A stretch of DNA of 64,000 nt from contig CAZHGQ010000001.1 in assembly GCA_964532205.1 (NCBI GenBank), positions 49,962-113,961 on the forward strand, given 5' to 3'. The notes under the pieces are model-generated. The model had not been told where the DNA came from, made no database searches, and saw only the letters and a program-made list of their open reading frames with translations. Of this stretch, positions 1 through 64,000 are shown piece after piece. Each line of letters begins with the position of its first letter. The stretch's first letter is position 1. This stretch comes from an uncultured Candidatus Saccharibacteria bacterium (GTDB taxonomy: Bacteria; Patescibacteriota; Minisyncoccia; Phycocordibacterales; JAKAEA01). The position numbers were made by a program, and so were the translations under genes.

Positions 1-207
1 TTAAAGATTTTGGAAGATCATGGCGTGAAGGAAGTAAATCCAATTGGTCAAAAGTTTGACCCAATGCGTGACGAAGCCATTGAACATGTAGTTGTAACAG
101 ATGAGGCCCAGGATCATATCATTACCGATGTTGTTCAGAAGGGTTATACATTAAACGGTAAGAGTCTTAAAGCGCCTCGCGTCAAAGTTGGTGAATTCAA
201 GAAATAA
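1..207 (+). CDS. grpE: GrpE nucleotide exchange factor, C-terminal fragment (5' end outside window)
   Basis: Open frame from base 1 translates LKILEDHGVKEVNPIGQKFDPMRDEAIEHV..., a typical GrpE C-terminal domain; sits directly upstream of dnaK-dnaJ. Confidence 0.75.
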   Translation, partial: LKILEDHGVKEVNPIGQKFDPMRDEAIEHVVVTDEAQDHIITDVVQKGYTLNGKSLKAPRVKVGEFKK

Positions 208-225
208 TTTGGTATACTAGTAGAA

Positions 226-540
226 ATGTTTGAACTTCAAACAAAACGAAATATCCGTTGCTTTACTGTTGAACGCGCCACGGTTCGACTGGTTTTTGCC
301 GCACTTGTTGAGGTTCAAAATGGGGTAGAGGTTTTGGTTTCAGAACCAAAGCTTATCAAAGTGTTGCCAAAGGCTACTGCTACTTTACCGGCTGGTAAAA
401 AGCCTATCTTGGCTTTGCCAGGCATCGAAACACAGGTGGCCCACACGACTCCGGCTTACGTTTCACCCTTTGTCTCACTTCTTTTTGGTAATTCAGAACT
501 TGTTATAAACTTAGCACCCCAACCACCAACTCGAAACTAA
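226..540 (+). CDS. hypothetical ORF in grpE-dnaK gap (doubtful)
   Basis: 104-aa ORF with no recognisable motifs and a P-rich low-complexity end; may be spurious. Confidence 0.2.
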   Translation: MFELQTKRNIRCFTVERATVRLVFAALVEVQNGVEVLVSEPKLIKVLPKATATLPAGKKPILALPGIETQVAHTTPAYVSPFVSLLFGNSELVINLAPQPPTRN

Positions 541-575
541 TTTTGATTGTTTATTAATCTTAATTAGTTTTAACT

Positions 576-2447
<1,872 letters not shown>

Positions 2448-2454
2448 AGCAAAA

Positions 2455-2497
2455 GGCGGCCGAGCTGTGCTCGGCCGCCGACGCTTTGCGTCTTTCA
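2455..2497 (+). terminator. hairpin terminator after dnaK
   Basis: GGCGGCCGAGC-tgt-GCTCGGCCGCC perfect 11-bp stem 8 nt after the dnaK TAA, followed by a second small hairpin and a T-rich stretch. Confidence 0.5.
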
Positions 2498-2681
2498 AAA
2501 ACCATATCGGAGGAAGTACGCTAAACAAACCATGGAAATCAAAAGGACGGTTACCTTGAACGCATCGTACCACGTCATATCCTCCGTTACGGATTTCTGA
2601 GACTCGTAGTACCGTTCATCATTCTCTGTCATAAAACCACCCTTCTGTCAATATAGTACCATATCTTAGAAATTAATCAAA

Positions 2682-3755
2682 ATGGCTAAAAATTATTACG
2701 AAACCCTGGGAGTCGAGAAAAATGCCTCAAAAGAGGACATAAAAAAGGCCTTTCGCAAAATGGCTCATCAGTATCACCCTGACAAACAAGGTGGTAACGC
2801 TGAGAAATTTAAAGAAGTAAATGAGGCTTATTCGGTGTTGTCTGATGATCAAAAACGAGACCAATACGATCGTTATGGCAAAACCTTTAGCGATATGGGT
2901 GGTGGCGCTGGCTTCAATCCAAATGACTTTGGTTTTGATTTCTCTGGCATGGGTGGCAGTCAATTTCAGGATTTTGATATCGGTGATATTTTTGGTCAAT
3001 TTTTCGGTGGCGGCCGTGGTGGCCGACGCGAGAAACGTGGTTCTGATATTCAGGTTGATGTCGAAGTTGCTTTTGCCGAAGCGGTTTTTGGTGTCGACAA
3101 GGTTGTTAACATCAACAAAACATCTGTTTGTGAAGTTTGTCAGGGTTCGGGTGCAGAACCCAATACTGAGGTTAAAACCTGTGATACCTGTAAAGGTAAG
3201 GGTCAGATCAATGAAACACGCCAGTCAATTTTTGGGGCTATGGCTAGTGTGCGTGAGTGTCCAACCTGTCATGGTAAGGGCAAGATGCCGACGGTGAAGT
3301 GTAAAAACTGTCGCGGTGCTGGCATTTACAAAAAGCAAACTGAGATTAAGTTTGCCGTACCGGCCGGCATCAATAACGGTGAGATGTTGCGAGTCGTTGG
3401 TTCAGGTGAAGCTATTGAAGGCGGTACGACCGGCGATCTTTATATCCGTATCCATGTGCGCCGACATCCGACATTAACTAAGGAAGGCAACAACCTGTTT
3501 ATGGAACGCACCATTAAACTTACAACTGCACTTTCAGGCGGTGAAGAAGAAATTGAAACACTTGATGGCCCGCTGACTTTGAAAATCCCAGCCGGCATCG
3601 CTTTTGGTGAACTACTTCGGGTAAAGGGTAAGGGTGTACCGACAAGTAAGAGCTCGAGAGGTGATTTATTGGTCAAAATCCACATTCAGATTCCAGCTAA
3701 ACTCTCCAAAAAAGCCGCTAAGTTAGTGGATGAATTGAAAGGCGAGGGGGTTTAA
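2682..3755 (+). CDS. dnaJ: molecular chaperone DnaJ
   Basis: J domain with HPD (YHPDK), G/F-rich linker, four CxxCxGxG zinc-finger repeats. Confidence 0.95.
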
Positions 3756-4008
3756 TCACACTAGTTTACATTGTTAAAAACTTATAAACAGGCTACAATA
3801 GAAGTGTAGTCTGTTATGATACATCGACAAAATATTGTAAATACTTGCCATGTTTTGTTATGTATGTTATATTATATGCAATGCAGAACGCAGTAATTAT
3901 TAGATTAAATGATAGTCCACTTGCCCCTCTGAGTGTAGGGGGTGCAGTTTACAATTTCATGGTTTAGATATTGGCGCCGTCTTAGGGCGTCATTTTTTTA
4001 GAAAGAAA

Positions 4009-5559
4009 ATGTCACGTTCAACACTAAATATTCCGGAATCGTACAAGCGCGAAATTAAAATGCGCAAGGAGGTTGCCGAAAAGCAATTAAATTTTATTTA
4101 CGACAAAAAAAGCGACTTCTGGAAAAAAGAACAGGAGCGTCGAATGCTCGATTTGTTTCATACATCTGCAAAAAAAGTTGCTGCCTATAAGGATTTTATA
4201 AAAAAAGCCCGCGTTCATCCTGAGAAAATCCAGTCAATTGAAGATTTTCAGAAAGTTCTACCTGTAAACAAAGATAATTACCTCAGAAGTTATCCTTGGG
4301 AGAAACTTTGTATGCCAGGTTCATTGATTGAGCAATCACTTGTTCTCACTTCAACCTCAGGTTCAACCGGTCGACCATTCTATTTCCCTCGAAATGGTAT
4401 CCTTGATGCTCAATCATCGATTTACCACCAGATGTTCATACGTAATAGCAATCTTGATGTAAATAAATCAACGTTAGTGCTTGTCTGTTTCGGTATGGGT
4501 GTCTGGATCGGTGGCGTGATTACGTATCAGGCTTTCAAAACTATTTCTGAGCGTGGTTATCCATTAACTATTCTGACTCCAGGTGTAAATAAGCGTGAAA
4601 TTTACGAAGCGCTCAAGAATGTTGGTCCACAATATGACCAGATTATTATGTGTGGCTATCCACCATTCATGAAGGATGTTGTTGATGAGGCTAAAGAGAA
4701 TGGTGTAAATTGGAGCGATTTCAATATCCGGATGATTTTCGCTGCTGAATCGTTCTCTGAAAAATTCCGCGACTATATTATGAAGAAAACTGGCATGAAA
4801 AACCCATATCAGGACACGATGAACATTTACGGTAGTGCTGACTTGGGAACGATGGCTGAGGAAACGCCCGTTGCAATCTTAATCCGTCGACTGGCGCTTA
4901 AGCATAAACGAATTTATACAAAGTTATTCGGTCAGGCCACCCGCTTGCCAACATTTGCTCAGTACATTCCAATGTTCATAAACTTTGAGTGTACAAACAA
5001 TCGCGTGTACTGTACTGGTGATAATGTGTTACCACTCGTGCGTTATGAAATCGGTGACAATGGTGGCACCTGGTACTTTAAAGATGTTGAAAAGATCTTC
5101 GAGGAAGAGGGAATTAATCTTCGTGATGAAGCAAAAAATGTTGGCATAGATCATACAATTGCTGAACTACCATTTGTCTACGTCTACGAACGAACAGATC
5201 TCTCGACAAAACTTTACGGTGCTATTATTTATCCTGAGTACGTCAAGGTTGCTTTGCAAGAACATGCTATTGAAAAATACATTACTGGTAAATTTACAAT
5301 GTACACTAAACATGACGAAAGACAGGACGAGTATCTGGAAATTAACGTTGAGTTAAAGCCAGGTATTATTGAGTCATCATGGTTAAAGGAAGAAGTTACG
5401 AAATTAATTTCAGGTTCACTCTCACATCACAGCGCTGAACACAAGAACAATGTTCACATGCTCAATGGCAAAGTCACACCACGCATTGTGTTCTGGCCTC
5501 ATGAGCACCCAACACACTTCCAAACTGGTATTAAGCAAAAGTGGGTGAAGTCAGTTTAA
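4009..5559 (+). CDS. adenylate-forming enzyme, PaaK / coenzyme F390 synthetase / CapK-like (ANL superfamily)
   Basis: 516 aa. N-terminal-third motif LTSTSGSTGRPFYFP resembles the SSGTTGKP phosphate-binding loop of phenylacetate-CoA ligase family proteins. Exact substrate unknown. Confidence 0.55.
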   Translation: MSRSTLNIPESYKREIKMRKEVAEKQLNFIYDKKSDFWKKEQERRMLDLFHTSAKKVAAYKDFIKKARVHPEKIQSIEDFQKVLPVNKDNYLRSYPWEKLCMPGSLIEQSLVLTSTSGSTGRPFYFPRNGILDAQSSIYHQMFIRNSNLDVNKSTLVLVCFGMGVWIGGVITYQAFKTISERGYPLTILTPGVNKREIYEALKNVGPQYDQIIMCGYPPFMKDVVDEAKENGVNWSDFNIRMIFAAESFSEKFRDYIMKKTGMKNPYQDTMNIYGSADLGTMAEETPVAILIRRLALKHKRIYTKLFGQATRLPTFAQYIPMFINFECTNNRVYCTGDNVLPLVRYEIGDNGGTWYFKDVEKIFEEEGINLRDEAKNVGIDHTIAELPFVYVYERTDLSTKLYGAIIYPEYVKVALQEHAIEKYITGKFTMYTKHDERQDEYLEINVELKPGIIESSWLKEEVTKLISGSLSHHSAEHKNNVHMLNGKVTPRIVFWPHEHPTHFQTGIKQKWVKSV

Positions 5560-5580
5560 TTATTGTAATAAATTAAAAAT

Positions 5581-6762
5581 ATGTCTGATATACAAAAGCA
5601 ACTAGATGGTAAAAAAGACAATAAACATTTAAAACCCGAATTTTTTAATTTATCCAAACCGGCTGATGCTAAAAAAGTTGAAGAACTTCTGGCAAATGGC
5701 AAAATCCAGTACACGATTGACGACTACGAAGAACTCAACCTAGAGCTTTTCGGTGTAAAAAACCCCTCAAAGGTTTACACTCCCACATTTAAACAAGAAT
5801 TTAAGGATTATTACGAAAGCCTACAAAAAGAGAAGCCACTTCACGAACATGGTGTTTGGGTGTACTATCCTTGGTCTTCAAAATTAGTCCATATTCTTGA
5901 GGAATCAGACTATTTCCTTGTCCGAACTGCCCGAAATAAAAATCTTATCAACGCTCAAGAACAAGAGGCTTTCTACAATGCTAAAGTCGGTATCGGTGGT
6001 CTAAGTGTTGGTTCAAGTGTGGCCTTTGCACTTGTGTTGCAAGGTGGCCCAAAGCGCATCAAGCTCGCCGACATGGATAGATTAGCGCTTTCAAACACAA
6101 ACAGAATTCTATCAGGTGTTGAAAATCTTGGTGTGCTTAAGGTTGAAATGGCTGCCAGAAAAATTTATGAAATAAATCCTTACGCTGAAGTTGAGCTTTT
6201 CCCGGAAGGTTTAAATAAAAATAATATTGAAGTATTTTGTAAGGACCTTGATGTGGTTATCGATGAACTCGACAACTTAGCTGTTAAGTTTTTGATCCGT
6301 GAACAGGCCAAAAAGCATAAGTTGCCTGTTGTGATGGCTGCGGATAACGGTGACAACGCTGTTGTGGATGTGGAGCGATATGATCTTGATCCAAACCTGC
6401 CCTTTTTCCAGGGTAGAATGGGCGATGTAAGCTATGAAATGCTTTCAACACTTGATAAATTTGGTATTGGCAAGATGATTACCAAACATGTTGGCGCAGA
6501 AAATGTCACAGAGCGAATGCAACAGTCTCTTTTGGAAATGGGTAAGACCATTGTTTCGTGGCCTCAGCTAGGAGGCGCAGCGCTAATAAACGGTGCGGCG
6601 GTGGCCTATTGTGTTCGAAAAATACTGAATAAACAGTCTCTTGAGAAAGACCGATCTCTTATTAACATGGATAGCTTGCTTGATCCGCACTACAATACAC
6701 CAGAGCAGGTGGCTCACCGAGAGAAAATTGCTTCCGACTTTAAGAAGATTTTTGGGCTTTAG
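5581..6762 (+). CDS. ThiF/MoeB/E1-like adenylyltransferase family protein with N- and C-terminal extensions
   Basis: Rossmann motif VGIGGLSVGS followed by ADMDRLALSNTNR (matches the ThiF D-x-D-x-x-x-x-SNLNRQ signature). 393 aa, longer than ThiF/MoeB. Confidence 0.7.
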   Translation: MSDIQKQLDGKKDNKHLKPEFFNLSKPADAKKVEELLANGKIQYTIDDYEELNLELFGVKNPSKVYTPTFKQEFKDYYESLQKEKPLHEHGVWVYYPWSSKLVHILEESDYFLVRTARNKNLINAQEQEAFYNAKVGIGGLSVGSSVAFALVLQGGPKRIKLADMDRLALSNTNRILSGVENLGVLKVEMAARKIYEINPYAEVELFPEGLNKNNIEVFCKDLDVVIDELDNLAVKFLIREQAKKHKLPVVMAADNGDNAVVDVERYDLDPNLPFFQGRMGDVSYEMLSTLDKFGIGKMITKHVGAENVTERMQQSLLEMGKTIVSWPQLGGAALINGAAVAYCVRKILNKQSLEKDRSLINMDSLLDPHYNTPEQVAHREKIASDFKKIFGL

Positions 6763-7420
6763 GAGGGGATTTGGTCTTGTCTTGACTTGCTAAGTCAAAC
6801 AGTGCCTTTACTATTGAGGCAATTTCTTGATTTTCAATCATAATTCCAAATTTTTTATTCTGTGAAGAAATTGAAACTCTGTTTAGATATATATTTAGAT
6901 CATAATCGTCCTTAGTGTCTTCCTTTAAGTTTTCAATCCCCTTAACTTGAATTCCATTAGTTGTTTTTTTGGCTCTAACATGTGACATCCTACGTAGAAT
7001 ATCACCAGCCTCATTGTTAATTAAACTTGGAAATATGTTTTTAACCCCCTCCTCACCATCAAATAGAGTAATTCTTGGTCTGTGAGTATCTGAGCTTAAT
7101 TTGATTAAATCTGGAACCAACTTCTCGATATCTGAATGAATATTTTTTTGTTTCTGTTCGAGTTTTGAGACCATGATTAATAGATCCTCAGGGCTAAGCG
7201 GGCTATATTTCTTTATCTTTTTACCTCTTCCACCTTCATTTTTTTCTTTAATTAGACCTTTATTTATTAGTGATTCAGCGACATTGTATAGTGTTGTACG
7301 GTTAATTTTTGAAAGCATAGAGATGTCCTGAATACTTAAGGTTCCATTTTCAAGCAATACCAAGTACATTTTTGCCTCAGATTCACTCAAATCTAATTTT
7401 TTAAGAATTTCCTCAAACAT
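6740..7420 (-). CDS. TrmB-family HTH transcriptional regulator
   Basis: N-terminal wHTH resembling TrmB (LSESEAKMYLVLLENGTLSIQDISMLSKINRTTLYNVAESLINKGLI). Confidence 0.6.
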   Translation of the reverse strand: MFEEILKKLDLSESEAKMYLVLLENGTLSIQDISMLSKINRTTLYNVAESLINKGLIKEKNEGGRGKKIKKYSPLSPEDLLIMVSKLEQKQKNIHSDIEKLVPDLIKLSSDTHRPRITLFDGEEGVKNIFPSLINNEAGDILRRMSHVRAKKTTNGIQVKGIENLKEDTKDDYDLNIYLNRVSISSQNKKFGIMIENQEIASIVKALFDLASQDKTKSPPKAQKSS

Positions 7421-8193
7421 TATTGCTTCTTAGTTTGTAATTTTTCTGCTGTTATATATGCTTGATCAAAAAGTTTTCTAAACATCTCCGATATTTCATT
7501 GCTCTCAATAATGATGGCGAACATCTCTTTTGTCGACATTAAGCCAACCTTATTATCATAGATGGCAACGTCAGCTGGTAACTTGAGGCTTTCAGTTGGT
7601 ACTAATACAATATCGTCAAAATTAATATTTGGATGATGTCGCATCATTTCAATCGCAGCATAATCCAGTGGATGAATTCCTCTCATTTTGATATTTCTAG
7701 AAAATCTCTTAGATACGTACTCAGGCAAATACCCTGGTAATGTCTGAAAAATATCACCTACCGAAGAAGATATTCGAACAAGTGTATTTTTAGACTTTAA
7801 AGTATCCTCAAAGGCTTCAATTAAGCCGTCCCTTCCCTCAAGTAACCGTACCTTCGGTTTATGTTTTGATGTTGAGTACAAGGTACTTAGCTCAACGATT
7901 GATCTTTCTAATGAGTTTCTAACAGAACTATATTTCTCAATCATTTTTTTTGAATGATTAACAAGGACCTCGGGTGAAACAGCGGTGTATCTTTTGATTC
8001 CTGTTGCTGAAGTTATGTTCACCAAACCTTTTTTAATTAACGAATCAAGTACAACATATATGGTAGTTCTGTTAAATCCAGTCTTGAGAGAAAGGTTCCT
8101 AACAATAGTTTGACCAGATTTAAGTAGCTCGAGATATAAGCGAGCTTCATTTGAAGAAAGACCGAATTTTAATAAAATCTCTTCAGGAAGCAT
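7420..8193 (-). CDS. TrmB-family HTH transcriptional regulator (tandem paralog)
   Basis: N-terminal wHTH LSSNEARLYLELLKSGQTIVRNLSLKTGFNRTTIYVVLDSLIKKGLV, same architecture as the downstream gene. Confidence 0.6.
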   Translation of the reverse strand: MLPEEILLKFGLSSNEARLYLELLKSGQTIVRNLSLKTGFNRTTIYVVLDSLIKKGLVNITSATGIKRYTAVSPEVLVNHSKKMIEKYSSVRNSLERSIVELSTLYSTSKHKPKVRLLEGRDGLIEAFEDTLKSKNTLVRISSSVGDIFQTLPGYLPEYVSKRFSRNIKMRGIHPLDYAAIEMMRHHPNINFDDIVLVPTESLKLPADVAIYDNKVGLMSTKEMFAIIIESNEISEMFRKLFDQAYITAEKLQTKKQ

Positions 8194-8270
8194 TTGTTGT
8201 CAGAGTATAACATCAAAACTAAATTTTATCAACTATAACGCTAACTTTAGAATACTGTTATAATCACTTT

Positions 8271-9293
8271 ATGAAATCAAACTATTCCGCATGGAAGATA
8301 GACCATAAAGAGTTCGAAAAACAAAATACGGGTATTGAAAGGCTACGATTTTTAATTAGGTACGCTGTATTAGCGCCCTCAAGTCATAATACTCAGCCTT
8401 GGTATTTTAAAATATCCCAAAATCGAATATCAGTTTTTAAGGATAAAAGTAAATTGTTACCAATTGCAGATACAAATGACAGACAGTCAACAATTAGCAT
8501 TGGTTGTGCAATTCAAAATATTTTAACTGCTGCGCACTGCTATGGTTTTAATACGAGACTTGATTTTATAGAAAAGGAGCATTCTGATTCGTTGGTAGAC
8601 ATTATTTTTGAAGAATTTGAAATAGAACGTCCACATAATTACGAGGTACTAAGGTTAATTTCTCAGCGCAGAAGTAATCGCGGTAAACACACTACCGATG
8701 TGATTCCTCAATCTATTTTAAATGAAATTAAACAAATCACCTTTGAGGACGTAAAGCTTTTTATTATTGATAAACAAGAAATGGTAAATGAGCTAGGTGA
8801 AATTGCTGTTGCAGCATCAATCGAATCCATGGTCAGTGATGAATTTAGAGCAGAATTATCACACCATGTAAAACATAACTTTACTAAGTCTAAGGTTGGT
8901 ATGCCTGGTTTTAGTCAGGGAATACCTGCCCCCATATCTTTTATTCTGCCGGGTTTGTTAAAACGCTTTAATATGGAAAAAGTTGCTGAAAAACAAAATA
9001 TTAATCTATTTCAGAAGTGGACAAAGTACCTACTTATTATTGCCTCAAAAAATGACACCGAGAAAGACTGGATTAATGTAGGAAGATTGTACGAGTTAAT
9101 ATCGTTTATTTGTACTAAACATACAATAGCATTGGCACCGTGGGGTGCACCGATTCAAATTGGCTTACACTTCACAGCAATACAAAAAGTTATAAATACT
9201 GATTATCGACCTCAAATGTTTGTTAGAATGGGTATTACAAAGCATAAGGCAAGATTTTCACCAAGGGTTCCATTTAATGAGGTAATAAAATAA
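8271..9293 (+). CDS. two-domain nitroreductase-family (FMN-binding, Acg/SagB-like fold) protein
   Basis: N-terminal LRFLIRYAVLAPSSHNTQPWYF is the nitroreductase-fold signature. 340 aa suggests the duplicated-domain type. TGTTATAAT -10 lies only 7 nt before the ATG (leaderless-like). Confidence 0.6.
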   Translation: MKSNYSAWKIDHKEFEKQNTGIERLRFLIRYAVLAPSSHNTQPWYFKISQNRISVFKDKSKLLPIADTNDRQSTISIGCAIQNILTAAHCYGFNTRLDFIEKEHSDSLVDIIFEEFEIERPHNYEVLRLISQRRSNRGKHTTDVIPQSILNEIKQITFEDVKLFIIDKQEMVNELGEIAVAASIESMVSDEFRAELSHHVKHNFTKSKVGMPGFSQGIPAPISFILPGLLKRFNMEKVAEKQNINLFQKWTKYLLIIASKNDTEKDWINVGRLYELISFICTKHTIALAPWGAPIQIGLHFTAIQKVINTDYRPQMFVRMGITKHKARFSPRVPFNEVIK

Positions 9294-9298
9294 ATAAA

Positions 9299-10885
9299 AT
9301 GTCCGGATTTTTAAATATTGACCTGTTAAGCGTTGGTGTTGCGATTGCAGGAAATTTGTTAATTGGATTTGCAGCACTATTTTCAAATAAGAGGAATGCG
9401 ACAAATATATTATTTTTGCTTCAAACACTAATTCTTTCTTTGTGGAGTTTGGCTAATTATATTTCATATCAACCACACGACCCAACACTTGCATTATTTC
9501 TTGTAAGAATAGTTCTTTTCTTGGCTGTGCCAAATTCAATTATCTTCCTTATATTCATGCATACGTTTCCGTCGGAAAGTTTAAAAATGAGTAAGAGGAC
9601 ACTAATCGCTTTGATAATTGTATCTATCGTAACTATGGGGATCACCCTTTCACCATTTCTATTTCAAAAAGTTGTAATTAATAATACTGGTGCGCCCACT
9701 CCAGTACCGGGTGTAGGAATCATACCTTTCTTTGTAGTAAGTATTATTTCCTTACCACTTGGCTTTTATTACTTAGTAAAAAATTATTTTTTTGCAAAAG
9801 CAGACGAGAAAAAGCAATTTGCTTTTTTGCTGTTAGGTGTTGTGATCACTTTTACGACAATAATGACTTTTAATTTTATTTTCCCTAGTTTTCTCAAGAA
9901 TTCACGCTTTATTCCTCTGAGTGCCGTTTTTACCTTACCGTTTGTAATCTTTACTGCATACGCAATATATAAATATAAGCTATTTAAAATCAAGGACATC
10001 TTCACCGTCTTCATTGCGCTGGCATTGACGGTTGTAACATTCGTCGAAATTATCTTCTCCGTAGGTCTTCCTCAGGTTATTTTCCGAGTCAGCATCTTCA
10101 CAATCGTTCTGATCTTCAGCATTCGTATGATCCGTGACATGTTTGCGCTTGAATTCGCCAACGAGCGGCTCAAGGAACTCGACAAAATGAAGTCCGAGTT
10201 CGTCTCGCTGGCCACCCACCAAATCCGCGCGCCATTGACCGCTATTAAAGGCTACATTTCGCTCATTCAGGAAGGGGACTACGGCCAAGTACCAGCACCA
10301 ATTGCCGGCGCCATCGACATTATCATGCAGTCGACAAATAACCTGGTTACTATTGTTGGCGATTTCCTCGATGTCTCACGTATTGAACTCGGCCGCATGA
10401 AGTATGACTATTCTGATTTTGACTTCCAGGAGCTCGTGCAGCAAGTTGTGACTGAATACAAGCCAAATGTCGAGAAGAAAGGTCTCAATTTCAGCTACAG
10501 TTTTGATCAAAGCAAGCAGTACATGGTCCACGCTGATCGCGGCAAGATCAAGCAGGTTATTGGTAACATTATCGACAACTCTATCAAGTACACGTTGCAA
10601 GGATTCGTTAAAGTTGAACTCGGCTTTTCAAAAACAAGTCCGAATAGCGTTTTGGTCAAGGTTTATGACAGCGGTGTTGGTATTCCGGCAGCCACAATTC
10701 CAAAACTCTTCCAAAAATTTACTCGTGCGGAAAATGCCAACGATGCCAATATTCTCGGTACTGGCCTAGGTCTTTATGTGGCTAAACAAATGATTGATGC
10801 TCATCAGGGCAAACTCTGGGCTGAATCTGAGGGACAGGGTAAGGGGGCGCAGTTCTATATTGAGTTGCCGGTTAAGGGTGTGTAG
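9299..10885 (+). CDS. membrane sensor histidine kinase (no adjacent response regulator)
   Basis: About 7 N-terminal TM helices, HisKA H-box SEFVSLATHQIRAPL, HATPase_c G-boxes GVGIP and GTGLGLYVAKQMI. Confidence 0.85.
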   Translation: MSGFLNIDLLSVGVAIAGNLLIGFAALFSNKRNATNILFLLQTLILSLWSLANYISYQPHDPTLALFLVRIVLFLAVPNSIIFLIFMHTFPSESLKMSKRTLIALIIVSIVTMGITLSPFLFQKVVINNTGAPTPVPGVGIIPFFVVSIISLPLGFYYLVKNYFFAKADEKKQFAFLLLGVVITFTTIMTFNFIFPSFLKNSRFIPLSAVFTLPFVIFTAYAIYKYKLFKIKDIFTVFIALALTVVTFVEIIFSVGLPQVIFRVSIFTIVLIFSIRMIRDMFALEFANERLKELDKMKSEFVSLATHQIRAPLTAIKGYISLIQEGDYGQVPAPIAGAIDIIMQSTNNLVTIVGDFLDVSRIELGRMKYDYSDFDFQELVQQVVTEYKPNVEKKGLNFSYSFDQSKQYMVHADRGKIKQVIGNIIDNSIKYTLQGFVKVELGFSKTSPNSVLVKVYDSGVGIPAATIPKLFQKFTRAENANDANILGTGLGLYVAKQMIDAHQGKLWAESEGQGKGAQFYIELPVKGV

Positions 10886-11201
10886 ATTCCTGTAAGTAAT
10901 CAATCACTCCTTGGCGGATATACCAGGTAAAATAGGTACCAAAATAAAATAAGTCTTGTCTTCGTTCCATCATGTCATGAGCATGTCGAATATAATTCCG
11001 ACTGGCTTGCGGAAAGTATTTCCAGCCAGCCGACATTAACGCCTCGATATATTTGGTTTTAATGAAATGCTTTTTTGCATATTGGCGTACAACATTTTTA
11101 ATGAGACCACTAAAATATCGTCGACATTCCAGCTCATTAATTTCGTTTAATTGTGCGTTTTCTATAAGCTCTAATTCTTTTTGAAATCGTTTATCAAACA
11201 T
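10872..11201 (-). CDS. hypothetical protein
   Basis: 109-aa ORF overlapping the kinase stop by 14 nt; no recognisable motif. Confidence 0.35.
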   Translation of the reverse strand: MFDKRFQKELELIENAQLNEINELECRRYFSGLIKNVVRQYAKKHFIKTKYIEALMSAGWKYFPQASRNYIRHAHDMMERRQDLFYFGTYFTWYIRQGVIDYLQESTHP

Positions 11202-11248
11202 TGGATGTATTTTATAAAAACCGATGGAGTTTATCCATCGGTTGCAGT

Positions 11249-11425
11249 TTATTTGTCCTTACTGCCTGGACTTGGCAAATCTTTTGCCCATTCAGGTGCA
11301 TCACGTGGCACTGGATCCTTTCCGGTTTCAGCTTTTTCAATAGCGTGATCGATCATTGCTTCACGCTCAGCACTATTTGTTGCTGGATTACCTTCATGAG
11401 ATCCACCTTTATCAGACGGACACAT
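11249..11425 (-). CDS. small hypothetical protein (58 aa), below the ORF-track size cutoff
   Basis: Minus-strand ORF MCPSDKGGSHEGNPATNSAEREAMIDHAIEKAETGKDPVPRDAPEWAKDLPSPGSKDK preceded by a strong SD (AAAGGAG, 7 nt before ATG). The overlapping plus-strand 87-aa ORF is W/C/F-rich and looks spurious. Confidence 0.4.
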   Translation of the reverse strand: MCPSDKGGSHEGNPATNSAEREAMIDHAIEKAETGKDPVPRDAPEWAKDLPSPGSKDK

Positions 11426-11761
11426 GTAATACTCCTTTCTGAAGTTGTTTGGAACCTCTTATGAAGCTCATCTTACTTCTGACTTAATAATCTTAAATTT
11501 AAATTTGATGTAAATTTGCGACAGGTAATATCTAACATATTAACTAAATGTCAAAAAGTAATTATTGTGCTGACACTAAAAAATACTAAGACAAAAGAGG
11601 TTTTTTGATATTTGTCGTAGATATTAGACACAGAAATAAATTTATTTTATTATCTCTGTAATTCTGATTTAAGTTATTGACAGTAGATATTAAACTCTGG
11701 CTGTAACTTGACAAAAGCATAAATCCATTTAGTATTGTAATCAGTTTTTCTTGGAGGAAAT

Positions 11762-12805
11762 ATGGGTTCTTTTGAAACGTCTGCGCGTCAGCATAATGTA
11801 GCCTGGCTTACCCTGAATCGATCGTGCAACTTTCGTTGTCCGTGGTGCTATGCTCAAGGTACTGGTTTTGATCCAAAAAAGAGTCTGACCTACGACTTTG
11901 CTGTCATACTACTCAACATCATTACCGCTCTGCGCGTTAAGCTGATCATTTTGATCGGCGGTGAGCCAACGTTGTGGCCAGATTTGATTTTGTTCAATCG
12001 ACTGCTTAAGACTAAAGACATTCAAAGTGTCATTGTGACCAATGCGTACCGTTTTGGTAACAATACGTTTTGGACGGCCTACAACGAAGTTCCAAATGAC
12101 GGGGTCAATATATCACTCAAAGCCTGGGATGCCGCAAGTATGAAGTCGATCATTGGTAATGCCGACTTTGAAATACTCAAACGCGGCATTAGCCGAGGAC
12201 TCGAGTATTCCGGCGGCTCACTAAGCTTTGTAGTTTCAGAACAGTGTCTAGATCATCTTGTAGAAATGGCAGGGCTGGCAAAAAGCCTAGGCGCTCAGCG
12301 CTTAAATTTAACGATGTGTGAGCCATATATCGTTAATGGTGAGACTGAGGCTCAGGGTCTGGTTTCCACACAACGACTCAATGAGCGCTTTGTTCCTGCA
12401 TTCGCCCATGTACGCAAGCTTATGCATGAAAATGTCTCAGTCTCACTAAAAACACCCCTGTGCTTGTGGCCGAGAGACTTTCTGCAGGGTCTGATTGATC
12501 GCAAACAGCTTGTCACCGGCTGTCAGCTTCAACATCGCTCTGGTCTAATCTTTGATTACGACGGCGCTGTCTCAGTTTGCAATGGCCTCACCGACTATCC
12601 AGTCGCTAGGTACGAAACAGACTACCAGTCAGCCCCAGAACTTCAACGTAAACTTGAGTCTGAAGAAGTGGTACAATTGTACGATACAATGACGTCATAT
12701 CCGAGTACGCGTTGTAACGGATGCCCAATGTGGGAGAACTGTGGTGGTGGCTGCCCACTGTTCTGGACGTTGTATAAGCCAGAAGAGGTCATCCCTGGTT
12801 GGTGA
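11762..12805 (+). CDS. radical SAM / SPASM-domain peptide-modifying enzyme (anSME-like maturase)
   Basis: CNFRCPWCY = CxxxCxxC radical SAM cluster at residues 22-29. C-terminal CNGCPMWENCGGGCPLF = CX2CX5CX3C SPASM signature. GGAGGA SD precedes the ATG. Confidence 0.85.
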   Translation: MGSFETSARQHNVAWLTLNRSCNFRCPWCYAQGTGFDPKKSLTYDFAVILLNIITALRVKLIILIGGEPTLWPDLILFNRLLKTKDIQSVIVTNAYRFGNNTFWTAYNEVPNDGVNISLKAWDAASMKSIIGNADFEILKRGISRGLEYSGGSLSFVVSEQCLDHLVEMAGLAKSLGAQRLNLTMCEPYIVNGETEAQGLVSTQRLNERFVPAFAHVRKLMHENVSVSLKTPLCLWPRDFLQGLIDRKQLVTGCQLQHRSGLIFDYDGAVSVCNGLTDYPVARYETDYQSAPELQRKLESEEVVQLYDTMTSYPSTRCNGCPMWENCGGGCPLFWTLYKPEEVIPGW

Positions 12806-12822
12806 CCAGAAAGTGAGATGTC

Positions 12823-12993
12823 GTGAAAGGCATCAAACAACTTCTTAGAGTAACCGGACAGAAGGCGCCCCCAATCAAGGGGTTCCGGTCACAACCGCCA
12901 TCAACCAAAGCAGCAGGCTCAAAACAGCTGAACCTGGTTGACGGCAAGTGCCAGTGCGCTGACTGCGACTGCATCGACGAATGTCGAGATTAG
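12823..12993 (+). CDS. candidate RiPP precursor peptide, Cys-rich C-terminus (56 aa, GTG start uncertain)
   Basis: Only long frame between the rSAM stop and the downstream terminator: VKGIKQLLRVTGQKAPPIKGFRSQPPSTKAAGSKQLNLVDGKCQCADCDCIDECRD. Five Cys in the last 14 residues. Followed by its own terminator. Not in the ORF track (under 60 aa). Confidence 0.45.
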   Translation: MKGIKQLLRVTGQKAPPIKGFRSQPPSTKAAGSKQLNLVDGKCQCADCDCIDECRD

Positions 12994-12999
12994 TCGTCA

Positions 13000-13040
13000 A
13001 GCCCTGATTGTAGTATAATCACTGCAATTAGGGCTTTTTC
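13000..13040 (+). terminator. rho-independent terminator after the Cys-rich peptide ORF
   Basis: AGCCCTGATTG-N14-CAATTAGGGCT (10/11 bp stem) followed by TTTTT. A TATAAT inside the loop may also serve the next gene. Confidence 0.5.
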
Positions 13041-13042
13041 AT

Positions 13043-13651
13043 ATGAAATTCAACTACCACTTCTCAGAAGAGTTGGAACAAGAGCGAGTCGAGTATACCC
13101 GTAGCAAGCTTGATTTTTATACTCAAAATGGCTACCCAGTACACCTGCCACAAACCACGATTGAAGCTGAGTGGTCTGTTGATATATATGAACAGGCCAT
13201 AGCAACTATTTCAACCATCATTGATTCATACAGTCATACATTCCATGCCGGTGCCTTGGCAGCGCACCTTACTCTGTCAGATGAATACAATATTCAACTC
13301 ACACGCTACGGTGTGGGAGGGAGTTACAATCAGCCAAATACGGTTATCATCAATATTTTAAAAAAATCAGGCGAAACCAAAGGCCCACAATCACTTATAG
13401 AAAGTATTTTTCATGAAATAACTCATCTCATCATTGAGATGCAAATTCAAAAATATAATATTTCACACTGGGATAAAGAAATCATTGTTAATCTATTACT
13501 AGCAAAATTGATTCCTGAATTTGCACCTCGTATTGAGCAGAATAAATCTTCCGCTAAAGAACAGATCTGTAATCTTTTTGAAACGTTATATCCGGATGTG
13601 GAGGGGATTATCGCTGGGGTCGGGGAGGGGTATAGAGAAAAGATAAGTTGA
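13043..13651 (+). CDS. hypothetical protein with HExxH motif (possible zinc metallopeptidase)
   Basis: 202 aa with FHEITHLIIEM (HExxH); no other recognisable domain. Confidence 0.45.
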   Translation: MKFNYHFSEELEQERVEYTRSKLDFYTQNGYPVHLPQTTIEAEWSVDIYEQAIATISTIIDSYSHTFHAGALAAHLTLSDEYNIQLTRYGVGGSYNQPNTVIINILKKSGETKGPQSLIESIFHEITHLIIEMQIQKYNISHWDKEIIVNLLLAKLIPEFAPRIEQNKSSAKEQICNLFETLYPDVEGIIAGVGEGYREKIS

Positions 13652-13736
13652 CAAACCCATAAAAATAAGTTACATTAAAACCAGAAAGCCCTATTGTGTT
13701 GTAGGGTCAAGTCTCTTCTAAAAAAGGAGGTGGGGC

Positions 13737-14438
13737 ATGAATCCCACACGCATACGTTTGGTTTTGGCTCTGGTATTTGTGTTATGTACCAAAGCCTCGT
13801 ACGGTGGATCGTTCAGCATCCATACGTTTACCACAGAATCGGGCACGGGCCTGGATTCGCGCTTGTCATACACTCACTTGGTGGACACCACCATTGAGGA
13901 AATGACACCAGACAAGCTGGCGACCATCAATGGCGTGCATTTTACCCAGGGCCTTGAGCGCTGCGGTACGAATTACACAGTCAGTGGTCAGGCTGGCGGC
14001 ACGTACAACGCTTACGATGTCAACACTGGCATCTACAAGCTTCTGTACGACTACCTGTTCGATGATGAGAGTCCAACACTGCTCATCAATCTGACGGGTT
14101 TGACGCCCGGCACGGCGTACGACCTGCGCTTGTATAACGGCGGCATCTACCCGTACATCCACAAGAAGTACAAGGTAGAAGTCACTAATGGTGGTATGAC
14201 CGACAGCCTGATCGACTACGATCAATTGGCCTACGGCATGCACTATCTGCAGTACGAGTACACGGCCGAATCTAGCGCATTGGCTATTTCCATTACGCGG
14301 ACTGAGAATGCCAATGCCACTGAGATCAAGTACATGCTGGCCGGTTTCACCAATTCGGTGGTACCAGCGGCGGTTCCGGAGCCAAGCTGTTTGATGTGCG
14401 GCATCGTGATCATGACGATCATGGGTCGAAAACGCTGA
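13737..14438 (+). CDS. secreted protein with C-terminal PEP-CTERM-type sorting signal
   Basis: N-terminal signal peptide MNPTRIRLVLALVFVLCTKASYGG. C-terminus AVPEPSCLMCGIVIMTIMGRKR-stop has a VPEP motif, hydrophobic helix and basic RKR tail. Strong SD AAAAAGGAGGTG. Clearly higher GC than its neighbours. Confidence 0.65.
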   Translation: MNPTRIRLVLALVFVLCTKASYGGSFSIHTFTTESGTGLDSRLSYTHLVDTTIEEMTPDKLATINGVHFTQGLERCGTNYTVSGQAGGTYNAYDVNTGIYKLLYDYLFDDESPTLLINLTGLTPGTAYDLRLYNGGIYPYIHKKYKVEVTNGGMTDSLIDYDQLAYGMHYLQYEYTAESSALAISITRTENANATEIKYMLAGFTNSVVPAAVPEPSCLMCGIVIMTIMGRKR

Positions 14439-14464
14439 ACCACATTTTGTGCTCTAAGAAAAAA

Positions 14465-14491
14465 GGCGACATGACGTCGCCTTTTCTTTTT
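14465..14491. terminator. bidirectional rho-independent terminator
   Basis: GGCGAC-atga-CGTCGCC hairpin flanked by A-run and TTTTCTTTTT. Confidence 0.65.
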
Positions 14492-14516
14492 GTCTGATTT
14501 TTTGTACTATTGCCGT

Positions 14517-15497
14517 ATGTCATCAACTAAGATCATGGTGTCGGGAGTAAAGCCGACTGGCCGACCACACATCGGCAACTATTTCGGCGCAATGCGTCAA
14601 TTTGTTGAATTGGCTAAGAGTCACAAAAGCTACGTCTTTGTGGCCGATTTACATGCTTTGAACACGGTTCAGAATAAGGAGCAGATGCAGCAAAATATTA
14701 TTGACGTGACCTTGGATTACTTGGCTATCGGCCTTGATCCAAAAAATACTGTACTATTCAAACAATCAGACGTACCGGCTCACACTGAACTGACTTGGAT
14801 TTTTAATACCTTAGCAACCATGCCGTACTTGATGCGGGCTCACGCTTTTAAGGATGCTGAGGCTAAAAATAAGGAAATTAATGTTGGCACCTTTGATTAC
14901 CCAATGCTCATGGCTGCCGATATTTTATTGTACAGTCCCGATGTAGTACCTGTCGGCCAAGATCAAAAGCAGCATGTGGAAATTGCTCGCGACATGGCTC
15001 GCAAATTCAATCAAACATACGGCGAGACATTTAAGGAACCAAAAGAATATATTGTCGAGAACGTGAAAGTCGTGCCTGGCACTGACGGTCAGAAAATGTC
15101 AAAGAGTTATAACAACACAATTCCATTATTTGCCACAGACGAAGAAATCAAGAAAGCAGTTATGAGTATCCCGACTGATTCAAAGGGGATTGATGAGTCA
15201 AAAAATCCTGATGAAGACAAAATTTTTGCCCTGCACCAACTTTTTGCTTCAGCTGATGAGGTGGCTGACATTCGGGCTCGTTACGAGAAAGGTGGCTTGG
15301 GCTATAAGGAATCAAAAGAGATTTTGATCAAAAACATCTCAACGTTTATTACGCCAATACGCGAAAAGCGTGAGGCTTTAGCTAAAAATCCTCAGGCAAT
15401 TTTAGATATCCTCAAAGCTGGTGGGGAACAGGCTCGAGCCGTTGCCCAGACCAAATTGGCCGAGGTGCGAGATAAGATTGGTATTGCTCTTTATTAA
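14517..15497 (+). CDS. trpS: tryptophan--tRNA ligase
   Basis: Class I HIGH-like PTGRPHIGNYFGA and KMSKS (KMSKSYNN); about 330 aa. ATG at 14517 preferred over the track's TTG at 14490, which lies inside the terminator. Confidence 0.9.
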   Translation: MSSTKIMVSGVKPTGRPHIGNYFGAMRQFVELAKSHKSYVFVADLHALNTVQNKEQMQQNIIDVTLDYLAIGLDPKNTVLFKQSDVPAHTELTWIFNTLATMPYLMRAHAFKDAEAKNKEINVGTFDYPMLMAADILLYSPDVVPVGQDQKQHVEIARDMARKFNQTYGETFKEPKEYIVENVKVVPGTDGQKMSKSYNNTIPLFATDEEIKKAVMSIPTDSKGIDESKNPDEDKIFALHQLFASADEVADIRARYEKGGLGYKESKEILIKNISTFITPIREKREALAKNPQAILDILKAGGEQARAVAQTKLAEVRDKIGIALY

Positions 15498-15521
15498 GGT
15501 GATCCTTGCAATCACCATGTG

Positions 15522-15552
15522 CCCGGCCACAATTTTGTTGGCCGGGTTTTTT
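15522..15552 (+). terminator. trpS rho-independent terminator
   Basis: CCCGGCCA-N8-TGGCCGGG followed by TTTTTT. Confidence 0.75.
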
Positions 15553-15554
15553 AC

Positions 15555-15724
15555 TTGACAAAATCTAAAAGGGTAGTATCCTATTGTCCAGAACCCTGTA
15601 CAGCTGGTGGCTTTCCCTCGGTGGTCGCCCCCCCCCTCGACTGCCACGCCACCAGCTTTTATTTTGATCCCCACCCCCCCCCTGAGCCCTGACTGTTTTC
15701 CCCGCAGTCAGGGCCTTTTTATTT
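15555..15724 (+). ncRNA. candidate small RNA unit with its own promoter, two terminator-like stem-loops and two C9 homopolymer tracts
   Basis: TTGACA(15555-15560)-16nt-TATCCT promoter-like. SL1 CAGCTGGTGGC...GCCACCAGC + TTTTATTTT with C9 (15628-15636) in its loop. C9 (15674-15682) between the stem-loops. SL2 GCCCTGACTG-N9-CAGTCAGGGC + CTTTTTATTT. No ORF. Confidence 0.3.
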
Positions 15725-15896
15725 GACGAATATATAATTATATTGAGTAACACTTATATCTGTTTGACTCTATACGGAGAAAAGATTACTATAATATCAG
15801 AACAGAGCGAGATTCGGTGATTGGGTTGTCGGGTCTGAGGTTTCTACCTCAGATCCACAACCCAAAACCACCTTATAATGCAAAGTTCTTTCACGA

Positions 15897-15940
15897 GTAC
15901 CCACTAAATTCTTCTGAATTTGTTGGGTACTTTTTTTATT
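15897..15940 (+). terminator. rho-independent terminator closing a second short transcription unit upstream of the T-box leader
   Basis: GTACCCA-N20-TGGGTAC followed by TTTTTTTATTT. Upstream TTGACT(15764)-17nt-TACTATAAT promoter-like element. Confidence 0.5.
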
Positions 15941-15944
15941 TGCA

Positions 15945-16141
15945 AAAAACCCAGTTTGGACTATACTAATGACAAACCATTAAGCCGCCAACAACGGCGA
16001 GGTGAGGAAAGAACACCGCAAGGCTAGTAGACTCCTCCGGCTGGCTCCGTCAAGCTTTAATTAAGATACAACCAGGGTGGCACCGCGACATAAAAATCGC
16101 CCCTGCGGATTTATTAAGTAATAAATTCGGAGGAGCGATTT
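15945..16141 (+). promoter_or_regulatory. T-box riboswitch leader of the asnS/aspS-like gene (5' boundary uncertain)
   Basis: Conserved T-box core AGGGTGGCACCGCG at 16074-16087. Downstream segment AATCGCCCCTGCGGATT can pair with the SD region TCGGAGGAGCGATT (16126-16139), suggesting SD sequestration rather than a strong terminator. Confidence 0.5.
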
Positions 16142-17512
16142 TTGTTTTCTCCGATAGTATCTATGACAAGAATTAACATCAGTGATCTTAAAGATCACAT
16201 CTCTCAGGAAGTTTTGGTTCAAGGCTGGGTAGATATCCGCCGCGACCAGGGTAAAATGGTCTTTTTCGAGTTCCGTGATCGCACCGGTATCATTCAAGGT
16301 GTGGTTTTACCGAATAATAAGGAAGCCTTGGAAATTTCCAAAGAAATCCGTTCAGAGTGGGTTGTGTCAGTTGAAGCTATTGTGAATAAGCGACCGGAGA
16401 AAAATGTACAAGCCGATAAAGCCAATGGTGATATTGAGCTTGAAATCAAAGCAGTTACTGTTTTGAGTAAGGCTAAAGAGTTGCCATTTGAAAAGGATGC
16501 CGAACTCAATCTCGATACCTATCTCGACTCACTGCCATACACCTTGCGTAATCCGAAAAAGCGGGCCATCTTCAACATTCAGGCGGTGATTATGCGTGGC
16601 TACCGGGAATTCCTCAATAGCCAAGGCTTCACCGAGTTCAATGCACCAAAATTGATCGGTGATGACGCAGAGGGTAGTGGTGAAGTCTTTAAAGTGCCAT
16701 ATTTCTATGGTAAAACTGCTCACTTAGCTACCTCGCCACAACTCTATAAACAGATTATGGTCGGCGTCTTTGAACGTGTCTTTGCTATCGGCAACGTCTT
16801 CCGTGCCGAGAAACACTCCACCTCACGCCATATCAATGAATACACTAGCATGGACTTGGAAATGGGTTTCATTGAAAGTCACCACGATATCATGAATATG
16901 GAAACAGAGCTCTTGCGCTATATCACCAATGAATTGCGTCAAGAAGTCTCAGCAGAATTTGCTTTACTTAATGCTGAAATCCCGACAGTACCGGAAAAAA
17001 TTCCATTCATGAAATTGCGAGAGGCTCAGGAATTAATTTACAAAGAAACCGGCAAGGACAAGCGAACTGAACCAGATCTCGAACCTGAAGATGAACGTTG
17101 GCTCTGTGAATGGTCAAAGAAAACTCATAACTCTGACTTTATATTTATCACGCACTATCCGGTTTCAAAGCGGCCAATGTATACCTATGAGGATGAAAAT
17201 GATAAAGGTTTTACCAAAAGTTTTGACTTACTCTTCCGTGGTTTGGAAATCACTACCGGTGGCCAGCGCGTTCATGATTACGACCTCTTAATTGAAAAAA
17301 TTAAGGCCAAGGGTTTGGATCCGGAAAAATTTGCTTTCTATTTACAAGCCTTCAAATATGGCATGCCACCACACGGTGGCTTGGGTATGGGCCTCGAGCG
17401 ACTTACGGCCAAAATGCTCGGGCTTGATAATGTTAAAGAAGCAACATTGTTTCCACGAGATATTAATCGTATTGACTTGTTACTGTCAGATACAACTAAA
17501 GAGGAGAAATAA
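16142..17512 (+). CDS. class IIb aminoacyl-tRNA synthetase, asparaginyl- (or archaeal-type aspartyl-) tRNA synthetase
   Basis: OB-fold N-terminus, motif 2 FRAEKHSTSRHINEYTSMDLEM, motif 3 GMPPHGGLGMGLERL (the GLERL form favours AsnRS). Start TTG 16142 with SD GGAGGAG, or ATG 16163. Confidence 0.85.
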   Translation: MFSPIVSMTRINISDLKDHISQEVLVQGWVDIRRDQGKMVFFEFRDRTGIIQGVVLPNNKEALEISKEIRSEWVVSVEAIVNKRPEKNVQADKANGDIELEIKAVTVLSKAKELPFEKDAELNLDTYLDSLPYTLRNPKKRAIFNIQAVIMRGYREFLNSQGFTEFNAPKLIGDDAEGSGEVFKVPYFYGKTAHLATSPQLYKQIMVGVFERVFAIGNVFRAEKHSTSRHINEYTSMDLEMGFIESHHDIMNMETELLRYITNELRQEVSAEFALLNAEIPTVPEKIPFMKLREAQELIYKETGKDKRTEPDLEPEDERWLCEWSKKTHNSDFIFITHYPVSKRPMYTYEDENDKGFTKSFDLLFRGLEITTGGQRVHDYDLLIEKIKAKGLDPEKFAFYLQAFKYGMPPHGGLGMGLERLTAKMLGLDNVKEATLFPRDINRIDLLLSDTTKEEK

Positions 17513-17517
17513 AAAAA

Positions 17518-17546
17518 CCGCCGAGACGTACGTCTCGGCGGTTTTG
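17518..17546. terminator. bidirectional rho-independent terminator
   Basis: AAAAAAACCGCCGAGACG-ta-CGTCTCGGCGGTTTT. Confidence 0.75.
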
Positions 17547-17556
17547 GTAAAGGACT

Positions 17557-18057
17557 CTACTCGGACTGAATGTCAGCGTGTGACCACAGCAACCGTGGCG
17601 GTAATGCGGCGCGCTCATCATCGCTCATGGTTCCCACAATGTCGCGAACATCTTCATCCTGCGGCCAAAACATAATAGCCAAGCCGTTGAATTCGGGACA
17701 GGTGACAAAGACAACAAAGTCTTCGGGGAATTCGGGTTGGGCGCGCCGATTAATCTGGCCAGTCAAACCATACCCCTTGAGAACTTCGACCGCCTGTTCA
17801 GCTGCTGCACGGCGATTAAACACCTTGAGTGCAATCACAGCCACGTGATGACCGAGTGTCTGCTGCATCTTTTTCGAGCAGTAGTTGATGATCACTTCCG
17901 AGGCCATGGGATCGTAGTGAAAGCGGCTGGCGGAGTCACTCTCGCTCTTTCGAGTCGGAATGATTTCTTGATCACTGACCGCGGCAATCACCGCGGTTAG
18001 TGCATCGCGAGTTTTCTTGTCCGGAAGCACCATGATAAAATTCATACCTGGTTTCAT
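17557..18057 (-). CDS. hypothetical protein (GC-rich relative to neighbours)
   Basis: 166 aa, strong SD (AAGGAG 6 nt before ATG), terminator downstream; no recognisable motif. Confidence 0.5.
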   Translation of the reverse strand: MKPGMNFIMVLPDKKTRDALTAVIAAVSDQEIIPTRKSESDSASRFHYDPMASEVIINYCSKKMQQTLGHHVAVIALKVFNRRAAAEQAVEVLKGYGLTGQINRRAQPEFPEDFVVFVTCPEFNGLAIMFWPQDEDVRDIVGTMSDDERAALPPRLLWSHADIQSE

Positions 18058-18173
18058 TCGTTCTCCTTGCCCAATGGGCTGTAAAATTCTGCTAGAATTA
18101 TATCACAATAAATAGTATCATGTCAATAGTTAGAAAGCGGCTAAAACAGGGGATTTTTGCTATACTAGCCTAA

Positions 18174-18917
18174 ATGAGTCAGTTTACGGTAAAACATAGC
18201 AGCTTTGAGGGCCCACTCGACCTCCTTCTGAATCTCATCGAAAAACGCAAGCTGTTTATCAATGACATTTCGCTTTCTAAAGTTGCGGATGATTATATCG
18301 CGCACGTCAATCAACTAGGTCATTTTCCGGTAGCTGAAAGTGCGCAATTCATTTTGATTGCTTCAACATTGTTGTTGATCAAATCAAAATCATTGTTACC
18401 GACACTTGATCTCACCAGTGAAGAACAAGCCAATATTCAGGACTTGGAACAGCGTTTGAAACTCTATCAACGCATAAAAGAATTAAGTGGCCATGTGCGG
18501 GACAGATTTGGTAAGGACATTATTTTTGAAAAAAACTCTCATCAGATTACACCCATTTTCTCACCGGACGCTTCAATGACTGTGCCGAGTTTAGCTAAAG
18601 CAATTCATGATTTGCTTCAGAACTTGCCAAAACAAGAAGTCATACCGAAAGCGGTCATTAAAAAAGTTATTTCGCTTGAGGATATGATTGTGAACCTGAC
18701 GCATCGCATTAAAAGCAATTTAAAAATGTCATTCCGCGAATTCGCTCGCATGGGTAAAGAGGAAAAGGTCAATGTCATTGTCAGTTTCTTGGCCATGCTG
18801 GAATTGGTTAAACAGGGCGTGATTTTAGTTAAACAGGAAGGTGAATTTTCGGATATTGAAATGGAAACCAAAAATATTGGTGTACCACACTATTATCCGG
18901 ATAGCCATATACAATAA
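18174..18917 (+). CDS. scpA: segregation and condensation protein A
   Basis: N-terminal FEGPLDLLLNLIEKRKLFINDISLSKVADDY typical of ScpA; followed by scpB. Confidence 0.85.
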   Translation: MSQFTVKHSSFEGPLDLLLNLIEKRKLFINDISLSKVADDYIAHVNQLGHFPVAESAQFILIASTLLLIKSKSLLPTLDLTSEEQANIQDLEQRLKLYQRIKELSGHVRDRFGKDIIFEKNSHQITPIFSPDASMTVPSLAKAIHDLLQNLPKQEVIPKAVIKKVISLEDMIVNLTHRIKSNLKMSFREFARMGKEEKVNVIVSFLAMLELVKQGVILVKQEGEFSDIEMETKNIGVPHYYPDSHIQ

Positions 18918-18936
18918 CCGTGTATAATAAATAAGT

Positions 18937-19485
18937 ATGACCTTAGACGCACAGATTGAAGCCATATTATTTTGGAAAGGCGAGTCAGTATCACGCAAAA
19001 AACTGGCCTTGCTTTTGGATACATCAGAGGAGAACATCGACCAGGCTCTAACTGACCTTGAAGGTAAGTTGGCTGGCCGTGGTTTACAACTCGTCTTAAA
19101 AGAAGACGAGGTCATGCTTGGTACTCGGGCTGAACTTGGCACATTGATTGAAAAATTGGCCAAAGAGGAGTTGGTGCGCGATTTGGGCAAGGCTGGTTTG
19201 GAAACACTTTCCATTATTTTGTACCGCGGACCAATTGCCCGTCGAGATATCGATTATATTCGTGGCGTAAATTCAAACTTTATTCTGCGCAACTTATTGG
19301 TCCGCGGTTTAGTGGAAAAAGTTACTAATCCCGAAGATCAGCGCGGTTATTTGTACAAACCAACATTTGAATTGCTTTCATATTTAGGTTTGAGTAAAAT
19401 CAGCGATTTACCAGAATACGAGCAGGTGCGAACCGAAATTGAGACTCACCAAGCCGAAGAGAAGACTGAAACGCCAGATGCTTAA
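18937..19485 (+). CDS. scpB: segregation and condensation protein B
   Basis: Tandem winged-helix ScpB pattern; follows scpA. Confidence 0.85.
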   Translation: MTLDAQIEAILFWKGESVSRKKLALLLDTSEENIDQALTDLEGKLAGRGLQLVLKEDEVMLGTRAELGTLIEKLAKEELVRDLGKAGLETLSIILYRGPIARRDIDYIRGVNSNFILRNLLVRGLVEKVTNPEDQRGYLYKPTFELLSYLGLSKISDLPEYEQVRTEIETHQAEEKTETPDA

Positions 19486-20428
19486 CGAACGTTCACAATC
19501 ATTTATTTCTGCCATTATCTTGGCGCTGTTTATAGCCGGCGGTCTTTTGGTATTTCCAACACAGACAGTGAAGATCGCGAACGAAGCCACGTTGGCGAGT
19601 GTCGTCGAGACTACACCTGTGCAGAAATTAAATCCATTTGAAGAACAACCACTCATTGCTCGTTCAGCTTATGTTTACGATGTTACCAGTCGGACAGAGC
19701 TCTACTCAAAAAATGGCTCAGAGGCTTTGCCCTTAGCTTCTTTAACAAAAGTCATGACAACCATGGTCGCTGCTGAGGCGGCTTCCTCGTCGGCCATGGT
19801 AGTTATTCATCATGAGGACTTGGCTCAGGACGGTGACAGTGGTTTGTATGGTGAAGAAAAGTGGCAATTGTCAGATTTACTCAAATACACACTCATTGTT
19901 TCCTCAAATGACGGGGCATCAGCTGTGGCTGCCTCAGTCGGTGCGCTCAATCAGGGTGAAAATTCAACCGAGACAAGCAAACAATATTTTGTTCGTCTCA
20001 TGAACCAGAAAGCTCAAGATTTTTCCTTGACCAGTATGCGCTTCTATAATGAATCAGGATTAGATGTCTCTGAAAATCAAGCTGGTGCCTATGGTTCAGC
20101 CAAAGACGTGGCTAAACTTTTAGCTCATGCTGTCATCGCTCATCCGGACATTTTTTCCGTAACCCGTTTTCCTGAATTAACCCTGACTTCAGAAAGTCAC
20201 ATTACTCACAAAGCGATTAACACAGACATTTTGACATCAACGGTTGATAATCTGGTAGCCGGCAAAACTGGTTATACAGTGTTGGCAGGAGGTAATTTGG
20301 CCGTAGCCTTTACAGCCTCAAACGGACACATCATTATTGCCAGCGTATTGGGTTCAACATATGACGGCCGCTTTAGTGATGTCCACAGCTTAATTGAAGC
20401 TGCGAATAAAACCTTAGCTGAGTTATAA
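19478..20428 (+). CDS. D-alanyl-D-alanine carboxypeptidase (S11 family, PBP5-like)
   Basis: SxxK (ASLTKVMT), SxN (VSSNDGA), KTG (GKTGYT) motifs; N-terminal TM/signal. ATG at 19478 preferred over the track start, which overlaps scpB by 47 nt. Confidence 0.8.
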   Translation: MLNERSQSFISAIILALFIAGGLLVFPTQTVKIANEATLASVVETTPVQKLNPFEEQPLIARSAYVYDVTSRTELYSKNGSEALPLASLTKVMTTMVAAEAASSSAMVVIHHEDLAQDGDSGLYGEEKWQLSDLLKYTLIVSSNDGASAVAASVGALNQGENSTETSKQYFVRLMNQKAQDFSLTSMRFYNESGLDVSENQAGAYGSAKDVAKLLAHAVIAHPDIFSVTRFPELTLTSESHITHKAINTDILTSTVDNLVAGKTGYTVLAGGNLAVAFTASNGHIIIASVLGSTYDGRFSDVHSLIEAANKTLAEL

Positions 20429-20435
20429 TACGACC

Positions 20436-21509
20436 ATGATCCTCGACCTTATTAAACTTTTTATCCCTGGTACTACTGCTTTCATAATCGGTTTTTTAAT
20501 TACACCGTTTCTGACTCATTACTTATATAAGTATCAGATGTGGAAGAAAAAGGCCGGCAAGATTGCTCCGGACGGTCGCGAGACACCAATTTTTAATGAA
20601 CTTCATAAAGACAAAGAGGTTGGCACGCCAAAAATGGGTGGTATTGTTATTTGGCTGAGTGTCTTTGTTACCATTTCAATCTTTTGGGCTATTTCACATG
20701 TCTTTGGTATTACTACAGCTCAAAAGTTTGACTTCTTGAGTCGAAGTCAGACCTGGATTCCATTGGGCACGCTCTTGTTCGGCGCATGTGTTGGTTTGCT
20801 TGATGACTATTTAGATATTGTCGGTTCCCGTGACAATTTAGCTGGTGGTTTGTCATTTAAAAAAAGAATTTTGGCGGTTTCAATTATTGGTTTTATTTGT
20901 GCTTTGTGGTTTTACTTTAAACTCGGTGTAGCTGAAATCGGTTTGCCATTTGATCAAGTTATCCCGCTTGGTATTTTATTTATTCCTTTCTTTACGCTTG
21001 TGGTGGCCGCTTTGTATTCAGGTGGAGTAATTGACGGTATTGATGGTTTAGCTGGTGGGGTATTTGCCAGTATTTTCTTGGCATACGGTGTTATTGCTTT
21101 CTTTCAACAACAAATTGATTTGGCCGCATTTTGTTTTGTGGTAGTCGGTAGTATCTTGGCCTTTTTGTGGTTCAATATTCCGCCGGCCAGGTTTTACATG
21201 TCCGAGACGGGCAGTATGAGTCTCACGGTAACACTAGCAGTCGTGGCTTTCATGACCGACTCCCTGGCCGGCGGCTACGGTATCCTCATGTTACCAGTCA
21301 TCGCCTTACCCCTTGTCCTCACTTCCGCTTCTGTCATCGTGCAATTACTTTCAAAGAAATTTCGTAATGGTCAGAAAGTCTTCTTGGTTGCACCTCTGCA
21401 TCATCATTACGAAGCTCTCGGCTGGCCGGCATATAAAGTCACGATGCGATACTGGATTATTAGTTTGGTGGTAGCCAGTTTAGGCATCATCTTAGCGCTC
21501 ATCGGCTAA
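20436..21509 (+). CDS. mraY: phospho-N-acetylmuramoyl-pentapeptide transferase
   Basis: 10-TM protein with GTPKMGG and DD motifs of MraY; followed by ftsW and murG. Confidence 0.88.
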   Translation: MILDLIKLFIPGTTAFIIGFLITPFLTHYLYKYQMWKKKAGKIAPDGRETPIFNELHKDKEVGTPKMGGIVIWLSVFVTISIFWAISHVFGITTAQKFDFLSRSQTWIPLGTLLFGACVGLLDDYLDIVGSRDNLAGGLSFKKRILAVSIIGFICALWFYFKLGVAEIGLPFDQVIPLGILFIPFFTLVVAALYSGGVIDGIDGLAGGVFASIFLAYGVIAFFQQQIDLAAFCFVVVGSILAFLWFNIPPARFYMSETGSMSLTVTLAVVAFMTDSLAGGYGILMLPVIALPLVLTSASVIVQLLSKKFRNGQKVFLVAPLHHHYEALGWPAYKVTMRYWIISLVVASLGIILALIG

Positions 21510-22609
21510 TGCGAACAAAAAACAAGCTCGACAAAATGTTGGTTCTGTTAACTCTGCTTCTGGTAGCAGCTGGTTTTTTTATTTTCAGTTCAGCCTCATT
21601 GGGTTTGTTGGCGCGAGAGGGTATTAGTTATTCCGGTGTGGCCCTTAAACAATTTTTAGTTGGATTTATTGTTGGTGGAATTGTCCTCATTAGCGTAGCC
21701 AATATCCCGTACAAGTTTTGGCAGCGTCATGCATTTTATATTTTCCTCAGCACTATTATTCTCTGTATCGGCGTTTTTATTCCACATATCGGCTTCGCTC
21801 ACGGTGGTGCTCACCGCTGGATCAACATTGGTTCATACACCTTTCAACCTTCTGAATTATTAAAAATCGGTGCCATTATTTACTTTGCAGCTTGGCTTTC
21901 GGCCACCAAAGATGGGGTAAAAAGTTTTAAATTTGGCGCTTTACCCCTCTATATCATAATAGGTATAACAGGCGCCCTACTTCTCAAACAACCCGATACA
22001 GGCACGTTTATGGTCATTTTTGCCGCTCTGGTGGCCATGTTTGTCAGTGCCGGCGGCCGTTGGCGCCATCTCGGCCTGCTGTTTCTGGCCTGTCTCATCG
22101 GCTTTGCTATATTGGCCATGATCCGACCATATTTTATGGCTCGATTTACCACATTTCTAGATCCATCACACGATGCCTTAGGTTCAGGTTACCAAATTCA
22201 ACAATCACTGATTGCCATTGGCTCGGGTGGGCTTATCGGCCGCGGTTTTGGTCAAAGTATTCAAAAATTTAACTTCTTACCTGAACCAATTGGTGACTCA
22301 ATCTTTGCTGTTATGTCTGAGGAGTTCGGTTTCATTGGTGGCGTGACGTTAATTGTCCTGTTTGTGGCATTTGCCATGCGTGGCTTTAAAATTGCCGCCA
22401 GAATTAATGATTCATTTGGTATGTTGATGGTCGTTGGACTCATTACCGCTATCACTGCTCAAGCCTTTATTAATATTGGTTCAATGTTAAGCGTGCTGCC
22501 GTTAACAGGTATTCCGTTAACATTCGTAAGTCATGGTGGTACAGCCATGCTCGTCGCCTTGGCGGAAGTTGGCATGGTGCTTAATATTTCAAAAATTCAG
22601 AAGTCTTAG
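21509..22609 (+). CDS. ftsW: SEDS-family peptidoglycan glycosyltransferase FtsW/RodA
   Basis: Polytopic membrane protein with SEDS motifs, between mraY and murG. Confidence 0.85.
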   Translation: MRTKNKLDKMLVLLTLLLVAAGFFIFSSASLGLLAREGISYSGVALKQFLVGFIVGGIVLISVANIPYKFWQRHAFYIFLSTIILCIGVFIPHIGFAHGGAHRWINIGSYTFQPSELLKIGAIIYFAAWLSATKDGVKSFKFGALPLYIIIGITGALLLKQPDTGTFMVIFAALVAMFVSAGGRWRHLGLLFLACLIGFAILAMIRPYFMARFTTFLDPSHDALGSGYQIQQSLIAIGSGGLIGRGFGQSIQKFNFLPEPIGDSIFAVMSEEFGFIGGVTLIVLFVAFAMRGFKIAARINDSFGMLMVVGLITAITAQAFINIGSMLSVLPLTGIPLTFVSHGGTAMLVALAEVGMVLNISKIQKS

Positions 22610-22621
22610 TATACTTAGAAT

Positions 22622-23749
22622 ATGAAAATTTTGCTTACCGGTGGCGGCACAGGCGGCCATTTCTTTCCAATCATTGCTGTGGCAGATGGTATTCGTGATG
22701 TGGCCAAAAAAAATCACATCGCCGATGTGAAGCTTTATTATATGGCACCTCAGCCATACGATGAGCGAGCACTTTATAATGCTCAGGTGACATTTTTGAA
22801 AACTTCGGCCGGTAAACGTCGTCGCTATTTTTCTTTGCTTAATTATATCGATTTGTTTAGAACAGGCTGGGGACTACTCAGGGCCTTGCGCACCATGTAT
22901 TCAATTTATCCCGATGTAGTGTTTAGTAAGGGTGGCTATGTCAGTTTTCCCGCTTTGTTTGCTGCTCGTTTCTTTGGCATACCGGTCATCATTCATGAAT
23001 CAGACTCTATACCGGGTCGAGTAAATACCTGGTCAGCACGATTTGCTCGCAAAATTGCTATTTCGTATCCACAAGCCGCAGACTTTTTCCCTAAAGATAA
23101 AGTTGTTTACACTGGTAATCCAATCCGTAAAGATTTACTCCACGCGGCAGCAGATGGTGGCCATGCCTATTTCAATTTGGAATCAACCACACCAACAATT
23201 TTAATTTTGGGTGGTTCACAGGGCGCTCAGTTTATTAATGAAAATATTGCCGATGTTTTACCTGATTTAGTTGAGAAATATCAAGTTATTCACCAGACCG
23301 GTCAAGCAAATTTTCTATTAGCCAAAGAAACTGCCAAAGTTGTTTTGCAAAACAGTCAGCACAAGGAACGCTATAAGCCGTACGCCAATTTGGATACATT
23401 GGCCTTGCGTATGGCTGCCGGCGCGGCTTCTTTAATAGTGTCGCGCGCCGGCAGCACCATTTTCGAAATTGCGGTCTGGGGTGTACCAACCATCCTTATT
23501 CCGATTACTGACTCAAATGGTGATCACCAACGTAAAAATGCCTACAGTTACGCCCGTACCGGTGCGGCGATTGTCATTGAAGAAAACAATTTAACGCCGC
23601 ATTTACTTTTATCCGAGATCACTCGTATTATTAGTGATCAAGACGATAGAGCAAAGATGCATGAGGCCGCTAGACAATTTGCCCACACTGACGCTGCTGA
23701 AAAAATTGCTGAGGAGCTCATTGCGATTGGTCTAGAGCATGAGCAATAA
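22622..23749 (+). CDS. murG: undecaprenyldiphospho-muramoylpentapeptide beta-N-acetylglucosaminyltransferase
   Basis: N-terminal KILLTGGGTGGHFFP G-loop and C-terminal GT-B domain. Confidence 0.9.
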   Translation: MKILLTGGGTGGHFFPIIAVADGIRDVAKKNHIADVKLYYMAPQPYDERALYNAQVTFLKTSAGKRRRYFSLLNYIDLFRTGWGLLRALRTMYSIYPDVVFSKGGYVSFPALFAARFFGIPVIIHESDSIPGRVNTWSARFARKIAISYPQAADFFPKDKVVYTGNPIRKDLLHAAADGGHAYFNLESTTPTILILGGSQGAQFINENIADVLPDLVEKYQVIHQTGQANFLLAKETAKVVLQNSQHKERYKPYANLDTLALRMAAGAASLIVSRAGSTIFEIAVWGVPTILIPITDSNGDHQRKNAYSYARTGAAIVIEENNLTPHLLLSEITRIISDQDDRAKMHEAARQFAHTDAAEKIAEELIAIGLEHEQ

Positions 23750-25016
23750 CTATTACCTAACAATTTTACTGTCGCTAACTCTTGTTTTTGGAACAGGCCG
23801 GTTTATGTTGGCCCAAAACGTCGATCAATTGCAACAAAAAATCAACGAGCATAATACGACTATCCAACAACTTAATGCTGAAATTGATAAGTATCAGTCA
23901 GAGCTAAACAAAACCTCAGCCCAGGCCAAAACTTTGCAAAATGCCGTAAAGACTTTGGACTTAACCAGCAAAAAACTCAACACCGATCTTAAAGTTACAA
24001 ACGAAAAAATCAATTCAGCTACATTACAATTAAAACAACTTTCCAACGACATCAACGCCAAATCATCGGCCATTGATAAAAATAAAGCAGCACTTTCTGA
24101 GGCAGTTCGTTCACTTTCTGAGGCAGATCAAGCTTCGTTTATTGAAACCTTATTAACATACGACAATATTTCTACCTTTTGGAATCACGTCACCACCCTT
24201 GAACAATTTCAAACCGAGGTGGCCGATAAAGTTAACCAGCTCAAGGAACTCAAACAGGGCTTAGAAACAAACAAACAAAAGACTGAATCAAAAAAAGTTG
24301 AACTGACTTCACTCCAAGGTCAACTGTCAGATCAAAAACAGTCTGTTGAGGTGACAAAATCTACCAAGACCCAGTTGTTAACTGAAACAAAAAACAAAGA
24401 ATCAAATTATCAAAAGATTTTGACAGACAAATTGGCGACTAAGGCAGCCTTGGAAAAAGAGTTGTCACAATACGAATCACAACTCAAGCTTATTATTGAT
24501 CCGAACAGTATCCCAAAAGTTAAAGCCGGTATTTTGACCTGGCCAACCGTAAGTCGTATCGTAACCCAAGAATTCGGTGATACAGATTTTGCTCGTAAAC
24601 ATACACAAGCCTACAATGGTAAAGGTCACAACGGTATTGATATTGCCGCCTCCATCGGTGCAGCCATCTACTCTGCCCAAAATGGCGTGGTGAAGGGTAC
24701 AGGTAACACTGACACGGCTTGTCCGGGCGCCTCATTCGGCAAATGGATTTTGGTTGAACACCCAAATGGCCTTTCAACACTTTACTCTCACTTGTCAGTC
24801 ATCAAAGTTTCGGCTGGCCAAACAGTGGCCGCCGGTGAAACAATTGGCTTGGCCGGCATCACCGGCTATGCCACCGGCCCCCATCTACACTTTACTGTGT
24901 ATGCCAGCGAAGGTGTGCGTATCATCAGCCGGCCAAGCGCTGCGTGTGGCGGCCGAACATACACATTACCGGTAGCCGATTTAAAGGCCTACATTAACCC
25001 TATGCTATACTTATAG
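23739..25016 (+). CDS. coiled-coil M23 (LytM-domain) peptidase, EnvC-like
   Basis: Signal peptide, long coiled coil, C-terminal HNGIDIA...GYATGPHLHFTVY M23 motifs. Confidence 0.8.
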   Translation: MSNNYYLTILLSLTLVFGTGRFMLAQNVDQLQQKINEHNTTIQQLNAEIDKYQSELNKTSAQAKTLQNAVKTLDLTSKKLNTDLKVTNEKINSATLQLKQLSNDINAKSSAIDKNKAALSEAVRSLSEADQASFIETLLTYDNISTFWNHVTTLEQFQTEVADKVNQLKELKQGLETNKQKTESKKVELTSLQGQLSDQKQSVEVTKSTKTQLLTETKNKESNYQKILTDKLATKAALEKELSQYESQLKLIIDPNSIPKVKAGILTWPTVSRIVTQEFGDTDFARKHTQAYNGKGHNGIDIAASIGAAIYSAQNGVVKGTGNTDTACPGASFGKWILVEHPNGLSTLYSHLSVIKVSAGQTVAAGETIGLAGITGYATGPHLHFTVYASEGVRIISRPSAACGGRTYTLPVADLKAYINPMLYL

Positions 25017-25017
25017 T

Positions 25018-25224
25018 ATGAAACAACGGGGCTTCATAAATACCATTGTCCTGATTGTCCTGGCACTTATTGTACTCGGCTACTACCATATAGATATTAA
25101 AACAATTCTCCAAGATCCTTTGGTTAGAAGTAATTTGGAGTACACTCGAGATCAAGTCTTACAATTAGCCCGCGATGCTTGGGCAGTAGTTTTTGCTAAC
25201 GTTAAATACTATTTAAATCTTTAA
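25018..25224 (+). CDS. small hypothetical membrane protein (doubtful)
   Basis: 68-aa ORF with one TM helix; no SD. Confidence 0.25.
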   Translation: MKQRGFINTIVLIVLALIVLGYYHIDIKTILQDPLVRSNLEYTRDQVLQLARDAWAVVFANVKYYLNL

Positions 25225-25720
25225 CGTACAGTGGCTTGAGCCACAAAATATAAATATTTACGATTATGAATCCGGCGGTCCACACCCAGACCGCTTCTTG
25301 TATGTGTAACATCACGACACAGAACCAAATAATGAGTGCACCAACAAAACCCAGGCCGTCAATTATTTTTTTACGAAACAAAAGTCGGGGTGAAGAAAAG
25401 TCAGCCGGCAATATAAAATACTTAATAAGAGCAAAACCGAACAATACCACAGTCAACGTTAAGGTCGTTGGAACGTCGGCCAAATACCAAGCCAAGATGG
25501 AGTAGGTAATAACTAACAACGCATCAATTATATTTTGACTGATAGACCATGGATTCGTAAGTGCGGCAAAAACTTTAATCGAATAGTAGGTATTAAGACA
25601 TAACACAGCGTAAAAAAGAGTTAGAACTAGTGGCGGAGTGAGATCAAATACCACACTGCGGTATGATGCTAAAACCAAGAAAAACAAACTGACAAGCAAG
25701 GCTTTAAGAGACGATGACAT
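25202..25720 (-). CDS. hypothetical polytopic membrane protein
   Basis: 172 aa, about 5 hydrophobic helices. Confidence 0.5.
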   Translation of the reverse strand: MSSSLKALLVSLFFLVLASYRSVVFDLTPPLVLTLFYAVLCLNTYYSIKVFAALTNPWSISQNIIDALLVITYSILAWYLADVPTTLTLTVVLFGFALIKYFILPADFSSPRLLFRKKIIDGLGFVGALIIWFCVVMLHIQEAVWVWTAGFIIVNIYILWLKPLYVKDLNSI

Positions 25721-25722
25721 AG

Positions 25723-26454
25723 TTATGAAGAATATGGTTTGTGATAAATAACCTCTGATAAAAAGTTGGCGGCATACAAGTACGCGGTTTTAAGGAAGCC
25801 TTGGTGTTTAAAACGGCGCGCCGATGAACCAACGGTAAAACCCATGTGAAATTCAACATCACCACCGCGAGCTTTAAGCCGGCGCGCCGTGTCTGTATCA
25901 TCCCCGTAAAATAAAATTGAAGCATCAAAGCCACCGATTTCATCAAAGGCCGTTTTTTTAATTGCGACATTGCCACATAAAATCATGTAACCCACCACCA
26001 GATATGTAAGTGGTGCCGAACTGTACCACATGATTTTTAGCATTGTATTAAGCTAAAAACCGGCATCATAATATGTGTATGGGCCACTGACCGAAACCAA
26101 GCGGGGATTGCGTTGGTAGTAACGAGCTACATTTAAAAACCATTGCACATCAACTTTTACGTCAGCATCAAAAAAGGCGATCACATCACAATCGCCAACT
26201 GCCAAATAACCTGTTTGTCGTGCCTGATTGGCACCCTTACGTGGTTCATCAATAACAGTCACGCCATATGAACGGGCAATGGTGCCAGTCGCATCAGTAC
26301 TATTACTGTTAACAACTATTATTTCTGAACACTCAATGTCAGCCGGCAATGCTTTAATACTTGCTTGCAAAGAGGTAAGACAAGCACCGATATAGCGTTC
26401 TTCATTATGGGCGGGGATCACAACCGATAGTTTCATGGCCTTAATAGTAAACAA
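25723..26454 (-). pseudogene. family 2 glycosyltransferase interrupted by a single in-frame TAG (plus 26053-26055)
   Basis: Two ORFs in the same frame read ...YYDAGF-stop-LNTMLKIMWYSS.... The upstream part carries the GT2 N-terminus (VVIPAHNEE...DAD); the downstream part continues GT2 homology (GGFD...). Confidence 0.6.
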
Positions 26455-26490
26455 AAAAGTGACTCTGCGCTATACTTTAACCACATATCT

Positions 26491-27075
26491 ATGGATATCA
26501 TTGCTCTTATCTTAGCCTACCGCTATTTCATCATTGTACCACTGACACTTATCGAAGGACCGATTGTTATGATGGTGGCCGGGGTCTTGTTGGGTCTAGG
26601 CTATTTTGATTTTTGGATTTTGTACGCAGTGTTAATAGCCAGTGATTTACTCGCTGATATTATTTGGTATTGGCTCGGTTATCATTATGGTTATCGATTT
26701 ATGGCTCGCTACGGTAAGTATGTAAGTATTGAGGAAAAAGAAATTTCTGCTGTCCGCCGATTGTTCCACCGTTATCATGATCGAATTTTATTGATCTCAA
26801 AGTTGACTATGGGTTTCGGTTTTGCCGTGGTTACACTTTTTACTGCCGGCTTAAGTCATGTGCCGTTTAAAAAATACTTAATGCTTAATTTCTTGGGCCA
26901 ACTTGTCTGGACAGCTGTGTTGATGGGTATCGGTTATTATTTGGGTAATTACTATTTACGAGTCAATAATGTTTTTGGTTTTGTTTCGACTGCTGCTATT
27001 ATTGTATTAGTCTTTTTAGCATTAATCGGCTTTGGTCGTTATCTCAAGAAGCGTACCATGAGCGAAATGTCATGA
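26491..27075 (+). CDS. DedA / VTT-domain membrane protein
   Basis: Typical DedA N-terminus and glycine-rich TM core. Confidence 0.8.
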   Translation: MDIIALILAYRYFIIVPLTLIEGPIVMMVAGVLLGLGYFDFWILYAVLIASDLLADIIWYWLGYHYGYRFMARYGKYVSIEEKEISAVRRLFHRYHDRILLISKLTMGFGFAVVTLFTAGLSHVPFKKYLMLNFLGQLVWTAVLMGIGYYLGNYYLRVNNVFGFVSTAAIIVLVFLALIGFGRYLKKRTMSEMS

Positions 27076-27797
27076 TCTCAATTATTATCCCGGTTCTCAA
27101 TGAAGAAAAAATTATTGGCGAAACGCTTCGCAAGCTTCGTGCTGGTTTAATGGGTCTTGAATATGAATTAATTGTTTCTGACGGTCATAGCACCGACAGA
27201 ACCGTGGAAATTGCTCGCCAGTATGCCGATCACGTCTTGGTGCACGATGGCAAGACTCGGCAGACCATAGCTCAGGGTAGAAATGTCGGAGGTCGAGCGG
27301 CGCGCGGGGAATTTTTAGTTTTCTTAGACGCCGACTGCTCAATCCCGCGCGCCGCCCAATTCCTAAATCATGCCCTCAACCGTTTTGCCACAGATCCGAA
27401 ACTAACCGGTTTAAATACCTGGCTGATTGTTGACCCAAGCATAGCCAACCATCGCGACGTCTTTTTTTCCTGGTTGGTAAATATTGTCTATGCAACCTGG
27501 AATAATATTTTTCATTTACCAGTTTCCGGTGGTGAATTTCAAATGATGCGCAAGCAAACATTTTTAGCGCTGGGTGGCTACCGTGAAGACTTAGTCTGTT
27601 CTGAAGACTATGATTTGTTTCGTCGCTTAGCTAAACTCGGTCACGTGCGCATGGAAACAAAGTACGAGGTCTGGCAAACTGGCCGCCGCGCACGCAAAGT
27701 CGGTTGGATTCGCATGATCAGCAGCTGGATGATTAACTCTGTCTGGTATTTCTTTTTTAAAAAATCTCTGGCCAAGGAGTGGACAGTCGTGCGCTAA
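27072..27797 (+). CDS. family 2 glycosyltransferase
   Basis: ISIIIPVLNEEK start, DxD region FLDADC. Confidence 0.8.
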   Translation: MISIIIPVLNEEKIIGETLRKLRAGLMGLEYELIVSDGHSTDRTVEIARQYADHVLVHDGKTRQTIAQGRNVGGRAARGEFLVFLDADCSIPRAAQFLNHALNRFATDPKLTGLNTWLIVDPSIANHRDVFFSWLVNIVYATWNNIFHLPVSGGEFQMMRKQTFLALGGYREDLVCSEDYDLFRRLAKLGHVRMETKYEVWQTGRRARKVGWIRMISSWMINSVWYFFFKKSLAKEWTVVR

Positions 27798-27830
27798 CCT
27801 GTGCTATAGTTATACTCATAATATTATTTT

Positions 27831-29480
27831 ATGGACGAGTTTATCGCCAAGCTTACAACCCGTTTTACGGGCGACATTGCTTATGACGAAGCCAGTCTCG
27901 AGCGTTACAGCCGTGATGCGAGCTTGTTTAAAGTAAAACCCCAACTCGTTGTCTTTCCCAAAACTGTTGCCGACATTAAATCACTCGTTCAACTCATCAA
28001 TGAAGAGCGGACACTCGGACACTCATATAGTTTAACCGCCCGTTCAGCTGGCACAGACATGACCGGCGGACCACTGAGTGAATCAATTGTTGTTGAATTC
28101 ACAAAATATTTTAACCACGTCAAAGAAATCGGCAGTGATTATGCAATTACCGAACCCGGCGTCTACTATCGCGACTTTGATAAATTAACCAAAATCAAAG
28201 TTGGGAAAATTTTACCTTCATATCCAGCTTCACGTGAACTGTGTACCGTCGGCGGCATGGTGGCCAATAATTCGGGTGGTGAAAAGAATTTACTCTACGG
28301 TAAAACTGAAAACTATGTTCAGGAACTCAAAATGGTTTTGCGAGACGGTGAAGAATATATTTTCCGTCCGCTGAGCTTAGATGAATTGGAACTAAAAAAG
28401 AGCTTGCAAACAGCCGAAGGTGAAGTCTACCGTAAATTAGCTGATTTAATCCAGGGCAATGATGAGCTTCTTAAAAAATCTAAACCGCATGTCTCTAAAA
28501 ATTCAGCCGGCTATTATTTGTGGAACGTCTTTGATAAAGACAAAAAAATATTTGATCCGACCAAACTTATCGTCGGCTCACAAGGTACACTGGGTATCAT
28601 TACTGAAATAAAATTTAAATTAGTAAAACCTCGCACGCATTCACAATTACTTGTTGTTTTCTTAAAAGATATGAAACGTTTGGGTGACATTACCAATGTA
28701 ATTTTGGCCCACAAACCAGAAAGTTTAGAATCATATGACGACCACACATTTAAATTGGCCGTAAAACTCTTTCCTCAAATGATTGCTCGCATGAAAGGTA
28801 ATTTTCTAACCCTGATGTGGCGTTTCTTACCAGAATTTTGGGCCGTCCTCACCGGTGGCGTGCCAAAGTTACTTGTTATGGCTGAATTTACGTCAGATAC
28901 AGACGTTGATGCACTAGCTCAGGCTATTGAAGCCGAAAAATCACTCAAAGCCTTTAATCTAAGAACTCATGTCACCTCATCAGCTGATGAAGTAACCAAA
29001 TACTGGATTATCCGCCGCGAAAGCTTCAACATGCTACGCAAGCACGTGAAGGAATTACGTACCGCACCATTCATTGACGATTTTGTGGTACTGCCAGAAT
29101 TACTGCCAGAATTTTTACCAAAACTCTATAGTATCCTTGATGAATACAGCATTATCTATACGGTGGCTGGCCATGTAGGGGATGGTAATTTTCACATTAT
29201 TCCGCTCATGGACATGCATAAAGCTAGTTCAAAAAAGATCATTACTGAATTAATTGAGAGAGTGAATTCATTGGTTATTGAATACAAGGGTTCGATTACC
29301 GGTGAGCATAATGATGGTATTGTTCGCACACCGTATCTGGAAAAAATGTATGGTCCAGAAATGTACAATCTTTTTAAAGAAACAAAGGCAATCTTTGATC
29401 CACAATTAATTTTTAACCCTGGTAAGAAAGTGGGTGGTACTTGGGATTATGCACTAAAACATATGGATTCTGGTTTGTAA
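27831..29480 (+). CDS. FAD-linked oxidase (PCMH-type FAD-binding, GlcD / D-lactate dehydrogenase-like)
   Basis: N-terminal FAD_binding_4 motifs (VVFPKTVADIKSLV...ARSAGTDMTGG) and a C-terminal FAD-oxidase domain. Confidence 0.8.
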   Translation: MDEFIAKLTTRFTGDIAYDEASLERYSRDASLFKVKPQLVVFPKTVADIKSLVQLINEERTLGHSYSLTARSAGTDMTGGPLSESIVVEFTKYFNHVKEIGSDYAITEPGVYYRDFDKLTKIKVGKILPSYPASRELCTVGGMVANNSGGEKNLLYGKTENYVQELKMVLRDGEEYIFRPLSLDELELKKSLQTAEGEVYRKLADLIQGNDELLKKSKPHVSKNSAGYYLWNVFDKDKKIFDPTKLIVGSQGTLGIITEIKFKLVKPRTHSQLLVVFLKDMKRLGDITNVILAHKPESLESYDDHTFKLAVKLFPQMIARMKGNFLTLMWRFLPEFWAVLTGGVPKLLVMAEFTSDTDVDALAQAIEAEKSLKAFNLRTHVTSSADEVTKYWIIRRESFNMLRKHVKELRTAPFIDDFVVLPELLPEFLPKLYSILDEYSIIYTVAGHVGDGNFHIIPLMDMHKASSKKIITELIERVNSLVIEYKGSITGEHNDGIVRTPYLEKMYGPEMYNLFKETKAIFDPQLIFNPGKKVGGTWDYALKHMDSGL

Positions 29481-29495
29481 ATGTAATGGGGTGCT

Positions 29496-29816
29496 GTGTT
29501 CAATCGTAGTATATATGTGCGTAACGAAACACAACACAATTTCATAAGAGCTTTCGATACATGCGCGGACGAAATCTTCGCATATTGTTACAAAAAAGTA
29601 GCCCACCATGAGATTGCCACATATCTCACTGGCACAATTTTTACCCGAACATGGGATTATGTTAGCGCAGCTGAACAAGCTGCAGCACTTAGTGTTCGAA
29701 ATTTACGAGCAATTCTAAATTACATCGCTCGTGAAGAACTAAAATTATTTGTTCGACAACAAGAACATCAGCGAAATTACAAAAATAATTTGTGGAGTCT
29801 GACACTGGCTCAGTAA
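29496..29816 (+). CDS. hypothetical protein (GTG start; weak similarity to a sigma-70 region-2-like helix bundle)
   Basis: 106-aa ORF followed by a strong terminator. Confidence 0.3.
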   Translation: MFNRSIYVRNETQHNFIRAFDTCADEIFAYCYKKVAHHEIATYLTGTIFTRTWDYVSAAEQAAALSVRNLRAILNYIAREELKLFVRQQEHQRNYKNNLWSLTLAQ

Positions 29817-29832
29817 CTAAAAGAGTAGAAGA

Positions 29833-29864
29833 AACCGCGAGGCCTCCGGCCTCGCGGTTTTGTT
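29833..29864 (+). terminator. rho-independent terminator
   Basis: AACCGCGAGGCC-tccg-GCCTCGCGGTT followed by TTTGTT. Confidence 0.75.
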
Positions 29865-29908
29865 ATTATTGACCGCTGTAACATTTTGTATTTTGTTTCG
29901 TTATACAC

Positions 29909-29937
29909 ATTGACGGTGAACAATCGTTCACCTATAC
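29909..29937 (+). promoter_or_regulatory. lexA promoter with embedded Cheo-type LexA operator
   Basis: TTGACG (-35, 29909-29914), GTGAACAATCGTTCAC palindrome (29915-29930, GAAC-N4-GTTC), TATACT (-10, 29932-29937); 17-nt spacing. Confidence 0.65.
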
Positions 29938-29962
29938 TTTTTATATCAATTAATCAATCATT

Positions 29963-30538
29963 ATGGTTTCGCTCTACAAAGATAAAATCAAACGCTTCTA
30001 CGACCGTAACCGCATCATGCCCACATACCGGGATATGATGGAAATGTTCGGTCTTAAGTCCAAGAACGCCGTCTTTAAGCTGGTTAATAAGCTCGTGGGC
30101 GAGGGTTATATCGAAAAGGATATAAACGGCCGTTTGGTGCCAACAGATAAGTTCTTGGGCGGTTTAAAGGTTCTCGGTGCTGTTGAAGCCGGTTTCCCAA
30201 CACCGGCTGAAGAAGACTTGGCTGAGAGCATGAGTTTGGACAATTATCTTATTCCAAACAAAGAGGCAACCTTCATGCTCCGAGTCAGCGGCGAATCAAT
30301 GATTGATGCTGGTATCCACCCAGGCGACATGCTGATTGTTGAGCGCCGCACCGATGCCAATGATGGTGACATCGTTGTAGCTTTCACTGATGGTGGTTAC
30401 ACAGTGAAATTTTTACGTAAACGGGCTGGTCGAGTCTGGCTTGAAGCGGCCAACAATGAATTCAGAGACATTGTACCCGCAGACGAGCAAGAGTTACGTA
30501 TTATGGCAGTCGTTAAAGCAGTTATTAGAAAATATTAA
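29963..30538 (+). CDS. lexA: LexA repressor (S24 peptidase)
   Basis: N-terminal wHTH and C-terminal S24 domain with GESM (Ser nucleophile) and the VKFL lysine. Confidence 0.9.
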   Translation: MVSLYKDKIKRFYDRNRIMPTYRDMMEMFGLKSKNAVFKLVNKLVGEGYIEKDINGRLVPTDKFLGGLKVLGAVEAGFPTPAEEDLAESMSLDNYLIPNKEATFMLRVSGESMIDAGIHPGDMLIVERRTDANDGDIVVAFTDGGYTVKFLRKRAGRVWLEAANNEFRDIVPADEQELRIMAVVKAVIRKY

Positions 30539-30547
30539 TCATACACT

Positions 30548-30748
30548 ATGAGCAAATCACAACTTAAATACACTCTTAAGCAGGAATTGCGAAAAGTAAA
30601 TGAGGTTATCGACAAGAAAATTGTGCGCGGTCTTCCATACAATAAAGAGGCCCGCTACCACAAGGTCTTGTTGGCTCGATTATCAGTTATCAATCGCAGC
30701 AGTTTCTTATCACGCATGAAGATGGTCTCAGCCTTTATGGTGTTTTAA
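30548..30748 (+). CDS. small hypothetical protein in the lexA operon
   Basis: 66-aa basic ORF packed between lexA and the DUF45 gene. Confidence 0.35.
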   Translation: MSKSQLKYTLKQELRKVNEVIDKKIVRGLPYNKEARYHKVLLARLSVINRSSFLSRMKMVSAFMVF

Positions 30749-31308
30749 TGACAATGTTGAGCTATAACGATATCCATTATCTTATACGCCGCAGTCATCG
30801 AGCTCGTCGAGCCAGCATTACCGTACACCACACAAAAGGCGTAATCATTACCTTGCCTTTATTGGCGCCGTCATTTGTAGCTGACCGTATTATTTCTCAA
30901 CGCTTACCATGGATCGTCGCTACCCAAAAAAGACTAGAGTCTCGTTTCAGGAACCGAATTATCATCAAGCAGTCGCAACGGGAGTATCAATTAATAAAAT
31001 ACAAAACTCTGTTACTCGTTTTACGACGCCTTGATTATTACAATACCTATTACAAATTACCAATCAGCAATGTCCGTGTTAAAAATTTACAATCACGATG
31101 GGGGAGTTGCTCATCAAAAGCCAACCTCAATTTTAACTACTCTTTGATCCATTTACCTGAACGATTGGTTGATTATGTGGTCGTCCACGAACTCTGTCAT
31201 ATTAAGGAACTCAATCACGGATCACAATTTTGGAATTTGGTGGCCCAAACCATTCCAGATTACCAATTTCGTCGTCAGGAGCTCAAAGAGAAATATTTGC
31301 CGCTGTAA
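30748..31308 (+). CDS. YgjP/DUF45-family metal-dependent hydrolase (HExxH)
   Basis: WGSCSSKANLNFN and VVHELCHIKELNHG motifs typical of DUF45/YgjP. Confidence 0.7.
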   Translation: MTMLSYNDIHYLIRRSHRARRASITVHHTKGVIITLPLLAPSFVADRIISQRLPWIVATQKRLESRFRNRIIIKQSQREYQLIKYKTLLLVLRRLDYYNTYYKLPISNVRVKNLQSRWGSCSSKANLNFNYSLIHLPERLVDYVVVHELCHIKELNHGSQFWNLVAQTIPDYQFRRQELKEKYLPL

Positions 31309-31309
31309 T

Positions 31310-32602
31310 ATGCCGCCATTTTCTCACTACTCATCATTTCCTAAAGCTATTGTTCACGTCGACGGTGATGCCTTTTTTGCCAGCTGCGAAATCGCTCAAA
31401 ATGAATCCCTGCGTGGTAAGCCTGTTGTCACCGGCACTCAAAAAGGTATTGCTACTGCCATTACATACGAGGCTCGAGCTTTGGGCATTTCGCGTGGCAT
31501 GCGGATTTCAGAAATTAAAAAACTCTATCCGCAGGTTATTGTCACTGAATCAAACTATGATCTGTACGGCATAACTGCCCGTCGTGTTTACAACATTGTG
31601 CGCCGCTACACACCAGATGTTGAAGAATACAGTGTCGACGAGTGTTTTGCTGATATCACTGGCATGCGCCACAGCCTGCACATGTCATATCAAGATATCG
31701 CAGCTGCTATTAAACACGATTTAGAAGCTGATTTGGGTATGACATTTTCTGTGGGTTTGGCCCCAACCAAAGTCCTGGCCAAAGTTGCCTCAAAGTGGCA
31801 AAAGCCAGCCGGTTTTACTGTAATTCCGACCAAAAAAATTGCTGAATTTCTTAAACCCATTCCAATAGGGAAGATCTGGGGGATTGGACCTAATACTTCG
31901 GCTTTTTTGCAAAAACATGGCATTACTACTGCCCTACAATTTGCTGAAAAACCGGAATGGTGGGTGAATGAGCATTTGTCTAAGCCCCATAAAGAAATCT
32001 GGCACGAATTACGCGGTGAGCAGGTTATGGATGTGCATGTTTTTAATACCCACAAACACAAATCGATCATGCGCACTCGCACATTTCGACCACCGACGAA
32101 TGATCGTACCTTTTTATTGTCCGAATTAGCTAAAAATGTTGAACAGGCTTGCGAACGACTACGCCGCTATGGTTTGGTAGCTCGTGAAGCTCGAGTTTTT
32201 CTTAAAACTCAGAAAGAATTCCGTTATAAAAATATGGAACTCATATTTGATCAAGCTCTTAACACACCACAATCAATCATGGCACTAATTGAGCAACATA
32301 TATCCAAGATTTATTCATCAGACATAATATATCGCTCATCAGGCATTGTCTTTCACAGTATTACACCGCTCAATGTCGAACAACAAAGCCTGTTTATCAC
32401 GCCACAAACATCAAATATCGGTTCACTCAAAGCAATCTACGAAACAGTTGATGACGTGAACCGTCGCCAAGGTAGTATTGCCGTCTTTTCAGCTCGTAGT
32501 TTGCAGTCTCGCGCCCATCGACGTAGTCAAATTACTTCACCAGACCCCATAATCGCTTTAGCTGAGCGGTTGGGCATACCATATTGGGGCGAAGCTCGAT
32601 AA
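31310..32602 (+). CDS. dinB: Y-family DNA polymerase IV
   Basis: IVHVDGDAFFASCE catalytic motif and SVDECFAD. ATG 31310 sits 1 nt after the DUF45 stop and is in frame with the track ORF. Confidence 0.85.
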   Translation: MPPFSHYSSFPKAIVHVDGDAFFASCEIAQNESLRGKPVVTGTQKGIATAITYEARALGISRGMRISEIKKLYPQVIVTESNYDLYGITARRVYNIVRRYTPDVEEYSVDECFADITGMRHSLHMSYQDIAAAIKHDLEADLGMTFSVGLAPTKVLAKVASKWQKPAGFTVIPTKKIAEFLKPIPIGKIWGIGPNTSAFLQKHGITTALQFAEKPEWWVNEHLSKPHKEIWHELRGEQVMDVHVFNTHKHKSIMRTRTFRPPTNDRTFLLSELAKNVEQACERLRRYGLVAREARVFLKTQKEFRYKNMELIFDQALNTPQSIMALIEQHISKIYSSDIIYRSSGIVFHSITPLNVEQQSLFITPQTSNIGSLKAIYETVDDVNRRQGSIAVFSARSLQSRAHRRSQITSPDPIIALAERLGIPYWGEAR

Positions 32603-32622
32603 TTGCTATTATTAAGAGATAT

Positions 32623-32838
32623 ATGGTTTACCCAACCAAAGAGCATCGTAACGAATTATTGGTACGCAAACGTATAAGTAATCCAAAAACGTGGTCCTGG
32701 GGTAAACTCGGCCAACATTTTGCTATTCATCGTTCAGTCGCTAAAGAAATTTTTATGCGCGACTTGGAAAAATTCGCTACAGAAGAGGAGATAGAGCGCT
32801 ATCAAAAATTTGTACTCAAGTATTTACCTGGTCAATAA
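32623..32838 (+). CDS. small hypothetical protein
   Basis: 71 aa from ATG 32623 with an AAGAGA SD-like element; the track ORF starts earlier inside dinB. Confidence 0.3.
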   Translation: MVYPTKEHRNELLVRKRISNPKTWSWGKLGQHFAIHRSVAKEIFMRDLEKFATEEEIERYQKFVLKYLPGQ

Positions 32839-32889
32839 AATATGCTATTATAACAAAGGCGTCACAGAGTTCTTTTATGGGAGTTCGTT

Positions 32890-33129
32890 ATGTCTTTCCA
32901 CAATGTTCCTTCAGTATCGGGTAGTGGAGAGCGTAGGGATTCCTTTGCACATCTTAGACATGTGCGGGCCGAGATTAAAAGCCTAACACCTGAAAAGGCG
33001 TTGGCTGAGTATAGCCTGCTTCTGGCTCAAGGAAGCGATTTCGGAAATCCGAATGATATGGACAATGATCCACGTCTTCGGTTTCTCGAACATCGTATCC
33101 GTGAGATCAAGAGAGGAGGTTATAACTAA
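32890..33129 (+). CDS. small hypothetical protein
   Basis: 79-aa ORF followed by hairpin CGAGCCC-ccgac-GGGCTCG + T8 (about 33158-33188). Confidence 0.35.
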   Translation: MSFHNVPSVSGSGERRDSFAHLRHVRAEIKSLTPEKALAEYSLLLAQGSDFGNPNDMDNDPRLRFLEHRIREIKRGGYN

Positions 33130-33933
33130 CTCATGAGCCCGCTTCGTTCCGACACACACGAGCCCCCGACCGGGCTCGTTTTTTTTACAGAAAAATCTTT
33201 TTAAACATTTTTTCTTACTGGAAATAAAAATACCCCAACAAGTGTAGGGTCTTCAATTTTTAAGCCGATCAACTGGTCAGGTGGCAGTGGTCAAAGAACC
33301 CAACAAATCATAGGTTTGAGCGGTTTATAGGCAAATATAATTAATAGACAATATTTGAGAAACACACCATTGAGTGGTTGATGGTTAGGTACATATAACT
33401 CATATAAACAACTAACCATAGGCTAGGTAAACCTCGTTGCAGATCATTGCAACTATGTAGAGTCTATACGAACCACATTTACTCAGCTATATGGTTCGTA
33501 AAAGATATATTGTGCGAACTATACTCTAGGGAGTAAGATGGGTCCCCTAAAAGTTATCCACAGGTCACTAATTTTTAAATAATATGTCAAGGATCTGGTT
33601 TTTAAAAAATGTTTGGCAAAATTTATTTATATTATTTTAGAATAATTAATTAGAAAACCAAATTAATTATTCTAATTATTTTGCTAGTGCCTTTGTGTAT
33701 AAAAACTTAACCCCTTCCCTTTTTTTGGCCTGGGGGGTGGGGTTGTGATGCAACCGATATATCTTTAATGATATAGTGACCCCTTTTACAAAAAGCTGTG
33801 ATGCGATCTTTATCTCGAATTACATATTGCAGCCATTTTAAGCATCCGAGTATAAAGATACAAAACGTTGAGATTATAAAACTCGCTGTTATATCAACCT
33901 TGATATATAACTCGTGATATACAACTATGAATA

Positions 33934-35031
33934 TTATTTGAGCGTTTTAGTAACGAGATTAGGAGTTGTTGAGGCAGTCACAACGGTAAACTGAACACGG
34001 CCAATCTTTTGACCATTTAACGTCTCAACATCAACGCGCCATTTGCCCGGCATTAAACTAGCTTTCTGCGAATAGGTACGGTACCCTTCACCACGACCAC
34101 CAAATATTGGCAGCTTAACCGTATTTTGTGTAACCCAATGTTTTGTTTGTTCATTGTAACGCTGCCAACTATGAACAATGGTTGTATTTAAACTTGTCGG
34201 TGAGAATACTGCGCTGTACACATATGCCGTCTCGCCTGGAACAGCTTGAAATGTTTTAGAAAAAGAAAAATACTCAAGAAAGGCATTGCGTGGCTCGGTC
34301 GTGACTTCATATTCACCGTCATGATTGCGTACAACAGCGTGATAAACCCCAGCATCTTTTAGCGATAAAGGTAGTGGTGGAATAAGGTTGGTAAAGTACA
34401 AAGTGTTAATGATCGCCGTAATGAAAATAATACTTACAAAGATACCAATTCTACTTTGGTTATATTGTTGAGTATTAAAATATCGCAACGATGACACAAA
34501 GAACGCTATTGATATCAAACTCACGATACCAGCTAGAATAAATGAAAAGACACCAATTGAGTGCACCACGATTGGCACAATAAAAATGAAGAAGGCATAG
34601 ATCGACAAGAACAGCATGCCGATTTGAAATGTTAAGCGAGAGTAGCGATGCTTGAGTAATTCATTGGCCGTAAAAGCTAGACATAGTAAAAGCAAAAATG
34701 GCCAGCTAGCCGAAAGTGTGGCACTACGGAAATAAAAGACCAGCACAGCACTCAACAAACCACCGAATGCAAACTGGATAGCAATAATCAACCAGAAGTG
34801 CATCTTGCTATAGTGTCGACTATTCTTTTTGGTGGCCTCCACGTAATTAATAAGCAGCATGGCCACAGCAGCAATCAATAAGTGACCGCCAACCCAAACA
34901 TTCTCCCAGAGTTTATCGACTCGCTCCAAAGCAATAAAATCAAAAATGAAACCGCCAACTAGCGACAATGAGGAGATTAATCGCTCATTGCGTAAATAAA
35001 AATCTTTAACTGGTTGAATAATTCGTCTCAT
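33934..35031 (-). CDS. hypothetical membrane protein (multi-TM N-terminus, extracytoplasmic C-terminal domain)
   Basis: 365 aa, about 8 TM helices then a soluble domain. Confidence 0.5.
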   Translation of the reverse strand: MRRIIQPVKDFYLRNERLISSLSLVGGFIFDFIALERVDKLWENVWVGGHLLIAAVAMLLINYVEATKKNSRHYSKMHFWLIIAIQFAFGGLLSAVLVFYFRSATLSASWPFLLLLCLAFTANELLKHRYSRLTFQIGMLFLSIYAFFIFIVPIVVHSIGVFSFILAGIVSLISIAFFVSSLRYFNTQQYNQSRIGIFVSIIFITAIINTLYFTNLIPPLPLSLKDAGVYHAVVRNHDGEYEVTTEPRNAFLEYFSFSKTFQAVPGETAYVYSAVFSPTSLNTTIVHSWQRYNEQTKHWVTQNTVKLPIFGGRGEGYRTYSQKASLMPGKWRVDVETLNGQKIGRVQFTVVTASTTPNLVTKTLK

Positions 35032-35036
35032 GGCAT

Positions 35037-35651
35037 TTATTGGAGTAACTCTTTCACAATCGGATAAAACCGATCAGCCATTACCACATAACCCACATCG
35101 TTGGGATGAACGCTATCAGACATGTACTGCGGCTTATTGATAATACCCGTCAGAACATTTGGTACATAGGCGGTATGATATGTCTCAGCCAAACGTTTAA
35201 ACTCCGACTTGTACATATCGGTAAAAATACCGCCCTGAATGCCGCCAAGCACCACAATGGCACCGGCATTTTGTAATTTCATAATAATCTGTTCAATATT
35301 TTTAAACGTTTCGATCTGCGGCACGTGCTGGAGTGCATCATTTCCACCAATAACGACAATGACAATTTTGGGATTATAGTCGATCACATCCTGCACCCGG
35401 GCTAGGGCATCAGCAGAAGTATCCCCACTTACTCCCTCATTAATAATCGGCACCTTAAGCTTTTGTGACAAAACCGAGACATAATTTGCGTCAGGGGCTG
35501 AAGCACCAACACCCGACGTCAAACTATCACCAAAAGCCACAATCGTGCTACCCTTTGAGGGATAATTTGTAATTGGTTGTTTTCGATTAATATACAAAAA
35601 ACCACCAATTACGATAGCTACTATAAGTCCTAGGCCAACAATTTTATTCAT
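35037..35651 (-). CDS. SGNH/GDSL hydrolase (lipase/acylesterase-like)
   Basis: Block I FGDSLTSG, block III GGNDA, block V DSVHPN; N-terminal TM anchor. Confidence 0.8.
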   Translation of the reverse strand: MNKIVGLGLIVAIVIGGFLYINRKQPITNYPSKGSTIVAFGDSLTSGVGASAPDANYVSVLSQKLKVPIINEGVSGDTSADALARVQDVIDYNPKIVIVVIGGNDALQHVPQIETFKNIEQIIMKLQNAGAIVVLGGIQGGIFTDMYKSEFKRLAETYHTAYVPNVLTGIINKPQYMSDSVHPNDVGYVVMADRFYPIVKELLQ

Positions 35652-36403
35652 TGTGATAAATAATGGGTTCGTAGAGCGGGTGTAAAACGCTCAATTGCAT
35701 ACCGCAGTGTTGTCCGCGGCATATGATTAACGTGTTCGTCCAAGTATGAACGCAACACTGCTACATCCCGCTTCCCAACTTCACGCAACATCCAACCAAC
35801 GGCCTTGTGAATTAAATCATGAGTATCTGATAACAGTATTGTAGCAATCTTTAAGGTATCAGTGAATGAATTACAAACAATAAATGCGTGGGTGGCCACA
35901 ATAGCAATACGTCGCTCCCAGATATTTTTTGACACAGCCAGGGAATAGAGTTTTTGACGAGGTTTATCGAGCAAGTATTCCCCCACCACTGTCCGGGCTG
36001 ATAAATCAACTAAATCCCAATTATTTATCCGTGCAGTGTGTGACAAATAAAATGTATAGACAGCCTTGGCATTTATTTTGGCTTGGATGACAAGAATTTC
36101 CAAAGCACACAAACGGCATTCATGGACTTTGTGTTGTAACAGTTTTTTCACTTCTAACAATGCCAAATCTTTATACCGGGTAGCAATCGTTCTAACCTGA
36201 GGCACCGAGAGACCCCAAAATATATCCCCTGCCCCGTATTCACCTGGCTTAATTTTAAAATAGCCAGCTAAAGACTTGGCCTTCTTCGTGTTCTTGTATT
36301 TACCAATTTCTTTGACGACATCTGTCGCTTTCATATTAAAGTAACCTAAATAATTCGCTGTGAATATTAGACTCAGGAACACCGCGTTTTTTGGCCTGAT
36401 CAA
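35648..36403 (-). CDS. DNA alkylation repair enzyme family (AlkC/AlkD-like HEAT-repeat glycosylase)
   Basis: Matches the DNA_alkylation family pattern (SLAGYFKIKPGEYGAGDIFWGLSVPQVRTIA). True start may be MKATDVV near 36334. Confidence 0.65.
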   Translation of the reverse strand: MIRPKNAVFLSLIFTANYLGYFNMKATDVVKEIGKYKNTKKAKSLAGYFKIKPGEYGAGDIFWGLSVPQVRTIATRYKDLALLEVKKLLQHKVHECRLCALEILVIQAKINAKAVYTFYLSHTARINNWDLVDLSARTVVGEYLLDKPRQKLYSLAVSKNIWERRIAIVATHAFIVCNSFTDTLKIATILLSDTHDLIHKAVGWMLREVGKRDVAVLRSYLDEHVNHMPRTTLRYAIERFTPALRTHYLSQ

Positions 36404-37643
36404 TCAAAGCAGTCATCATACCAGCTGGGCCACAAATAAAAATACTTGTATCAGCTAATGACACAGTTTTAGTAATTGCCTCAATAGAAATAAAACCGTC
36501 GCGCGGAGTCAACCAAAAGTGAACATTAATATTCGGTTGTTGCTGGACAATTGCTTCTAATTCGGACTTGAAAACCCAGTCTTGTTCATATTGTGCTGAG
36601 AAAAAGAGATCGACTGAATATTCGCTGCTGTGGGTATCACGCAAAGTTCGAGCCATGCCAATAAATGGTGTAATGCCAATTCCGCCAGCAATCCAAATTT
36701 GTTTTTTGTGAGCCGCCAGAGTGTAAGTAAAGCCTCCAAACGGCCCTTGAATTAATGCACTCGCACCGGGTTTAAGTGTTTTGAGTTTCTGAGTGAAATC
36801 ACCAATTGCTTTAGCCGAGATTCGCAACTGCCCCTCATGAGGTGATGCGGTGATTGAAAATGGGTGGTCTTCATTGGGAAAACCTTTTTGCACAAAACGC
36901 ACAAAAATAAACTGACCAGCCTTAAATGCAACTGGCTGTTGTGGTTGCATCACTACTTCGGTAACCAAACCATTTAAATCTGTAACAGCGGTCACGTTCG
37001 CTTTAATATGATAAGCCAACCACCGACGTAATACCGTGCGCCAGACCCAGCTTATAAAAGCTAGTACCAATAATGTCAGTACATACCATCGCAATGGTTG
37101 AAAACGGCCGATATCTGAACCGATTAAGTAAGCATGCAGGGCGCCGACGAAGAAAAAGGCACCGAGGTAAATGTGAATATGTTTAAGCCATTCATAGCTG
37201 TAACGCTTACTAAAGAAAAGTGTATTGATAATAATAAGCGACATACCAACAATAGCAATCTTGCCCAACGTCAATTGTATATATGTGAAATCAAAAAAGA
37301 ATTTCACAATATCCCAGAGCGTTTCTTGGTAAACATTGTAAAGAATCAAAGCCACGTGACCGAGCAGTAAATAAAGGGCCATCTTCCCCATTCGATAATG
37401 GAAGTCATACAATTTATCCAAACCGTAAAACAGTCGATCGAAGAATTTATAGCGACCAGACAACAAAAGATTACCAGCATAAAAACACACGCCCACAACT
37501 CCCAAAACTCTAGCCAACAAGCCGGCTACAGCCGAGACAGAAGAAATAGATAAAGGCCACACAGCCCACAGCCATAATGACAGCGGGATGAGGCCAAAGA
37601 CTAGATAAAAGAAGTATTTTCCGCGACGCTCACGGATATGCAT
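36336..37643 (-). CDS. ferric reductase-like transmembrane domain fused to FNR-type FAD/NAD(P)-binding oxidoreductase
   Basis: 6-TM N-terminus, then HPFSITASP (FNR-like FAD motif) and a C-terminal NAD-binding GPAGMM-type region. Confidence 0.72.
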   Translation of the reverse strand: MHIRERRGKYFFYLVFGLIPLSLWLWAVWPLSISSVSAVAGLLARVLGVVGVCFYAGNLLLSGRYKFFDRLFYGLDKLYDFHYRMGKMALYLLLGHVALILYNVYQETLWDIVKFFFDFTYIQLTLGKIAIVGMSLIIINTLFFSKRYSYEWLKHIHIYLGAFFFVGALHAYLIGSDIGRFQPLRWYVLTLLVLAFISWVWRTVLRRWLAYHIKANVTAVTDLNGLVTEVVMQPQQPVAFKAGQFIFVRFVQKGFPNEDHPFSITASPHEGQLRISAKAIGDFTQKLKTLKPGASALIQGPFGGFTYTLAAHKKQIWIAGGIGITPFIGMARTLRDTHSSEYSVDLFFSAQYEQDWVFKSELEAIVQQQPNINVHFWLTPRDGFISIEAITKTVSLADTSIFICGPAGMMTALIDQAKKRGVPESNIHSELFRLL

Positions 37644-37644
37644 G

Positions 37645-38052
37645 TTATTGAGCTAGATCACCGATATAATAGTTTTCGAGTGATTCTCGAGCTTCACGTG
37701 GATGTGGTGTACCATTACCGCGAGTATTAAAGAGTTTAGTGCCATCTTTACCACAAGCCTGTGTAATTGCTACTCCACCTGGGTGAGTTGGAACCGCTGC
37801 CGCAATATCATAAACCTTGCCGGAAATTACTGTCCAGCAGTCGGCAGCAGTAGCGTGAGCCGCCACTTCTGACAAAGTATATGTTTTAGCGGTCGGGGTT
37901 GTATCGAAGTTTTGAGGTGTTTGAGATGTTTGTTCAGTTGTATTTTGAACGACTGAGGTAGGACGGGTCATTGACCAGACAACACCAGCAATAATAAGAA
38001 CAATAATGATGCCGGCAATCCACCAGCCTAATTTACTTTTTTGTGTTTCCAT
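37645..38052 (-). CDS. membrane-anchored cytochrome b5-like heme-binding domain protein
   Basis: N-terminal TM helix, then a b5-like core with HPGG (VPTHPGGVAITQACGKDGT). Confidence 0.6.
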   Translation of the reverse strand: METQKSKLGWWIAGIIIVLIIAGVVWSMTRPTSVVQNTTEQTSQTPQNFDTTPTAKTYTLSEVAAHATAADCWTVISGKVYDIAAAVPTHPGGVAITQACGKDGTKLFNTRGNGTPHPREARESLENYYIGDLAQ

Positions 38053-38109
38053 AAATAAAAAATGTGCTTATACACTATAGTATACAGCACTTTGCCCGGT
38101 TTTGGTGCA

Positions 38110-38607
38110 CTATTTGAAAGCTAGCGGCTCAGAAACCTTCTTGATCCAACACTGTTTCGATTCATTCCAATGGTGTAGACCAGACTTTGTGGCAATCTTT
38201 AAGCCACACCGCATATTATCTTTTGGATCAAAGACATTACCTTCACAAGCAAAGCTGTCCCAAGTACCATCAATAATCTGCAGCAGACCCTTGGCCGAAC
38301 TATTTGGGTTCTTAGCCTTGGGATTATTCTCTGATTCACACTGAGCAATGGCCGCCAAGATCAAACCGACATCCTGACCAACGGGTATAGGCATGTAGCG
38401 AACCTTACCTGTTTTTGGCACAGGATAACGCTCAAACGCCTGGGTTAGAGTTGAAACCTCTATGGATGAGGTCGGGGGTGTAATCGCTGAGACTGTTGGA
38501 ACTGTTGTGGCAGCTGCTTCAGTGTAGCGGATATCAGTAAATGTGCCCGGAAAGCCTATACCTAGCGCTATCACGGCCATTACCAGAGTTAGGGGGTATG
38601 TTTTCAT
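38110..38607 (-). CDS. lytic transglycosylase-like (SLT / lysozyme-like) secreted protein
   Basis: AIAQCESENN...GLLQI resembles the SLT E-S...GLMQ catalytic region. Start MKTYPL at 38607 has a GGAGGGG SD. Confidence 0.6.
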   Translation of the reverse strand: MKTYPLTLVMAVIALGIGFPGTFTDIRYTEAAATTVPTVSAITPPTSSIEVSTLTQAFERYPVPKTGKVRYMPIPVGQDVGLILAAIAQCESENNPKAKNPNSSAKGLLQIIDGTWDSFACEGNVFDPKDNMRCGLKIATKSGLHHWNESKQCWIKKVSEPLAFK

Positions 38608-38747
38608 ACGGCAACCCCTCCATAGGGGTAGACAAGGAACAATGGTAGCACCTTGCCTGCCGGATCGGTATATTGACAAAAATTTAGTCTCTCGGCTGGT
38701 TTTTGGCCGATTTTGTCATTTTTTACCAAGTTTTAGACCACAAATCC

Positions 38748-39023
38748 TTAGTCTAAGTCAAAAGTTAAGCTCTGGAGGTGCTTTTCTTCTTCGGCCAAGA
38801 CAGTCTGCCAAAGTTCGTGGTTATTTGTTTCTACCGCTTCCTTCTTCTGTTTGCGGTTATCGTTGACGGTTATCAGCATTTTTGGCTCCTTTTCAAAAAG
38901 TTGAGCCGGGTGAGCCAGATTTGGTTCAGAGATCTCGGCAAAAATAGCTATGAGATCAAACTTGTCCTGTGGTTCGAGTTTTGAGGCATCGATACAAGCC
39001 TTGATGCGATCGAAATTACTCAT
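38748..39023 (-). CDS. small hypothetical acidic protein
   Basis: 91-aa ORF translationally coupled to the upstream gene. Confidence 0.35.
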   Translation of the reverse strand: MSNFDRIKACIDASKLEPQDKFDLIAIFAEISEPNLAHPAQLFEKEPKMLITVNDNRKQKKEAVETNNHELWQTVLAEEEKHLQSLTFDLD

Positions 39024-39025
39024 AA

Positions 39026-39439
39026 TTAGTGTTTTTTATGCAAATCAAAGTCTGGGCCAGACGAGTTGTTATTCGTATCCGACTCAATGCGAATGCCATT
39101 GTTATATTTAGGATAGCCAACATTTCCACCAATATGAATGTCAGTCGAATTATTGAACTCATTCTGCGGATGGTTAAAATTGGCCGAAGCTCTAGCATCA
39201 ACTGACGCCTGGTGCATCTGACTCAAAAGTGCATCACGAGCATTTTCCCAGCTGTGATTAAAGTCAATTTTTTCCCCATTCGAAGCACAACCCACGCTTG
39301 TCATCAATGACATAATGCCAGCCAAGACCAGGGCTGACTTTTTATTAATGCGGGCAACTGTTGAACCGAGTTTCTCTTGTTCCTCAGCTACAGCCGTTTC
39401 TGCCAAGGGCAGTTGTTCAGGTGTTGTAAATTTTTCCAT
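39026..39439 (-). CDS. hypothetical secreted/membrane-anchored protein
   Basis: One TM helix (ALVLAGIMSLMTSVG); start MEKF with TATAAT 8 nt upstream (leaderless-like). Confidence 0.4.
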   Translation of the reverse strand: MEKFTTPEQLPLAETAVAEEQEKLGSTVARINKKSALVLAGIMSLMTSVGCASNGEKIDFNHSWENARDALLSQMHQASVDARASANFNHPQNEFNNSTDIHIGGNVGYPKYNNGIRIESDTNNNSSGPDFDLHKKH

Positions 39440-39462
39440 GTTTAAATTATAAACCCGAACCG

Positions 39463-39501
39463 AAAAACGCAAAAGGGCCCAAAGGGCCCTTTTGCGTTTT
39501 T
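39463..39501. terminator. bidirectional rho-independent terminator
   Basis: AAAAACGCAAAAGGGCCC-aaa-GGGCCCTTTTGCGTTTTT perfect palindrome. Confidence 0.8.
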
Positions 39502-39512
39502 ACATTATATGA

Positions 39513-39944
39513 TTAGTTACCCCAACAACTTTCAGAAGCTGACCAAGGGGCTGTACCCTGTCGACTGTAGAGGTATTTAGCATAAGCCAAGTTACCATCA
39601 ACAGTGTGGAGGTCATAACCCATTTTTTCAGCTTTATCAGCGTGATAGTATTCATTAACCTGCATCACACCAACATCGGCTGGAGTAAGTTTACCACGTA
39701 AGATTGAACCGTCGTCGTTGAACTGTTTAAACTTAGATTCACAGTAAGCAACCCGAGCTAGAACTGGTGTCTTAGCAAAGTAGCTACGTACGTATGATTC
39801 TACAGTTAAGTCCGGGTCAGCTCGGCGAGCCAAATCCCATGACGGACTATTTACATTATCAGTAATCGCAACGTTAGCAGCGGCCAAGACAATAGGCGTA
39901 TTCTGGATAACAGACGTATTTAACGCCGGCTGTTGCGTATTCAT
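39513..39944 (-). CDS. secreted lysozyme-like / transglycosylase-like domain protein
   Basis: Signal-like N-terminus; VAYCESKF...GVMQVN resembles the C-E-S...G-x-M-Q motif of lysozyme-like transglycosylase domains. Confidence 0.5.
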   Translation of the reverse strand: MNTQQPALNTSVIQNTPIVLAAANVAITDNVNSPSWDLARRADPDLTVESYVRSYFAKTPVLARVAYCESKFKQFNDDGSILRGKLTPADVGVMQVNEYYHADKAEKMGYDLHTVDGNLAYAKYLYSRQGTAPWSASESCWGN

Positions 39945-40190
39945 GGCAGAAAGAACAAAGACGAGCGTTGTAGTTAGATTTAAGATAAGCCTTTTCCTAG
40001 CTAATAAACAAAAAATCAGAGGGTTGCTCTGATGTAGCTATATTATAGCATACCTAATGGAAAAGTCAATGATTTTTGAGAGTTTTTGGGCCTTATCGGT
40101 AATTAAAAAATGGCTCTATAAAGCCATATTTAAGCAAAAACTCCCCTGCCCTACCCTTTACATATATACGTATATATTGTGAAATAATAC

Positions 40191-40811
40191 CTATTTTTGA
40201 CCCTTGAAGTCCGGAACTGGATATTTTTTAAACTGCTCGAGCAAGTTTTGGCCTAAAATAAGCCTTGAAAGCGCCTCAGCTTCCCATAAAGCACCGTTTA
40301 GAGCGATGTGAGGCTTCGGTTCAGTCGGAATACCAACGTATTCCATGACTGCATCAGAATTTAAGAAGGATTTACCATTACGCTGGGGCGGTTCTATCCC
40401 ATGGGCAAGCATGTGAGCATAGCAGATAGAATGCTGGTCTATTGTCCGACGTGGCAATGACCATTCAATATTAAAGCGATCAATTGAATCGGTGATAAAC
40501 TCAACATCAAATGAGGGGTTGTGGCCAGCAAAAACCACATCCTTACATGTAGTTGTCCATTCTTTAAAATGCTGGATCAACTCGCCCACTGTCTGCTTTT
40601 TGGGGTCCATCATCTGCTCCGGGCTCAGGCCATTTATTTCCTGCACCGGCTTCATGTCGCCATGAGCTTCATTCATAATGTGAGCTCCGTCCCAAATGCG
40701 ACATTCTTCGTAGAAAGTATTTGTGGGATTAAAAAAATCGATAGCACCAAGGCTGACAATAGAATGTTTTTTAGCATTTATTCCGGAGGTTTCAACATCG
40801 ACGACGATCAT
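40191..40811 (-). CDS. DEDDh 3'-5' exonuclease (DnaQ / RNase T-like)
   Basis: Exo I VVDVETSG, Exo II GHNPSFD, Exo III H...D pattern. Confidence 0.8.
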   Translation of the reverse strand: MIVVDVETSGINAKKHSIVSLGAIDFFNPTNTFYEECRIWDGAHIMNEAHGDMKPVQEINGLSPEQMMDPKKQTVGELIQHFKEWTTTCKDVVFAGHNPSFDVEFITDSIDRFNIEWSLPRRTIDQHSICYAHMLAHGIEPPQRNGKSFLNSDAVMEYVGIPTEPKPHIALNGALWEAEALSRLILGQNLLEQFKKYPVPDFKGQK

Positions 40812-40832
40812 GTGGGTAGTATATCACTAATT

Positions 40833-42092
40833 TTAAATCTCAATATTATTCCCCACAGTAACAAAAACTAGTGCTGAAGTATTAAAGTATTTCTTGATAG
40901 TAGCATTCACAAAACCTTCATCTATTTCTTTTTGAAATTCCACGTACTCCGGCTTGGTAATATTAAAATTACTTTTAGATAGTAAAAACATTTGATTTTC
41001 TGTAATCCAGTCCTCAGAAGTTTGTAATTTTCTAATCAGTGATCTTTCATTGTAGTTTTTTACTAGATCTAATTCTGATTTAGTAATACCGAGAGAAATA
41101 AATTTGTTTATTTCTTCTAAGAGTAAATTCTTGATTTTTCTAGCGTGATCTTTTTTGCCAGAAGTAGAAATACTCCATATTATGTTATTCAAGACCTCTA
41201 CCTGACCACCGTACACACTGTATACTAAACCAAATTCATATCTCAATCTCTTTAATAAACGAGATGTTCTCCCTCTTGTTAAAATATCTTGAGCTAAATG
41301 CAGCGCAGCAAATTCTTTCACATTATCGACTTGAAATTTAAATCCGGTCATAAATGAAACCTGATTGGAATTAAATTCACTTAAAGCGGTTTTGGATTTT
41401 GGTTGTTTAATAACAACATCAGCATGTGAATGTTTGGACAAGTGCTTTAGGTGAGCAAACTCTGATAGATATTTTTCAAGTTCTATAATTGATATATCAC
41501 CTGAAACAATAAATGTCGGATTCATTGAACATAGATTTTTATAAAACTCATTCAATTCCTCTGGCTTAATGGTTGCAACTGTCTCTACTGTACCCACCAC
41601 ATCATGTGAAGCAACAGTATCTGGGAATATGGTTTTATAGAAAAGATTCGTTGTCCATCTCATTTGATTAGTTCTATACATTTCAATTTCAGAGAAAATT
41701 GAAGTCCGTTCCCGCTCTATCGTCACTGGATCAAGTAGAGATTCGTTAAGAATTTCATTTAATATACTCACCACGGTTTTAACATCAGCTGAAGCACAGA
41801 CTTCAAAATAAATTTCTAGCGCCTGTTTGGTGGTTCGAGCTCCCATATCGCCACCTATATCAGTGATGTTTGCAATGAGCAAGTCTTTTGTTGGATATTT
41901 TTTTGTACCTGCTAACAGCATGTGCTCTACAAAATGCACCAGACCGGGAGTGGTACTTGAAGGCACACTACTCACATCAAAAATAAGGTGAACTCTAACT
42001 GGTGAACTTTTTCTTTCAAAATGAAAAAGTGGAACATTATTAGCCAGACTTCTATTATGAAACAATGTATCTAAACGTGTGTAGTTTCTCAT
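40833..42092 (-). CDS. M16-family zinc peptidase (pitrilysin/insulinase-like)
   Basis: Inverted zincin motif HFVEH near the N-terminus; about 420 aa. Confidence 0.8.
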   Translation of the reverse strand: MRNYTRLDTLFHNRSLANNVPLFHFERKSSPVRVHLIFDVSSVPSSTTPGLVHFVEHMLLAGTKKYPTKDLLIANITDIGGDMGARTTKQALEIYFEVCASADVKTVVSILNEILNESLLDPVTIERERTSIFSEIEMYRTNQMRWTTNLFYKTIFPDTVASHDVVGTVETVATIKPEELNEFYKNLCSMNPTFIVSGDISIIELEKYLSEFAHLKHLSKHSHADVVIKQPKSKTALSEFNSNQVSFMTGFKFQVDNVKEFAALHLAQDILTRGRTSRLLKRLRYEFGLVYSVYGGQVEVLNNIIWSISTSGKKDHARKIKNLLLEEINKFISLGITKSELDLVKNYNERSLIRKLQTSEDWITENQMFLLSKSNFNITKPEYVEFQKEIDEGFVNATIKKYFNTSALVFVTVGNNIEI

Positions 42093-42133
42093 GGAATATT
42101 TACTATTATATACAAATTAGGTTGTTCTAAATA

Positions 42134-42301
42134 CTATTTTACAGTTTTAACTACAACAAAATAACATCCACATAGCAACAACTGTACCCCAAAAATCACT
42201 GCTATTACAAGCCAACCAAGCACAAAACCCAGTAGTAATTCACTACCGTATATAATAATCGCCACGCACAATGCTAACAATGTTTTTTCTGTATCTGTCA
42301 T
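42134..42301 (-). CDS. small hydrophobic protein (55 aa, 2 TM; doubtful)
   Basis: MTDTEKTLLALCVAIIIYGSELLLGFVLGWLVIAVIFGVQLLLCGCYFVVVKTVK; below the ORF-track cutoff, no SD. Confidence 0.25.
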   Translation of the reverse strand: MTDTEKTLLALCVAIIIYGSELLLGFVLGWLVIAVIFGVQLLLCGCYFVVVKTVK

Positions 42302-42346
42302 AAAAGAATACCGCTCTGTTCGAGCGGTATTGTGTGGTTACGACAA

Positions 42347-42559
42347 CTACTTTTTCTTCTCGGATTTGTTCTCCGAGTATTCAGTCGCTTCGCCACAGGG
42401 GTTTATGATCGTGGCAATGATGGCATCAAACCAGCTAAAGACCGCGATCACAGGTGCAAATGGCGACAGAACGATCTGTTCGCCATTCTCTTCATGATGA
42501 GCTGCAGACGGATGGGCAGCTGAACCATCGATGGCCACATGGGCCAATTGCTTGAACAT
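42347..42559 (-). CDS. small hypothetical protein (GC-rich)
   Basis: 70 aa; strong SD (AAGGAG 6 nt before ATG) and a downstream hairpin terminator (42303-42340). Confidence 0.45.
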   Translation of the reverse strand: MFKQLAHVAIDGSAAHPSAAHHEENGEQIVLSPFAPVIAVFSWFDAIIATIINPCGEATEYSENKSEKKK

Positions 42560-42683
42560 ACAGACTCCTTACGTAAGGGTTCTGAGACTATCTAACCACC
42601 TACGCAATCGCTGTCACTTGTCGACACCTAGCGAATTAGTATTTCCCCCACCCGGCAAATTGGTGTAAAGGCAGTCCGAAACA

Positions 42684-42711
42684 AAAAAGCCCATAACTAT
42701 GGGCTTTTTTG
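42684..42711. terminator. bidirectional terminator
   Basis: AAAAAAGCCCATA-act-ATGGGCTTTTTT. Confidence 0.7.
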
Positions 42712-42780
42712 TAATTGTGTCACTGTTTTCCGACAGGTTTTTTAGAACTTTTTTAGGTTTTCTTGATAACGTGACGTGTA

Positions 42781-43218
42781 TTATCGACTCAGTCCTGGGC
42801 AGTTCTTGGCTGGCTTTAGACCCTTGGCTTCGGCCTCCTGTTTTGTGGCAAACCAGACCTTGTTTTTGTCTGAAATCCGCTTAGCGCCGCTACATGTGGC
42901 TACATAATAATAACTACCCGTCTTTGAGGCAACATACACTTTAGCTTTATATACCCCTTTAGAGGTAGTTGTGGCTATGGGTATAGCAGCTGTAGCAAGG
43001 GTACGGTACTCCAAAGCCACTGGTCCCCTCGCCTGTTGCAGCTGAGTAATTTTATAACCGCCAAAACCGATTAAACCAAGTAAAATAAGGCTTATTGGTA
43101 TGAAAAAGGTCTCAAATTTAGCCATATTGCTTTTTGGCTCATTATCAGGTATAGTATCTTCCACGTCTCTACTATACAGTACGGAGATAAAATTTGCATA
43201 AAATCCTATGGCAACCAA
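42781..43218 (-). CDS. membrane-anchored hypothetical protein with C-terminal Cys-containing (Ada-like zinc-ribbon-like) domain
   Basis: TM helix [18 protein letters not shown]-terminal [12 protein letters not shown]...[22 protein letters not shown]. True start may be MAKFETFF near 43125. Confidence 0.4.
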
Positions 43219-43480
43219 AAAAGCTGGCGGAACAGCGAAAAACCTGCGGGACTCTAATCCTAAATACCTTGGGGTTAAAGTGAATCACGGCGGCACCGTA
43301 AATGTCGGTGGCGTTATCGTGCGACAGCGCGGCACTGTCTATCTCTCAGGTAAAAACACCGCACTCGGTAAGGATCACACTATCTTTGCCATGAAGGCCG
43401 GAAAAGTTGAATTCAAGAACAAGCGCAAGCAGAATTTCGACAGTTCAACTTCAGTTCGAAAAATCGTAAGCGTAAGCTAA
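43208..43480 (+). CDS. rpmA: 50S ribosomal protein L27
   Basis: [24 protein letters not shown]...VRQRGT...[13 protein letters not shown] matches L27 throughout. Confidence 0.9.
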
Positions 43481-43482
43481 AC

Positions 43483-43512
43483 AAAAAAACCGCCTTTCGG
43501 CGGTTTTTTTGT
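43483..43512. terminator. bidirectional terminator between rpmA and rplI
   Basis: AAAAAAACCGCC-tttc-GGCGGTTTTTTT. Confidence 0.75.
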
Positions 43513-43956
43513 TTATTGAGCGGTGATGTTGAGTTTAAATGTTGCTGTCTTGTCCTGAACCTTAACTTCAATGGTGTGCTCCCCGACTTCCTTAATAGGC
43601 TTATCGAGCATAATAAATTCTGGAGCCATGTCGAGCTGAGTCTGTTTTTTAAGTTCAGCAATAATTTCTTCCTTATGCACACCCTTAAACAAATGGCCTT
43701 TATCGTTGGCTGACTCTGTCAGTGTTAGGCTAACACCCTCCAAACTTTTCAAATTCTTCATCAATAAATCTTCCTGAATTTTGCGCTCAGCTGCAGCAGT
43801 TGCCTTGTGAGCTTCGAGCTTCTTGAGACTTTGTGGAGTTGAAACCTCAGCCATCTTATTGGGAATAAGAAAGTTCAGAGCATAACCGTCAGACACGTCT
43901 TTAACTTCAAACTTTTTACCGATTTTGCGGACATCTTTAAGAAGGATTACTTTCAT
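43513..43956 (-). CDS. rplI: 50S ribosomal protein L9
   Basis: MKVILLKDV...GYALNFLIP N-domain and a C-terminal domain typical of L9. Confidence 0.85.
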   Translation of the reverse strand: MKVILLKDVRKIGKKFEVKDVSDGYALNFLIPNKMAEVSTPQSLKKLEAHKATAAAERKIQEDLLMKNLKSLEGVSLTLTESANDKGHLFKGVHKEEIIAELKKQTQLDMAPEFIMLDKPIKEVGEHTIEVKVQDKTATFKLNITAQ

Positions 43957-44004
43957 ATGTTTATTGATTAGTTTCTAGATAGTACACGAGGAGTGACCTT
44001 CTGT

Positions 44005-45264
44005 CTATTGAGCTTTCAAAACCTGAACGGCTTTGTTAAATTGAGCGTCATTAGCAGCTTTAATGTCGTCTTGAGTAATTTCCACAGTGACATCAGGCTG
44101 TAAACCATGTTCAGAGATACTATTACCCTTCGGTGTCAGCCAACGAGCAACCGTAATCTTGAGCGATGTTTCAGGAGTGAGATTGATAAGTTCTTGAACA
44201 GAACCCTTGCCGTATGTTTTCGTACCAACCAGTTTTGCTACGCCATACTCACTTAAAGCACCCGCTAGAATTTCTGAAGCTGAAGCCGAGCCACCATCTA
44301 CCAAGATAACCATTTTCAAATTTTTATTGAAAATATTGTAACCATGACTCTTATAATCAACGGTTGGCGTATGTCCGGCTGACTCCTCACGTACAATCAA
44401 AGCATCTTTTGGCAAAAACCAACTCGCCATATCAACGGCCGCTTCCAAGTAACCTCCAGGATTGCCACGCACATCAAGGATGAGTTTTGAATCACCCGAT
44501 TGCACAAATTCTTGAATTGCATTTTTAAAGAGTGTGGCTGAATTAGCGCTAAAACTATACAAACGAATGACAAAAATACCATCGGAGCGCTTTTCTGTAT
44601 CAATAGTTGGAATATCAATAATGTCACGCACAATTGTCAGCGTCTTAGGTTGCTTGGCATCCTTTGGCAAAATTGACAGTGAAACAGATGTTCCCTTTTT
44701 ACCACGAATCATGGCCACTGCTGCATCAACAGTTAGATTCGATGTCGATGTATTATCGATAGAAAGAATCCGATCACCGGTTTTAATACCCGCTCGGAAA
44801 GCTGGCGAATTTTTAAGCGGCGCAATAACGGTTAAGACATTGTCTTTCATGCCGACTTCCATGCCAATACCTTCGAAGTTTCCACTGATCTGAGTCTGAA
44901 ATTCTTTATTCTCAACTGGTGGAAAGAATGTGGTGTACGGATCGCCATATGCAGCGGTGAGACCAGCAATAGCGCCCCACAATTTATCTTGGTCTGAAGT
45001 AGTCGAAGCAGTTTTACTTGTGGTTGGTACATATTTTTCTTGCAGCAAATTCCACGCCTGCCAAAACGGTGTAAAGTCAACTGTAGTTGTTTTGCCTGGA
45101 TCTCGATTTAAAATATTTGAAGCAACAGAATTTGAGAGTGATGTGGTTTTTTGAATCCCGAACATTACACCCAGACCGAACGCTGAGCCGATGATAATAA
45201 CAGCGGCCACAATCAAAAGAACTTTATTCGTGAGAAATGATTTCATATTTAAAAAGTATCTCAA
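44005..45264 (-). CDS. ctpA: carboxyl-terminal processing (S41) peptidase
   Basis: PDZ domain plus S41 catalytic region VDGGSASASEIL, N-terminal TM. Confidence 0.85.
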   Translation of the reverse strand: MRYFLNMKSFLTNKVLLIVAAVIIIGSAFGLGVMFGIQKTTSLSNSVASNILNRDPGKTTTVDFTPFWQAWNLLQEKYVPTTSKTASTTSDQDKLWGAIAGLTAAYGDPYTTFFPPVENKEFQTQISGNFEGIGMEVGMKDNVLTVIAPLKNSPAFRAGIKTGDRILSIDNTSTSNLTVDAAVAMIRGKKGTSVSLSILPKDAKQPKTLTIVRDIIDIPTIDTEKRSDGIFVIRLYSFSANSATLFKNAIQEFVQSGDSKLILDVRGNPGGYLEAAVDMASWFLPKDALIVREESAGHTPTVDYKSHGYNIFNKNLKMVILVDGGSASASEILAGALSEYGVAKLVGTKTYGKGSVQELINLTPETSLKITVARWLTPKGNSISEHGLQPDVTVEITQDDIKAANDAQFNKAVQVLKAQ

Positions 45265-45321
45265 AAAAGCTACGCAGGGTCAAACATTGAGCTTCGCCAA
45301 CAATACTGTTAGTATAGAGCC

Positions 45322-46713
45322 ATGATTCGTTTTACCAATACCCTCTCCGGCCAGAAAGAAGAGTTTAAACCAATTGATACTAAAAAAATTGGCATGTACA
45401 ACTGTGGGCCGACCGTTTATGACTATGCCCACATCGGTAATCTCCGCAAATATATTTTTGATGATATTCTTCGTCGAACATTGGAATGGAATGATTTTGA
45501 GGTTCATCAGGTCATAAATATTACTGACGTAGGTCATCTTTCATCTGACAGCGACACTGGCGATGATAAAGTCGAACGCGCTGCCAAAAAAGAACACAGG
45601 TCCGCGACCGATATAACAACTTTCTACACCGAAGCCTTTTACAAAGACTTAGCTTCATTAAATATAGAAGCGGTATCCAATAAAGATCAGAACGATTTTT
45701 TTCCGAAGGCCACAGATCACATTGCTGAACAAATTGAATTGATCAAAACCCTTGAAACTAAGGGCTTTACATACAAGACGTCTGACGGCATATACTTTGA
45801 CACCGCTAAATTCCCAACATACGGCAAACTTGGCAACATTGATCTCGAAGGCCTCAAAGAAGGTGCTCGCGTCGAGGCTAATGCTGAAAAACACAATCCA
45901 ACAGACTTTGCCCTCTGGAAGTTTTCAAAACCTGAGGAACAACGTTTACAAGAGTGGTCGTCACCATGGGGTACCGGTTTTCCAGGCTGGCATATAGAGT
46001 GTTCGGCAATGTCGATGAAATATCTGGGTGAGACATTTGATATTCACACCGGTGGCATCGACCACATCCCCGTTCATCACAATAACGAAATCGCCCAGTC
46101 TGAAGCTGCCACAGGCAAACCATTTGTAAATTATTGGCTCCATGAGGCCTTTGTGAATGTTGATGGTGGCAAAATGGCCAAGTCGCTTAATAATTTTTAT
46201 CGCTTGCAAGATTTACAAGATAAAGGCATTGATCCTTTGGCTTACCGCTACTGGATTTTGACGGCCCATTATCGAACAGCAATTAATTTTACCTGGGAAG
46301 CGATTGAGGGTGCGCAGAAGGCGTATCATCGTCTTATTGGCTTTGTACAATCTGTTTCTGAAACAGGTGCAGCTCAAGAAGAATACCTGAAACACTTTAC
46401 CGAGCATATTAATGACGACCTAGACACGCCAAAAGCTGTAGCATTACTTTGGACAATGCTTTCTGATGAAAAAATTTCTAATGCTGATAAAAAAGCCACT
46501 CTCCTTTCTATGGATAAGGTGCTTGGCTTGGGTTTGAGCAATCTTATGGAGATTGAAATACCTGAATCTGTGCTAAAGCTCGTTGATGAACGCGAAGTGG
46601 CTCGACAAGAAAAAGATTGGCAGAAATCTGATGAACTTCGAGAGAAAATTAAAAAGCAAGGTTTTGAGGTGAAAGACACAGATAAAGGACCAATAATAAA
46701 AAGTGTGGTCTAG
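45322..46713 (+). CDS. cysS: cysteine--tRNA ligase
   Basis: CGPTVYDYAHIGN (HIGH), KMAKSLNN (KMSKS), Zn-binding Cys. Confidence 0.92.
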   Translation: MIRFTNTLSGQKEEFKPIDTKKIGMYNCGPTVYDYAHIGNLRKYIFDDILRRTLEWNDFEVHQVINITDVGHLSSDSDTGDDKVERAAKKEHRSATDITTFYTEAFYKDLASLNIEAVSNKDQNDFFPKATDHIAEQIELIKTLETKGFTYKTSDGIYFDTAKFPTYGKLGNIDLEGLKEGARVEANAEKHNPTDFALWKFSKPEEQRLQEWSSPWGTGFPGWHIECSAMSMKYLGETFDIHTGGIDHIPVHHNNEIAQSEAATGKPFVNYWLHEAFVNVDGGKMAKSLNNFYRLQDLQDKGIDPLAYRYWILTAHYRTAINFTWEAIEGAQKAYHRLIGFVQSVSETGAAQEEYLKHFTEHINDDLDTPKAVALLWTMLSDEKISNADKKATLLSMDKVLGLGLSNLMEIEIPESVLKLVDEREVARQEKDWQKSDELREKIKKQGFEVKDTDKGPIIKSVV

Positions 46714-46816
46714 TATACCATTTTTACCCCATAAACTAAGGTCGGGGCGCTATCCACACATTAGACACAAGTTTTAGACAATTTTGAAGATTTTTTGATC
46801 TAGCCTTCATGTTAGA

Positions 46817-48208
46817 ATGACTGACATGGCAGAGAAATTAAAAAAATCTCCATATCTACGAGTTCCACCACAAAGCATTGAAGCTGAAATGGCTTTGCTT
46901 GGTTCAATTATGCTGCGTCCAGATACCATGCATGAAATCATGGACTTCATTCATGATGGTTCATTCTATTCCGAGAAACACCGTTTGATCTTCCGCGGCA
47001 TGTTGGAGCTCTTTAATAAATCAACACCAATTGATTTGCTTTCTCTTTCCGCTCGCTTACGTGAAAAAGATTTACTTGAACAAGTTGGCGGTGCTAGCTA
47101 TCTCACTGAACTGGTAAACTTCGTGCCATCTTCGGCCAATGTGAAGCATTATGCCGAATTGGTTCAGAAAAAACATATCATGCGCAATCTCATTGAGTGC
47201 GCCGATGATATCAGTCGTCTCGGTTACGATGAGTCGAATGAATTGGATCAAATTTTGGATACAGCTGAAAAACGTGTCTTTGAAGTGACCAACTTCTCAA
47301 GTTCACATCGCTTCATTGAACTTAAAGAAACACTCGACGAAGCCTGGGAGCGTTTGGATAAATTGCACAAATCAAAAGATGAAATGCGCGGTATTCCAAC
47401 CGGCTTTAAAGAACTTGATAATAAGCTGGCTGGCTTTCAGAAATCTGACCTCATTATTTTGGCGGCTCGACCTTCTATGGGAAAAACTTCATTGGCCTTG
47501 GATATCGCCCGCCAAACAGCCATCATGCACAATGTGCCGGTAGGTATCTTCTCATTGGAAATGAGTTCACAGCAATTGGTGGATCGCATGCTGGCTGCCG
47601 AATCACGCGTTGATGCTTGGAAACTGCGTACTGGCCAACTGTCTGTCGATTCAGAATTCGAATCAATTCGTCACTCACTTGATAAACTTTCAAAAGCTCC
47701 AATCTTCATCGATGATCAGCCGGCCAACAATATTTTGAAAATGCGTTCGGTGGCGCGCCGACTCAAGAAAGAAAAAGGTTTGGGTATGATTATGGTTGAC
47801 TACTTGCAACTTATGCAACCAACTCAGTCGGCTAAGTCTGATAATGTTGTACAACAAGTGACCGAAATCTCCCGCTCTTTGAAACAATTGGCTCGTGAAC
47901 TTGAGGTACCTGTCTTGGCCTTGTCGCAGCTTTCTCGTGCTGTCGAACAACGTGGTGGCCGTCCTCGTCTTTCCGACCTTCGAGACTCTGGTTCGATTGA
48001 ACAAGACGCTGATGTGGTTATGTTTATTCACCGTGAAGATAAGGTCCTCAAGGAAGAATCGACCAAGCCAAACATTGCCGAAATTATGATTGAAAAGCAC
48101 CGTAATGGTCCGACGGGTATGGTTGAACTTTACTTTGATGCTCAAAAAGCCACATTCTTAAGTATTGATAAAAACTTTGGTGGTGGCGCAGCTTCAGATG
48201 ACTTCTAG
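46817..48208 (+). CDS. dnaB: replicative DNA helicase
   Basis: N-terminal DnaB domain, Walker A ARPSMGKTS, RecA-like C-terminus. Confidence 0.92.
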   Translation: MTDMAEKLKKSPYLRVPPQSIEAEMALLGSIMLRPDTMHEIMDFIHDGSFYSEKHRLIFRGMLELFNKSTPIDLLSLSARLREKDLLEQVGGASYLTELVNFVPSSANVKHYAELVQKKHIMRNLIECADDISRLGYDESNELDQILDTAEKRVFEVTNFSSSHRFIELKETLDEAWERLDKLHKSKDEMRGIPTGFKELDNKLAGFQKSDLIILAARPSMGKTSLALDIARQTAIMHNVPVGIFSLEMSSQQLVDRMLAAESRVDAWKLRTGQLSVDSEFESIRHSLDKLSKAPIFIDDQPANNILKMRSVARRLKKEKGLGMIMVDYLQLMQPTQSAKSDNVVQQVTEISRSLKQLARELEVPVLALSQLSRAVEQRGGRPRLSDLRDSGSIEQDADVVMFIHREDKVLKEESTKPNIAEIMIEKHRNGPTGMVELYFDAQKATFLSIDKNFGGGAASDDF

Positions 48209-48210
48209 GT

Positions 48211-48831
48211 ATGAATCCCTTACAACAACTGACTGAACTTTTTGCCGAATTCCCTGGTATTGGCGCACGACAAGCCAAGCGTTTTGTCTATTACCTACTG
48301 ACCCGCAATCCACAGTACATTAATAACCTTTCAAATTTAATTCGTGATATTCGCAAGGATATTCACACCTGTTCTACTTGTTTTCGCTTTTACGAACGAC
48401 GTAATGCGAATTCAACACTGTGCGATATTTGTGCCAATCCGAATCGGGATACGAAGACGCTGATTATCGTGGCGCGTGATGTGGACTTAGAAAATATTGA
48501 GCGAACCCGAGCGTATAACGGTAAATATTTTGTCTTGGGCGGCTCTGTGCCTATTTTAGAAAAAAATCCTGAAACTCGCGTGCGCAGCAAAGAACTAATT
48601 AAAGCTGTTGAAGACCGGGCTTTTGATGACGATCTATCAGAAATAATTGTGGCCATGAATCTGACAGCTGAGGGTGAAAATACTGGTGAGTATGTCGAGC
48701 AGATACTAAAACCCATCGTTGAAAAAAATCACATTAAAATTTCTCATTTAGGCCGTGGTATCTCAACGGGTACCGAGCTTGAATACTCAGATTCCGAGAC
48801 ACTTAAGAACGCATTGCAAAATCGACATTAA
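48211..48831 (+). CDS. recR: recombination protein RecR
   Basis: HhH, C4 zinc finger CSTCFRF...CDIC, Toprim domain. Confidence 0.9.
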   Translation: MNPLQQLTELFAEFPGIGARQAKRFVYYLLTRNPQYINNLSNLIRDIRKDIHTCSTCFRFYERRNANSTLCDICANPNRDTKTLIIVARDVDLENIERTRAYNGKYFVLGGSVPILEKNPETRVRSKELIKAVEDRAFDDDLSEIIVAMNLTAEGENTGEYVEQILKPIVEKNHIKISHLGRGISTGTELEYSDSETLKNALQNRH

Positions 48832-48868
48832 TCAGTAGTATAGAAGCCAGACTTAACGAAAGGATTCT

Positions 48869-49060
48869 ATGCTTTGTCCCGAGTGTCAGAGTGACCTTGA
48901 ACCCCAAGCCGGCCGCTGCCCGCTGTGCAATTACAAATTCCACAACGTAGTGGAAGAAGATCTGCAACCGACCGAAGCGGCTGTGGTCAAACATCTTCAC
49001 CAGCAGACATCGCAGTCTGCCGAAGAGATCGCGGCCCTGGCGCACATGCCGAACTACTAG
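48869..49060 (+). CDS. small zinc-ribbon protein (hypothetical)
   Basis: CPEC...CPLC pair in a 63-aa GC-rich ORF ending at a bidirectional terminator. Confidence 0.4.
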   Translation: MLCPECQSDLEPQAGRCPLCNYKFHNVVEEDLQPTEAAVVKHLHQQTSQSAEEIAALAHMPNY

Positions 49061-49075
49061 AAACTTCGTTACACA

Positions 49076-49112
49076 AAACCCCGTGGCGCGCATGCGCGCC
49101 ACGGGGTTTCTT
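49076..49112. terminator. bidirectional terminator
   Basis: AAAACCCCGTGGCGCG-catg-CGCGCCACGGGGTTTCTT. Confidence 0.75.
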
Positions 49113-49290
49113 ATTGCCTCTGCTCAAGTTGAAAATCCTGAGCAACACTTTTCATAAAACACTCTTCATGAGCCACACCGTTCGGCACCGGCCGAACATC
49201 GTCAGGATGACCACTTCCAATCTCCTTACCACAAATTTGGCAGATTGGAATCTGACATTCACCCTTAACAACACGTTCGTCTTCGCTCAT
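49111..49290 (-). CDS. small Cys-rich protein (59 aa; below the ORF-track cutoff)
   Basis: MSEDERVVKGECQIPICQICGKEIGSGHPDDVRPVPNGVAHEECFMKSVAQDFQLEQRQ with a perfect SD (AGGAGG 7 nt before ATG). The overlapping plus-strand 144-aa track ORF is likely spurious. Confidence 0.45.
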   Translation of the reverse strand: MSEDERVVKGECQIPICQICGKEIGSGHPDDVRPVPNGVAHEECFMKSVAQDFQLEQRQ

Positions 49291-49347
49291 AAAAACCTCC
49301 TGCCGCTAGCATACCACAAAAAAGCCACCGCGTGGTGGCTTTTTTGT

Positions 49348-49665
49348 TTATTTTACTGAGTCAATCTTAACTTTTACGAAAGGCTGGCGGTGGCCATTTT
49401 TCTTGAAATAGCGACTCTTCTGCTTGTACTTGATGACAGTCACCTTAGCTGCACGGCCAACTGCTTCTACCGTACCGCTCACTTTAGCACCCTTTACAGT
49501 CGGTGTACCAAGCGTAGTGTCCTTACCGTTATCAGTGAGCAAAACTTCGTCAAAACTCACAGCATCGCCCTTTTTAAGGCCATCTGAAAGCTTTTCTACA
49601 GTGATAACGTCGCCAACGGCTACCTTATACTGCTTGCCACCTGTTTTAATTACTGCAAATTCCAT
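49348..49665 (-). CDS. rplU: 50S ribosomal protein L21
   Basis: MEFAVIKTGGKQYKVAVGDVI... is canonical L21. Confidence 0.9.
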   Translation of the reverse strand: MEFAVIKTGGKQYKVAVGDVITVEKLSDGLKKGDAVSFDEVLLTDNGKDTTLGTPTVKGAKVSGTVEAVGRAAKVTVIKYKQKSRYFKKNGHRQPFVKVKIDSVK

Positions 49666-49710
49666 AGTGTTCCCTATTCTACCTATTTTGGCAAAAAAGG
49701 CAATAGCCCC

Positions 49711-50757
49711 TTATTCCTCGTCCTTTTCTGGCTTATCCAGGATTAGGTTCTCGACCTCTAGGCTATCACCGCCTATACGGACGATATCCTTATCGATTTT
49801 CTTATATTCCTTATGGGCAGCATTGTAGTGGTTTACTGTCGTAGAGAGGGCATTTCCGAGCTTAGAATGGTATTCCTGGTACATCTTGAGGTGTTTCTGA
49901 AGCTCACCAACATTCTTCACAATACCCTTCACCGATTCCTCTATTTGCATGGCTTTAAGGCCTTGAAGGACAGTCTGCAAGTAGGCCAAGAATGATGTCG
50001 GTGACACAATAATGACATGGTACTGGCTGGCAGCGCGCTGGATCAGGCTGTCTGTCTCCTCTTTCAAAGCGCCGATTTTATTGATCAATAAATCGTAGTA
50101 AATAGCTTCATGTGGGATAAACATGAAGGCAAAATCCATAGTATTTTCCTTTGGCTGAATATATTTCGACGTCTCAATGATGCGCGTCTTCAAATCATTA
50201 ACAAAGATCTTTTCCAAACGCTCTTTTTCAGCTGGTTCCTTGCATTCAATGATGCGGTTATAGTTTTCCAGAGAAAACTTTGAATCAACGGGAATGACTT
50301 TATCTTTCACAAAAACAGCTGCGTCGACAATTGTGCCATCTGTAAACGGATGCTGCATGCTGAAGCTGCCGGGCGGCAAGACATTTTTGAGCAGGGTTTC
50401 CAAATAGTATTCGCCAAGGATGCCACGCTGTTTAGGATTTTTCAAAATATCCTGTAATGACTGCAGTTGATCGGCAAATGATACAACCTGGCGATTTGTT
50501 TCATCGAGTTTAGTGAGCCCCTCTGTTACGTTACGGATAAGTTTTGATGACTCTGAAAATTGGGTGCGGACAGACTCATTCATCATCTTATTTGATTCAC
50601 TGAGCTTATGATCCATTGTCCGACCAAGTTCATTAATTTGTTGGAGTAATAGCTTAAGACCTGTTTCATCCTGCGGCGGCGTCTGTCTACTGTAGACCAA
50701 AAACATTGTCACCAGCACTGCCACAATAAGGATAAGAAGTAATATCGTAGTTATCAT
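49711..50757 (-). CDS. rmuC: DNA recombination protein RmuC
   Basis: N-terminal TM, coiled coil, RmuC C-terminal domain. Confidence 0.8.
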   Translation of the reverse strand: MITTILLLILIVAVLVTMFLVYSRQTPPQDETGLKLLLQQINELGRTMDHKLSESNKMMNESVRTQFSESSKLIRNVTEGLTKLDETNRQVVSFADQLQSLQDILKNPKQRGILGEYYLETLLKNVLPPGSFSMQHPFTDGTIVDAAVFVKDKVIPVDSKFSLENYNRIIECKEPAEKERLEKIFVNDLKTRIIETSKYIQPKENTMDFAFMFIPHEAIYYDLLINKIGALKEETDSLIQRAASQYHVIIVSPTSFLAYLQTVLQGLKAMQIEESVKGIVKNVGELQKHLKMYQEYHSKLGNALSTTVNHYNAAHKEYKKIDKDIVRIGGDSLEVENLILDKPEKDEE

Positions 50758-50811
50758 GAGGTCATTATAGCAAACTTTACTGGGGACAAAAAAACATTAT
50801 AATTACACATT

Positions 50812-51267
50812 ATGTCACTACAAACCACAATAAAAGAAGAGGTCAAGAATGCCATGAAGGCCAAGGATACACTTAAGCTCAATACGTTGCGTAACCTGAC
50901 TGCCGCCTTCACCAACGAACTCGTAGCTAAGGGTATGAAACCGCAGGAAGATGTGCCTGATGATATGGCTATCAACGTCATAAAACGCTACGTCAAACAG
51001 CGCAAGGATTCTATTGAGCAATTCGAAAAAGGTGGTCGCCAAGACTTAGTGGATTCAGAAAAAGTTGAATTGGCTATTGCCGAAGCTTATCTACCTGCTT
51101 CAATGTCAAAAGAAGATATTAAAAAAGTCGCTGAAGCAAAAAAGACTGAAATGAATGTGACTGACAAATCTAAGATGGGTATGCTCATCGGCGCTGTTTC
51201 TAAAGAGCTCAAGGGCCAGGCTGATGGTGCTGATATTAAAGAAGTGGTGGAAAGTTTGTTCGCTTAG
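50812..51267 (+). CDS. yqeY: GatB/YqeY-domain protein
   Basis: KEEVKNAMKAKDTLKLNTLRNL and the rest match the YqeY family. Confidence 0.8.
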   Translation: MSLQTTIKEEVKNAMKAKDTLKLNTLRNLTAAFTNELVAKGMKPQEDVPDDMAINVIKRYVKQRKDSIEQFEKGGRQDLVDSEKVELAIAEAYLPASMSKEDIKKVAEAKKTEMNVTDKSKMGMLIGAVSKELKGQADGADIKEVVESLFA

Positions 51268-51328
51268 ATCAAAATTTTTTATCTTTTCTTTAGGGAAATT
51301 TTAAAACTGCCATGTTACGCTCCGTGAC

Positions 51329-52516
51329 ATGGCAGTTTTACCTACCGTCAGTCTCAAACGAAAAAATGGCAGCGAAATTGTCGATGAAATTATTCATAAC
51401 GCCTTCAACCTGCACTGTTCTGATATCCACATAGACCCGACAACCACTGAAGTAATTGTTCGATTTCGGATTGATGGCCAACTGATTGTGTATCAAAAAT
51501 TTCAGATTGAATCACACCAAGAAGTTGTCGGCCGCATTAAGTCACTGACTAAATTACCAATTGACGAGCATCGCAAAACTCTCGATGGACGCTTTAAGTG
51601 TGTTTTGCGTGATCAACCAATTGATATTAGGGTGGCCATAACACCTAGTTACTATGGTGAGGCGGTTATTCTGCGATTACTTTATGATCTTCAATCCGTT
51701 CATACCCTGACAGAACTTGGTTTTGAAGCAGAAGATGAGAAATTATTATTTTCAAAACTAGAAAAATCAAGTGGCATGATTCTCATTACCGGGCCAACCG
51801 GTTCCGGTAAAACTACTACGCTCTACACACTTATTAAACAATTACGAACCCAACTGATTTCCATAATAAGTATTGAGGATCCAATCGAATATTCTTTGGC
51901 TGGTATTAGACAAATCCAAACAAATCCTAGTATTGGCCTAACATTTGCCAATGGTTTGCGGAGTATTTTACGACAGGATCCGGATGCAATAATTGTAGGT
52001 GAAATTCGCGATACGGAAACAGCTCAAATTGCCATTAACGCTGCCCTGACAGGTCACTTAATATTGTCATCACTACATACAGTTGATGCGGTTTCTTCCG
52101 TTACCCGTTTGGTGGATATGCACATTGAGCCATATTTAATCGCCTCGACCTTAACTGTTGTTGTGGCACAACGCTTAGTGAGAAAACTTTGCCAAAATTG
52201 TCGAAAAGATCTTACGCCCAATCATTATGTTAATTCCCTATTTTCAAAATATGAATTAGAAAAACCAACTATTATTTTCGAGGCCAACCCTAACGGCTGT
52301 GAACAGTGCACAAAGGGATATAAAGACAGGACAACTATATACGAGATTTTAGAGGTCGACAGCACTATCAGAACCCTTATTCAAACAAAGAAGAGTTTTG
52401 CCAACAAAATGAGTGTGGCCGATCCCCTGTTCGCTTCTGGTTTAAAAAAGGTGGCACTGGGTCTTACTTCAATGAGTGAACTAATGCGATTTAATAATGA
52501 AAATTTTACCGATTAA
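51329..52516 (+). CDS. pilB: type IV pilus assembly ATPase (GspE/PilB family, short form)
   Basis: Walker A GPTGSGKTTT, Asp/His boxes, C-terminal tetracysteine CQNC...CEQC. Confidence 0.8.
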   Translation: MAVLPTVSLKRKNGSEIVDEIIHNAFNLHCSDIHIDPTTTEVIVRFRIDGQLIVYQKFQIESHQEVVGRIKSLTKLPIDEHRKTLDGRFKCVLRDQPIDIRVAITPSYYGEAVILRLLYDLQSVHTLTELGFEAEDEKLLFSKLEKSSGMILITGPTGSGKTTTLYTLIKQLRTQLISIISIEDPIEYSLAGIRQIQTNPSIGLTFANGLRSILRQDPDAIIVGEIRDTETAQIAINAALTGHLILSSLHTVDAVSSVTRLVDMHIEPYLIASTLTVVVAQRLVRKLCQNCRKDLTPNHYVNSLFSKYELEKPTIIFEANPNGCEQCTKGYKDRTTIYEILEVDSTIRTLIQTKKSFANKMSVADPLFASGLKKVALGLTSMSELMRFNNENFTD

Positions 52517-53543
52517 AAAGCAATTACTATTTTTTGAGCGTTTAGCTCTACTTATTCGCTCAAATATAGATCTTTCTGAAGCGGTGCAATTTTTATCAGA
52601 ACACGAGTCAGACAAGGATCTTAAAAAGTTTTTAATAACTTTGCAGTATGGTTTAAACTCAGGCAAAACTATTGGTACTAGTTTACAAAATTCACCATGG
52701 ACAATCACCTCAAACACTGTGGATTTTATTGATTCAGCTTTGATAAATGGGTCACTCGAACAAACACTGGAAGGATTAATAACAGACCTGAGGCGAATCC
52801 AAGATTTAAAACATAAGATTGCCATTACACTTATATACCCAGTGATAATTTTATTGTTAACACTGGGCCTATGCACATTCTTACTACTTTTTGTAGTGCC
52901 AAACCTTGAACATCTTTTTTCTTCAATGCACACTACCTTACCTCTTATTACACGCTCTCTCATTCTTATTTCAAGATTCATCCGTTATCGCTGGTATGTT
53001 ATTTTTATTTTCATTTGTGCATTACTAGCTACTTACCGGCTTATTTTTACTGGCCACAGCGGCAGAAAACGTCTACAAACAGTTTTGATGCGAATACCGA
53101 AATTTAATACCGTGCTGAGAAAATATTATCTGTTGTCGTTTTTTAAAACCTTGCATTTATACTTTTCTCAGCATATTAGCCTTGAACAAAGTTTAACTGT
53201 TTCCGCCCAGCAAACATCAAGCATAGAGTTCAAGCGCACGATTCGCCTCATCAACGCCGATACTGTAACCGGAATATCGCTTGGCGAATCGTGCGCTAAG
53301 CACCCCAAATTTTTTGACAGCCTTACGTTGAATTTAATTCGTTCAGCCGAAAAAAGTGGTTCTCTACAAAATATTTTTCAACATTTGGCGGTAATGTTTG
53401 AAGCAGACATCCATAAAACTATTAAGCTATGGTCAACAATTACCGAGCCGTTGCTCATATCCATTATGGGTTTATGTGTCGGCACAATTGCCCTAGCAAT
53501 TATCTTACCAATGTACCAAATAACCCAGCACCTGAATGCATAG
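52497..53543 (+). CDS. pilC: type IV pilus platform protein (GspF/PilC family)
   Basis: Duplicated GspF domain architecture with 3 TM segments. Confidence 0.8.
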   Translation: MKILPIKKQLLFFERLALLIRSNIDLSEAVQFLSEHESDKDLKKFLITLQYGLNSGKTIGTSLQNSPWTITSNTVDFIDSALINGSLEQTLEGLITDLRRIQDLKHKIAITLIYPVIILLLTLGLCTFLLLFVVPNLEHLFSSMHTTLPLITRSLILISRFIRYRWYVIFIFICALLATYRLIFTGHSGRKRLQTVLMRIPKFNTVLRKYYLLSFFKTLHLYFSQHISLEQSLTVSAQQTSSIEFKRTIRLINADTVTGISLGESCAKHPKFFDSLTLNLIRSAEKSGSLQNIFQHLAVMFEADIHKTIKLWSTITEPLLISIMGLCVGTIALAIILPMYQITQHLNA

Positions 53544-54816
53544 ACGCGGCATGATATTAGTTGAGATGATCGTTGGTATTACACTATTCTCTCTTGTCTT
53601 GCTGATTACTCAGGTCGTGATCGGCCAGCACATATCTATTACCCAACTCAACACCTCGCTTCTGGAATCTGCACAGAGTTTAATTACAGCAATTAAAACA
53701 AAGTCAGGAACAGGTAGCGATGTTTCAATCACTAGATTTTTCTTTACACCCTGTTTATTTCAATCAACATTCCAGAGTCGTTATTCAGCGTTAAACCTAA
53801 ATAAAATATATTTTGATGATAGCGAAAATAATAAACGGTATAGCGACTGTCACGGGTATGCTTCACCTTTTAATACTCAGCATGTATCTATCACCTTTTT
53901 GCCGACACCGGTGATTACTCCGGCTTGGTTGGATACGGTTGGTCATTCAATTATCGTCGGTGGTCCCCAAGAAAATAATGCCACATCAACTGTCTATATT
54001 TTTTCCAAAAAAGAAGACGGTGGGTATCTTGCCACAACCCTTGACATGCCCGGCCTGATAAACCAGTTTGATGCCACGCCAAACTCTATTTCAATTGCCA
54101 AGGGTGTGCCCCACCAGTTATATACATTAAATCTGTCACCAGCACCTGGCTCACTTCCAAATAGCTTACCAAATGTATCGGGATCATATCCGGCCGGCCG
54201 CAGCATATTTGTTTACGATAATCATGTGTATGTTGGTACCCACCGTACCGCTGGTAATGAATTTCACATTTTCAAAAACCCCCAACAGCCGCAATGGCTA
54301 GGTTCTTTAGAAATTAATCACAACATCAATCAGATAAGCATTAAGAATACCACCGCTTACCTTGCCACCTCGGGTAACACCGATGACATAATTTTAGTCG
54401 ACATATCAGACCCTTCAGCTCCAAAAAAGATCGGCAGTATACAATTCCCCGGTACTGCAGATACCTTAACTGAATACGTTATTGGCAATACCTTATATGC
54501 CGGTCGACGTTCTAATAAGAAAAGCTCTGAACCAGAATTGATAGCCTGTGACATTAGTAGCACGAGTCCAGCAATTATTTCGAGCAAATATATCTCAAGT
54601 GATATTGTGGGTATTTTGGCCGAAGGTAACTATATATTCTTCATATCAAATTCAATAACAGGGCCATTTTTTGCGGTTTTATATGAAGATTCCGAACACA
54701 TGTTTTCCGAAATATACCGATATATCCTACCTGATATACCAACAGCAATTGATTATCAAAATACTACAGTTTATATAACTCTTAAAAATCATGAGGTTGC
54801 ACTATTTACCTTTTAG
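53536..54816 (+). CDS. large pilin-like / pseudopilin protein
   Basis: Prepilin-type N-terminus RRGMILVEMIVGITLF (G then E at +5) followed by about 400 aa. Confidence 0.55.
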   Translation: MHRRGMILVEMIVGITLFSLVLLITQVVIGQHISITQLNTSLLESAQSLITAIKTKSGTGSDVSITRFFFTPCLFQSTFQSRYSALNLNKIYFDDSENNKRYSDCHGYASPFNTQHVSITFLPTPVITPAWLDTVGHSIIVGGPQENNATSTVYIFSKKEDGGYLATTLDMPGLINQFDATPNSISIAKGVPHQLYTLNLSPAPGSLPNSLPNVSGSYPAGRSIFVYDNHVYVGTHRTAGNEFHIFKNPQQPQWLGSLEINHNINQISIKNTTAYLATSGNTDDIILVDISDPSAPKKIGSIQFPGTADTLTEYVIGNTLYAGRRSNKKSSEPELIACDISSTSPAIISSKYISSDIVGILAEGNYIFFISNSITGPFFAVLYEDSEHMFSEIYRYILPDIPTAIDYQNTTVYITLKNHEVALFTF

Positions 54817-54991
54817 ACTGCGTTCAACATTCGGTTTGAGTCTTATTGAAGTCTTGGTCTATATGACGGTTTTGAGCCTGTGCACACTATTACTTATTTC
54901 AGCACATGTTGATTTTATTCACTACAACTCAAGACTTAATACACAATTTGAATCAGGTCAGGAATTAATATTAAATCTTTACATGCAATGA
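54791..54991 (+). CDS. minor pilin-like protein
   Basis: FGLSLIEVLVYMTVLSL prepilin N-terminus. Confidence 0.5.
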   Translation: MRLHYLPFRLRSTFGLSLIEVLVYMTVLSLCTLLLISAHVDFIHYNSRLNTQFESGQELILNLYMQ

Positions 54992-55350
54992 AAAAGCGTG
55001 GTTTTGGCATACTCTTACAGGTGGTTTTGCTTTCAGCAATATCTGCATTTATTATCAGCCTGCAAAATGTAAATGTCATCAATTTCCAATTGCAAACACA
55101 ACGTGTTATTCATCGTATTACCAATCACCTGCGTGCTAGAAATTGCGCCGAGATACTTCGTTCACTTGTGGCCCAGAAGCTCACAGCAGAAATTGCTCAT
55201 ATTAACATGCCTGGATGCGAGATAAGAGATCTACAGACTTCAGCCACAACGCTTACTGCTCTTATTTTGATAAATGAAGACACTATTTCATTAGCAGTCA
55301 AAATCGATACTGATACGGGCATATTTACTAGTAGTATGTCTGAATATTAG
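54988..55350 (+). CDS. pilin-like protein (non-canonical, Gln at +6)
   Basis: KKRGFGILLQVVLLSAISAF. Confidence 0.4.
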   Translation: MKKRGFGILLQVVLLSAISAFIISLQNVNVINFQLQTQRVIHRITNHLRARNCAEILRSLVAQKLTAEIAHINMPGCEIRDLQTSATTLTALILINEDTISLAVKIDTDTGIFTSSMSEY

Positions 55351-56158
55351 CCACGTGTTGCTGGTACGTCTTTGCGGTATGAATTTGGCCATAGGCATCA
55401 TGCATATAAAAGAGGGCGCTGGTATTGGCCGGATTTAACGCTGCTTTTATAGCTTCTTCACCAGGGTTGGAAATTGGTGCTGGCGGCAAACCTTTATTCT
55501 TGTATGTATTAAATGGTGAATTAATTTTTTTGTCTTCAGGTTTTACCACAGGCCACCATTTACCATCCTGGCCTTTGGCATATTGCAATGTTGCATCAAT
55601 ATCCAAACTCATGCCCTGAAAAAGCCTGTTCCAAATGATTCCAGAAATTAATTTCATATCACTCTTGCCGCCTGCCTCTCGTTGAATAATTGAGGCAATT
55701 TTAATTATTGTATCGGTATTAATTATGCCTTCGCGAAGTTTTTTCTGACTATCAACAACTTCGCTTTTAAATTTTGAGACAATTTCGCGACTGACTTGTT
55801 CTGGTGTGGCTTTAACTGGTACAACATATGTTGTCGGAAAATAATACCCCTCACTTTTACCATTTAAAGCTAGTTTGTGGCTGGCTACCAATTGCTGCTT
55901 TTGAAGCTCTGACCAGCCCAAAGTTTTGGCAAAACGATCAACCACCTCCTCCTGTCTCATGCCCTCGTTTATCTTAACGTACCTAATGGTGGGGTTAGCC
56001 AAGTTTTGGTATATTTGCCAAAAAGCCAAGCCGGTGGCTTGCTGTTGACTAACGAAAAAGATAGCCAGACCAATAAAACAGAGTACTAACGGAATAGAAA
56101 TTGAGAATAAAGCTTTTTTCTTTTTTTTGAAAACCCGTCTATTAATCTGTTTCGGCAT
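55328..56158 (-). CDS. mltG: endolytic murein transglycosylase MltG (YceG family)
   Basis: N-terminal TM then a YceG domain with a conserved Glu region. Confidence 0.8.
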   Translation of the reverse strand: MPKQINRRVFKKKKKALFSISIPLVLCFIGLAIFFVSQQQATGLAFWQIYQNLANPTIRYVKINEGMRQEEVVDRFAKTLGWSELQKQQLVASHKLALNGKSEGYYFPTTYVVPVKATPEQVSREIVSKFKSEVVDSQKKLREGIINTDTIIKIASIIQREAGGKSDMKLISGIIWNRLFQGMSLDIDATLQYAKGQDGKWWPVVKPEDKKINSPFNTYKNKGLPPAPISNPGEEAIKAALNPANTSALFYMHDAYGQIHTAKTYQQHVANIQTYY

Positions 56159-56187
56159 TTTTTCATTATAACGTGTATTGAAACAAC

Positions 56188-56214
56188 AAAAAAGCGGCTA
56201 AAGCCGCTTTTTTG
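56188..56214. terminator. bidirectional terminator
   Basis: AAAAAAGCGGC-taaa-GCCGCTTTTTT. Confidence 0.7.
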
Positions 56215-56217
56215 TTG

Positions 56218-56661
56218 TTAACGGGTAATAGATATGGTCTGCCCAAGTTCCGCTGATGGCGCTGTCACGACAATCCGACGAGTATTTACATCCTGATTGA
56301 TTTTATAGCCGGTATTGTAAACCGTATCAGATGTAACTGAACCACTTGTTGGGTCTGTTGGAATTTCAGATAAATAATTTGGCACGAGACAGTTACGAAT
56401 ATTGTATGATTCAGAAGAAATTGCTGTTGCTTCAAATGGAATCTGACCAACAGCGCCACAAGTAAAGACACCTTTATTATCAGCAATGTTTTGGCCTATT
56501 GCGTTGAGTAAGGCCGTAATATTACTTACTCGTTGTGTATTTCGAGCTTGGGCAAATTGCCGAGCTGGATTAACCGCCACCAAAACTACCGCAGCTAAAA
56601 CAGCAATAATACCTATGACTACCAGAATTTCGATAAGTGTAAAACCTTTTTTATTGTTCAT
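56218..56661 (-). CDS. pilA: type IV major pilin (PilA-like)
   Basis: Canonical prepilin leader MNNKKGFTLIEILVVIGIIAVLAAV. Confidence 0.8.
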   Translation of the reverse strand: MNNKKGFTLIEILVVIGIIAVLAAVVLVAVNPARQFAQARNTQRVSNITALLNAIGQNIADNKGVFTCGAVGQIPFEATAISSESYNIRNCLVPNYLSEIPTDPTSGSVTSDTVYNTGYKINQDVNTRRIVVTAPSAELGQTISITR

Positions 56662-56721
56662 ATTATTAATTGCACGTGCAAAGATAGTAAAACATATTAG
56701 ATATCAAAAAATAATAAAATT

Positions 56722-56753
56722 AAAATAAAAGCCCCGCGCACGAAGTGCGCGGG
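56722..56753 (-). terminator. terminator of the ROK kinase gene
   Basis: CCCGCGCAC-ttcg-GTGCGCGGGG then CTTTTATTTT on the minus strand. Confidence 0.65.
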
Positions 56754-56760
56754 TCTGGTG

Positions 56761-57666
56761 TTATCGACTCATTTGCTTAAACAGCTCATAGCCGCCAAGG
56801 AATGAATCGGTATTTTTCTGACCATACAATGGCGGAGAATACCGGATAAACACATTATAAGCCCAGGTGGGATCAATGGGCATCTTTTCAGCAAGCATGT
56901 CGCAGAGATTGTAGATACGTGGAATCATAGCATTAGCAACCGTGCCTTTGAAGACAAACTCGGTGCAGTCTGTAATCACGATGAGCGTGGCCATAAAGCG
57001 CGCCAGGCCTTCGGCAAAATCCCGATAGATTTCCTTAGCCCACGGAGCATCCTCCAGATACTGAGCATCAAGAAACTTCATGGGGTGTATCCCATCAGGC
57101 AATATGCGACGCGCCACCTCCCTAACCCGCTGTTCGAGCGAGCGACCACCGATAATCGACTCAACACAGCCGCGAGCTCCGCAGGCGCAGTGCGGCGCAA
57201 ACCGACTGGAATCGATACAGAAATGACCGATCTCACCACGCTCGAAGGCCAGTGAGCCGTCAGCCTGTACAATACGCGCCCCGACCCCACTACTGATCGT
57301 CACCCCAATAAAGCGACGATTTTTCAGCTGTGGAATCAGTTTGCGCATGCCGAGGCAAGCGCCGTCCATGTCGTTAAATACAAATGCTTGTTTGTTAACT
57401 TCATGGAATGTCTCTGTGGCCAAATGCACGCGATTGAGCCAAGGTACATTTGGCGCCTTGATGATGAGATCGTGATTCTCGATAAGACCCGCAGTTACAT
57501 ACACCACACCCGAGCAGTCGCTGGGCATATCCTGCTTCACAAAAGACAGAAGATCGGACACACTGGCCGGTGTTGATTCAACAACAACCAGTTCTCCACC
57601 ATCAGTAACATCTGCGCGACGCGCGCCAGCGCCACCGATATCGATGACCCGAACTTTTTCACTCAT
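56761..57666 (-). CDS. ROK-family sugar kinase (glucokinase-like)
   Basis: ROK signature HCACGARGCVE plus an N-terminal ATPase fold VIDIGGAG. Confidence 0.75.
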   Translation of the reverse strand: MSEKVRVIDIGGAGARRADVTDGGELVVVESTPASVSDLLSFVKQDMPSDCSGVVYVTAGLIENHDLIIKAPNVPWLNRVHLATETFHEVNKQAFVFNDMDGACLGMRKLIPQLKNRRFIGVTISSGVGARIVQADGSLAFERGEIGHFCIDSSRFAPHCACGARGCVESIIGGRSLEQRVREVARRILPDGIHPMKFLDAQYLEDAPWAKEIYRDFAEGLARFMATLIVITDCTEFVFKGTVANAMIPRIYNLCDMLAEKMPIDPTWAYNVFIRYSPPLYGQKNTDSFLGGYELFKQMSR

Positions 57667-57743
57667 AAAGCCTCCACTAGTAAGAGATGTCAGAAAGCAA
57701 ATCTGGCTGTATATTGCAATATATATAAGTATAAGTCAAACGG

Positions 57744-57815
57744 TGACCTCACGGGGAATCGAACCCCGGTTTAAAGCTTGAGAAGCTTTCGTCCTAGCCG
57801 CTAGACGATGAGGCC
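57744..57815 (-). tRNA. tRNA-Glu (anticodon CUC), CCA not encoded
   Basis: Minus-strand cloverleaf: acceptor GGCCTCA/TGAGGTC, D-arm GTCT-AGCGGCTA-GGAC, anticodon stem AAAGC/GCTTT with loop TTCTCAA, T-arm CGGGG-TTCGATT-CCCCG, discriminator A then CCG. Confidence 0.75.
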
Positions 57816-57851
57816 AAATACATTGTGTTGCTATCCTACCATTATTCTGTA

Positions 57852-59147
57852 TTACTTCAAATGCTGACGAACCAAAAGCTCAGAAGCGTGGTCGGGGTGT
57901 TGCATCAGACTCTCGACAATTTTTTCCATACGCATTAAATTGCCACCCTTGACCAAAATCACATCGCCCGTTTTAACCGCATTAGCCAATAGCAAACCAA
58001 CTTCATCAACATTTTCAAATTGTAAGATTGCACCTTCGGGTAAGCCGGCATCGAGCGCACCTTCAGCAATGGCTCGAGCCCGCACACCGACAGTTACAAG
58101 TAACGTGGCCACGCCTTTAATCAAACCGCCAATATATTTGTGAGCCTCTATTGACTGTTTGCCTAAGTGCAACATATCACCGAAGATCACAATCTTACGT
58201 CCCAGTGCCCGCACATGAAGCAGTGTGGCCAAAGCTTGTTCACAACCGACAGGTGAAGAGCTGTACGAGTCATCGAGAATAAGGGTATTTTTTATGCCGG
58301 GGATGATGCGGAGGCGGCCGCGCGGCGGCTGGTATGACCCTAAAGCCTGAGCTACGGTCAAAGGCGACATCGACAACGAAACACCGACACTGAAGGCCGC
58401 CAGAATTGGATAAATATGATGTTGGCCCAATGCCCCCTGAACAGTAACCGCATAGTTTCCCCCACCATAATTAATTGTGCAACGTACTCCAATTGGAAAT
58501 TCAATTTCGGAATTTTCTAAAGGTCCATAAACAATTTCCTCTGTTGAAATATGAACAGCTTGTCGTGGTGATGTGCCAAAGACTAACAGCTTGTCATTAC
58601 CAACATCGGCCAGAGTCATTAAATCTTTATCGTCACCGTTTATGATGAGTACACCCTCTTTTTTCAGACTTGAAGCAATGTGCTTTTTTTCTTTCAACAA
58701 TTCTTCAGTCGACAAAAAGTATTCAATGCTTGAAGGAATTTTACCCAAACGGGTCATAACGACCATATCTGCTGAAAGCCATTTAGAAATTTTTTCCAAA
58801 ACACCTGGACGATAGGCACCAACCTCAATTATGAGCCACTGTGGAAATGTAATAGTGTAAAGAGAAAGAAAAAAACCTTCAATGATCTGTAGCAACCACA
58901 GAATAGGATTTTTATTATGACGTTTTAAACCCAAGACCGTCAGAGCAATGCCGAGCACGTCATTGGTATCATCTAAACTGCGTCGAACGGTGTAATTAGT
59001 TTTAAGGACCGATTCAATGGCAATAACTGTTGAGGTTTTACCGACAGAGCCATTCACTACCACAACCTTTGGTTGATACTTAGCTAAAACCCGGCGGGCC
59101 TCCCACACAAAAATGGTGGTGAGAATGTTTTTAAAAAATTCAATCAT
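57852..59147 (-). CDS. Mur ligase family protein (MurF-like, short N-terminus)
   Basis: P-loop VNGSVGKTST near the N-terminus, Mur ligase middle and C-terminal domains; sits downstream of ftsI in the dcw cluster. Confidence 0.65.
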   Translation of the reverse strand: MIEFFKNILTTIFVWEARRVLAKYQPKVVVVNGSVGKTSTVIAIESVLKTNYTVRRSLDDTNDVLGIALTVLGLKRHNKNPILWLLQIIEGFFLSLYTITFPQWLIIEVGAYRPGVLEKISKWLSADMVVMTRLGKIPSSIEYFLSTEELLKEKKHIASSLKKEGVLIINGDDKDLMTLADVGNDKLLVFGTSPRQAVHISTEEIVYGPLENSEIEFPIGVRCTINYGGGNYAVTVQGALGQHHIYPILAAFSVGVSLSMSPLTVAQALGSYQPPRGRLRIIPGIKNTLILDDSYSSSPVGCEQALATLLHVRALGRKIVIFGDMLHLGKQSIEAHKYIGGLIKGVATLLVTVGVRARAIAEGALDAGLPEGAILQFENVDEVGLLLANAVKTGDVILVKGGNLMRMEKIVESLMQHPDHASELLVRQHLK

Positions 59148-59156
59148 AGTATTTTT

Positions 59157-60860
59157 TTATCGATCAGGTGGAATTTCGTAATAATTGATCAAAAATTTAG
59201 TTACATCGATAAAGGGCTTGGTCAGTGTATGTGAGGCGAATTCTACACCCTGCGGCTCAACTGTGTAAAGGAAGACCAAGAAGCGTGGGTTATACGATGG
59301 GAAATAGCCAAAGAACGAGTGTAGGAACTTATCTTCGTAATATTTACCACCCGGGCCAGCGATTTGAGCAGTACCGGTTTTAGCGGCAATACTATAATGC
59401 TCCATTTTTTCACTACCATTAAGTAATGCCGTATCAACAACAGTCGTCAACATACGAGAAATTTCTTTTGATGAACTTTCCTGAATCACCCGCTCGCCTT
59501 TTGGATATTCAATAGTGCGTGAAAAACCAACTTTGTAGTCAATTTGTTTAACAACGTGCGGCGTCACCAACACGCCACCATTAGCCAACACCGAAAGTGC
59601 TCGGGCAATTGAAACCGGACTGACAGCAATGCCCTGACCGAACGAGGCGGTCACGTGCTCAATATCACGAGGACTTTTGAGGTTAGCCACGAGCGGCGAC
59701 GCCTCGTTCGGCAAATCAATCCCCGTCTTCTTATCCAAACCAAAAGCATAGAAATAATCGGTAAAACGTTTATTGCCCAGTTTTTGCGAAACGTAAGCTA
59801 CACCGGTGTTGAGCGATTGATTCAAAACCTCCTGCATAGTGGTCTGGCCACGACCGCGTTGGTCATAGTTGTACACTGTTTTATTATTGAAAGTCACCGA
59901 ACCACTATCAAAATATGTGGTTTTGGCAGTTATCACGCCGGCGTCTAAGCCGGCGGCCACGGTCAGAGGTTTTACAATCGAACCCATTTCGTAGACATTT
60001 TGAACCAGTGGATTAGTAAAATATGAGACACTCTTTGTGTCCTGGAATGTATTTGGGTTGTACGATGGGTAAGCTCCCATGGCATAAATCTCGCCAGTTT
60101 TTGGATCAATAACAATTCCGCCCGTTACCTTTGAATTGTACAAAGCATTTGTAGCCTGTAATTGTTTTTCCAAATAGGCCTGCACAGTCGGTTCAATCGT
60201 TGAAACAATATCGCCTTCGGCCGTGCCAGTATCAGTAAATGTTTTATGGATATCAGAAAAAATTTCTGCAAAAAAGTTTACATACAGGTTATCGCTCGTG
60301 CGTTTAAGTGTCGTGTCATATTGATTTTCCAAACCATATCGGCCACCAAGTTCATCGCCCTTAAAACCAACGAAGCCAAGTACGTGGGCCGCCAATGTTT
60401 CACCGGGATAGTAACGCCACTTCTCTTTATATATATTTACACCCGGAATATTTAGCAGATCAACAGCTTTGGCCTTATCTGGATCAACTCGTTTGGCAAT
60501 TTCTTCGTAGGGATCATTCTGACGACTAGCCTTAGCCAAAAAATCATCTTTATTAATTTGTACCAAGGCCGAAATTTTCTGATACACAGCCTCAGGATTT
60601 TTCATGATCTTGGGGTTAATAGCAATCGTGTAGCCAGTCTTCAATGAAGCTGCAGCCATGTACGTACTGTCCTTTGATTGAAAAAAGATGGAACCACGAT
60701 CAAAAACACCGCCGACCGGCTGAGTATACTGCCGGTCGGCTTTTTCCGTAAATGCATTGCCTGAAACAATTTGCACAAAATACAACCGCGTTATAAGCAG
60801 GAGTGAGAACGCAATAAAACCAAGTGAAATCAGACGAATTCTAAATGTACGATCCTTCAT
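59157..60860 (-). CDS. ftsI: peptidoglycan D,D-transpeptidase (class B PBP, FtsI-like)
   Basis: N-terminal TM, dimerisation domain, SxxK (GSIVKP), SxN, KTG (AKTGTA). Confidence 0.85.
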   Translation of the reverse strand: MKDRTFRIRLISLGFIAFSLLLITRLYFVQIVSGNAFTEKADRQYTQPVGGVFDRGSIFFQSKDSTYMAAASLKTGYTIAINPKIMKNPEAVYQKISALVQINKDDFLAKASRQNDPYEEIAKRVDPDKAKAVDLLNIPGVNIYKEKWRYYPGETLAAHVLGFVGFKGDELGGRYGLENQYDTTLKRTSDNLYVNFFAEIFSDIHKTFTDTGTAEGDIVSTIEPTVQAYLEKQLQATNALYNSKVTGGIVIDPKTGEIYAMGAYPSYNPNTFQDTKSVSYFTNPLVQNVYEMGSIVKPLTVAAGLDAGVITAKTTYFDSGSVTFNNKTVYNYDQRGRGQTTMQEVLNQSLNTGVAYVSQKLGNKRFTDYFYAFGLDKKTGIDLPNEASPLVANLKSPRDIEHVTASFGQGIAVSPVSIARALSVLANGGVLVTPHVVKQIDYKVGFSRTIEYPKGERVIQESSSKEISRMLTTVVDTALLNGSEKMEHYSIAAKTGTAQIAGPGGKYYEDKFLHSFFGYFPSYNPRFLVFLYTVEPQGVEFASHTLTKPFIDVTKFLINYYEIPPDR

Positions 60861-60908
60861 ACCGTAATAGTCAGTATATCACGGCTTAAAGCCGTGCTGT
60901 GTGAAAAA

Positions 60909-61238
60909 CTAGCGATTATACGTAAGAGTCTTGGAAACAGAAGCTCGGCTAAGAAAATGACTTGGCACCACATCCTCAAAACCCCGAGCATGAGCTAATT
61001 CGAGGGTAATACTACTCTTTAAATTCATATACTGAAATTCCAAGTCACCAACGGTACTTGAAAGTGAGGCAATTTCTTTTTCTGAATTCTGACGTGCCAC
61101 AACGTTCATGATTGTCTTATTGATCAAAACACCGTACAACACAAAAAGTGAAAGCAACACACTGGCTAGCATGAAGAATAGAACCTTAGCTGAAAAGAGT
61201 GAGAAAATATTTTTTGTGATGTGAAGTGTTTTTGTCAT
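60909..61238 (-). CDS. ftsL: cell division protein FtsL-like
   Basis: 109 aa, single TM, coiled coil; positioned between rsmH and ftsI. Confidence 0.6.
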   Translation of the reverse strand: MTKTLHITKNIFSLFSAKVLFFMLASVLLSLFVLYGVLINKTIMNVVARQNSEKEIASLSSTVGDLEFQYMNLKSSITLELAHARGFEDVVPSHFLSRASVSKTLTYNR

Positions 61239-62158
61239 TAATTTTTTTGTATTATTCGTAATTTGGCACTACGCGCTCGGCGATTTTCAGCCAGCTCTGC
61301 CTCCGAGGCAATAATTGGTTTTTTAGTTAAAATCGTACCTACACCATCTTTCTGCTGTTGTATAAAAAAGTGTTTAACGATCCGATCTTCTAAGCTATGA
61401 AAGGTAATGACGGCCATTCGTCCAGCGGGAGCTAAATGCTCAATACCCTTTTGTAAACCCCCTTGTAACGCTTGCAATTCGTCATTAACAGCGATACGTA
61501 GAGCTTGAAAGGTTCTGGTGGCTGGATGGAGTGGACCATGGTGATACCTCGCCGGAGTCGCCTCTAAAATAATTGCTACCAACTCGGCCGTAGTCTCGAT
61601 CGGCGCGAGTGCTCGAGAGTCAACTATTTTCTTAGCGATCCGGCGAGCGAATCGTTCCTCACCATAGCGTTCAATGATTGTCTGCAATGTCTGCTCACTC
61701 CACTCGTTGATAATGGTGCGAGCATCAAGATCTCCCTCTTGCGTGGTGCGGCGAAACGTCATTCGTAACGGTTCGTCCTGCTGGAAACTGAATCCCCTGC
61801 CCGATTGGGCAAACTGATCCGTTGACCAACCTAGATCGAGAAGGATTTTATTAACATGCGTCACCTGAAGATTGGCTAACGCAATGTCGAGATTGCGAAA
61901 GTTTTCTTCGATGAACGTCACATCCTTATCCCCGAAGGCGTTCAAACGCTCAGTAGAGCGGGCAATGGCATCAGCATCCAGATCCAGACCGATAACTCTA
62001 ACTCGTGAGCCGAACTGCTTCAGAATTTCCGCAGTATGGCCGGCAGAGCCGAGTGTTCCGTCAAGAACAATGTCGCCAGGTGCAAGTGCTAGACCTTGTA
62101 TTGCTTCATGTAAAAGAACGGGAATGTGGTTCATATAATTAGAATGCACCGATCTCAC
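61238..62158 (-). CDS. rsmH: 16S rRNA (cytosine1402-N4)-methyltransferase
   Basis: HIPVLLHE...DGTLGSAGH SAM-binding motifs. Confidence 0.9.
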   Translation of the reverse strand: MRSVHSNYMNHIPVLLHEAIQGLALAPGDIVLDGTLGSAGHTAEILKQFGSRVRVIGLDLDADAIARSTERLNAFGDKDVTFIEENFRNLDIALANLQVTHVNKILLDLGWSTDQFAQSGRGFSFQQDEPLRMTFRRTTQEGDLDARTIINEWSEQTLQTIIERYGEERFARRIAKKIVDSRALAPIETTAELVAIILEATPARYHHGPLHPATRTFQALRIAVNDELQALQGGLQKGIEHLAPAGRMAVITFHSLEDRIVKHFFIQQQKDGVGTILTKKPIIASEAELAENRRARSAKLRIIQKN

Positions 62159-62573
62159 CTAGTTTTTGAGCCAATGCATCAGCTTTGGCCAGAACACCTT
62201 TCTTGTATTCAAGCCATCGCGTTTCGTTCCACAATTCAATGCGGTTGTGCACACCGGTAAAAATTACTTTACTGGTCAGACCGGCGAATTCCTTCAAATA
62301 TTCCGGAATTAGCATACGGCCGACTGCGTCGATCTCTACTTCGGTTGCGCCCGCAAGCATGAATCGGTTGAATCCTCGTGAATCCGACTGACCCATGCTC
62401 AAGTTCGCAAGCTTTTCACTAATTTTTGTCCACTCCTTGAGCGAATACAGAAACAAACAGTTGTCTAAACCGTGGGTGACGATAATTTTTTTACCAACCT
62501 CTTTGCGGAATTTAACCGGCAAAGAAATTCGTTTTTTATCATCTATCGTATGTGTGTATTCGCCGATCAGCAT
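62139..62573 (-). CDS. mraZ: transcriptional regulator MraZ
   Basis: Duplicated SpoVT/AbrB-like halves with DxxxR motifs (DDKKRISLP). Confidence 0.9.
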   Translation of the reverse strand: MLIGEYTHTIDDKKRISLPVKFRKEVGKKIIVTHGLDNCLFLYSLKEWTKISEKLANLSMGQSDSRGFNRFMLAGATEVEIDAVGRMLIPEYLKEFAGLTSKVIFTGVHNRIELWNETRWLEYKKGVLAKADALAQKLGEIGAF

Positions 62574-62586
62574 GTTTCTTGATTTA

Positions 62587-62614
62587 CCACTTTATCCCAC
62601 TTGTTCCCATTATA
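62587..62614 (-). promoter_or_regulatory. mraZ promoter (-10 TATAAT) with GTGG(G) direct repeats (candidate MraZ boxes)
   Basis: Minus-strand reading: TATAAT-gggaacaa-GTGGGATAAAGTGGTAAAT, then 8 nt to the mraZ ATG. Confidence 0.4.
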
Positions 62615-62664
62615 TACCGAAGGGTACCATTTGCCACCAGGGTTATCCACTGTTTTCCCCTGTT

Positions 62665-62694
62665 TTTTGCAATAGAAAACAGCTTTACATTTCT
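62665..62694 (-). terminator. hairpin terminator separating the lysS / small-ORF unit from the mraZ promoter
   Basis: AAACAGCTTTACA-tttc-TGTAAAGCTGTTT perfect 13-bp stem followed by TTTTCT on the minus strand. Confidence 0.55.
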
Positions 62695-62711
62695 GTAAAG
62701 CTGTTTGTATT

Positions 62712-62936
62712 TTATGAAGCCTTTTTCGGCAAAAACCCCTTTAGCTCCTTGGCCAAATGCTGGCCTAATTGGTGTGAAATGACCGCTGCATCAAACCAGT
62801 CAAACGACAATTCGCGCCGGTTGACCATGTCAATAAGCGCATCGAGAACACCAGCCTCCTGTCCTGCTTCATAGGTGAAGCAAAATTGATGAACTCCCTT
62901 GACCATACTAATGGTCTTCATTTCCGCCATACACAC
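62712..62936 (-). CDS. small hypothetical protein
   Basis: 74-aa ORF downstream of lysS. Confidence 0.3.
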   Translation of the reverse strand: MCMAEMKTISMVKGVHQFCFTYEAGQEAGVLDALIDMVNRRELSFDWFDAAVISHQLGQHLAKELKGFLPKKAS

Positions 62937-62970
62937 TCCTTTGTGTTAAACAACCTGACCGTACTCTACA

Positions 62971-64000
62971 CTATTCTTTTGGTCGCATCAATGGGAAAAT
63001 TTGAGTCTCACGAATTGGCTTGTTGACCAAGAATGAAAATAAGCGCTCGCTTATGCCAAAACCACAAGTTGGTGGCATACCGTGTTCAAGTGCTTCAACA
63101 AAGTCATAATCGTACATTTGCGCTTCATCATCCCCCGCTTCACGCAATTTAGCTTGCTCGGCAAAGCGTTCAGCTTGATCAATCGGATCATTTAATTCAC
63201 TATAGCCTTTGCCCATTTCACTACCAGCAATAATCGGCTGGAACTGCTGCACAATGTCGGGGTTATGTGGTTGTGATTTAGCCAATGGTGACATAACTTT
63301 TGGCACATTGACCAAAAAACCAGGACCACCAAGCTGCTTGCGGCAATATTTCCAAAGATTATCGATGGCTCGTGTAATATTCCAACCCTTTTTATCAAAC
63401 TCAACATGCAATTCTTTGAGTCGCTGTTCGATGCCTTCTATTTTGGCAGTATTTACATCAATTCCAGTGATGTTTTTAATGGTTTCAACATAATCGTACT
63501 CTACCCATTTAGCGCCAAGATCAACTTCAAATTCACCGATGGTAAATTTGAGTGTGCCAAATGTCTGTTCAGCAACATATTTATACATGCGCTCTACAAG
63601 CTCCATGCCTTTTTTGTAATCGGCATATCCCCAGTAAAATTCCATCTGGGTGTAGTCTTGAGCGTGTTCAGCAGACATACCTTCATTGCGGAAAATGCGA
63701 CCGATTTCAAAAACTTTTGGATAACCAGCAACCATTAAGCGTTTCTGCCACAATTCACCAGCTGAGATTCGTAGATAAACATCAATATCGAGGGCGTTGT
63801 GATGTGTTTCAAATGGTCGGGCATCTGCACCACCAGTTGTATTTTCCAAAACTGGTGTTTCAACTTCCAAAAAACCTTCTTTGATAAGAAATTCGCGCAT
63901 CGACTGCCAGAACTTAGCCTTTTTGATAAATAAATCTTTGAGTTCCTGATCAAATAAAATGTCGAGGTAGCGCTTGCGCAGACGTTCATCAATATCTTGT
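62971..64000 (-). CDS. lysS: lysine--tRNA ligase (class II), 5' end beyond window edge
   Basis: Frame stays open to base 64000. Upstream residues ...RYLDILFDQELKDLFIKKAKFWQS, then MREFLIKEGFLEVETPVL...ARPFETHHNALD, motifs 2 and 3 (GMPPTCGFGISERL). Confidence 0.9.
   Translation of the reverse strand, partial: QDIDERLRKRYLDILFDQELKDLFIKKAKFWQSMREFLIKEGFLEVETPVLENTTGGADARPFETHHNALDIDVYLRISAGELWQKRLMVAGYPKVFEIGRIFRNEGMSAEHAQDYTQMEFYWGYADYKKGMELVERMYKYVAEQTFGTLKFTIGEFEVDLGAKWVEYDYVETIKNITGIDVNTAKIEGIEQRLKELHVEFDKKGWNITRAIDNLWKYCRKQLGGPGFLVNVPKVMSPLAKSQPHNPDIVQQFQPIIAGSEMGKGYSELNDPIDQAERFAEQAKLREAGDDEAQMYDYDFVEALEHGMPPTCGFGISERLFSFLVNKPIRETQIFPLMRPKE

Follow-up and report, generated by a model that had tools for sequence, protein, structure and literature searches.

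Judging from its sequence, a Patescibacteria locus encodes a split oxazolone-synthetase-like pair, composed of a ThiF/E1-like enzyme (B) and a nitroreductase-fold flavin oxidase (C). We assign the pair because C matches the half of the Rv1355c family model that B leaves uncovered. Together with a PaaK-fold ligase (A) and a seven-transmembrane (7TM) sensor histidine kinase, B and C may form a single Patescibacteria cassette that makes an amino-acid-derived heterocycle by oxazolone-synthetase-type chemistry, a reading to which we give about an even chance. We base it on homology and synteny, on natural gene fusions and on catalytic motifs that are intact, and from these we infer what reaction A performs, which substrates and product are involved and what the kinase does.

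Architecture of the locus

The 64-kb window, i.e. the whole stretch of DNA analysed, contains the following features in this region.

3845..3873, + strand: candidate promoter-like site upstream of A (TTGCCA-17-TATATT plus TG extension, 10/12 consensus matches)
3972-3992: terminator-like hairpin after the promoter-like site and 5' of A, a possible leader on weak evidence
4009..5559, + strand: A, PaaK-fold adenylate-forming (ANL) enzyme, 516 aa, from predicted fold and ANL motifs
5581..6762, + strand: B, stand-alone ThiF/E1-like ATP-dependent enzyme of the TrzS (Rv1355c) clade, 393 aa
6740..7420, - strand: TrmB-family regulator 1, 226 aa (Pfam TrmB, E 6e-16)
7420..8193, - strand: TrmB-family regulator 2, 257 aa (Pfam TrmB, E 8e-16)
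8271..9293, + strand: C, nitroreductase-fold protein, proposed desaturase partner of B (Acg-family and Rv1355c model matches)
9299..10885, + strand: 7TM sensor histidine kinase, 528 aa (Pfam HisKA_7TM, HisKA, HATPase_c)

An earlier note on this DNA had described A and B as adenylating enzymes in tandem, separated by 21 nt, which we confirm. Its proposal of a small-molecule tailoring cassette is likewise supported, with the nitroreductase-fold protein as the functional partner; the unit was, however, drawn too short and missed the 7TM kinase, which starts 5 nt past the end of C. The region upstream of A matched no Rfam family, and its sequence was not conserved among the five related spacers compared.

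In the window, B and C lie 1.5 kb apart with the two TrmB genes between them. TrmB regulator 1 is convergent with B, their 3' ends overlapping by 23 nt, and shares 30% identity with TrmB regulator 2. The latter is divergent from C across a 77-nt spacer, in which a consensus scan found promoter-like sites on both strands of 8197-8261. From this arrangement alone, TrmB regulator 2 probably controls C and the kinase locally. Only 8 of 80 related loci have TrmB genes in the neighbourhood of the cassette; the pair is an uncommon, lineage-specific insertion outside the cassette core.

B is related to the cyclase half of TrzS

B matched the Rv1355c family model (NF005901) with 340 bits (E 2.4e-101), the alignment spanning positions 5-349 of the 722-position model. 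This match covers the full length of B and corresponds to the ThiF half of the model, including the extra N-terminal domain (residues 1-105 of B). B falls short of the full-length cut-off of 476 bits, a point against the cassette reading; as it corresponds to one half of the model, it could not reach that value. A fused Patescibacteria relative with 51% identity to B (P0243) reached 485 bits. Other models of the ThiF-nitroreductase type were far more distant (PRK14851, 78 bits; PRK14852, 45 bits). Rv1355c is TrzS, a ThiF-cyclase/flavin-oxidase fusion shown biochemically to cyclise N-acyl-Trp with ATP and to desaturate it with O2 and FMN (PMC12856293). The adenylation site of B is intact (P-loop, ribose Asp, Arg and Lys, DxxD), and its motifs align with those of TcdA. 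No variation was seen among 27 stand-alone and fused relatives at residues G140, S142, G144, D166, N172, N174, R175, K187, E229 and D231. We propose that B is a cyclodehydratase.

Public annotations instead call B a 'molybdopterin/thiamine biosynthesis adenylyltransferase' or a 'tRNA threonylcarbamoyladenosine dehydratase', and A a 'phenylacetate-CoA ligase'. Taken at face value, these labels would make A and B chance neighbours with housekeeping roles, one in aromatic catabolism and the other of the TcdA/MoeB/ThiF type, an alternative that the earlier note had itself raised. B does resemble these enzymes in its E1-like Rossmann core and in its motifs for ATP binding; TcdA is its best PDB sequence match (E 4e-11), and cyclodehydration of an N-acylated amino acid moiety is TcdA's own reaction. 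However, B scored 52-69 bits with ThiF, MoeB and TcdA models that have cut-offs of 152-376 (by family: ThiF, 69 bits with cut-offs of 159-275; TcdA, 52.5 with 304; MoeB, 54-69 with 266-449), and A likewise fell far short of the PaaK models (TIGR02155, 49.6 bits with a cut-off of 646.3; NF041878, 47 with 700). Unlike TcdA, MoeB and ThiF, B has an extra N-terminal domain, lacks a carrier protein and is obligately paired with A and the flavin oxidase (FDO). Moreover, A and B are adjacent in nearly all related loci and fused in one protein (P0362), paa genes are absent from the window and from the neighbour families of related loci, and neither ThiS nor MoaD is encoded nearby. Family scores, synteny and the A::B fusion effectively refute the housekeeping pair, which we regard as extremely improbable. 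B does not belong to the thiamin, molybdopterin or tRNA (ct6A) enzymes, as had already been argued for the first two pathways, and the public labels of both families are widespread misannotations.

The nearest known systems had previously been sought among MccB-like enzymes and TOMM pathways. On such a reading, B would adenylate the C-terminus of a ribosomal peptide in an MccB/PaaA-like or TOMM-like manner. The oxazolone synthetases are closer to both B and C, and the comparison with TOMM E1-like/dehydrogenase pairs holds as a mechanistic analogy (cyclodehydration plus FMN-dependent dehydrogenation) but not as the closest system. Positions 1-14000 of the window contain no GG-terminated ORF of 30-130 aa. 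The search for such ORFs at orthologous loci, which had been suggested as a check, returned six across 80 loci, all unrelated and none conserved. No conserved small ORF or precursor peptide was found at the cassette loci, where genes lie about 5-20 nt apart, and B appears to have no YcaO partner. Peptide or protein tailoring appears very unlikely.

C matches the flavin-oxidase half of the same model

C matched positions 365-554 of the Rv1355c model, i.e. its FDO half, with an E-value of 8e-20. It also matched the Acg family (NF047509) with an E-value of 2.5e-56 and 191.5 bits, just under the cut-off of 199, and the Acg structure 2ymv with 3.8e-9. The FDOs of the cassette fall into a major group (n=57) and a minority group (n=11) that includes C of the window. 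Its position below the Acg cut-off and within the minority group are points against the cassette reading. We considered whether C might be an unrelated Acg-like paralog and rejected this, as the two groups are mutually exclusive at each locus and fill the same slot.

Like TrzS, the pair combines a ThiF-cyclase half (B) and an FDO half (C) with conserved ATP-site residues. Unlike TrzS, which is one fused protein, B and C are separate genes in the window, with fused forms in other Patescibacteria. Separate proteins are also found in the tyrazolone pathway TyzA/TyzB/TyzC (Rv2336-2338c), where TyzB and TyzC are not fused (PMC10404671). The logic of this pathway and of OxzA/OxzB from Pseudoalteromonas rubra (de Rond et al., bioRxiv 10.1101/2020.06.11.147165) resembles the one proposed here: a ThiF-like enzyme uses ATP to cyclise an N-acyl aromatic amino acid, and an FMN oxidase introduces the desaturation. 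Their acyl donor enzymes differ, having a GNAT/AHL-synthase-like fold where an ANL enzyme is found here. The N-acyl tryptazolone pathway of mycobacteria and Rhodococcus, TrzA/TrzS (Rv1356c/Rv1355c; Kleetz et al. 2025, PMC12856293), differs further: its acyl-CoA-dependent N-acyltransferase TrzA is absent and replaced by a PaaK-fold ligase, the operon here includes a 7TM histidine kinase, and the host is a Patescibacterium.

A is a PaaK-fold enzyme, a proposed ligase in the slot of an acyltransferase

Pfam returned no match for A, so that a fold prediction was needed, and sequence-profile matches to PaaK, F390-synthetase and FlxY were weak. The predicted structure (pLDDT 83.8) retrieved PaaK1 (2y27, E 2.8e-19) in a Foldseek search, along with BT_0428, NatL2 (E 4.5e-15) and ClxA (E 1e-14). 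Fold and motifs A3, A5, A7, A8 and the A10 Lys together place A in the PaaK fold, and the ANL core motifs TSGSTGxPFYFPR, YGSAD, RYEIGD, ER.D...K.YG and K509/K511 are invariant across 22 homologs. PaaK sequences in the PDB matched A with an E-value of only 3e-6. As the identity to PaaK is only ~15%, the substrate of A cannot be read from homology. The A family comprises more than 2,400 protein clusters, and at least 301 species-representative genomes encode a member; an exact search of the contig index with the A protein of the window gave no match.

We propose that A is an ATP-dependent ligase that would make an N-acyl amino acid. The slot of the usual N-acyltransferase is held by the PaaK-fold ligase; no acyltransferase, GNAT or other, was found among the window neighbours or anywhere in the 64-kb window. 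A precedent is offered by NatL2 and ClxA, PaaK-type benzoxazole ligases that transfer an acyl-adenylate directly onto an O or N nucleophile without CoA (PMC7204872, PMC12519233). They share the PaaK fold with A, and their products feed a heterocycle-forming step. They differ from A in sequence (14-15% identity) and in using aminohydroxybenzoates as substrates, and their ring-closing partner is an amidohydrolase rather than a ThiF-like enzyme. A point against the cassette reading is that exclusion of CoA by A is not visible in its sequence.

Alternatively, A could be an ordinary aryl- or acyl-CoA ligase of the PaaK/FlxY kind that feeds an unlinked N-acyltransferase, with B and C acting as an oxazolone synthetase as in the known systems. 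The nearest characterised relatives of A are indeed mostly CoA ligases (PaaK, BT_0428, HCL). At one locus (L084), moreover, a FlxA-like tyrosine-ammonia-lyase gene (603 bits, cut-off 700) lies directly 5' of the A homolog, mirroring the lyase-then-ligase order of FlxA/FlxY in flexirubin biosynthesis. Matches of the A family to FlxY are weak and N-terminal only (24-28 bits, cut-off 520); polyketide genes are missing here, and the window lacks the lyase. Against a CoA ligase speaks the absence of a conserved acyltransferase, both from the window and from the 30 commonest neighbour families at 80 loci, and the A::B fusion suggests that the product of A is handed directly to B. CoA and fatty-acid metabolism are, in addition, usually sparse in Patescibacteria. 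We consider the CoA-ligase alternative unlikely.

Gene order is conserved among Patescibacteria

To place the locus in context, we compared 80 related Patescibacteria loci, 51 of which extend at least 5 kb beyond A. The order A-B-C-7TM histidine kinase is conserved: B was present in 50 of these 51 loci, which answers the earlier suggestion to examine neighbourhood conservation. C was found in 47, the kinase in 43 and all three in 42, with median gaps of 12 nt (A-B), 8.5 nt (B-C) and 5.5 nt (C-kinase). Gaps of 0.6-1.2 kb between A and B at some loci were inspected for a hidden cassette member; the inserts proved mutually unrelated (SDR, BI-1-like, unknowns).

Natural fusions join neighbouring members. 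A and B are fused in P0362 (43% identity to A, E 9e-150), and B and C in P0243, P0249 and P0252, the last from Candidatus Doudnabacteria. Further fusions combine GNAT with ThiF (P0385) and ThiF with an aromatic lyase (P0278). The 7TM kinase also adjoins fused versions (L081, L082, L084, L087), and a receiver-only response regulator often accompanies it in cassette loci. At L085, a 7TM kinase and response regulators stand beside a ThiF-FDO fusion that likely lies outside Patescibacteria. A 259-aa protein following this fusion was considered as a TrzA-like acyltransferase; neither Pfam nor NCBIfam gave a match for it, and the 80 loci and the window contain no homolog.

Upstream of A, 35 of 71 loci carry a deaminating enzyme within 1.7 kb, namely an ELFV dehydrogenase in 25 (best match Trp dehydrogenase ScyB) and an aminotransferase in 10. 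None of the dehydrogenase, aminotransferase, response-regulator or methyltransferase neighbours has a homolog in the window. The missing upstream dehydrogenase or aminotransferase, the missing response regulator and the interruption by two TrmB genes are points against the cassette reading.

Accessory genes vary by locus, including methyltransferase-like genes in 10 loci and an SDR in L073. At L081, an alpha/beta hydrolase takes the place of C; therefore, the chemistry after B may vary. This variation, the existence of two FDO groups and the known mechanistic versatility of ThiF-like enzymes (review PMC12596934) would fit a different small molecule made by the same enzymes. B would then activate a carboxylate for a nucleophile other than the amide oxygen, giving a lactam, lactone, hydantoin or amidine, and C might be a reductase or an oxidase acting at another position. 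The closest solved structure to B, AclA (9egb), can be counted on the same side; no paper in the searched literature names it. On the other hand, the only members of B's clade characterised so far make oxazolones, and 47 of 51 loci retain the pairing of B with an FDO that defines oxazolone chemistry. A product of another class thus seems rather improbable.

A proposed route to an oxazolone

For the oxazolone-type cassette, we suggest the following route. A would adenylate a carboxylic acid that in many relatives probably comes from the gene just upstream. Where that gene encodes an aminotransferase or a dehydrogenase of the Leu/Phe/Trp type, the acid would be an arylpyruvate or another 2-oxo acid; where it encodes a tyrosine-ammonia-lyase-like enzyme, the acid would be of the coumarate type. 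A would then join the acid to an amino acid through the latter's amino group, so that an N-acyl amino acid arises with neither acyl-CoA nor a separate N-acyltransferase. Next, B would adenylate the carboxylate of this intermediate, and the amide oxygen would close the ring to an oxazol-5(4H)-one. C, as a putative FMN oxidase, would finally desaturate the C-alpha/C-beta bond, and the kinase may serve as product sensor or pathway controller. A must act before B because the oxazolone has no free carboxylate, an order that agrees with the gene order.

Implications for Patescibacteria

The ThiF-FDO synthetases and the oxazolone natural products they make came to light only between 2020 and 2025, and Patescibacteria, which have very few biosynthetic pathways, are regarded as making hardly any secondary metabolites. 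The literature we searched contained nothing on an association of PaaK/F390-synthetase, ThiF and nitroreductase proteins, nor on oxazolones in CPR bacteria. The cassette, shared by many Patescibacteria with tiny genomes, looks like a new version of the oxazolone pathway, in which an ATP-dependent ligase replaces the acyltransferase and a membrane sensor kinase is attached. If true, the pathway would gain a second possible entry, through a PaaK-fold ATP-dependent ligase instead of an acyl-CoA N-acyltransferase, and its range would extend to Patescibacteria. The physical link of the pathway with a 7TM sensor kinase would also provide a testable hypothesis on the role of oxazolones.

More tentatively, and with a clearly smaller chance of being right, the cassette might be a self-contained signalling module widespread in Patescibacteria. 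The ANL ligase, ThiF-like cyclase and flavin oxidase would build an oxazolone or related heterocycle independently of CoA, and the co-transcribed 7TM kinase would sense it, as an autoinducer-like or host-directed signal of these episymbionts. Should this hold, the kinase and response regulators at the L085 fusion, probably outside the phylum, would point to signalling as a general role of bacterial oxazolones.

A and B are real, conserved genes

The two open reading frames described in the earlier note, A (a PaaK-fold adenylate-forming (ANL) enzyme) and B (a ThiF/E1-like protein), were found in the window with the same coordinates, 21-nt gap and quoted motifs, and they are real, conserved genes. 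A collection of 5.8 billion proteins contained more than 2,400 homologs of A and more than 1,500 of B, with top non-self matches of 85% and 81% identity, respectively. Nearly all named matches came from Parcubacteria/Patescibacteria metagenome-assembled genomes (MAGs), which assigns the window to a Patescibacterium (CPR bacterium). The pair is arranged as follows:

5' flank: grpE-dnaK-dnaJ
4009-5559, + strand: A, 516 aa
5581-6762, + strand: B, 393 aa
3' flank, - strand: two TrmB regulators
8271-9293: C, nitroreductase-fold protein matching the Acg/Rv3131 family of flavin-dependent oxidases (FDO)
9299-10885, + strand: 7TM sensor histidine kinase (HK)
11762-12805: radical SAM/SPASM protein, 347 aa

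The 253-nt spacer between dnaJ and A (3756-4008) holds a promoter-like site (3845-3873), a GC hairpin (about 3921-3940) and a terminator-like hairpin plus T7 run (3972-3999) whose end lies ~10 nt 5' of the ATG of A. A hairpin with a T-run directly 5' of A is also present in the related loci L001 and L003. The spacer matched no Rfam family and its sequence is not conserved; the hairpin could be a dnaJ terminator or an attenuator-type leader.

Further downstream, the radical SAM/SPASM protein shows weak matches to sactipeptide, ranthipeptide and mycofactocin maturases. The AT-rich 560-nt spacer in front of it (11202-11761) contains small ORFs and several promoter-like sites. The protein might act as a RiPP maturase whose precursor is not annotated. 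Pfam found nothing in the two genes that follow, of 202 and 233 aa. The 233-aa protein (13737-14438) has an N-terminal signal-like segment; its C-terminus, '...VPEPSCLMCGIVIMTIMGRKR', resembles a PEP-CTERM sorting signal, with a PEP motif, a hydrophobic helix and a basic tail. An apparent SOS-type cassette occupies 29963-32602, where a Y-family polymerase with IMS domains lies near a LexA-like repressor (Peptidase_S24 and LexA DNA-binding domain).

B and C match the two halves of an oxazolone synthetase

Pfam recognizes a ThiF domain alone in B (residues 121-254). The whole protein, its N-terminal 'extension' included, aligns to the N-terminal half of the NCBIfam model NF005901 ('Rv1355c family protein'; E 2.4e-101, 340 bits, model positions 5-349 of 722). 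The NCBIfam models for ThiF, MoeB and TcdA gave just 52-69 bits, far under their cut-offs, in support of the earlier proposal that B does not belong to thiamin or molybdopterin biosynthesis. C matched the Acg/Rv3131 FDO family with an E-value of 2.5e-56 (191.5 bits, cut-off 199) and the C-terminal half of the Rv1355c model (positions 365-554) with 8e-20; its closest solved structure is Acg (2ymv). With B on the N-terminal and C on the C-terminal half of this model, the two proteins together correspond to a split TrzS/OxzB fusion.

Rv1355c (TrzS) converts N-acyl-tryptophan to N-acyl tryptazolone by ATP-dependent cyclisation followed by O2-dependent desaturation (PMC12856293). Pseudoalteromonas has a related oxazolone system, OxzA/OxzB, and M. 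tuberculosis another, TyzA/TyzB/TyzC, the latter with the ThiF and FDO parts as two distinct proteins (PMC10404671, bioRxiv 10.1101/2020.06.11.147165, review PMC12596934). B and C are thus separate like TyzB and TyzC, whereas TrzS and OxzB are each one fused protein. Alternatively, A, B and C might yield a heterocycle other than an oxazolone.

A has a PaaK fold

A Pfam search of A returned no match, and its similarity to PaaK is weak (2e-13, 49.6 bits against a cut-off of 646), as is that to F390 synthetase and FlxY. The predicted structure (pLDDT 83.8) matched PaaK1 best (E 3e-19), followed by BT_0428, NatL2, ClxA and 2-hydroxyisobutyryl-CoA ligase, and the ANL core motifs are unchanged across 22 homologs. 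The PaaK-type enzymes NatL2 and ClxA bypass CoA, joining the acyl-adenylate straight to an O or N nucleophile (PMC7204872, PMC12519233), so direct amide formation by this fold has precedent.

The cassette is conserved and its parts are naturally fused

The species-representative collection holds 301 stretches encoding an A relative. We sampled 80 such loci from species-representative genomes, 80/80 being Patescibacteria MAGs, and counted genes by iterative HMM searches in those 51 loci whose sequence continues for 5 kb or more beyond A. Conservation of the A-B neighbourhood, which the earlier note had proposed as a check, was clear: B follows A in 50/51 loci, C is found in 47/51, the kinase in 43/51 and all three in 42/51. 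A-B-C-HK is the most frequent order, with median gaps in related loci of 12 nt (A-B), 8.5 nt (B-C) and 5.5 nt (C-HK).

Directly 5' of A, a Glu/Leu/Phe/Val-type dehydrogenase recurs that best matches the tryptophan dehydrogenase ScyB; aminotransferases of class I/II or class IV also recur in this slot. Within 1.7 kb upstream of A, one or the other occurs in 35/71 loci (25 and 10, respectively). Furthermore, a receiver-only response regulator (RR) recurs, and a methyltransferase-like protein lies near the cassette in 10 loci.

Natural fusions link the cassette parts. P0362 is an A::B fusion (43% identity to A across 481 residues, E 9e-150), and P0243, P0249 and P0252 (from Candidatus Doudnabacteria) are B::C fusions. 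TrzS-type ThiF domains are also joined to an N-terminal GNAT (P0385, 775 aa) and to an aromatic amino-acid lyase/aminomutase (P0278, L087 153-2927, 924 aa). A Chloroflexota 'Rv1355c family protein' (P0304, 1061 aa) has ~290 additional unassigned C-terminal residues. Variant loci read:

L081: dehydrogenase, A::B, alpha/beta hydrolase, 7TM HK, RR
L082: RR, dehydrogenase, A, B::C, HK, RR
L084: FlxA-like tyrosine ammonia-lyase, A, B::C, methyltransferase, HK
L087: ThiF::lyase, A, FDO, 7TM HK

The L081 hydrolase (3767-4648, weakly HsaD/BphD-like) occupies the usual FDO slot ahead of the kinase and may reflect variant chemistry after the ThiF step. In L085 (5318-12277, contig JAUICR010000067.1), a 764-aa ThiF-FDO fusion, which reaches 695 bits against the Rv1355c model, has a response regulator on its flank; after the fusion come a 259-aa protein matching no family, a 7TMR-DISM histidine kinase and a hybrid RR/HK. 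A Por_Secre_tail gene on this contig makes an origin in Patescibacteria improbable, and the pairing of oxazolone-type enzymes with 7TM sensor kinases may thus reach beyond this group.

These data bear on three other readings. That A and B are unrelated housekeeping enzymes is ruled out by family scores, synteny and fusion. A could possibly be a plain CoA ligase supplying an unlinked acyltransferase, a reading weakened by the A::B fusion and because unbiased clustering of all neighbouring ORFs at the 80 loci revealed no acyltransferase family. Peptide tailoring, which the earlier note named beside small-molecule tailoring, lost ground, as neither a precursor ORF, a small GG-terminated ORF, YcaO nor a clamp-domain match was found.

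The window carries a minimal, slightly rearranged copy

The dehydrogenase, aminotransferase, response regulator and methyltransferase neighbours have no upstream copy anywhere in the 64-kb window. Between B and C lie the two TrmB genes, paralogs of 30% mutual identity; such genes are near the cassette in just 8/80 loci. The FDOs fall into a major group (57 members), which includes the FDO domains of the fusions, and a minority group of 11 that contains C. The groups are mutually exclusive per locus (major alone in 50, minority alone in 10), and other loci have the minority type immediately flanked by B and the kinase; we therefore treat C as a functional alternate. GC content is 0.33-0.37 across 6001-10000 (TrmB-TrmB-C-kinase) versus about 0.42-0.46 in the flanks, and the minority type accompanies TrmB in L003, L046 and L073. 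Together, these features would fit a candidate swapped-in module or horizontal replacement of the TrmB-C-HK segment.

Proposed mechanism

The sequence comparisons establish homology, unbroken catalytic motifs, close gene packing as in an operon, and fusions; from these we infer a route through ligase A, cyclase B and desaturase C, to which we give an even chance. A would adenylate an acid that probably arises from an amino acid through the upstream deaminating enzyme, where such a gene exists, and join it to an amino acid, giving an N-acyl amino acid. B would then adenylate the carboxylate of this product, the amide oxygen closing the oxazolone ring, and C would desaturate the oxazolone. As an oxazolone has no free carboxylate, A would have to act before B, which matches the order of the genes. 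The kinase may regulate the pathway or sense its product; De Rond et al. likened the lability of oxazolones to that of many signalling molecules (bioRxiv 10.1101/2020.06.11.147165).

Published genome-neighbourhood analyses of oxazolone synthetases describe acyltransferase partners only (PMC12856293, bioRxiv 10.1101/2020.06.11.147165), and in the literature searched we found neither a PaaK-like/ThiF/FDO cassette nor any account of oxazolone genes from CPR bacteria. What would be new is an oxazolone-synthetase-type pathway, widespread in Patescibacteria, in which an ANL ligase replaces the N-acyltransferase and which is coupled to a 7TM kinase.

Follow-up and report, generated by a model that had tools for sequence, protein, structure and literature searches.

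A three-gene cassette encoding a compact radical SAM/SPASM enzyme, a cysteine-rich peptide and an HExxH protein is a candidate RiPP locus of CPR bacteria

Introduction

Ranthipeptide systems, represented by PapB/PapA (freyrasin) and by SCIFF with CteB or Tte1186, combine a radical SAM/SPASM enzyme with a leader-bearing, Cys-rich precursor, and the precursor gene lies upstream of the maturase gene. The maturases are approximately 450 aa long and carry an N-terminal RRE domain, the cores follow CX3D or SCIFF patterns, and the loci contain the usual protease/transporter set. PapB joins Cys to the β-carbon of Asp with 0–6 intervening residues (PMC9413430; PMC10177961). Sactipeptide maturases (AlbA, SkfB, StsB and RumMC) are SPASM or twitch enzymes that join Cys sulfur to the α-carbons of varied acceptors. 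Sactipeptide cores contain few Cys residues, which reside in the N-terminal half and are paired with distant acceptors to produce hairpins, and dense CxC repeats are not found in them.

The systems of the Haft type (FibroRumin, ACGX-repeat, CXXX-repeat, the Cys-every-fifth CefB, GeoRSP and SynChlorMet ScmE/F) possess short, RRE-less SPASM enzymes of 325–360 aa encoded beside small Cys-rich repeat peptides; they were defined from comparative genomics alone and their chemistry is not established. HExxH proteins encoded in RiPP clusters can be α-ketoglutarate (αKG)-dependent hydroxylases rather than peptidases (PMC12636437), as is the case for ChlH, BpmH and PflC (IPR026337). The anaerobic sulfatase-maturating enzyme anSME is likewise a compact radical SAM protein with a SPASM domain and no RRE, and it acts on Cys.

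The genomes of CPR bacteria (Patescibacteria) are very small and confer only a limited capacity for biosynthesis. Here we describe a cassette in a CPR genome of the Parcubacteria type, found in a 64-kb stretch of DNA (the window), which consists of genes for a radical SAM/SPASM enzyme, a precursor peptide and an HExxH protein. We estimate a probability of roughly 0.55 that the three genes form one RiPP-type operon with a promoter and a leaky terminator hairpin. The cassette shares with ranthipeptide systems the combination of a SPASM enzyme and a leader-bearing Cys-rich precursor, but its enzyme has only 347 aa with no RRE and lacks the last SPASM Cys, its precursor gene is downstream of the enzyme gene, its leader motif is different, its core is built of CxC repeats, and an HExxH partner takes the place of the protease/transporter set. 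With the Haft-type systems it shares a short RRE-less enzyme encoded beside a small Cys-rich repeat peptide and recognition through comparative genomics; its leader motif, its HExxH partner and its CPR-centred distribution are specific to the cassette family. We found no description of the family in the published literature, and it is possible that the family is present, unnamed, in large sequence-similarity-network atlases of radical SAM enzymes.

Results

The cassette occupies approximately 1.9 kb (Table 1). The analysis shows its gene content, the conservation of the arrangement of the three genes, its leader and cofactor-binding motifs and its folds, and the cassette belongs to a rare, uncharacterised family of modified-peptide loci residing mainly in ultra-small CPR bacteria. 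Many Saccharibacteria and Parcubacteria retain it, among them the oral genus Nanosyncoccus. The original prediction had proposed a candidate RiPP locus made up of the enzyme gene and the small Cys-rich ORF that follows it, and this reading was supported, with comparative genomics providing the deciding evidence; each of the three conditions named in advance as refuting it was checked, and all three results favoured it. Details of the gene arrangement had to be corrected. The gap between the enzyme stop codon and the peptide ORF is 17 nt, not 18 nt, and the gene that follows the peptide gene is not the PEP-CTERM-like gene, as had been claimed, but the gene for the HExxH protein, which had been omitted. 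An Rfam scan of the window detected a single tRNA and no riboswitch near the operon. No exporter or transporter recurred across the related loci, which is unusual for a secreted RiPP.

Table 1. Features of the cassette and of its neighbourhood in the window.
Feature	Coordinates	Strand	Evidence or remarks
7TM-receptor histidine kinase	9299..10885	+	Pfam domains HisKA_7TM, HisKA and HATPase_c
Sigma-70-like promoter candidate, TTGACA-16-TAGTAT	11708..11735	+	10/12 consensus matches; 27 nt upstream of the enzyme start codon; match to consensus only
Radical SAM/SPASM enzyme, compact, 347 aa	11762..12805	+	PF04055, TIGR04085, invariant Cys, AF2 model
Precursor peptide ORF, 56 aa, GTG start	12823..12993	+	Sequence, leader alignment, leader HMM, enrichment statistics
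Leader motif, peptide residues 1–22	12823–12888	+	MKGIKQLLRVTGQKAPPIKGFR
Linker, peptide residues 23–42	within 12823..12993	+	
Cys/Asp-rich core, peptide residues 43–56	12949–12990	+	CQCADCDCIDECRD
Peptide stop codon	12991–12993	+	
Intrinsic-terminator-like hairpin	12999..13036	+	Separates the peptide gene from the HExxH gene; stem, folding energy, positional conservation
HExxH-X17-E zincin-fold protein, 202 aa	13043..13651	+	Putative leader peptidase
PEP-CTERM-like ORF	13737–14438		One gene beyond the HExxH gene

The pairing of enzyme and peptide was examined in 81 non-redundant loci that contain a homologous enzyme. A small ORF with both a leader-motif match and a Cys-rich tail was present within 1.3 kb of the enzyme in 55 of the 81 loci, and no such ORF was found in 518 kb of more distant flank. 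The majority of the other 26 loci also have adjacent Cys-rich ORFs, with divergent leaders. When all stop-to-stop ORFs of 25–150 aa in the 81 loci (16,115 ORFs) were compared, Cys-rich tails were encountered in 49 of 254 ORFs located directly downstream of the enzyme versus 104 of 15,861 elsewhere (odds ratio 36; Fisher p = 3e-51). The enzyme homologs almost always adjoin a small Cys-rich ORF, a pattern that exceeds chance.

The radical SAM motif CNFRCPWC was confirmed at residues 22–29 of the enzyme, as was the predicted SPASM motif, CNGCPMWENCGGGC, at residues 318–331. The enzyme scored 50.2 bits against the radical SAM superfamily model PF04055 (cutoff 29.5) and 29.3 bits against the SPASM model TIGR04085, narrowly over the cutoff of 27. 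The cysteines of the CX3CX2C motif (C22, C26 and C29) and those of the SPASM domain (C254-X13-G268-X4-C273 and C318-X2-C-X5-C-X3-C331) are invariant in 41 enzyme homologs. The SPASM pattern as defined for TIGR04085 (CX9-15GX4C ... CX2CX5CX3C ... C) comprises seven Cys residues that ligate two auxiliary clusters; however, no Cys follows C331 in the enzyme, so that the usual seventh and last Cys, which supplies auxiliary cluster II with its fourth ligand, is absent. Given this absence, the cluster arrangement may differ from that of known enzymes. The alignment of homologs uncovered two additional cysteines, the invariant C234 and the near-invariant C186, either of which may stand in for the missing one; judged by sequence alignment, C234 resembles the upstream residue that serves as fourth ligand in anSME and SuiB, where auxiliary cluster I is fully ligated.

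The AF2 model of the enzyme is confident (pLDDT 93.2) and its first strand is formed by residues 13–17, leaving no N-terminal RRE domain. The nearest folds are those of BlsE, SuiB, SkfB, anSME and CteB (TM 0.60–0.69), and the greatest similarity is to the peptide-modifying SPASM enzymes SuiB, SkfB, anSME and CteB. The closest homolog is 45% identical in sequence, and the best among GTDB representatives is 44% identical. The original prediction that the locus matches no nameable family held: for none of the three proteins (enzyme, peptide and HExxH protein) is there a fitting NCBIfam equivalog, Pfam family or PDB relative. The PapB-type maturase model (NF047865) gave 37.8 bits against a cutoff of 340, in an alignment restricted to residues 16–76; the enzyme lacks the N-terminal domain, and no peptide matched a SCIFF model. 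SkfB and StsB are among the best matches of the enzyme in sequence as well as in structure; nevertheless, the sactipeptide maturase models (AlbA, NF012164; SkfB, TIGR04403; StsB, NF045574) were rejected, the StsB score being 48.1 bits versus a cutoff of 625 (45–77 bits for the homologs), and the RRE is missing. Membership in FibroRumin, ACGX, ScmE/F, GeoRSP or CefB was discarded likewise, with scores of at most 88 bits versus cutoffs of 400–600; the best scores were 84–88 bits, for a cutoff of 400. For distant enzymes of the family the best partial matches were ScmF, ACGX and GeoRSP, and one of 20 peptides weakly matched the FibroRumin target model FibroRuminTarg (E = 0.041).

The 56-aa ORF ends with DGKCQCADCDCIDECRD, in which the five Cys residues are spaced C-x-C-x2-C-x-C-x3-C as had been claimed. 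GTG is the sole canonical start in the stop-to-stop frame, and it is preceded by an imperfect Shine-Dalgarno sequence, GAAAGTGAG. The frame is conserved at the protein level, since its N-terminus aligns with the leader motif (LLxxLxVTGIxPxxxPxGL across the family) of peptides whose cognate enzymes share only 28–45% identity. When the leader HMM was run over 17,914 ORFs, nearly all significant matches were enzyme-adjacent ORFs. The window peptide scored 12.5 bits although it was itself a seed of the HMM, and the only second match in the window, at 7.8 bits, was noise. The exact peptide sequence is missing from a collection of 15 billion proteins, which indicates that it was never called as a gene.

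In contrast to the leader, only the Cys pattern is retained in the cores. Among 66 peptides the median is five Cys, and 49% of the Cys-Cys spacings are CxC and 20% CxxC. Position x of the CxC motif is occupied by D (39% of the motifs) or N (13%), and K, R, Q, E, P, A and Y are found as well. Core length varies between 5 residues (CKICH) and 48 residues (a core with 15 Cys), and core charge between acidic and strongly basic. A leader joined to a variable core next to a modifying enzyme appears, from the sequences, to agree with the general definition of a RiPP locus.

The terminator claimed to follow the peptide gene is real, having a 16-bp stem followed by a T-run. Six pairs of the stem are GC, the folding energy is -24.3 kcal/mol, and the hairpin is more stable than shuffled sequences (z = -8.35). 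Of 20 related loci that were inspected, most likewise have a strong hairpin at this position. The hairpin abuts the ATG of the HExxH gene, and expression of that gene should depend on read-through; the hairpin is probably a leaky terminator or a transcript stabiliser.

The HExxH protein contains YGVGGSY at residues 89–95, H124-E125-x-x-H128 and K145-E146. The partner is present in 30–38 loci, and its HExxH, KE and GxxGxY motifs are invariant. Neither a signal peptide nor a transmembrane segment was detected, and the protein is predicted to be cytoplasmic. A structure prediction for the family, built with 10 database homologs, showed a zincin fold, which together with HExxH and a downstream Glu as third ligand places the protein among gluzincin-like zincins. 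At E <= 0.01, its sole NCBIfam match was SprT. We slightly favour a role as leader peptidase for this protein.

Discussion

We propose that the 56-aa precursor would be recognized through its conserved N-terminal leader, LLxxLxVTGxxxPPxxGF; as there is no RRE domain in the enzyme, the leader would have to be bound directly. SAM would be cleaved at the C22/C26/C29 cluster to generate a 5'-deoxyadenosyl radical, which would take a hydrogen atom from a core residue, and the enzyme, aided by its SPASM auxiliary Fe-S clusters, would then join Cys sulfur to the radical-bearing carbon. The outcome would be a core, the CxC-repeat segment CQCADCDCIDECRD, that carries several thioether cross-links, and the likeliest acceptors would be the Asp/Asn-type residues between the cysteines. 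The hairpin would keep the precursor transcript plentiful while a fraction of the transcripts continues into the HExxH gene, and the leader would subsequently be cut off by the cytoplasmic, gluzincin-like HExxH protein. The mature peptide might serve in antagonism, in signalling or in metal binding.

In our analysis, thioether cross-linking of the core has close to an even chance, if slightly below it. To our knowledge, all characterised SPASM enzymes for which Cys is the conserved feature of the substrate form thioethers or, in the case of anSME, oxidise the Cys. The tolerance of PapB for 0–6 intervening residues in the Cys-to-Asp linkage (PMC9413430) makes such chemistry compatible with a core in which Cys and Asp alternate. 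Conversely, the enzyme is distant from every characterised thioether synthase, PapB and StsB included, and lacks the RRE. That the family has no conserved acceptor residue also counts against thioether formation; however, the varied acceptors of sactipeptide maturases would account for an unconserved residue between the cysteines.

A different purpose of the product has to be considered, namely that it is a metallothionein-like or cluster-binding peptide, the core of which acts chiefly as a ligand for metal or Fe-S inside the cell, with the enzyme installing another modification or a few cross-links that pre-organise the chelator. The core, rich in CxC and CxxC (together 69% of spacings) and poor in aromatic residues, does resemble metallothioneins in composition (Cys 28%, Asp 13% and Gly 11%); both Asp and Cys serve as metal ligands, and the Cys pattern is the sole core feature conserved across the family. 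The lack of a recurrent exporter and the predicted cytoplasmic location of the HExxH partner are also in agreement with an intracellular role. Nevertheless, a search with 20 peptides against Pfam and NCBIfam gave no match to a metallothionein family at a threshold as loose as E <= 10. Metallothioneins require no leader, radical SAM enzyme or protease, yet the association is almost invariant here, and the wide variation in core length and charge is less readily explained for a housekeeping chelator than for a secreted or antagonistic peptide under diversifying selection. We regard such a purpose of the product as unlikely. This proposal overlaps with that of a cross-linked RiPP: the cassette exists under both, and what separates them is chiefly the use to which the product is put.

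Somewhat less likely still is that the HExxH protein is an Fe(II)/αKG-dependent oxygenase like ChlH, BpmH and PflC, which would β-hydroxylate core Asp/Asn, possibly after cross-linking, with any removal of the leader left to a protease encoded elsewhere. Such a function would suit the cores of the window's subclade, in which Asp and Glu account for 22–38% of the residues, and the known αKG-HExxH enzymes are typically fused to, or encoded beside, radical SAM RiPP enzymes. However, the HExxH partner is also encoded next to basic cores devoid of Asp (e.g. loci L041 and L043). It has no detectable sequence relationship to the known hydroxylases: the curated αKG HEXXH-domain model was unmatched, in contrast to SprT, and 8s5f was not recovered by a PDB profile search at E <= 10. 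The protein is also much smaller (202 aa versus 342 residues in the solved ChlH chain), and proteases are equal or better matches to its fold. Its HExxH-X17-E spacing is gluzincin-like; in M1 aminopeptidases the pattern is HExxH-X18-E. CPR bacteria are mostly anaerobic fermenters that have no TCA cycle, and an enzyme dependent on O2 and αKG is therefore less expected in them.

An anSME-like reaction, in which one or more core Cys residues would be oxidised to formylglycine or another oxidised species and no cross-links would be made, is improbable. The enzyme and anSME (about 370 aa) have the compact RRE-less architecture in common, anSME is among the best structural matches (TM 0.65–0.67 when normalised to the query and 0.61–0.64 when normalised to the target), and the alignment suggests that C234 corresponds to the upstream fourth ligand of auxiliary cluster I. 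In contrast to these similarities, the anSME model TIGR03942 is outside the best 25 NCBIfam matches of the enzyme, and the homologs score only 45.8–58.2 bits (45.8–57.6 for close homologs, with 45.8 for the close homolog P0003), far under the cutoff of 349. Neither a sulfatase nor a sulfatase-like target motif was found in the peptides or the neighbourhoods, no sulfatase recurs nearby, and the substrate is instead a dedicated small peptide that bears a leader. We know of no precedent for multiple adjacent formylglycines in a small peptide.

It is very improbable that the 56-aa frame is a chance or decaying ORF and that the enzyme acts on another substrate: the GTG start, the imperfect Shine-Dalgarno sequence, the weak leader-HMM score and the absence of the exact peptide from the protein collection speak for it, but position, strand, length, start-to-motif register, the Cys-rich tail and the following hairpin all fit the family pattern, and the other leader-HMM match in the window is mere noise.

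The cassette is now defined by its anatomy, that is, the leader motif, the CxC-repeat core, the compact maturase, the attenuator hairpin and the HExxH partner. Enzymologists gain from it a minimal peptide maturase of the SPASM type, approximately 345 aa long, that would recognize a leader without an RRE and in which a canonical auxiliary-cluster ligand is missing. The system is small and could thus be easily synthesised and tested. The cassette is a tractable way into the chemistry that episymbionts may use on hosts or competitors. A bolder proposal, which we consider doubtful, is that these CPR-centred RRE-less SPASM enzymes, in which auxiliary cluster II lacks its canonical fourth ligand, catalyse an undescribed modification of CxC-repeat peptides, the product of which mediates episymbiont-host or CPR-CPR interaction and is possibly sensed by the 7TM histidine kinase. 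Such a modification might, for example, build very small thioether rings into a contiguous ladder over alternating Cys and Asp, or produce a cross-linked thiolate/carboxylate metal cage.

The kinase may be functionally linked to the cassette, an association that is weak: in 9 of approximately 75 loci, the window included, a homologous 7TM histidine kinase is encoded no more than 3.5 kb from the enzyme. The PEP-CTERM-like gene was rejected as a member of the cassette; it has its own promoter-like site (13648–13676) and its own terminator (14461–14485), and it has no counterpart in the related loci. The original prediction that the peptide gene and the PEP-CTERM-like gene were acquired together as a GC-rich unit was unsupported, as the PEP-CTERM-like gene is not recurrent and the contrast in GC content is weak. 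The enzyme and peptide genes (45–50% GC) exceed the window mean of approximately 42% by only about 3–8 points, the HExxH gene (34–43%) is under the mean, and the PEP-CTERM-like gene has 51–54%. The true GC outlier in the window is a low-GC stretch at 4–10 kb.

The peptide gene and its leader

The radical SAM/SPASM enzyme and the 56-aa Cys-rich reading frame behind it constitute, with a probability that we put at about 0.9, a RiPP-type maturase-precursor pair. The original prediction had described the 347-aa enzyme with its two Cys motifs, a Cys-rich peptide ORF, which conservation across loci marks as precursor-type, and a terminator-like hairpin 3′ of the peptide, and all three were found in the window. 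It correctly placed the Cys-rich ORF 3′ of the enzyme, but the gene that follows encodes an HExxH protein, which it had missed. The peptide GTG lies 17 nt after the enzyme stop codon, is the sole canonical start within its stop-to-stop frame, and has the purine-rich sequence GAAAGTGAG 5 nt upstream.

Features of the cassette and its surroundings (window coordinates)
Feature	Position	Strand	Evidence or remarks
516-aa protein	4009-5559		no Pfam match
ThiF-family E1-like protein	5581-6762
Two TrmB-type regulators, divergently oriented	6740-8193	minus
Acg/Rv3131-type FMN nitroreductase-like protein	8271-9293		191.5 bits vs cutoff 199
7TM-receptor histidine kinase (HisKA_7TM)	9299-10885	+	Pfam domains
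Candidate promoter-like site	11708-11735	+	consensus match; near-consensus TTGACA-16-TAGTAT
Radical SAM/SPASM enzyme, 347 aa	11762-12805	+	CNFRCPWC residues 22-29; CNGCPMWENCGGGC residues 318-331
Precursor-type peptide, 56 aa	12823-12993	+	GTG start; MKGIKQLLRVTGQKAPPIKGFRSQPPSTKAAGSKQLNLVDGKCQCADCDCIDECRD
Hairpin, 16-bp + T-run	12999-13036	+	-24.3 kcal/mol
HExxH protein, 202 aa	13043-13651	+	YGVGGSY 89-95, HEITH 124-128, KE 145-146
PEP-CTERM-like protein, 233 aa	13737-14438		signal peptide; C-terminus VPEPSCLMCGIVIMTIMGRKR, VPEP-TM-RKR tail
Tryptophanyl-tRNA synthetase	14490-15497		65-76% identity to Paceibacter, Parcubacteria, Pacebacteria, Minisyncoccia and Patescibacteria group proteins

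We sampled 80 loci from GTDB species representatives and several metagenomic loci carrying an enzyme homolog (L numbers below). A small ORF with a Cys-rich tail adjoined the enzyme gene in almost every one, usually on the same strand and directly downstream; it lay directly upstream in some loci (e.g. L051, L055, L063, L077, L078 and L085) and, in L012, L015, L016 and L030, on the opposite strand with one gene in between. By inspection, a candidate peptide was lacking only in L019 and L031, whose contigs end just after the enzyme, and in L082. The peptides have a common N-terminal motif, M-x-x-L-L-x-x-L-x-(V/L)-(S/T)-G-(I/V)-x-P-x-x-x-P-x-G-(L/I), with which the window peptide is in register (MKGIKQLLRVTGQKAPPIKGF). 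For an HMM built on the first 32 residues and run against 17,914 stop-to-stop ORFs of window and loci, nearly every significant match was enzyme-adjacent. Consistent with the co-occurrence that the original prediction had implied, 55 of 81 non-redundant loci carry, no more than 1.3 kb from the enzyme, an ORF that reaches 9 bits or more and has 2 or more Cys among its last 25 residues, and no ORF in 518 kb of farther flank satisfied the same score and Cys rule. Even with the leader ignored, Cys-rich tails were found in 49/254 directly downstream ORFs vs 104/15,861 others (odds ratio 36, p = 3e-51). The score of the window peptide is a modest 12.5 bits, and this peptide is itself a seed of the HMM. 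Because its position, strand, length, register, tail and 3′ hairpin all fit the family, the window ORF is, as judged from sequence, a real precursor-type gene.

The 66 collected peptides have a median length of 53 aa and a median of 5 Cys (range 2-15). Counted from the first Cys of the core, they contain 28% Cys, 13% Asp, 11% Gly and 6.5% Asn, and the Cys-Cys spacing is CxC in 49% and CxxC in 20% of cases. Core charge spans strongly acidic to strongly basic: the cores of the window's subclade are acidic (DCDCDC-type, 22-38% Asp/Glu), and CKCRCANCKCNCYCSQCKNC is a basic example. This anatomy, in which a conserved leader precedes a hypervariable core that keeps only its Cys pattern, is the classic layout of a RiPP precursor. 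When 20 peptides were compared with curated precursor and metallothionein families at E <= 10, the only match was a weak one of a single peptide to FibroRumin-target (E = 0.041).

The enzyme

The enzyme matched Pfam Radical_SAM clearly (50.2 bits vs a cutoff of 29.5) and the SPASM model TIGR04085 barely (29.3 vs 27); the window ORFs include no second CX3CX2C enzyme-like protein. Among 41 homologs C22/C26/C29, C234, C254, G268, C273, C318, C321, C327 and C331 are invariant or nearly so, and C186 is near-invariant (at least 90% conserved). C254-X13-G-X4-C273 followed by CX2CX5CX3C makes up the SPASM signature. The C-terminus extends only 16 residues past C331 and contains no Cys, so that auxiliary cluster II is without its usual last ligand. 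This last SPASM Cys, after CX3C, is absent family-wide, and two extra conserved Cys lie upstream, the invariant C234 and C186. In a profile alignment C234 pairs with the Cys of the SuiB sequence GCHLF, which we take to be the upstream ligand of auxiliary cluster I in SuiB.

In the high-confidence AF2 model (pLDDT 93.2, pTM 0.90) the first strand, residues 13-17, comes right before the CX3CX2C loop, which predicts an enzyme without an N-terminal RRE (RiPP recognition) domain. The closest solved structures are BlsE, SuiB, SkfB, anSME, CteB and PqqE (TM 0.59-0.69, 12-18% identity), and the top hit of a profile-to-PDB search was SuiB (E = 1.3e-18). No NCBIfam equivalog was approached by the window enzyme or by 8 homologs spanning the family: scores vs cutoffs were 37.8 vs 340 for PapB, 48 vs 625 for StsB, at most 58 vs 349 for anSME and at most 88 vs 400 for ScmF. 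Every test of membership in a curated family that was applied failed. The earlier statement that enzyme and peptide fit no nameable family therefore holds, and clustering with anSME is excluded by the scores.

Product chemistry

To our knowledge, characterised SPASM enzymes whose substrates have Cys as the sole conserved core feature make Cys-to-carbon thioethers (sactipeptides, ranthipeptides, QhpD, NxxcB), anSME being the exception. Because Cys is the only conserved core feature here as well, and in view of these precedents, the Cys-Asp links of PapB and the D/N-rich CxC centres, the enzyme would form thioether cross-links from core Cys, a tentative proposal that we place at or slightly below even odds. 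PapB makes links from Cys to the Asp beta-carbon across 0-6 intervening residues (PMC9413430), and an auxiliary cluster can be bound by substrate Cys or Sec (PMC10177961). The CxC centre is D or N in 52% of cases in the 66 peptides (D 39%, N 13%, K 10%, R 8%, Q 7%). Such wide variation argues against a single acceptor, so that a sactionine-type link to an alpha-carbon, or some new chemistry, is equally possible. A metal-binding peptide is a live alternative as the product, given the metallothionein-like composition of the core. No transporter recurs across the loci; an ABC-like protein is present in only 7.

The HExxH protein

The cassette of enzyme, peptide and zincin is conserved, and its cofactor motifs and folds are established. 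Homologs of the HExxH protein lie immediately 3′ of the peptide gene (38 ORFs by iterated HMM, 30 loci by BLAST clustering), all with HExxH. G90, G93, Y95, H124, E125, H128 and E146 are invariant in the family alignments, and K145 is invariant in one and nearly so in the other. The protein is predicted to be cytoplasmic, and Pfam, NCBIfam and PDB sequence searches returned only weak SprT-like and DUF6782 matches. The predicted ligand spacing is HExxH-X17-E; M1 aminopeptidases have HExxH-X18-E. CPR bacteria are largely anaerobic and TCA-poor. We lean slightly towards a putative peptidase, because of the gluzincin-like ligand spacing, hydrolase fold matches that are as good or better, and CPR physiology. 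Alternatively, the protein may be an alpha-ketoglutarate-dependent hydroxylase like ChlH. ChlH represents the recently recognised HExxH oxygenases, whose hydroxylation targets are Asp and His residues of RiPPs modified by radical SAM enzymes (PMC12636437), and it is a caution against the peptidase reading.

A second, unrelated-looking HExxH family, FAM2 (about 215-230 aa, HE[ILMF][ST]H[FAL]), is encoded 3′ of the cassette in 24 further loci, e.g. L011 7180-7821, L022 2364-3748, L027 5817-6506 and L032 6203-6856, with about 20 more. Its copies are sometimes tandem, and the window has none.

Operon layout and regulation

The hairpin (z = -8.35; 0/200 shuffles fold as well) takes up the 49 nt separating the peptide and HExxH genes, and the HExxH ATG comes 6 nt after it. 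This leaves no room for a separate promoter, and expression of the HExxH gene would require read-through. A strong hairpin separates the peptide stop from the next gene in most of 20 related loci checked. In RiPP operons an attenuator 3′ of the precursor gene commonly gives a high precursor:enzyme ratio.

A 109-aa ORF (10872-11201, minus), divergent from the cassette, may be a small cassette regulator; it has no Pfam match, and its C-terminal part FGTYFTWYIRQGVIDYL looks like sigma-70 region 2 by eye. A 119-aa homolog has the same divergent placement in L014 (3920-4279, minus). Just past the start of the 109-aa ORF, in the AT-rich 560-nt spacer 5′ of the cassette, is a 10-bp GC-containing hairpin (11219-11243, AACCGATGGAG...CTCCATCGGTT-like). 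In 9 loci, including L010, L012, L023, L037 and L067, a homolog of the HisKA_7TM kinase lies no more than 3.5 kb from the enzyme, a recurrence that hints weakly at a link in regulation or sensing; no response regulator adjoins the kinase in the window.

Distribution and neighbouring genes

The similarity of the tryptophanyl-tRNA synthetase to its CPR counterparts places the window in a Parcubacteria-type CPR bacterium. A word-indexed search returned 213 enzyme homologs. Among 1.84 billion 50%-identity representatives, searched exhaustively, 139 clusters matched at E <= 1e-30 and 440 at E <= 1e-10. The closest relative is only 45% identical; the family is rare, and the window's member is an outlier in it. 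Of 80 GTDB loci, 44 are CPR-labelled (24 Saccharibacteria-type, including Nanosyncoccus and Saccharimonas, and 20 Parcubacteria, Patescibacteria and other CPR) and 10 are unclassified 'bacterium'; the others are Firmicutes (15), Proteobacteria (5), Myxococcales (3, one MAG), Verrucomicrobiia, Nitrospirota and Bacteroidota. The Myxococcales MAG JBNKEI01 (L046, L047, L071) has three paralogous enzymes; each is accompanied by a Cys-rich peptide with a long leader, and the three peptides differ.

The family falls into the well-known category of radical SAM/SPASM systems paired with a Cys-rich peptide. Its set of features is its own: the maturase is about 345 aa long and has neither an RRE nor the terminal SPASM Cys; the peptide gene, usually downstream of the enzyme, encodes a distinct leader motif and CxC-repeat cores; an attenuator hairpin is conserved; the HExxH-X17-E partner is unclassified; and the distribution is CPR-centred. 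Full-text literature searches turned up no account of the enzyme-peptide-HExxH family, with the caveat that large rSAM network atlases may contain it without a name.

Many related cassettes have another radical SAM gene nearby, a larger one of about 435-455 aa (L001 2358-4765, L015 8071-9541, L024 4431-5897, and L014, L016, L023 and L037), and at least two of these genes have their own Cys-rich peptide 3′ (L015 ...NCDCYDCDYNCEECDSK; L024 ...GCDCYDCNYNCEECDNK); several such peptide cassettes thus seem to lie together in CPR genomes.

The original prediction had also included the PEP-CTERM-like gene in an acquired unit. This gene is separate: it has a promoter-like site and a terminator to itself and does not recur in related loci. 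The GC argument is weak. It has the highest GC of the neighbourhood (51-54%) and matches NF038129 weakly (18.7 bits vs 65). A PEP-CTERM/exosortase-type sorting signal is unexpected in CPR bacteria, which are without an outer membrane, and the gene may have been horizontally acquired. The region 5′ of the kinase (4009-9293) has the lowest GC in the window (33-39%), and its nitroreductase-like protein gives partial matches to the Rv1355c ThiF-nitroreductase fusion. ThiF and nitroreductase are paired in other peptide-modification systems, and this region could be a second, unrelated modification locus.

Follow-up and report, generated by a model that had tools for sequence, protein, structure and literature searches.

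What does a PEP-CTERM-type sorting tail do in a bacterium that appears to have no outer membrane and in whose available DNA no exosortase was found? The question is raised by a gene on the + strand of a 64-kb stretch of DNA, the whole of which was analyzed and is called the window below. According to the ORF list and the sequence, the gene occupies positions 13737-14438 (stop codon included) and encodes 233 aa, running from a signal peptide to a PEP-type tail. An identical protein is present in NCBI (P0001), and an ENA variant (P0004) differs by one residue.

The host, a bacterium with a tiny genome, is supported as a Patescibacterium (CPR) of the Paceibacteria/Parcubacteria type, probably with a monoderm-type envelope: proteins listed by NCBI under Patescibacteria, Parcubacteria, Paceibacterota or Campbellbacteria share 65-80% identity with its MraY. 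The Patescibacteria/Parcubacteria/Paceibacterota group is known to lack an outer membrane, and the window ORFs scanned include no outer-membrane biogenesis genes. A Cheo-type box (GAACAATCGTTC) lies 34 nt upstream of lexA; since one match per 64 kb is the number expected by chance, only its position near lexA is informative. The named MraY relatives uphold the monoderm-like host proposed in the first-pass annotation. The window DnaK carries an N-terminal insert of ~24 residues, which rules out a Firmicutes/Actinobacteria-type DnaK and leaves the envelope type unsettled.

Architecture and Predicted Fold

The N-terminus, MNPTRIRLVLALVFVLCTKASYGG, has the n/h/c arrangement of a Sec signal peptide (aa 1-23, 13737-13805, + strand), with basic R5 and R7, the core LVLALVFVL and small S21 and G23; by the -3/-1 rule, cleavage would follow S21-Y22-G23. 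The AF2 model (pLDDT 88, pTM 0.83) places a helix at residues 3-16 ahead of the first β strand, which begins at residue 25, in agreement with the signal peptide that had been noted earlier. A lipoprotein was considered and rejected: C17 is preceded by F-V-L, which is no canonical lipobox, the corresponding residues in the sister-genome ortholog P0002 are F-L-F, and P0003, the nearest relative outside the lineage, has no Cys.

The passenger domain (aa 24-208, 13806-14360, + strand) is marked by the motifs YTHLVD, INGVHF, LTGLTPGTAYDLRLY, HYLQYEYTA and GFTN. Its AF2 β-jelly-roll superposes on solved malectin/CBM57-like members, and the product is confidently predicted to be a small secreted β-sandwich protein of this type, even though its sequence identity to malectin (PDB 2k46) and the FERONIA ectodomain (6a5e), and likewise to the sugar-binding domain of the Bacteroides GH2 β-glucuronidases 6d50 and 6ed1, is only 9-13%, and a Pfam scan of the window protein gave no Malectin or CBM match. 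Sugar binding is proposed because of the fold only, and the domain probably binds glycans. An fn3 domain was rejected, the sequence-level PDB matches being confined to a ~30-residue fn3-like strand-turn-strand motif.

The domain is followed on the same strand by a linker (VVPAA, from aa 209, to V213) and P214-E215-P216 (14361-14384, the PEP codons at 14376-14384), by the hydrophobic helix SCLMCGIVIMTIMG (aa 217-230, 14385-14426; residues 216-231 are helical in the AF2 model) and, at the extreme C-terminus, by the basic cluster R231-K232-R233 (14427-14435). The protein thus ends in ...NSVVPAAVPEPSCLMCGIVIMTIMGRKR-stop, i.e., VPEP (aa 213-216), a hydrophobic stretch of 14 residues and a final RKR.

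The Passenger-Domain Family

Sequence searches bring to notice a large, widespread lectin-like domain family which has no Pfam model and whose profile is matched by 792 cluster representatives. For the Planctomycetota/Verrucomicrobiota relatives, E falls as low as 1e-29 in single-sequence searches and 1e-91 with the profile; P0002 matches at 4.6e-62 and P0003 at 4.6e-29, in both cases with full-length similarity. In an alignment of 51 sequences, the window protein keeps 6/6 invariant and 10/11 near-invariant columns; one of the 51 gives a weak Pfam match to CBM_4_9.

Judged by its sequences, the family is native to bacteria of the Planctomycetota/Verrucomicrobiota (PVC) type. NCBI names of members include PEP-CTERM protein [Planctomycetes] and [Phycisphaeraceae], and P0171 is listed as 'PEP-CTERM sorting domain-containing protein [Planctomycetes bacterium]'. 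Tandem copies of the domain occur in Verrucomicrobia surface proteins of ~1000-2700 aa (L005-L008, P0010). The small Planctomycetota/Verrucomicrobiota PEP-CTERM proteins (~230-260 aa; P0171, P0003/P0009, P0011) are built like the window protein, from signal peptide, domain and tail, and have in common with it the motifs YTHxxD, NGVxF, LTGLTPGxxY and, just ahead of the tail, GxxN. Among the small members, the majority carry a canonical PEP-CTERM tail. The two groups differ in composition and tail quality: the Planctomycetota/Verrucomicrobiota relatives are of high GC (50-54% for L005-L008, 55% for L009) and have near-consensus tails, whereas the window tail is degenerate. Grouped together with 97/100 bootstrap support, the window copy and P0002 make up a fast-evolving Patescibacteria branch of their own, and both have degenerate tails.

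A Degenerate PEP-CTERM Tail

P214 never varies across the 51 family members, and conservation at E215/P216 is 90% or higher; the window PEP aligns with the PEP of 49 of the 50 other members that have a recognizable tail. TIGR02595 matches 35 and PF07589 40 of the 51 sampled members, at the alignment position of the window tail. The alignment identifies the window tail as PEP-CTERM-type because its passenger relatives carry model-matching tails at the same alignment position, and as the positional homolog of their canonical tails.

The model scores tell a different story. Even with the threshold relaxed to E ≤ 10, neither TIGR02595 nor PF07589 matches the window protein, whether it is taken whole or cut down to its tail. 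The PEP-CTERM sorting tail of the first-pass annotation therefore stands as regards architecture and positional homology, and falls short as regards both models; the annotation itself had proposed this check and had counted a failure of the tail HMMs as half of what would speak against its claim, and failure is what was found. NF038129 and NF038126 are matched only over their tail ends, at 13-19 bits, against cut-offs of 65 and 50. On the PEP-CTERM models, P0002 scores 8.3 bits and the high-GC relatives 15-21.3 bits (cut-off 20.7), and a family-specific tail HMM gives 10.8 bits for the window protein and 9.6 for P0002, where the lowest score in the family is 25.9 and the median 44. Shuffling the helix equaled or beat the window score of this HMM in 58 of 200 trials. 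The window helix is rich in Ile, Met, Cys and Thr, whereas the PEP-CTERM consensus is rich in Leu, Ala and Gly, and the sole consensus features to survive are PEP, one Gly and the basic end.

In a six-frame scan, no other window ORF has a P-E-P + hydrophobic + basic C-terminus, and the 64 kb hold no further C-terminal anchors of the hydrophobic + basic kind. Each scanned locus of the organism that carries P0002 (L001, 20.7 kb, and L003) likewise has one such tail. An LPXTG/sortase anchor was rejected: the tail reads VPEPS in place of LPXTG, and Gram_pos_anchor does not match the window protein; its only match, in the relative P0023, is at chance level (10.7 bits).

Horizontal Acquisition and Retention

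The gene was described at the outset as more GC-rich than its surroundings, which proved correct: its GC is 0.52 vs 0.418 for the window, and its GC3 is 0.678 vs a mean of 0.393 (sd 0.062) for the 63 other window ORFs (z = 4.6). At codon positions 1 and 2 the gene does not stand out in GC (z 0.35). The gene also has the largest codon-usage distance in the window. In the next relative (L010), the gene is absent from the syntenic trpS site, where a Ser_hydrolase gene abuts trpS, and it is absent from L011 as well; P0003 sits on a contig of 55% GC. Horizontal acquisition, as proposed in the first pass, is borne out by the GC3 deviation, the top-ranking codon-usage distance and the absence at the L010 site, and the source was probably a bacterium of the Planctomycetes/Verrucomicrobia type.

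The acquisition is nevertheless not recent. P0002 occupies the same site upstream of trpS in L001 and is about 48-49% identical to the window protein, whereas most flanking proteins are 67-87% identical between the two, which marks the acquisition as old and the gene as retained. The syntenic comparison shows an apparent entry into the lineage after the split from L010 and before that between the window and L001 organisms, with the gene intact since. Independent recent acquisitions in the two genomes are ruled out by the 97/100 sister grouping of the window copy with P0002. The 4-fold sites of flanking genes, only 27-44% identical between window and sister, are near saturation; we infer from this residual identity that amelioration has been only partial in each lineage, and the GC3 values of 0.68 and 0.56 therefore fit a single acquisition not long before the split, with a donor of very high GC.

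The locus records the passage of a gene from PVC-type bacteria into CPR, at a variable site by trpS: a gene of a PEP-CTERM family moved into a Patescibacterium and was long retained while its sorting tail drifted from consensus. It offers a natural test of what a PEP-CTERM tail does without its cognate machinery.

Anchor or Sorting Signal?

The best explanation, to which we assign a probability of about 0.5, is that the gene is an acquired single-gene unit encoding a Sec-exported surface lectin which, in this Patescibacterium, uses a vestigial PEP-CTERM tail as a membrane anchor. The protein would be exported by Sec and lose its signal peptide, probably after G23; the lectin-like domain would fold outside the cytoplasmic membrane; and the C-terminal helix would act as a stop-transfer anchor, with RKR on the cytoplasmic side, tethering the domain to the cell surface, where it would probably bind glycan, either on the envelope of that cell itself or on a host cell. 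The PEP-CTERM signal would then be a vestige of the exosortase pathway of the donor: because the helix has lost the consensus, exosortase processing is probably not part of the protein's working now.

Several points run against this reading. PEP, hydrophobic stretch and basic end are kept in both orthologs despite the divergence of the rest of the tail; this is evidence, though weak, for a recognized signal, joint retention of these features without selection having a roughly 1-in-8 chance at ~49% overall identity. The 14 hydrophobic residues are short for a permanent bilayer anchor and more closely resemble cleaved sorting signals. Finally, a tether of ~8 residues would hold the domain at the membrane face, which fits poorly with reach to a host cell.

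The same features lead to an alternative which is possible though unlikely, namely that the tail is a working sorting signal, cleaved at or near PEP by an exosortase/archaeosortase-family enzyme encoded outside the window; just as tentatively, this enzyme would transfer the lectin to a lipid, glycan or wall component, and the tail would have co-evolved with a divergent enzyme. It would account for a tripartite tail kept in both orthologs though synonymous sites are nearly saturated, and for a 14-residue helix, a length typical of cleaved sorting tails. Nor need the host envelope be an obstacle: archaea devoid of an outer membrane rely on archaeosortase ArtA to process PGF-CTERM proteins, and an outer membrane is therefore presumably no mechanistic requirement. 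Exosortase subfamilies recognize divergent tails, and failing general HMMs is therefore no proof of lost function. Both ArtA/PGF-CTERM and sortase/LPXTG systems use a motif, a hydrophobic helix and basic residues on Sec-exported proteins of monoderm-type cells; the window tail has this tripartite signal in common with them, but their PGF or LPXTG motif is missing from it.

Comparison with the PEP-CTERM/exosortase system itself cuts both ways. The window gene has in common with it the signal peptide, the sequence of PEP, short helix and basic end, a passenger domain without a characterized homolog, and the single-gene unit, PEP-CTERM genes being single-gene transcription units (PMC1569441), which favors a working signal. 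By contrast, the paper that defined the system (Haft et al. 2006, PMC1569441) reports an outer membrane, EPS genes and EpsH for every PEP-CTERM organism, whereas the window host is a Patescibacterium; and PEP-CTERM proteins are usually several per genome, with a median of eight, alongside EpsH (PMC1569441), whereas each stretch scanned here has one such tail and the available DNA no exosortase. The first-pass statement that the window, 64 kb of a 139.8-kb contig, lacks an exosortase holds for its polytopic membrane ORFs, which gave no exosortase-family match with Pfam or, for two of them, with NCBIfam; the window ORFs scanned gave no sortase/archaeosortase-family match, and the called genes in the ~20 kb around the L001 ortholog include no exosortase and no adjoining polytopic candidate. 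A working signal is further opposed by the failure of TIGR02595 and PF07589, by a family tail HMM score not above that of helix-shuffled controls, and by the position of both Patescibacteria tails far below their high-GC sister tails, the pattern expected after loss of the recognizing enzyme. The literature searched contained nothing linking PEP-CTERM, exosortase or archaeosortase with CPR/Patescibacteria.

The farthest-reaching version of a working signal is distinctly doubtful: a Paceibacteria (CPR) lineage without an outer membrane would run exosortase/archaeosortase-type sorting, adopted or adapted together with the lectin gene from a PVC-type bacterium, maybe its host, and would use the lectin for cell-cell attachment. 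If true, Patescibacteria would have their first PEP-CTERM-type sorting system, and should the genome prove to hold an exosortase, the gene would be a pointer to an unrecognized sorting pathway in CPR bacteria. Short of a positive answer on the exosortase, current understanding stands as it is; since the tail has drifted from the standard signal, the acquired gene for a lectin-like protein amounts to a modest curiosity, not to a new system.

A decaying relic, or an artefact of assembly or binning that joined foreign DNA to a Patescibacteria contig, is a very improbable reading of the gene. The strongly deviant codon composition and the very small number of close relatives among about 15 billion proteins would suit either, but the gene-trpS junction recurs in independent assemblies (the NCBI contig, the ENA contigs with the 1-residue variant and, for the ortholog, at least four Logan runs). 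In addition, two lineages with nearly saturated 4-fold sites both still carry an undisrupted ORF, the invariant family residues are all kept in a confidently predicted fold, and the expression signals are conserved in L001.

Transcription Unit and Neighboring Genes

The gene had been placed at the end of an rSAM-peptide-HExxH block, which it does adjoin in the window; the arrangement is not conserved in relatives. It can hardly be credited that the protein is tied to this block of rSAM/SPASM, Cys-rich peptide and HExxH genes, as a substrate, carrier or immunity/export component that arrived with it on a single island: the genes adjoin on the same strand, the rSAM gene is somewhat GC-enriched (GC 0.48, GC3 0.47) and the tail has two Cys residues, but the HExxH gene has an ordinary GC3 (0.36), a strong terminator follows the peptide gene while 13737-14438 has a promoter-like site, SD and terminator of its own, the L001 ortholog site holds RHS-type toxin genes and unrelated ORFs in place of rSAM, peptide and HExxH homologues, and no family member examined shows such an association. 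The suggestion of a recent cargo gene of the block likewise fails, as the L001 ortholog sits at the same trpS place without the block and each copy forms its own transcription unit.

The expression signals show 13737-14438 to be a real gene and, in the window and in L001 alike, its own putative transcription unit. A promoter-like TTGACA-17 nt-TACATT (13648-13676, + strand; 10/12 matches in a consensus scan only) overlaps the stop of the upstream HExxH gene, and the Shine-Dalgarno sequence AGGAGGTG (13725-13732, + strand), read directly from the DNA with a gap of 6 nt between GGAGG and ATG, is as near-perfect as had been claimed. Terminators had been reported on both flanks. Upstream, the terminator scan found no good + strand terminator between the HExxH gene and 13737-14438, where the promoter-like site lies instead, and the strong upstream terminator (12999-13036) is 5' of the HExxH gene. 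Downstream, the claim holds: an intrinsic terminator (14461-14495, + strand, from scan and RNA fold) with a 10-bp G+C-rich stem, a 5-nt loop and a T-rich tail separates the gene from trpS, its fold at 14461-14485 (-16.2 kcal/mol, z -4.3) being matched in stability by 0 of 200 shuffles. The L001 ortholog is also preceded by AAAGGAGGTG and by an upstream TTGACA, and is followed 3' by an analogous hairpin and T-run.

Protein and expression signals

The ORF at 13737-14438 (+) encodes 233 residues (N-terminus MNPTRIRLVLALVFVLCTKASYGG; C-terminus ...GFTNSVVPAAVPEPSCLMCGIVIMTIMGRKR), shown to comprise a signal peptide, a lectin-like β-sandwich and a PEP-type C-terminal tail. The AlphaFold2 model, built on a 51-sequence alignment, is confident (pLDDT 88, pTM 0.83) and places a β-sandwich (residues 25-208) between an N-terminal helix (3-16) and a C-terminal one (216-231), a picture with which Foldseek agrees. 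At the sequence level, the passenger domain has no Pfam or NCBIfam domain match, and a profile search of PDB sequences matched only an fn3-like strand motif of ~30 residues, LTGLTPGTxYxxRxY; it is thus the fold which suggests that the domain may bind sugar.

The gene is shown to be monocistronic. It is preceded by a promoter-like site (TTGACA-17-TACATT, 13648-13676 (+)) and a Shine-Dalgarno sequence on the same strand, AGGAGGTG, with 6 nt from GGAGG to ATG, and followed by a hairpin with a 10-bp G+C-rich stem and a T-run (14461-14495 (+); fold -16.2 kcal/mol, z -4.3). The ORF, PEP-type tail, Shine-Dalgarno sequence, GC-richness and downstream terminator described in the first-pass annotation all stand; the upstream terminator does not, since a scan of the window found no good + strand terminator directly 5' of the gene, and a strong one at 12999-13036 (+) lies between the upstream peptide and HExxH genes. 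The gene has a GC content of 0.52 (window, 41.8%) and a GC3 of 0.678 vs 0.393 ± 0.062 in the 63 other window ORFs (z 4.6), with ordinary GC at codon positions 1 and 2 and the largest codon-usage distance from the remaining ORFs. In six frames, no other window ORF ends in a PEP + hydrophobic + basic C-terminus, or in any hydrophobic + basic anchor.

Passenger-domain family

A word-indexed search returned just three relatives, namely the target itself; P0002 (48%), its ortholog on L001, a 20.7-kb locus of a sister organism; and P0003 (37%). When 1.84 billion cluster representatives were searched exhaustively with a profile, 792 matched at E <= 1e-3, 296 of them at E <= 1e-10. Many family members are 230-260 aa long, are laid out like the target and end in textbook PEP-CTERM tails, e.g., NEVVPEPASLGLLGMAGLGLLARRRRA; others are of giant size and carry the domain two to five times. 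The four matching species-representative genomes are all Verrucomicrobia, with three or four copies per ~1000-aa protein. The sorting-domain models TIGR02595 and PF07589 match 35 and 40 of 51 sampled members, respectively, and some members, from Planctomycetes and Phycisphaeraceae, bear the NCBI name "PEP-CTERM sorting domain-containing protein." Aligned to this family, the target keeps 6/6 invariant columns, including the first Pro of PEP, and 10/11 near-invariant ones.

The ~190-aa domain (YTHxxD...NGVxF...LTGLTPGxxY...GxxN; L005-L008, Verrucomicrobia, and proteins P0010-P0157) has a wide distribution, with 792 representatives at 50% clustering, yet lacks a Pfam model. It occurs either singly with a PEP-CTERM tail or as tandem copies within giant repeat proteins. 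The tail of one member, P0105, is of a different type, and another, P0165, is labelled MYXO-CTERM by JGI.

A host among the Patescibacteria

MraY is 87% identical between the window and L001, and 65-80% identical to proteins labelled by NCBI as Patescibacteria group, Candidatus Parcubacteria, Pacebacteria/Paceibacterota and Campbellbacteria. The gene content of the 64 kb, which includes many housekeeping and peptidoglycan genes and type IV pilins with PilB and PilC, is consistent with a Patescibacteria (CPR) host. The box 5' of lexA, GAAC-N4-GTTC, is not the one described for Verrucomicrobia, TGTTC-N4-GAACA (PMC4951493). The host is thus a CPR bacterium, and the original "monoderm-like" guess was right. 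The window DnaK (576-2447 (+)) aligns without gaps to the first 103 residues of E. coli DnaK and is offset by 24-26 residues from the Geobacillus and M. tuberculosis proteins, indicating an N-terminal insert (~24 residues) which those two lack. Such an insert is often cited as a Gram-negative marker.

Transfer into the lineage

The gene is a clear, datable transfer from Planctomycetota/Verrucomicrobiota-type (PVC) bacteria to CPR, with a sorting tail that is decaying or re-purposed. At least four Logan assemblies contain P0002; its gene immediately precedes trpS, and aspS/asnS ... scpA-scpB-dacB-mraY come next, the order also seen in the window. The flanking proteins are 67-87% identical between the two (TrpS 76, ScpA 80-81, ScpB 80-83, DacB 67-69, MraY 87), with 4-fold sites only 27-44% identical, near saturation; target and P0002 share a mere 48-49%, below their neighbours. 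No target homologue was found in the loci of two more distant relatives, L010 (MraY 80%), where a serine-hydrolase gene abuts trpS, and L011 (MraY 73%). Neighbour joining of 45 domain sequences places target and P0002 as sisters (97/100 bootstraps), closest to P0003/P0009/P0011 and a few others; the contig carrying P0003 has 55% GC. GC3 is enriched in both copies relative to their neighbours (0.68 vs ~0.39 for the target, 0.56 vs ~0.35-0.40 for P0002). This pattern suggests that the gene was acquired once, from a GC-rich donor of PVC type, not long before the window and L001 lineages split, and has partly ameliorated since. That both lineages have kept the ORF intact and the core and expression signals conserved argues for a gene in use.

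State and role of the tail

Of the tail, the layout survives, with PEP followed by a hydrophobic segment and a basic terminus. Position and homology make it a PEP-CTERM tail; its score does not. Neither TIGR02595 nor PF07589 matches the whole protein or the isolated tail, even at E <= 10, and the sole signals, of 13-19 bits, come from two PEP-CTERM families (cut-offs 65 and 50), at their C-terminal ends. With PF07589 (cut-off 20.7), P0002 scores 8.3 bits and the high-GC relatives P0003, P0009, P0011, P0020 and P0023 score 15.4-21.3. A family HMM trained on 48 other family tails gives the target 10.8 and P0002 9.6 bits vs a training minimum of 25.9 and median of 44, values inflated by construction; helix-shuffled controls with VPEP and RKR fixed match the target score in 58/200 trials.

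Such a tail would be an exosortase substrate in the donor lineage. In the present host, the protein would be exported by Sec, its signal peptide cleaved after about G23, and its domain displayed on the outer face of the cytoplasmic membrane, where it could bind glycan; the C-terminal helix would hold it there, with RKR inside. We put the probability that the tail is a vestigial sorting signal serving as a plain anchor at about one half. This reading is favoured because the tail has drifted off consensus in both Patescibacteria copies, is present in single copy, and has no exosortase in accessible DNA: as first noted, the window has none, its polytopic membrane ORFs lacking a family match (Pfam; NCBIfam for two), nor was one found among genes called around P0002. 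The main rival, a working exosortase-type pathway encoded elsewhere in the genome, is rather unlikely; what sustains it is that PEP is retained, that the helix is as short as cleaved signals typically have, and that the DNA examined is the minor part of the genome.

Haft et al. (PMC1569441) define the PEP-CTERM system as limited to organisms that possess an outer membrane, EPS genes and EpsH, so an exosortase in this CPR lineage would be notable. The protein descends from PEP-CTERM proteins and is predicted to work like them; it falls short of them in model thresholds, host type and (so far) partner enzyme, and is therefore not a formal member.

Variable surroundings

The region 5' of trpS is variable in the lineage, because the block of rSAM/SPASM (11762-12805 (+)), Cys-rich peptide (56 aa, C-terminus GKCQCADCDCIDECRD; 12823-12993 (+)) and HExxH (13043-13651 (+)) genes has no homologues in L001, L010 or L011, and L001 carries at its position an RHS/SpvB-type toxin and unrelated ORFs 5' of the target ortholog. 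The block is thus a separate variable insert, and the proposal that the target is its cargo was rejected: L001 keeps the ortholog without it. L001 1-6434 encodes an SpvB/RHS-repeat toxin-type protein of more than 2200 aa and a 346-aa RHS-core-like ORF.

At the trpS locus (window; L001 10796-13578, L010 3050-5868, L011 160-1551), the aminoacyl-tRNA synthetase genes resemble a xenolog mosaic. TrpS (14517-15497) is 75.5% identical to that of L001 yet 35% to that of L010, despite MraY identities of 87% and 80%; AspS (16163-17512), archaeal-type and non-discriminating (NF003483, 512 bits), is 60% identical to that of L010 and 33-35% to the same-place protein in L001 and L011. Between aspS and scpA lies an orphan 166-aa ORF (17557-18057 (-); GC3 0.58, no NCBIfam match), replaced by a ~600-aa ABC transporter in L001, L010 and L011.

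Elsewhere in the window, a GT2-like glycosyltransferase (25202-26454 (-)) appears to be broken up over three successive ORFs (26053-26454, 25723-26043 and 25202-25720, the last a 6-TM protein without a family match) and may be frameshifted or decaying. A 301-aa ORF at 56761-57666 (-), the second-largest codon-usage outlier (GC 0.51, GC3 0.53), adjoins the only tRNA gene of the window (57744-57815 (-)) and may be another foreign insert.

Follow-up and report, generated by a model that had tools for sequence, protein, structure and literature searches.

The pairing of a C-rich loop with a G-rich mRNA site is a mode of regulation known in Actinobacteria, Firmicutes, Xanthomonas, and Helicobacter. 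The reduced genomes of Patescibacteria (candidate phyla radiation) are usually regarded as poor in regulators, and our literature searches did not turn up any regulatory RNA of this kind described for the group. The actinobacterial 6C RNA (B11/6C in M. tuberculosis) is a small, independently transcribed RNA, the most conserved parts of which are its two loops with at least six C; mutational and compensatory experiments showed its C-rich motifs to pair with G-rich stretches of mRNA at the RBS or in the 5′ UTR, and these interactions appear to be chaperone-independent (PMC6486639). In the case of sX13 from Xanthomonadaceae (RF02232), an RNA of ~115 nt contains an unstructured 5′ end and stable stem-loops with 4C/5C motifs, three loops in all, and represses mRNAs that have G-rich motifs near their starts. 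Regulation depends on the C-rich as well as the G-rich motifs but was not rescued by compensatory mutations, and Hfq-independence is the authors' assumption (PMC3771888). RoxS/RsaE of the Bacillales ends in an intrinsic terminator preceded by several unpaired C-rich regions, one of which separates two hairpins, and is unusually widely conserved for a trans-acting sRNA (PMC5419742, PMC8216469); the pairing of the RoxS C-rich motifs with G-rich mRNA sites was likewise shown by mutational and compensatory experiments (PMC5419742). The mraW motif (RF01746) of Actinomycetales is a cis element located upstream of mraW genes (mraW/rsmH) (PMC2864571).

The window, i.e., the whole 64-kb stretch of DNA analysed here, contains at positions 15555–15724 a unit consisting of a sigma-70-like promoter, a hairpin with C9 in its loop (SL1), and a U tract; the unpaired linker GAUCCCCAC9UGA then leads to a terminator hairpin (SL2) with the loop UUUUCCCCG (Table 1). 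The promoter, the stem-loops, and the two C9 tracts that the original prediction had claimed were all found.

Table 1. Positions of the unit and its neighbouring features in the window.
Feature	Position	Strand	Remarks
trpS	14517–15497		Stop codon ends at 15497
trpS intrinsic terminator, GCCCGGCC...GGCCGGG + U6	15521–15553	+	Fold z = −4.7; upstream of the unit
Sigma-70-like promoter, TTGACA-16-TATCCT	15555–15582	+	10/12 consensus positions; −35 at 15555–15560, −10 at 15577–15582
SL1	15602–15657	+	Outer stem 15602–15611/15648–15657; inner stem 15620–15627/15638–15645; apical loop 15628–15637
First C9 tract (C-rich motif 1)	15628–15636	+	In the SL1 apical loop
U-rich tract, UUUUAUUUU	15658–15665	+	Directly 3′ of SL1; identical in L081, U7 in L083
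Unpaired linker, GAUCCCCA-C9-UGA = GAUCCCCACCCCCCCCCUGA (C-rich motif 2)	15666–15685	+	20 nt; unpaired in MFE and centroid folds
SL2 terminator hairpin	15686–15714	+	Arms 15686–15695/15705–15714; stem of 10–11 bp; loop UUUUCCCCG at 15696–15704
CCCC in the SL2 loop (C-rich motif 3)	15700–15703	+
Terminator U tail, UUUUUAUUU	15716–15724	+	After one C past SL2; predicted 3′ end of the ~135-nt RNA; U-run in all homologues
Unit 2, promoter to terminator	15764–15938		z = −9.6
Promoter and short T-box leader before aspS	15971–16107		35.5 bits vs Rfam gathering threshold of 93 (sub-threshold)

The trpS terminator, which is 93% identical in the close relative L081, separates trpS from the unit, and the promoter-like site begins one base past it. 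The transcription start is predicted at ~15589–15591. The outer stem of SL1 (AGCUGGUGGC/GCCACCAGCU) has 10 bp and the inner stem 8 bp, closing the apical loop CCCCCCCCCU. Together with the UUUUAUUUU tract, SL1 also fits the pattern of an intrinsic terminator, except for its long loop, and the tract could act either as an internal terminator, yielding a short isoform of ~70 nt, or as a protein-binding site. The linker holds CCCC at 15669–15672 and the second C9 run at 15674–15682 and is the best-conserved single-stranded segment of the unit. The terminator scan called SL2, a GC-rich hairpin with a U tract on its 3′ side, as an intrinsic terminator. Motifs of the UCCC(C) type occur unpaired as AUCCCC at 15667–15672 and as UUCCCC in the SL2 loop. 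The fold of the unit has an MFE of −48.9 kcal/mol with z = −6.3 to −6.5, and none of the 200 shuffles was as stable.

The tracts C9, C4, C9, and C4 all fall inside 76 nt, and apart from the two C9 runs no run of C or G in the 64-kb window exceeds 6 nt; the longest G run is 6. The spectrum of C runs in the window comprises 63 of length 4, 12 of length 5, none of lengths 6–8, and 2 of length 9. Runs of C8 or longer are confined to the unit (expected 0.48; none of 100 dinucleotide shuffles matched the observed count). For runs of at least nine C, the i.i.d. expectation at the window GC of ~0.42 is 0.045, in agreement with the initial remark that C9 is improbable at ~42% GC.

The resemblance of the unit to the known RNAs is one of design. 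Like 6C, it is proposed to be a small, independently transcribed RNA; however, its best-conserved C motif is the single-stranded linker rather than a loop, and as against the two loops of 6C with at least six conserved C, only the SL1 loop reaches this length, in two lineages, while the SL2 loop contains C4. The two RNAs also come from different phyla and show no covariance-model match. Compared with sX13 and its three loops, the unit has two stem-loops and a linker, and scores 11 bits against a gathering threshold of 50; no enrichment of G-rich motifs near starts was detected in the 64 kb. RoxS/RsaE shares with the unit the unpaired C-rich regions, one of which lies between two hairpins, and the intrinsic terminator behind them, but is from a different phylum and has no sequence similarity beyond C-richness; the UCCCC-type motifs in common are a resemblance of design and not homology. 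SL2 matches positions 38–66 of the mraW motif model, with the stem GCCCUG...CAGGGC and the core UUCCCC of the loop in common (21 bits and E = 0.02 when 146 nt were searched). Only 29 of the 107 model positions are covered, the score is below the gathering threshold of 50, and the resemblance may be chance; the unit has trpS and aspS as neighbours and no mraW gene beside it.

With Rfam over the whole window at gathering thresholds, we found only one tRNA (57744–57815). On the element itself, the matches were partial and sub-threshold, namely mraW (21 bits vs 50), sar (18 bits), and sX13 (11 bits vs 50, E = 4.9), and the 6C and RsaE/RoxS models gave no match at E up to 10 in searches with 146 nt and 1.1 kb. 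Because no Rfam family matches, the unit represents a new family by these tests, and it is not a member of the RsaE-type family, whose UCCC motifs the original prediction had cited.

The spacer between trpS and aspS (16163–17512, archaeal-type, non-discriminating) is 644 nt long. No record was found when the exact trpS and aspS protein sequences were looked up. The nearest trpS among the GTDB species representatives is 66–67% identical, and the top matches are all MAGs of Patescibacteria (Paceibacteria, Zambryskibacteria, Nomurabacteria, and similar groups), which places the window in a Paceibacteria-like Patescibacterium distant from any reference genome. We found no copy of the module, i.e., the linker and SL2, in 80 trpS loci of GTDB species representatives with 56–67% identity; a weak covariance-model match in one locus (L015, 21 bits) was rejected as an ordinary gene terminator. 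A trpS protein search returned one near relative (P0007, 95% identity) and many others at 78% or less. The unit is present in the same position between trpS and aspS in L081 and L082, two ENA assemblies with 95% amino acid identity in trpS, and in L083–L088, six Logan assemblies with 76%.

L081 and L082 carry the whole spacer, and the promoter there is TTGACA-16-TATTAT, with 11 of the 12 consensus positions. L081 agrees with the window in the outer stem of SL1 and in the U tract; its inner stem differs in sequence but has complementary arms that still pair, its loop contains C6, its linker is GAUCCCUACCCCCCUGA, and its SL2 differs by one G–U change. In L083–L088, a related long hairpin stands straight after the trpS stop codon and is followed by U7, an unpaired GAUCCCCACCCCCCCUG, and a terminator with the loop UUUCCCCG. 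In L083, the scan gave no promoter above its threshold and trpS lacks a terminator of its own; hence, the RNA there could be a product of the trpS 3′ UTR.

An exact-pattern scan of metagenomes gave four matches, one of which is a true homologue of the 3′ module (L091). The other three (L092–L094) are chance matches in high-GC coding DNA, with neither hairpin nor U-run nor additional identities. L091 shows TTGACC-17-AATACT, ~30 nt without a strong hairpin, and then GAUCCCUACCCCCCCUGAGCCCCGGCUGUCUUCCCCGCAGUCGGGGC and a U-run, on a contig without trpS; the promoter-like site lies at the same relative distance as the promoter in the window. The identity exceeds the 23 bases of the search pattern and includes UGAGCCC, CUGUCUU, the full 10-bp stem, the U tail, and the promoter-like site. 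The neighbouring pheS is 70–76% identical to proteins named Tepidisphaeraceae or Phycisphaerae, because of which we assign the contig to a Planctomycete.

The unit is absent from L089, L096, L098, L100, and L102, in which trpS is ~73–77% identical, synteny is kept, and the spacers measure 18–830 nt; these relatives end trpS in other ways. Missing in relatives with ~75% trpS identity, the unit is dispensable and patchily distributed. BLAST against plasmids and phages and a pattern scan of viral sequences gave no match to the unit. Of the 59 matches that a less strict 15-mer search brought up in viral contigs, none has the module (25 bits or less), and ~20 come from a single unrelated family of prophage-like contigs with high GC. 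We also built a covariance model (R1) on the module. Its four training loci score 79–90 bits, and elsewhere R1 gave 25 bits or less, namely in the window (filters off), in 92 loci of Patescibacteria and others, in the 59 viral loci, and in L102. The weak matches within the window include a terminator at 13000–13045 (18 bits) and the trpS terminator (13 bits).

The module is 94% identical to that of the window in L081 (ungapped positions), 83% in L083, and 82% in L091. At the four-fold degenerate sites of trpS, the identity to the window is 70% in L081 (n = 101) and 40% in L083 (n = 96), the latter being close to saturation. The 3′ arm of SL1 and the U tract are 100% identical between the window and L081. 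GAUCCCYA with at least six C and the loop UUCCCCG are invariant in all four lineages, and much of the module conservation falls on nucleotides that are unpaired in the predicted folds. The position of the module far above the four-fold sites indicates that purifying selection acts on the unpaired nucleotides as well as on the stems. The SL1 interior (36%) and unit 2 (33–51%) lie below the four-fold value of 70% between the window and L081, with the surrounding promoters, terminators, and T-box at 93–100%; allelic replacement, template-switch mutation in the hairpins, and diversifying selection are possible causes of this excess divergence.

The C tracts in the SL1 loop and the linker have lengths of 9/9 in the window, 6/6 in L081, 4/7 in L083, and none/7 in L091, so that the length of nine is not what is conserved. 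The run in the SL1 loop, on which the original prediction laid its emphasis, is the least conserved motif (in L083 it is only CCCC and partly paired), whereas the linker and the SL2 loop are conserved. The length of the C tracts is free of constraint. Within each lineage, it is identical among the independent assemblies (two and six) and differs only between lineages, which does not support slipped-strand switching.

A covariation check with Infernal/Rfam and relatives had been proposed at the outset. The pairing of SL2 is kept in all 40 cells of the four sequences, and three of the ten pairs are changed on both sides with compensation, compared with 30–55% paired cells in slid controls; however, 16 of 500 shuffles reach the observed value, and with only four independent sequences the covariation is suggestive rather than conclusive. 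The statement that the unit has no ORF needs correction: it is overlapped by mechanically called frames of 57 and 39 aa (plus strand) and of 90 and 62 aa (minus strand), but a six-frame comparison of the four homologues found no shared frame, start, or stop, and no SD. Taken together, the conservation of the module, the pairing of SL2, and the lack of a shared frame indicate a non-coding element constrained at the RNA level, the single-stranded C-rich parts included.

The unit is a conserved ncRNA gene that exposes C-rich motifs and had not been catalogued before; it adds a member to a known kind and is not a new kind. That it is a functional ncRNA gene we hold to be highly probable, and the call of a candidate small RNA with exposed C-rich motifs held up, since the unit and its unpaired motifs recur in relatives and no ORF is conserved. 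To the fuller reading, an independent ncRNA gene of ~135 nt acting through C-rich motifs in the manner of 6C, sX13, and RoxS/RsaE, we give a probability of roughly 0.5. The RNA would be read rightwards from its own sigma-70-type promoter and would end at the intrinsic terminator, with a shorter form of ~70 nt possibly ending at the U tract past SL1. It would display three unpaired C-rich motifs, namely the C9 of the SL1 apical loop, the linker GAUCCCCAC9UGA, and the terminator loop UUUUCCCCG. These motifs may pair with G-rich stretches at or near the RBS or in the 5′ UTRs of mRNAs, and the short G–C-rich duplexes, for which no chaperone would be needed, may alter translation or mRNA stability. 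Because the design is shared with 6C, sX13, and RoxS/RsaE, we take trans-acting base-pairing as the most likely mechanism, although the odds that C-rich seeds act by pairing are only even; transcription itself, both ends of the RNA, the trans action, the targets, and the direction of regulation are inferred. If true, a conserved C-rich-seed sRNA would extend this mode of regulation to Patescibacteria, most of which cannot yet be manipulated genetically, and would provide a definite regulator open to testing there.

The window contains candidate partners of the RNA. With CCCCACC, seven contiguous pairs could be formed by AAGGAGGUGGGGCAUG, the RBS belonging to the gene at 13737, and GGGUGGGGG lies in the 5′ UTR of a 70-aa ORF (42347–42559, minus strand). 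The 7-mer GGTGGGG is found 10 times in the window against 3.5 expected, an excess that may equally reflect Gly-Gly codons, since the shuffles ignore codons. None of the best duplexes predicted for the window lies at a start codon, and GGGG is not enriched between −35 and +15 of the starts (6 of 72 crude gene calls vs a background of 6%). Most genes in the window have no SD or look leaderless, so that a general anti-SD role would touch few of them; a small regulon of specific targets is more plausible than blanket anti-SD action, which is unlikely. The top match of the target scan, the complement of a second copy of the 11-mer CCCCACCCCCC at 33.7 kb, was rejected, its strand having no predicted promoter. 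That copy (33732–33742, minus strand) lies ~190 nt downstream of a DUF2914 gene, before a U-run in a gene-free gap; as a paralogue of the unit it was rejected by the covariance model, and its local hairpin is not significant.

The lack of enrichment at starts would also suit an RNA that binds protein or acts as a decoy, in which the C-rich motifs are recognised by an RBP (e.g., a poly(C) binder of the KH type) or imitate the C-rich tail at the 3′ end of 16S rRNA, so that the RNA titrates a factor instead of pairing with mRNAs. The exact unpaired sequences, GAUCCCYACCCCCC and UUCCCCG, are the most conserved parts in two phyla, which suits contact with a protein or the ribosome as well as it suits a seed, and GAUC..ACC..CC may be loosely like the GAUCACCUCC end of 16S rRNA. 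Against this stand the failure of any candidate protein to emerge and the multiple C tracts of variable length (C6–C9), which are typical of the pairing seeds in 6C, sX13, and RoxS. We consider titration unlikely overall, although nothing in the present evidence distinguishes a decoy from base-pairing.

A near-identical module in a Planctomycete is the one surprising element of this locus. With 82% identity, the copies of a Patescibacterium and of a Planctomycete (Tepidisphaeraceae) are as alike as those of two Patescibacteria with saturated synonymous sites, and this raises the question of horizontal spread of sRNA genes. The linker–SL2 module (~60 nt, GAUCCCYA-Cn-UGAGCCC-hairpin(UUCCCCG)) might conceivably be a horizontally shared or mobile regulatory RNA module, or the tip of a widespread, uncatalogued, cross-phylum family of C-rich sRNAs, a speculation that we rate as improbable. 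If the lineage is epibiotic, the module may have been exchanged with a host, or could even be an RNA acting on G-rich mRNA sites of the partner.

The two hairpins of the unit could instead be a cis-acting terminator or insulator, with SL1 and SL2 serving as tandem back-up terminators of trpS, the C tracts incidental or an aid to termination, and no functional RNA being produced. U tracts follow both hairpins, the unit of L083 starts right after the trpS stop without a separate terminator or a promoter that passes the scan, and R1 weakly matches the two other terminators named above. In the window and L081, however, trpS has a strong terminator of its own with a near-consensus promoter next to it, L091 has the module and a promoter-like site but no trpS, the conservation of the unpaired linker and loop greatly exceeds that of four-fold sites, which is more than a terminator needs, and relatives without the unit terminate trpS differently. 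The back-up terminator reading fails on the trpS terminator, the promoter, the conserved unpaired motifs, and the trpS-free contig, and we regard it as decidedly improbable. It was also the outcome that the original prediction had set against itself, with C tracts unconserved in relatives; the motifs do recur, also in the contig without trpS.

An element acting at the DNA level, such as an i-motif/G-quadruplex formed by the four C tracts (G tracts in the complementary strand), a slipped-strand switch, or the remnant or cargo of a mobile element, the last of which would explain the occurrence in two phyla, accords with the clustered C tracts, with their lengths of 9, 6, and 7 between lineages, and with the patchy, cross-phylum distribution. 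It is nevertheless very improbable, given the same trpS–aspS synteny in three lineages, the equal tract lengths among the independent assemblies of each lineage, and the compensatory stem changes, which point to constraint at the RNA level; moreover, no flanking repeats and no integrase or transposase genes were seen, and the plasmid, phage, and viral searches gave no match. Least probable of all is that the unit encodes a small proline-rich protein (the two plus-strand ORFs contain PPP, but their frames, starts, and stops are not conserved and no SD precedes them) or is a cis leader of the downstream unit or aspS, since, although it lies upstream of another transcription unit and a T-box leader, a terminator closes it, each of the following units starts from a promoter of its own, the unit and the T-box occur apart (the former alone in L083, the latter alone in L100), and a convergent gene lies downstream in L091.

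Three successive promoter-led elements are held in the spacer, namely the unit, unit 2, and the T-box leader with its promoter. Some ideas about the relations among them were rejected. In a sponge pairing between the unit and unit 2, the cognate duplexes were no better than cross-genome or shuffled ones, and pairing of the linker CCACCC with GGGUGG of the T-box amounts to only 6 bp with no co-occurrence (the unit without a T-box in L083 and the reverse in L100). A tRNA-like or att-site origin of UUUGAUCCCC... was also rejected, as the T-loop and T-stem do not fit. The spacer is an apparent small island of RNA genes and leaders, which is useful for the annotation of such genomes. Unit 2 consists of a long near-perfect hairpin closed by a bulged helix and has its own terminator and no Rfam match; the same architecture, with a very different sequence, is also found in L081, L083, and L089 and twice in L102.

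A second promoter-to-terminator unit (unit 2) adjoins the C-rich unit. Its RNA of ~140 nt is predicted to fold into a bulged helix closing a long, near-perfect hairpin (MFE -65.6, z = -9.6) and has its own terminator; against Rfam, unit 2 gave no match. The architecture is kept in several relatives, although the sequence is almost wholly different. Counterparts were located in L081 and L083, two relatives that carry the C-rich unit (trpS 95% and 76% identical, respectively), and in L089 and L102, two relatives that keep the trpS-aspS synteny without the C-rich unit, the latter having two copies.

Comparison of the window with L081 shows 36% identity in the SL1 interior of the C-rich unit and 33-51% identity in unit 2, both lower than the 70% identity of the four-fold degenerate sites of trpS. 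The promoters, terminators and T-box flanking these two segments are 93-100% identical. Judged by sequence comparison, the SL1 interior and unit 2 are hypervariable hairpins, forming a mosaic within a conserved scaffold.

Coordinates of the features described in the window, its relatives and the viral contigs
Feature	Location	Position	Strand
Segments diverged from L081	window	15583-15647 and 15796-15938	
Unit 2	window	15764-15938	+
Unit 2 counterpart	L081	1232-1400	
Unit 2 counterpart	L083	4173-4356	
Unit 2 counterpart	L089	~4060-4250	
Unit 2 counterparts (two)	L102	3260-3480 and 3524-3725	
Promoter and T-box leader	window	15939-16135	+
trpS start region	window	14495-14520	
Region of the second CCCCACCCCCC copy	window	33700-33745	-
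Gene-free gap	window	33130-33933	
DUF2914 membrane-protein gene	window	33934-35031	-
C8 element	L010	1062-1115	
UUUCCCCCACCCGG site	window	42643-42657	+
70-aa ORF	window	42347-42559	-
Leader-like arrangement	L103, L106, L108, L114, L118-L120, L124, L126, L130-L132, L137-L140, L143, L146, L151, L157, L158		

A promoter followed by a short T-box leader lies upstream of aspS, which encodes the archaeal-type, non-discriminating enzyme. The leader, whose Stem I is compact, also has the AGGGUGGCACCGCG box and a terminator, and it scores 35.5 bits against an Rfam gathering score of 93. The region is 98% identical to that of L081, and similar leaders are also present in L100, another synteny-keeping relative, and in L010, a locus of a Paceibacterota MAG. 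At the start of trpS, the ATG is situated 7 nt downstream of a TACTAT -10-like box, and relatives are alike in this respect; a recognisable SD is absent from most genes of the window. The sequence features of these starts suggest that leaderless or SD-independent initiation is widespread in the source lineage.

The linker 11-mer CCCCACCCCCC occurs a second time in the window, within a gene-free gap; the gene for a DUF2914 membrane protein lies ~190 nt upstream of this copy. AGGCC comes next after the 11-mer, then an A-run, then GGGAAGGGGUU and finally a U-run. The complement of this copy is the only G6 run of the window. The hairpin at this site has no significant fold, and the covariance model, built on the linker and SL2, ruled the site out as a paralogue of the C-rich unit. 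In L010 (trpS 64% identical), a C8 tract begins immediately 3' of the trpS stop codon; next come CCUCUCCCC and a hairpin of 13 bp that lacks a U-run (z = -4.9). The covariance model did not detect this element, which may have no relation to the C-rich unit or may be a strongly diverged C-rich element in the same genomic position.

A conserved non-coding arrangement recurs in about 20 high-GC IMG/VR contigs of viruses or prophages: GGGGGGCGGTGA is followed after ~35 nt by TGATCCCCACCCCCC, and a gene starts 20-30 nt further on. Partial complementarity exists between its G-rich and C-rich arms, and the arrangement, which looks like a conserved structured leader, has no relation to the C-rich unit.

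Among the G-rich sites of the window, GGGUGGGGG, the minus-strand complement of UUUCCCCCACCCGG, is located in the 5' UTR of a 70-aa ORF, whose AAGGAG SD follows ~95 nt downstream, and is a possible pairing partner for the C-rich linker. The 7-mer GGTGGGG has 10 sites on the two strands together versus 3.5 expected from dinucleotide shuffles, which do not control for codon effects (0/100 shuffles reach 10); these sites include the end of trpS (15420) and the ribosome-binding site for the gene at 13737.
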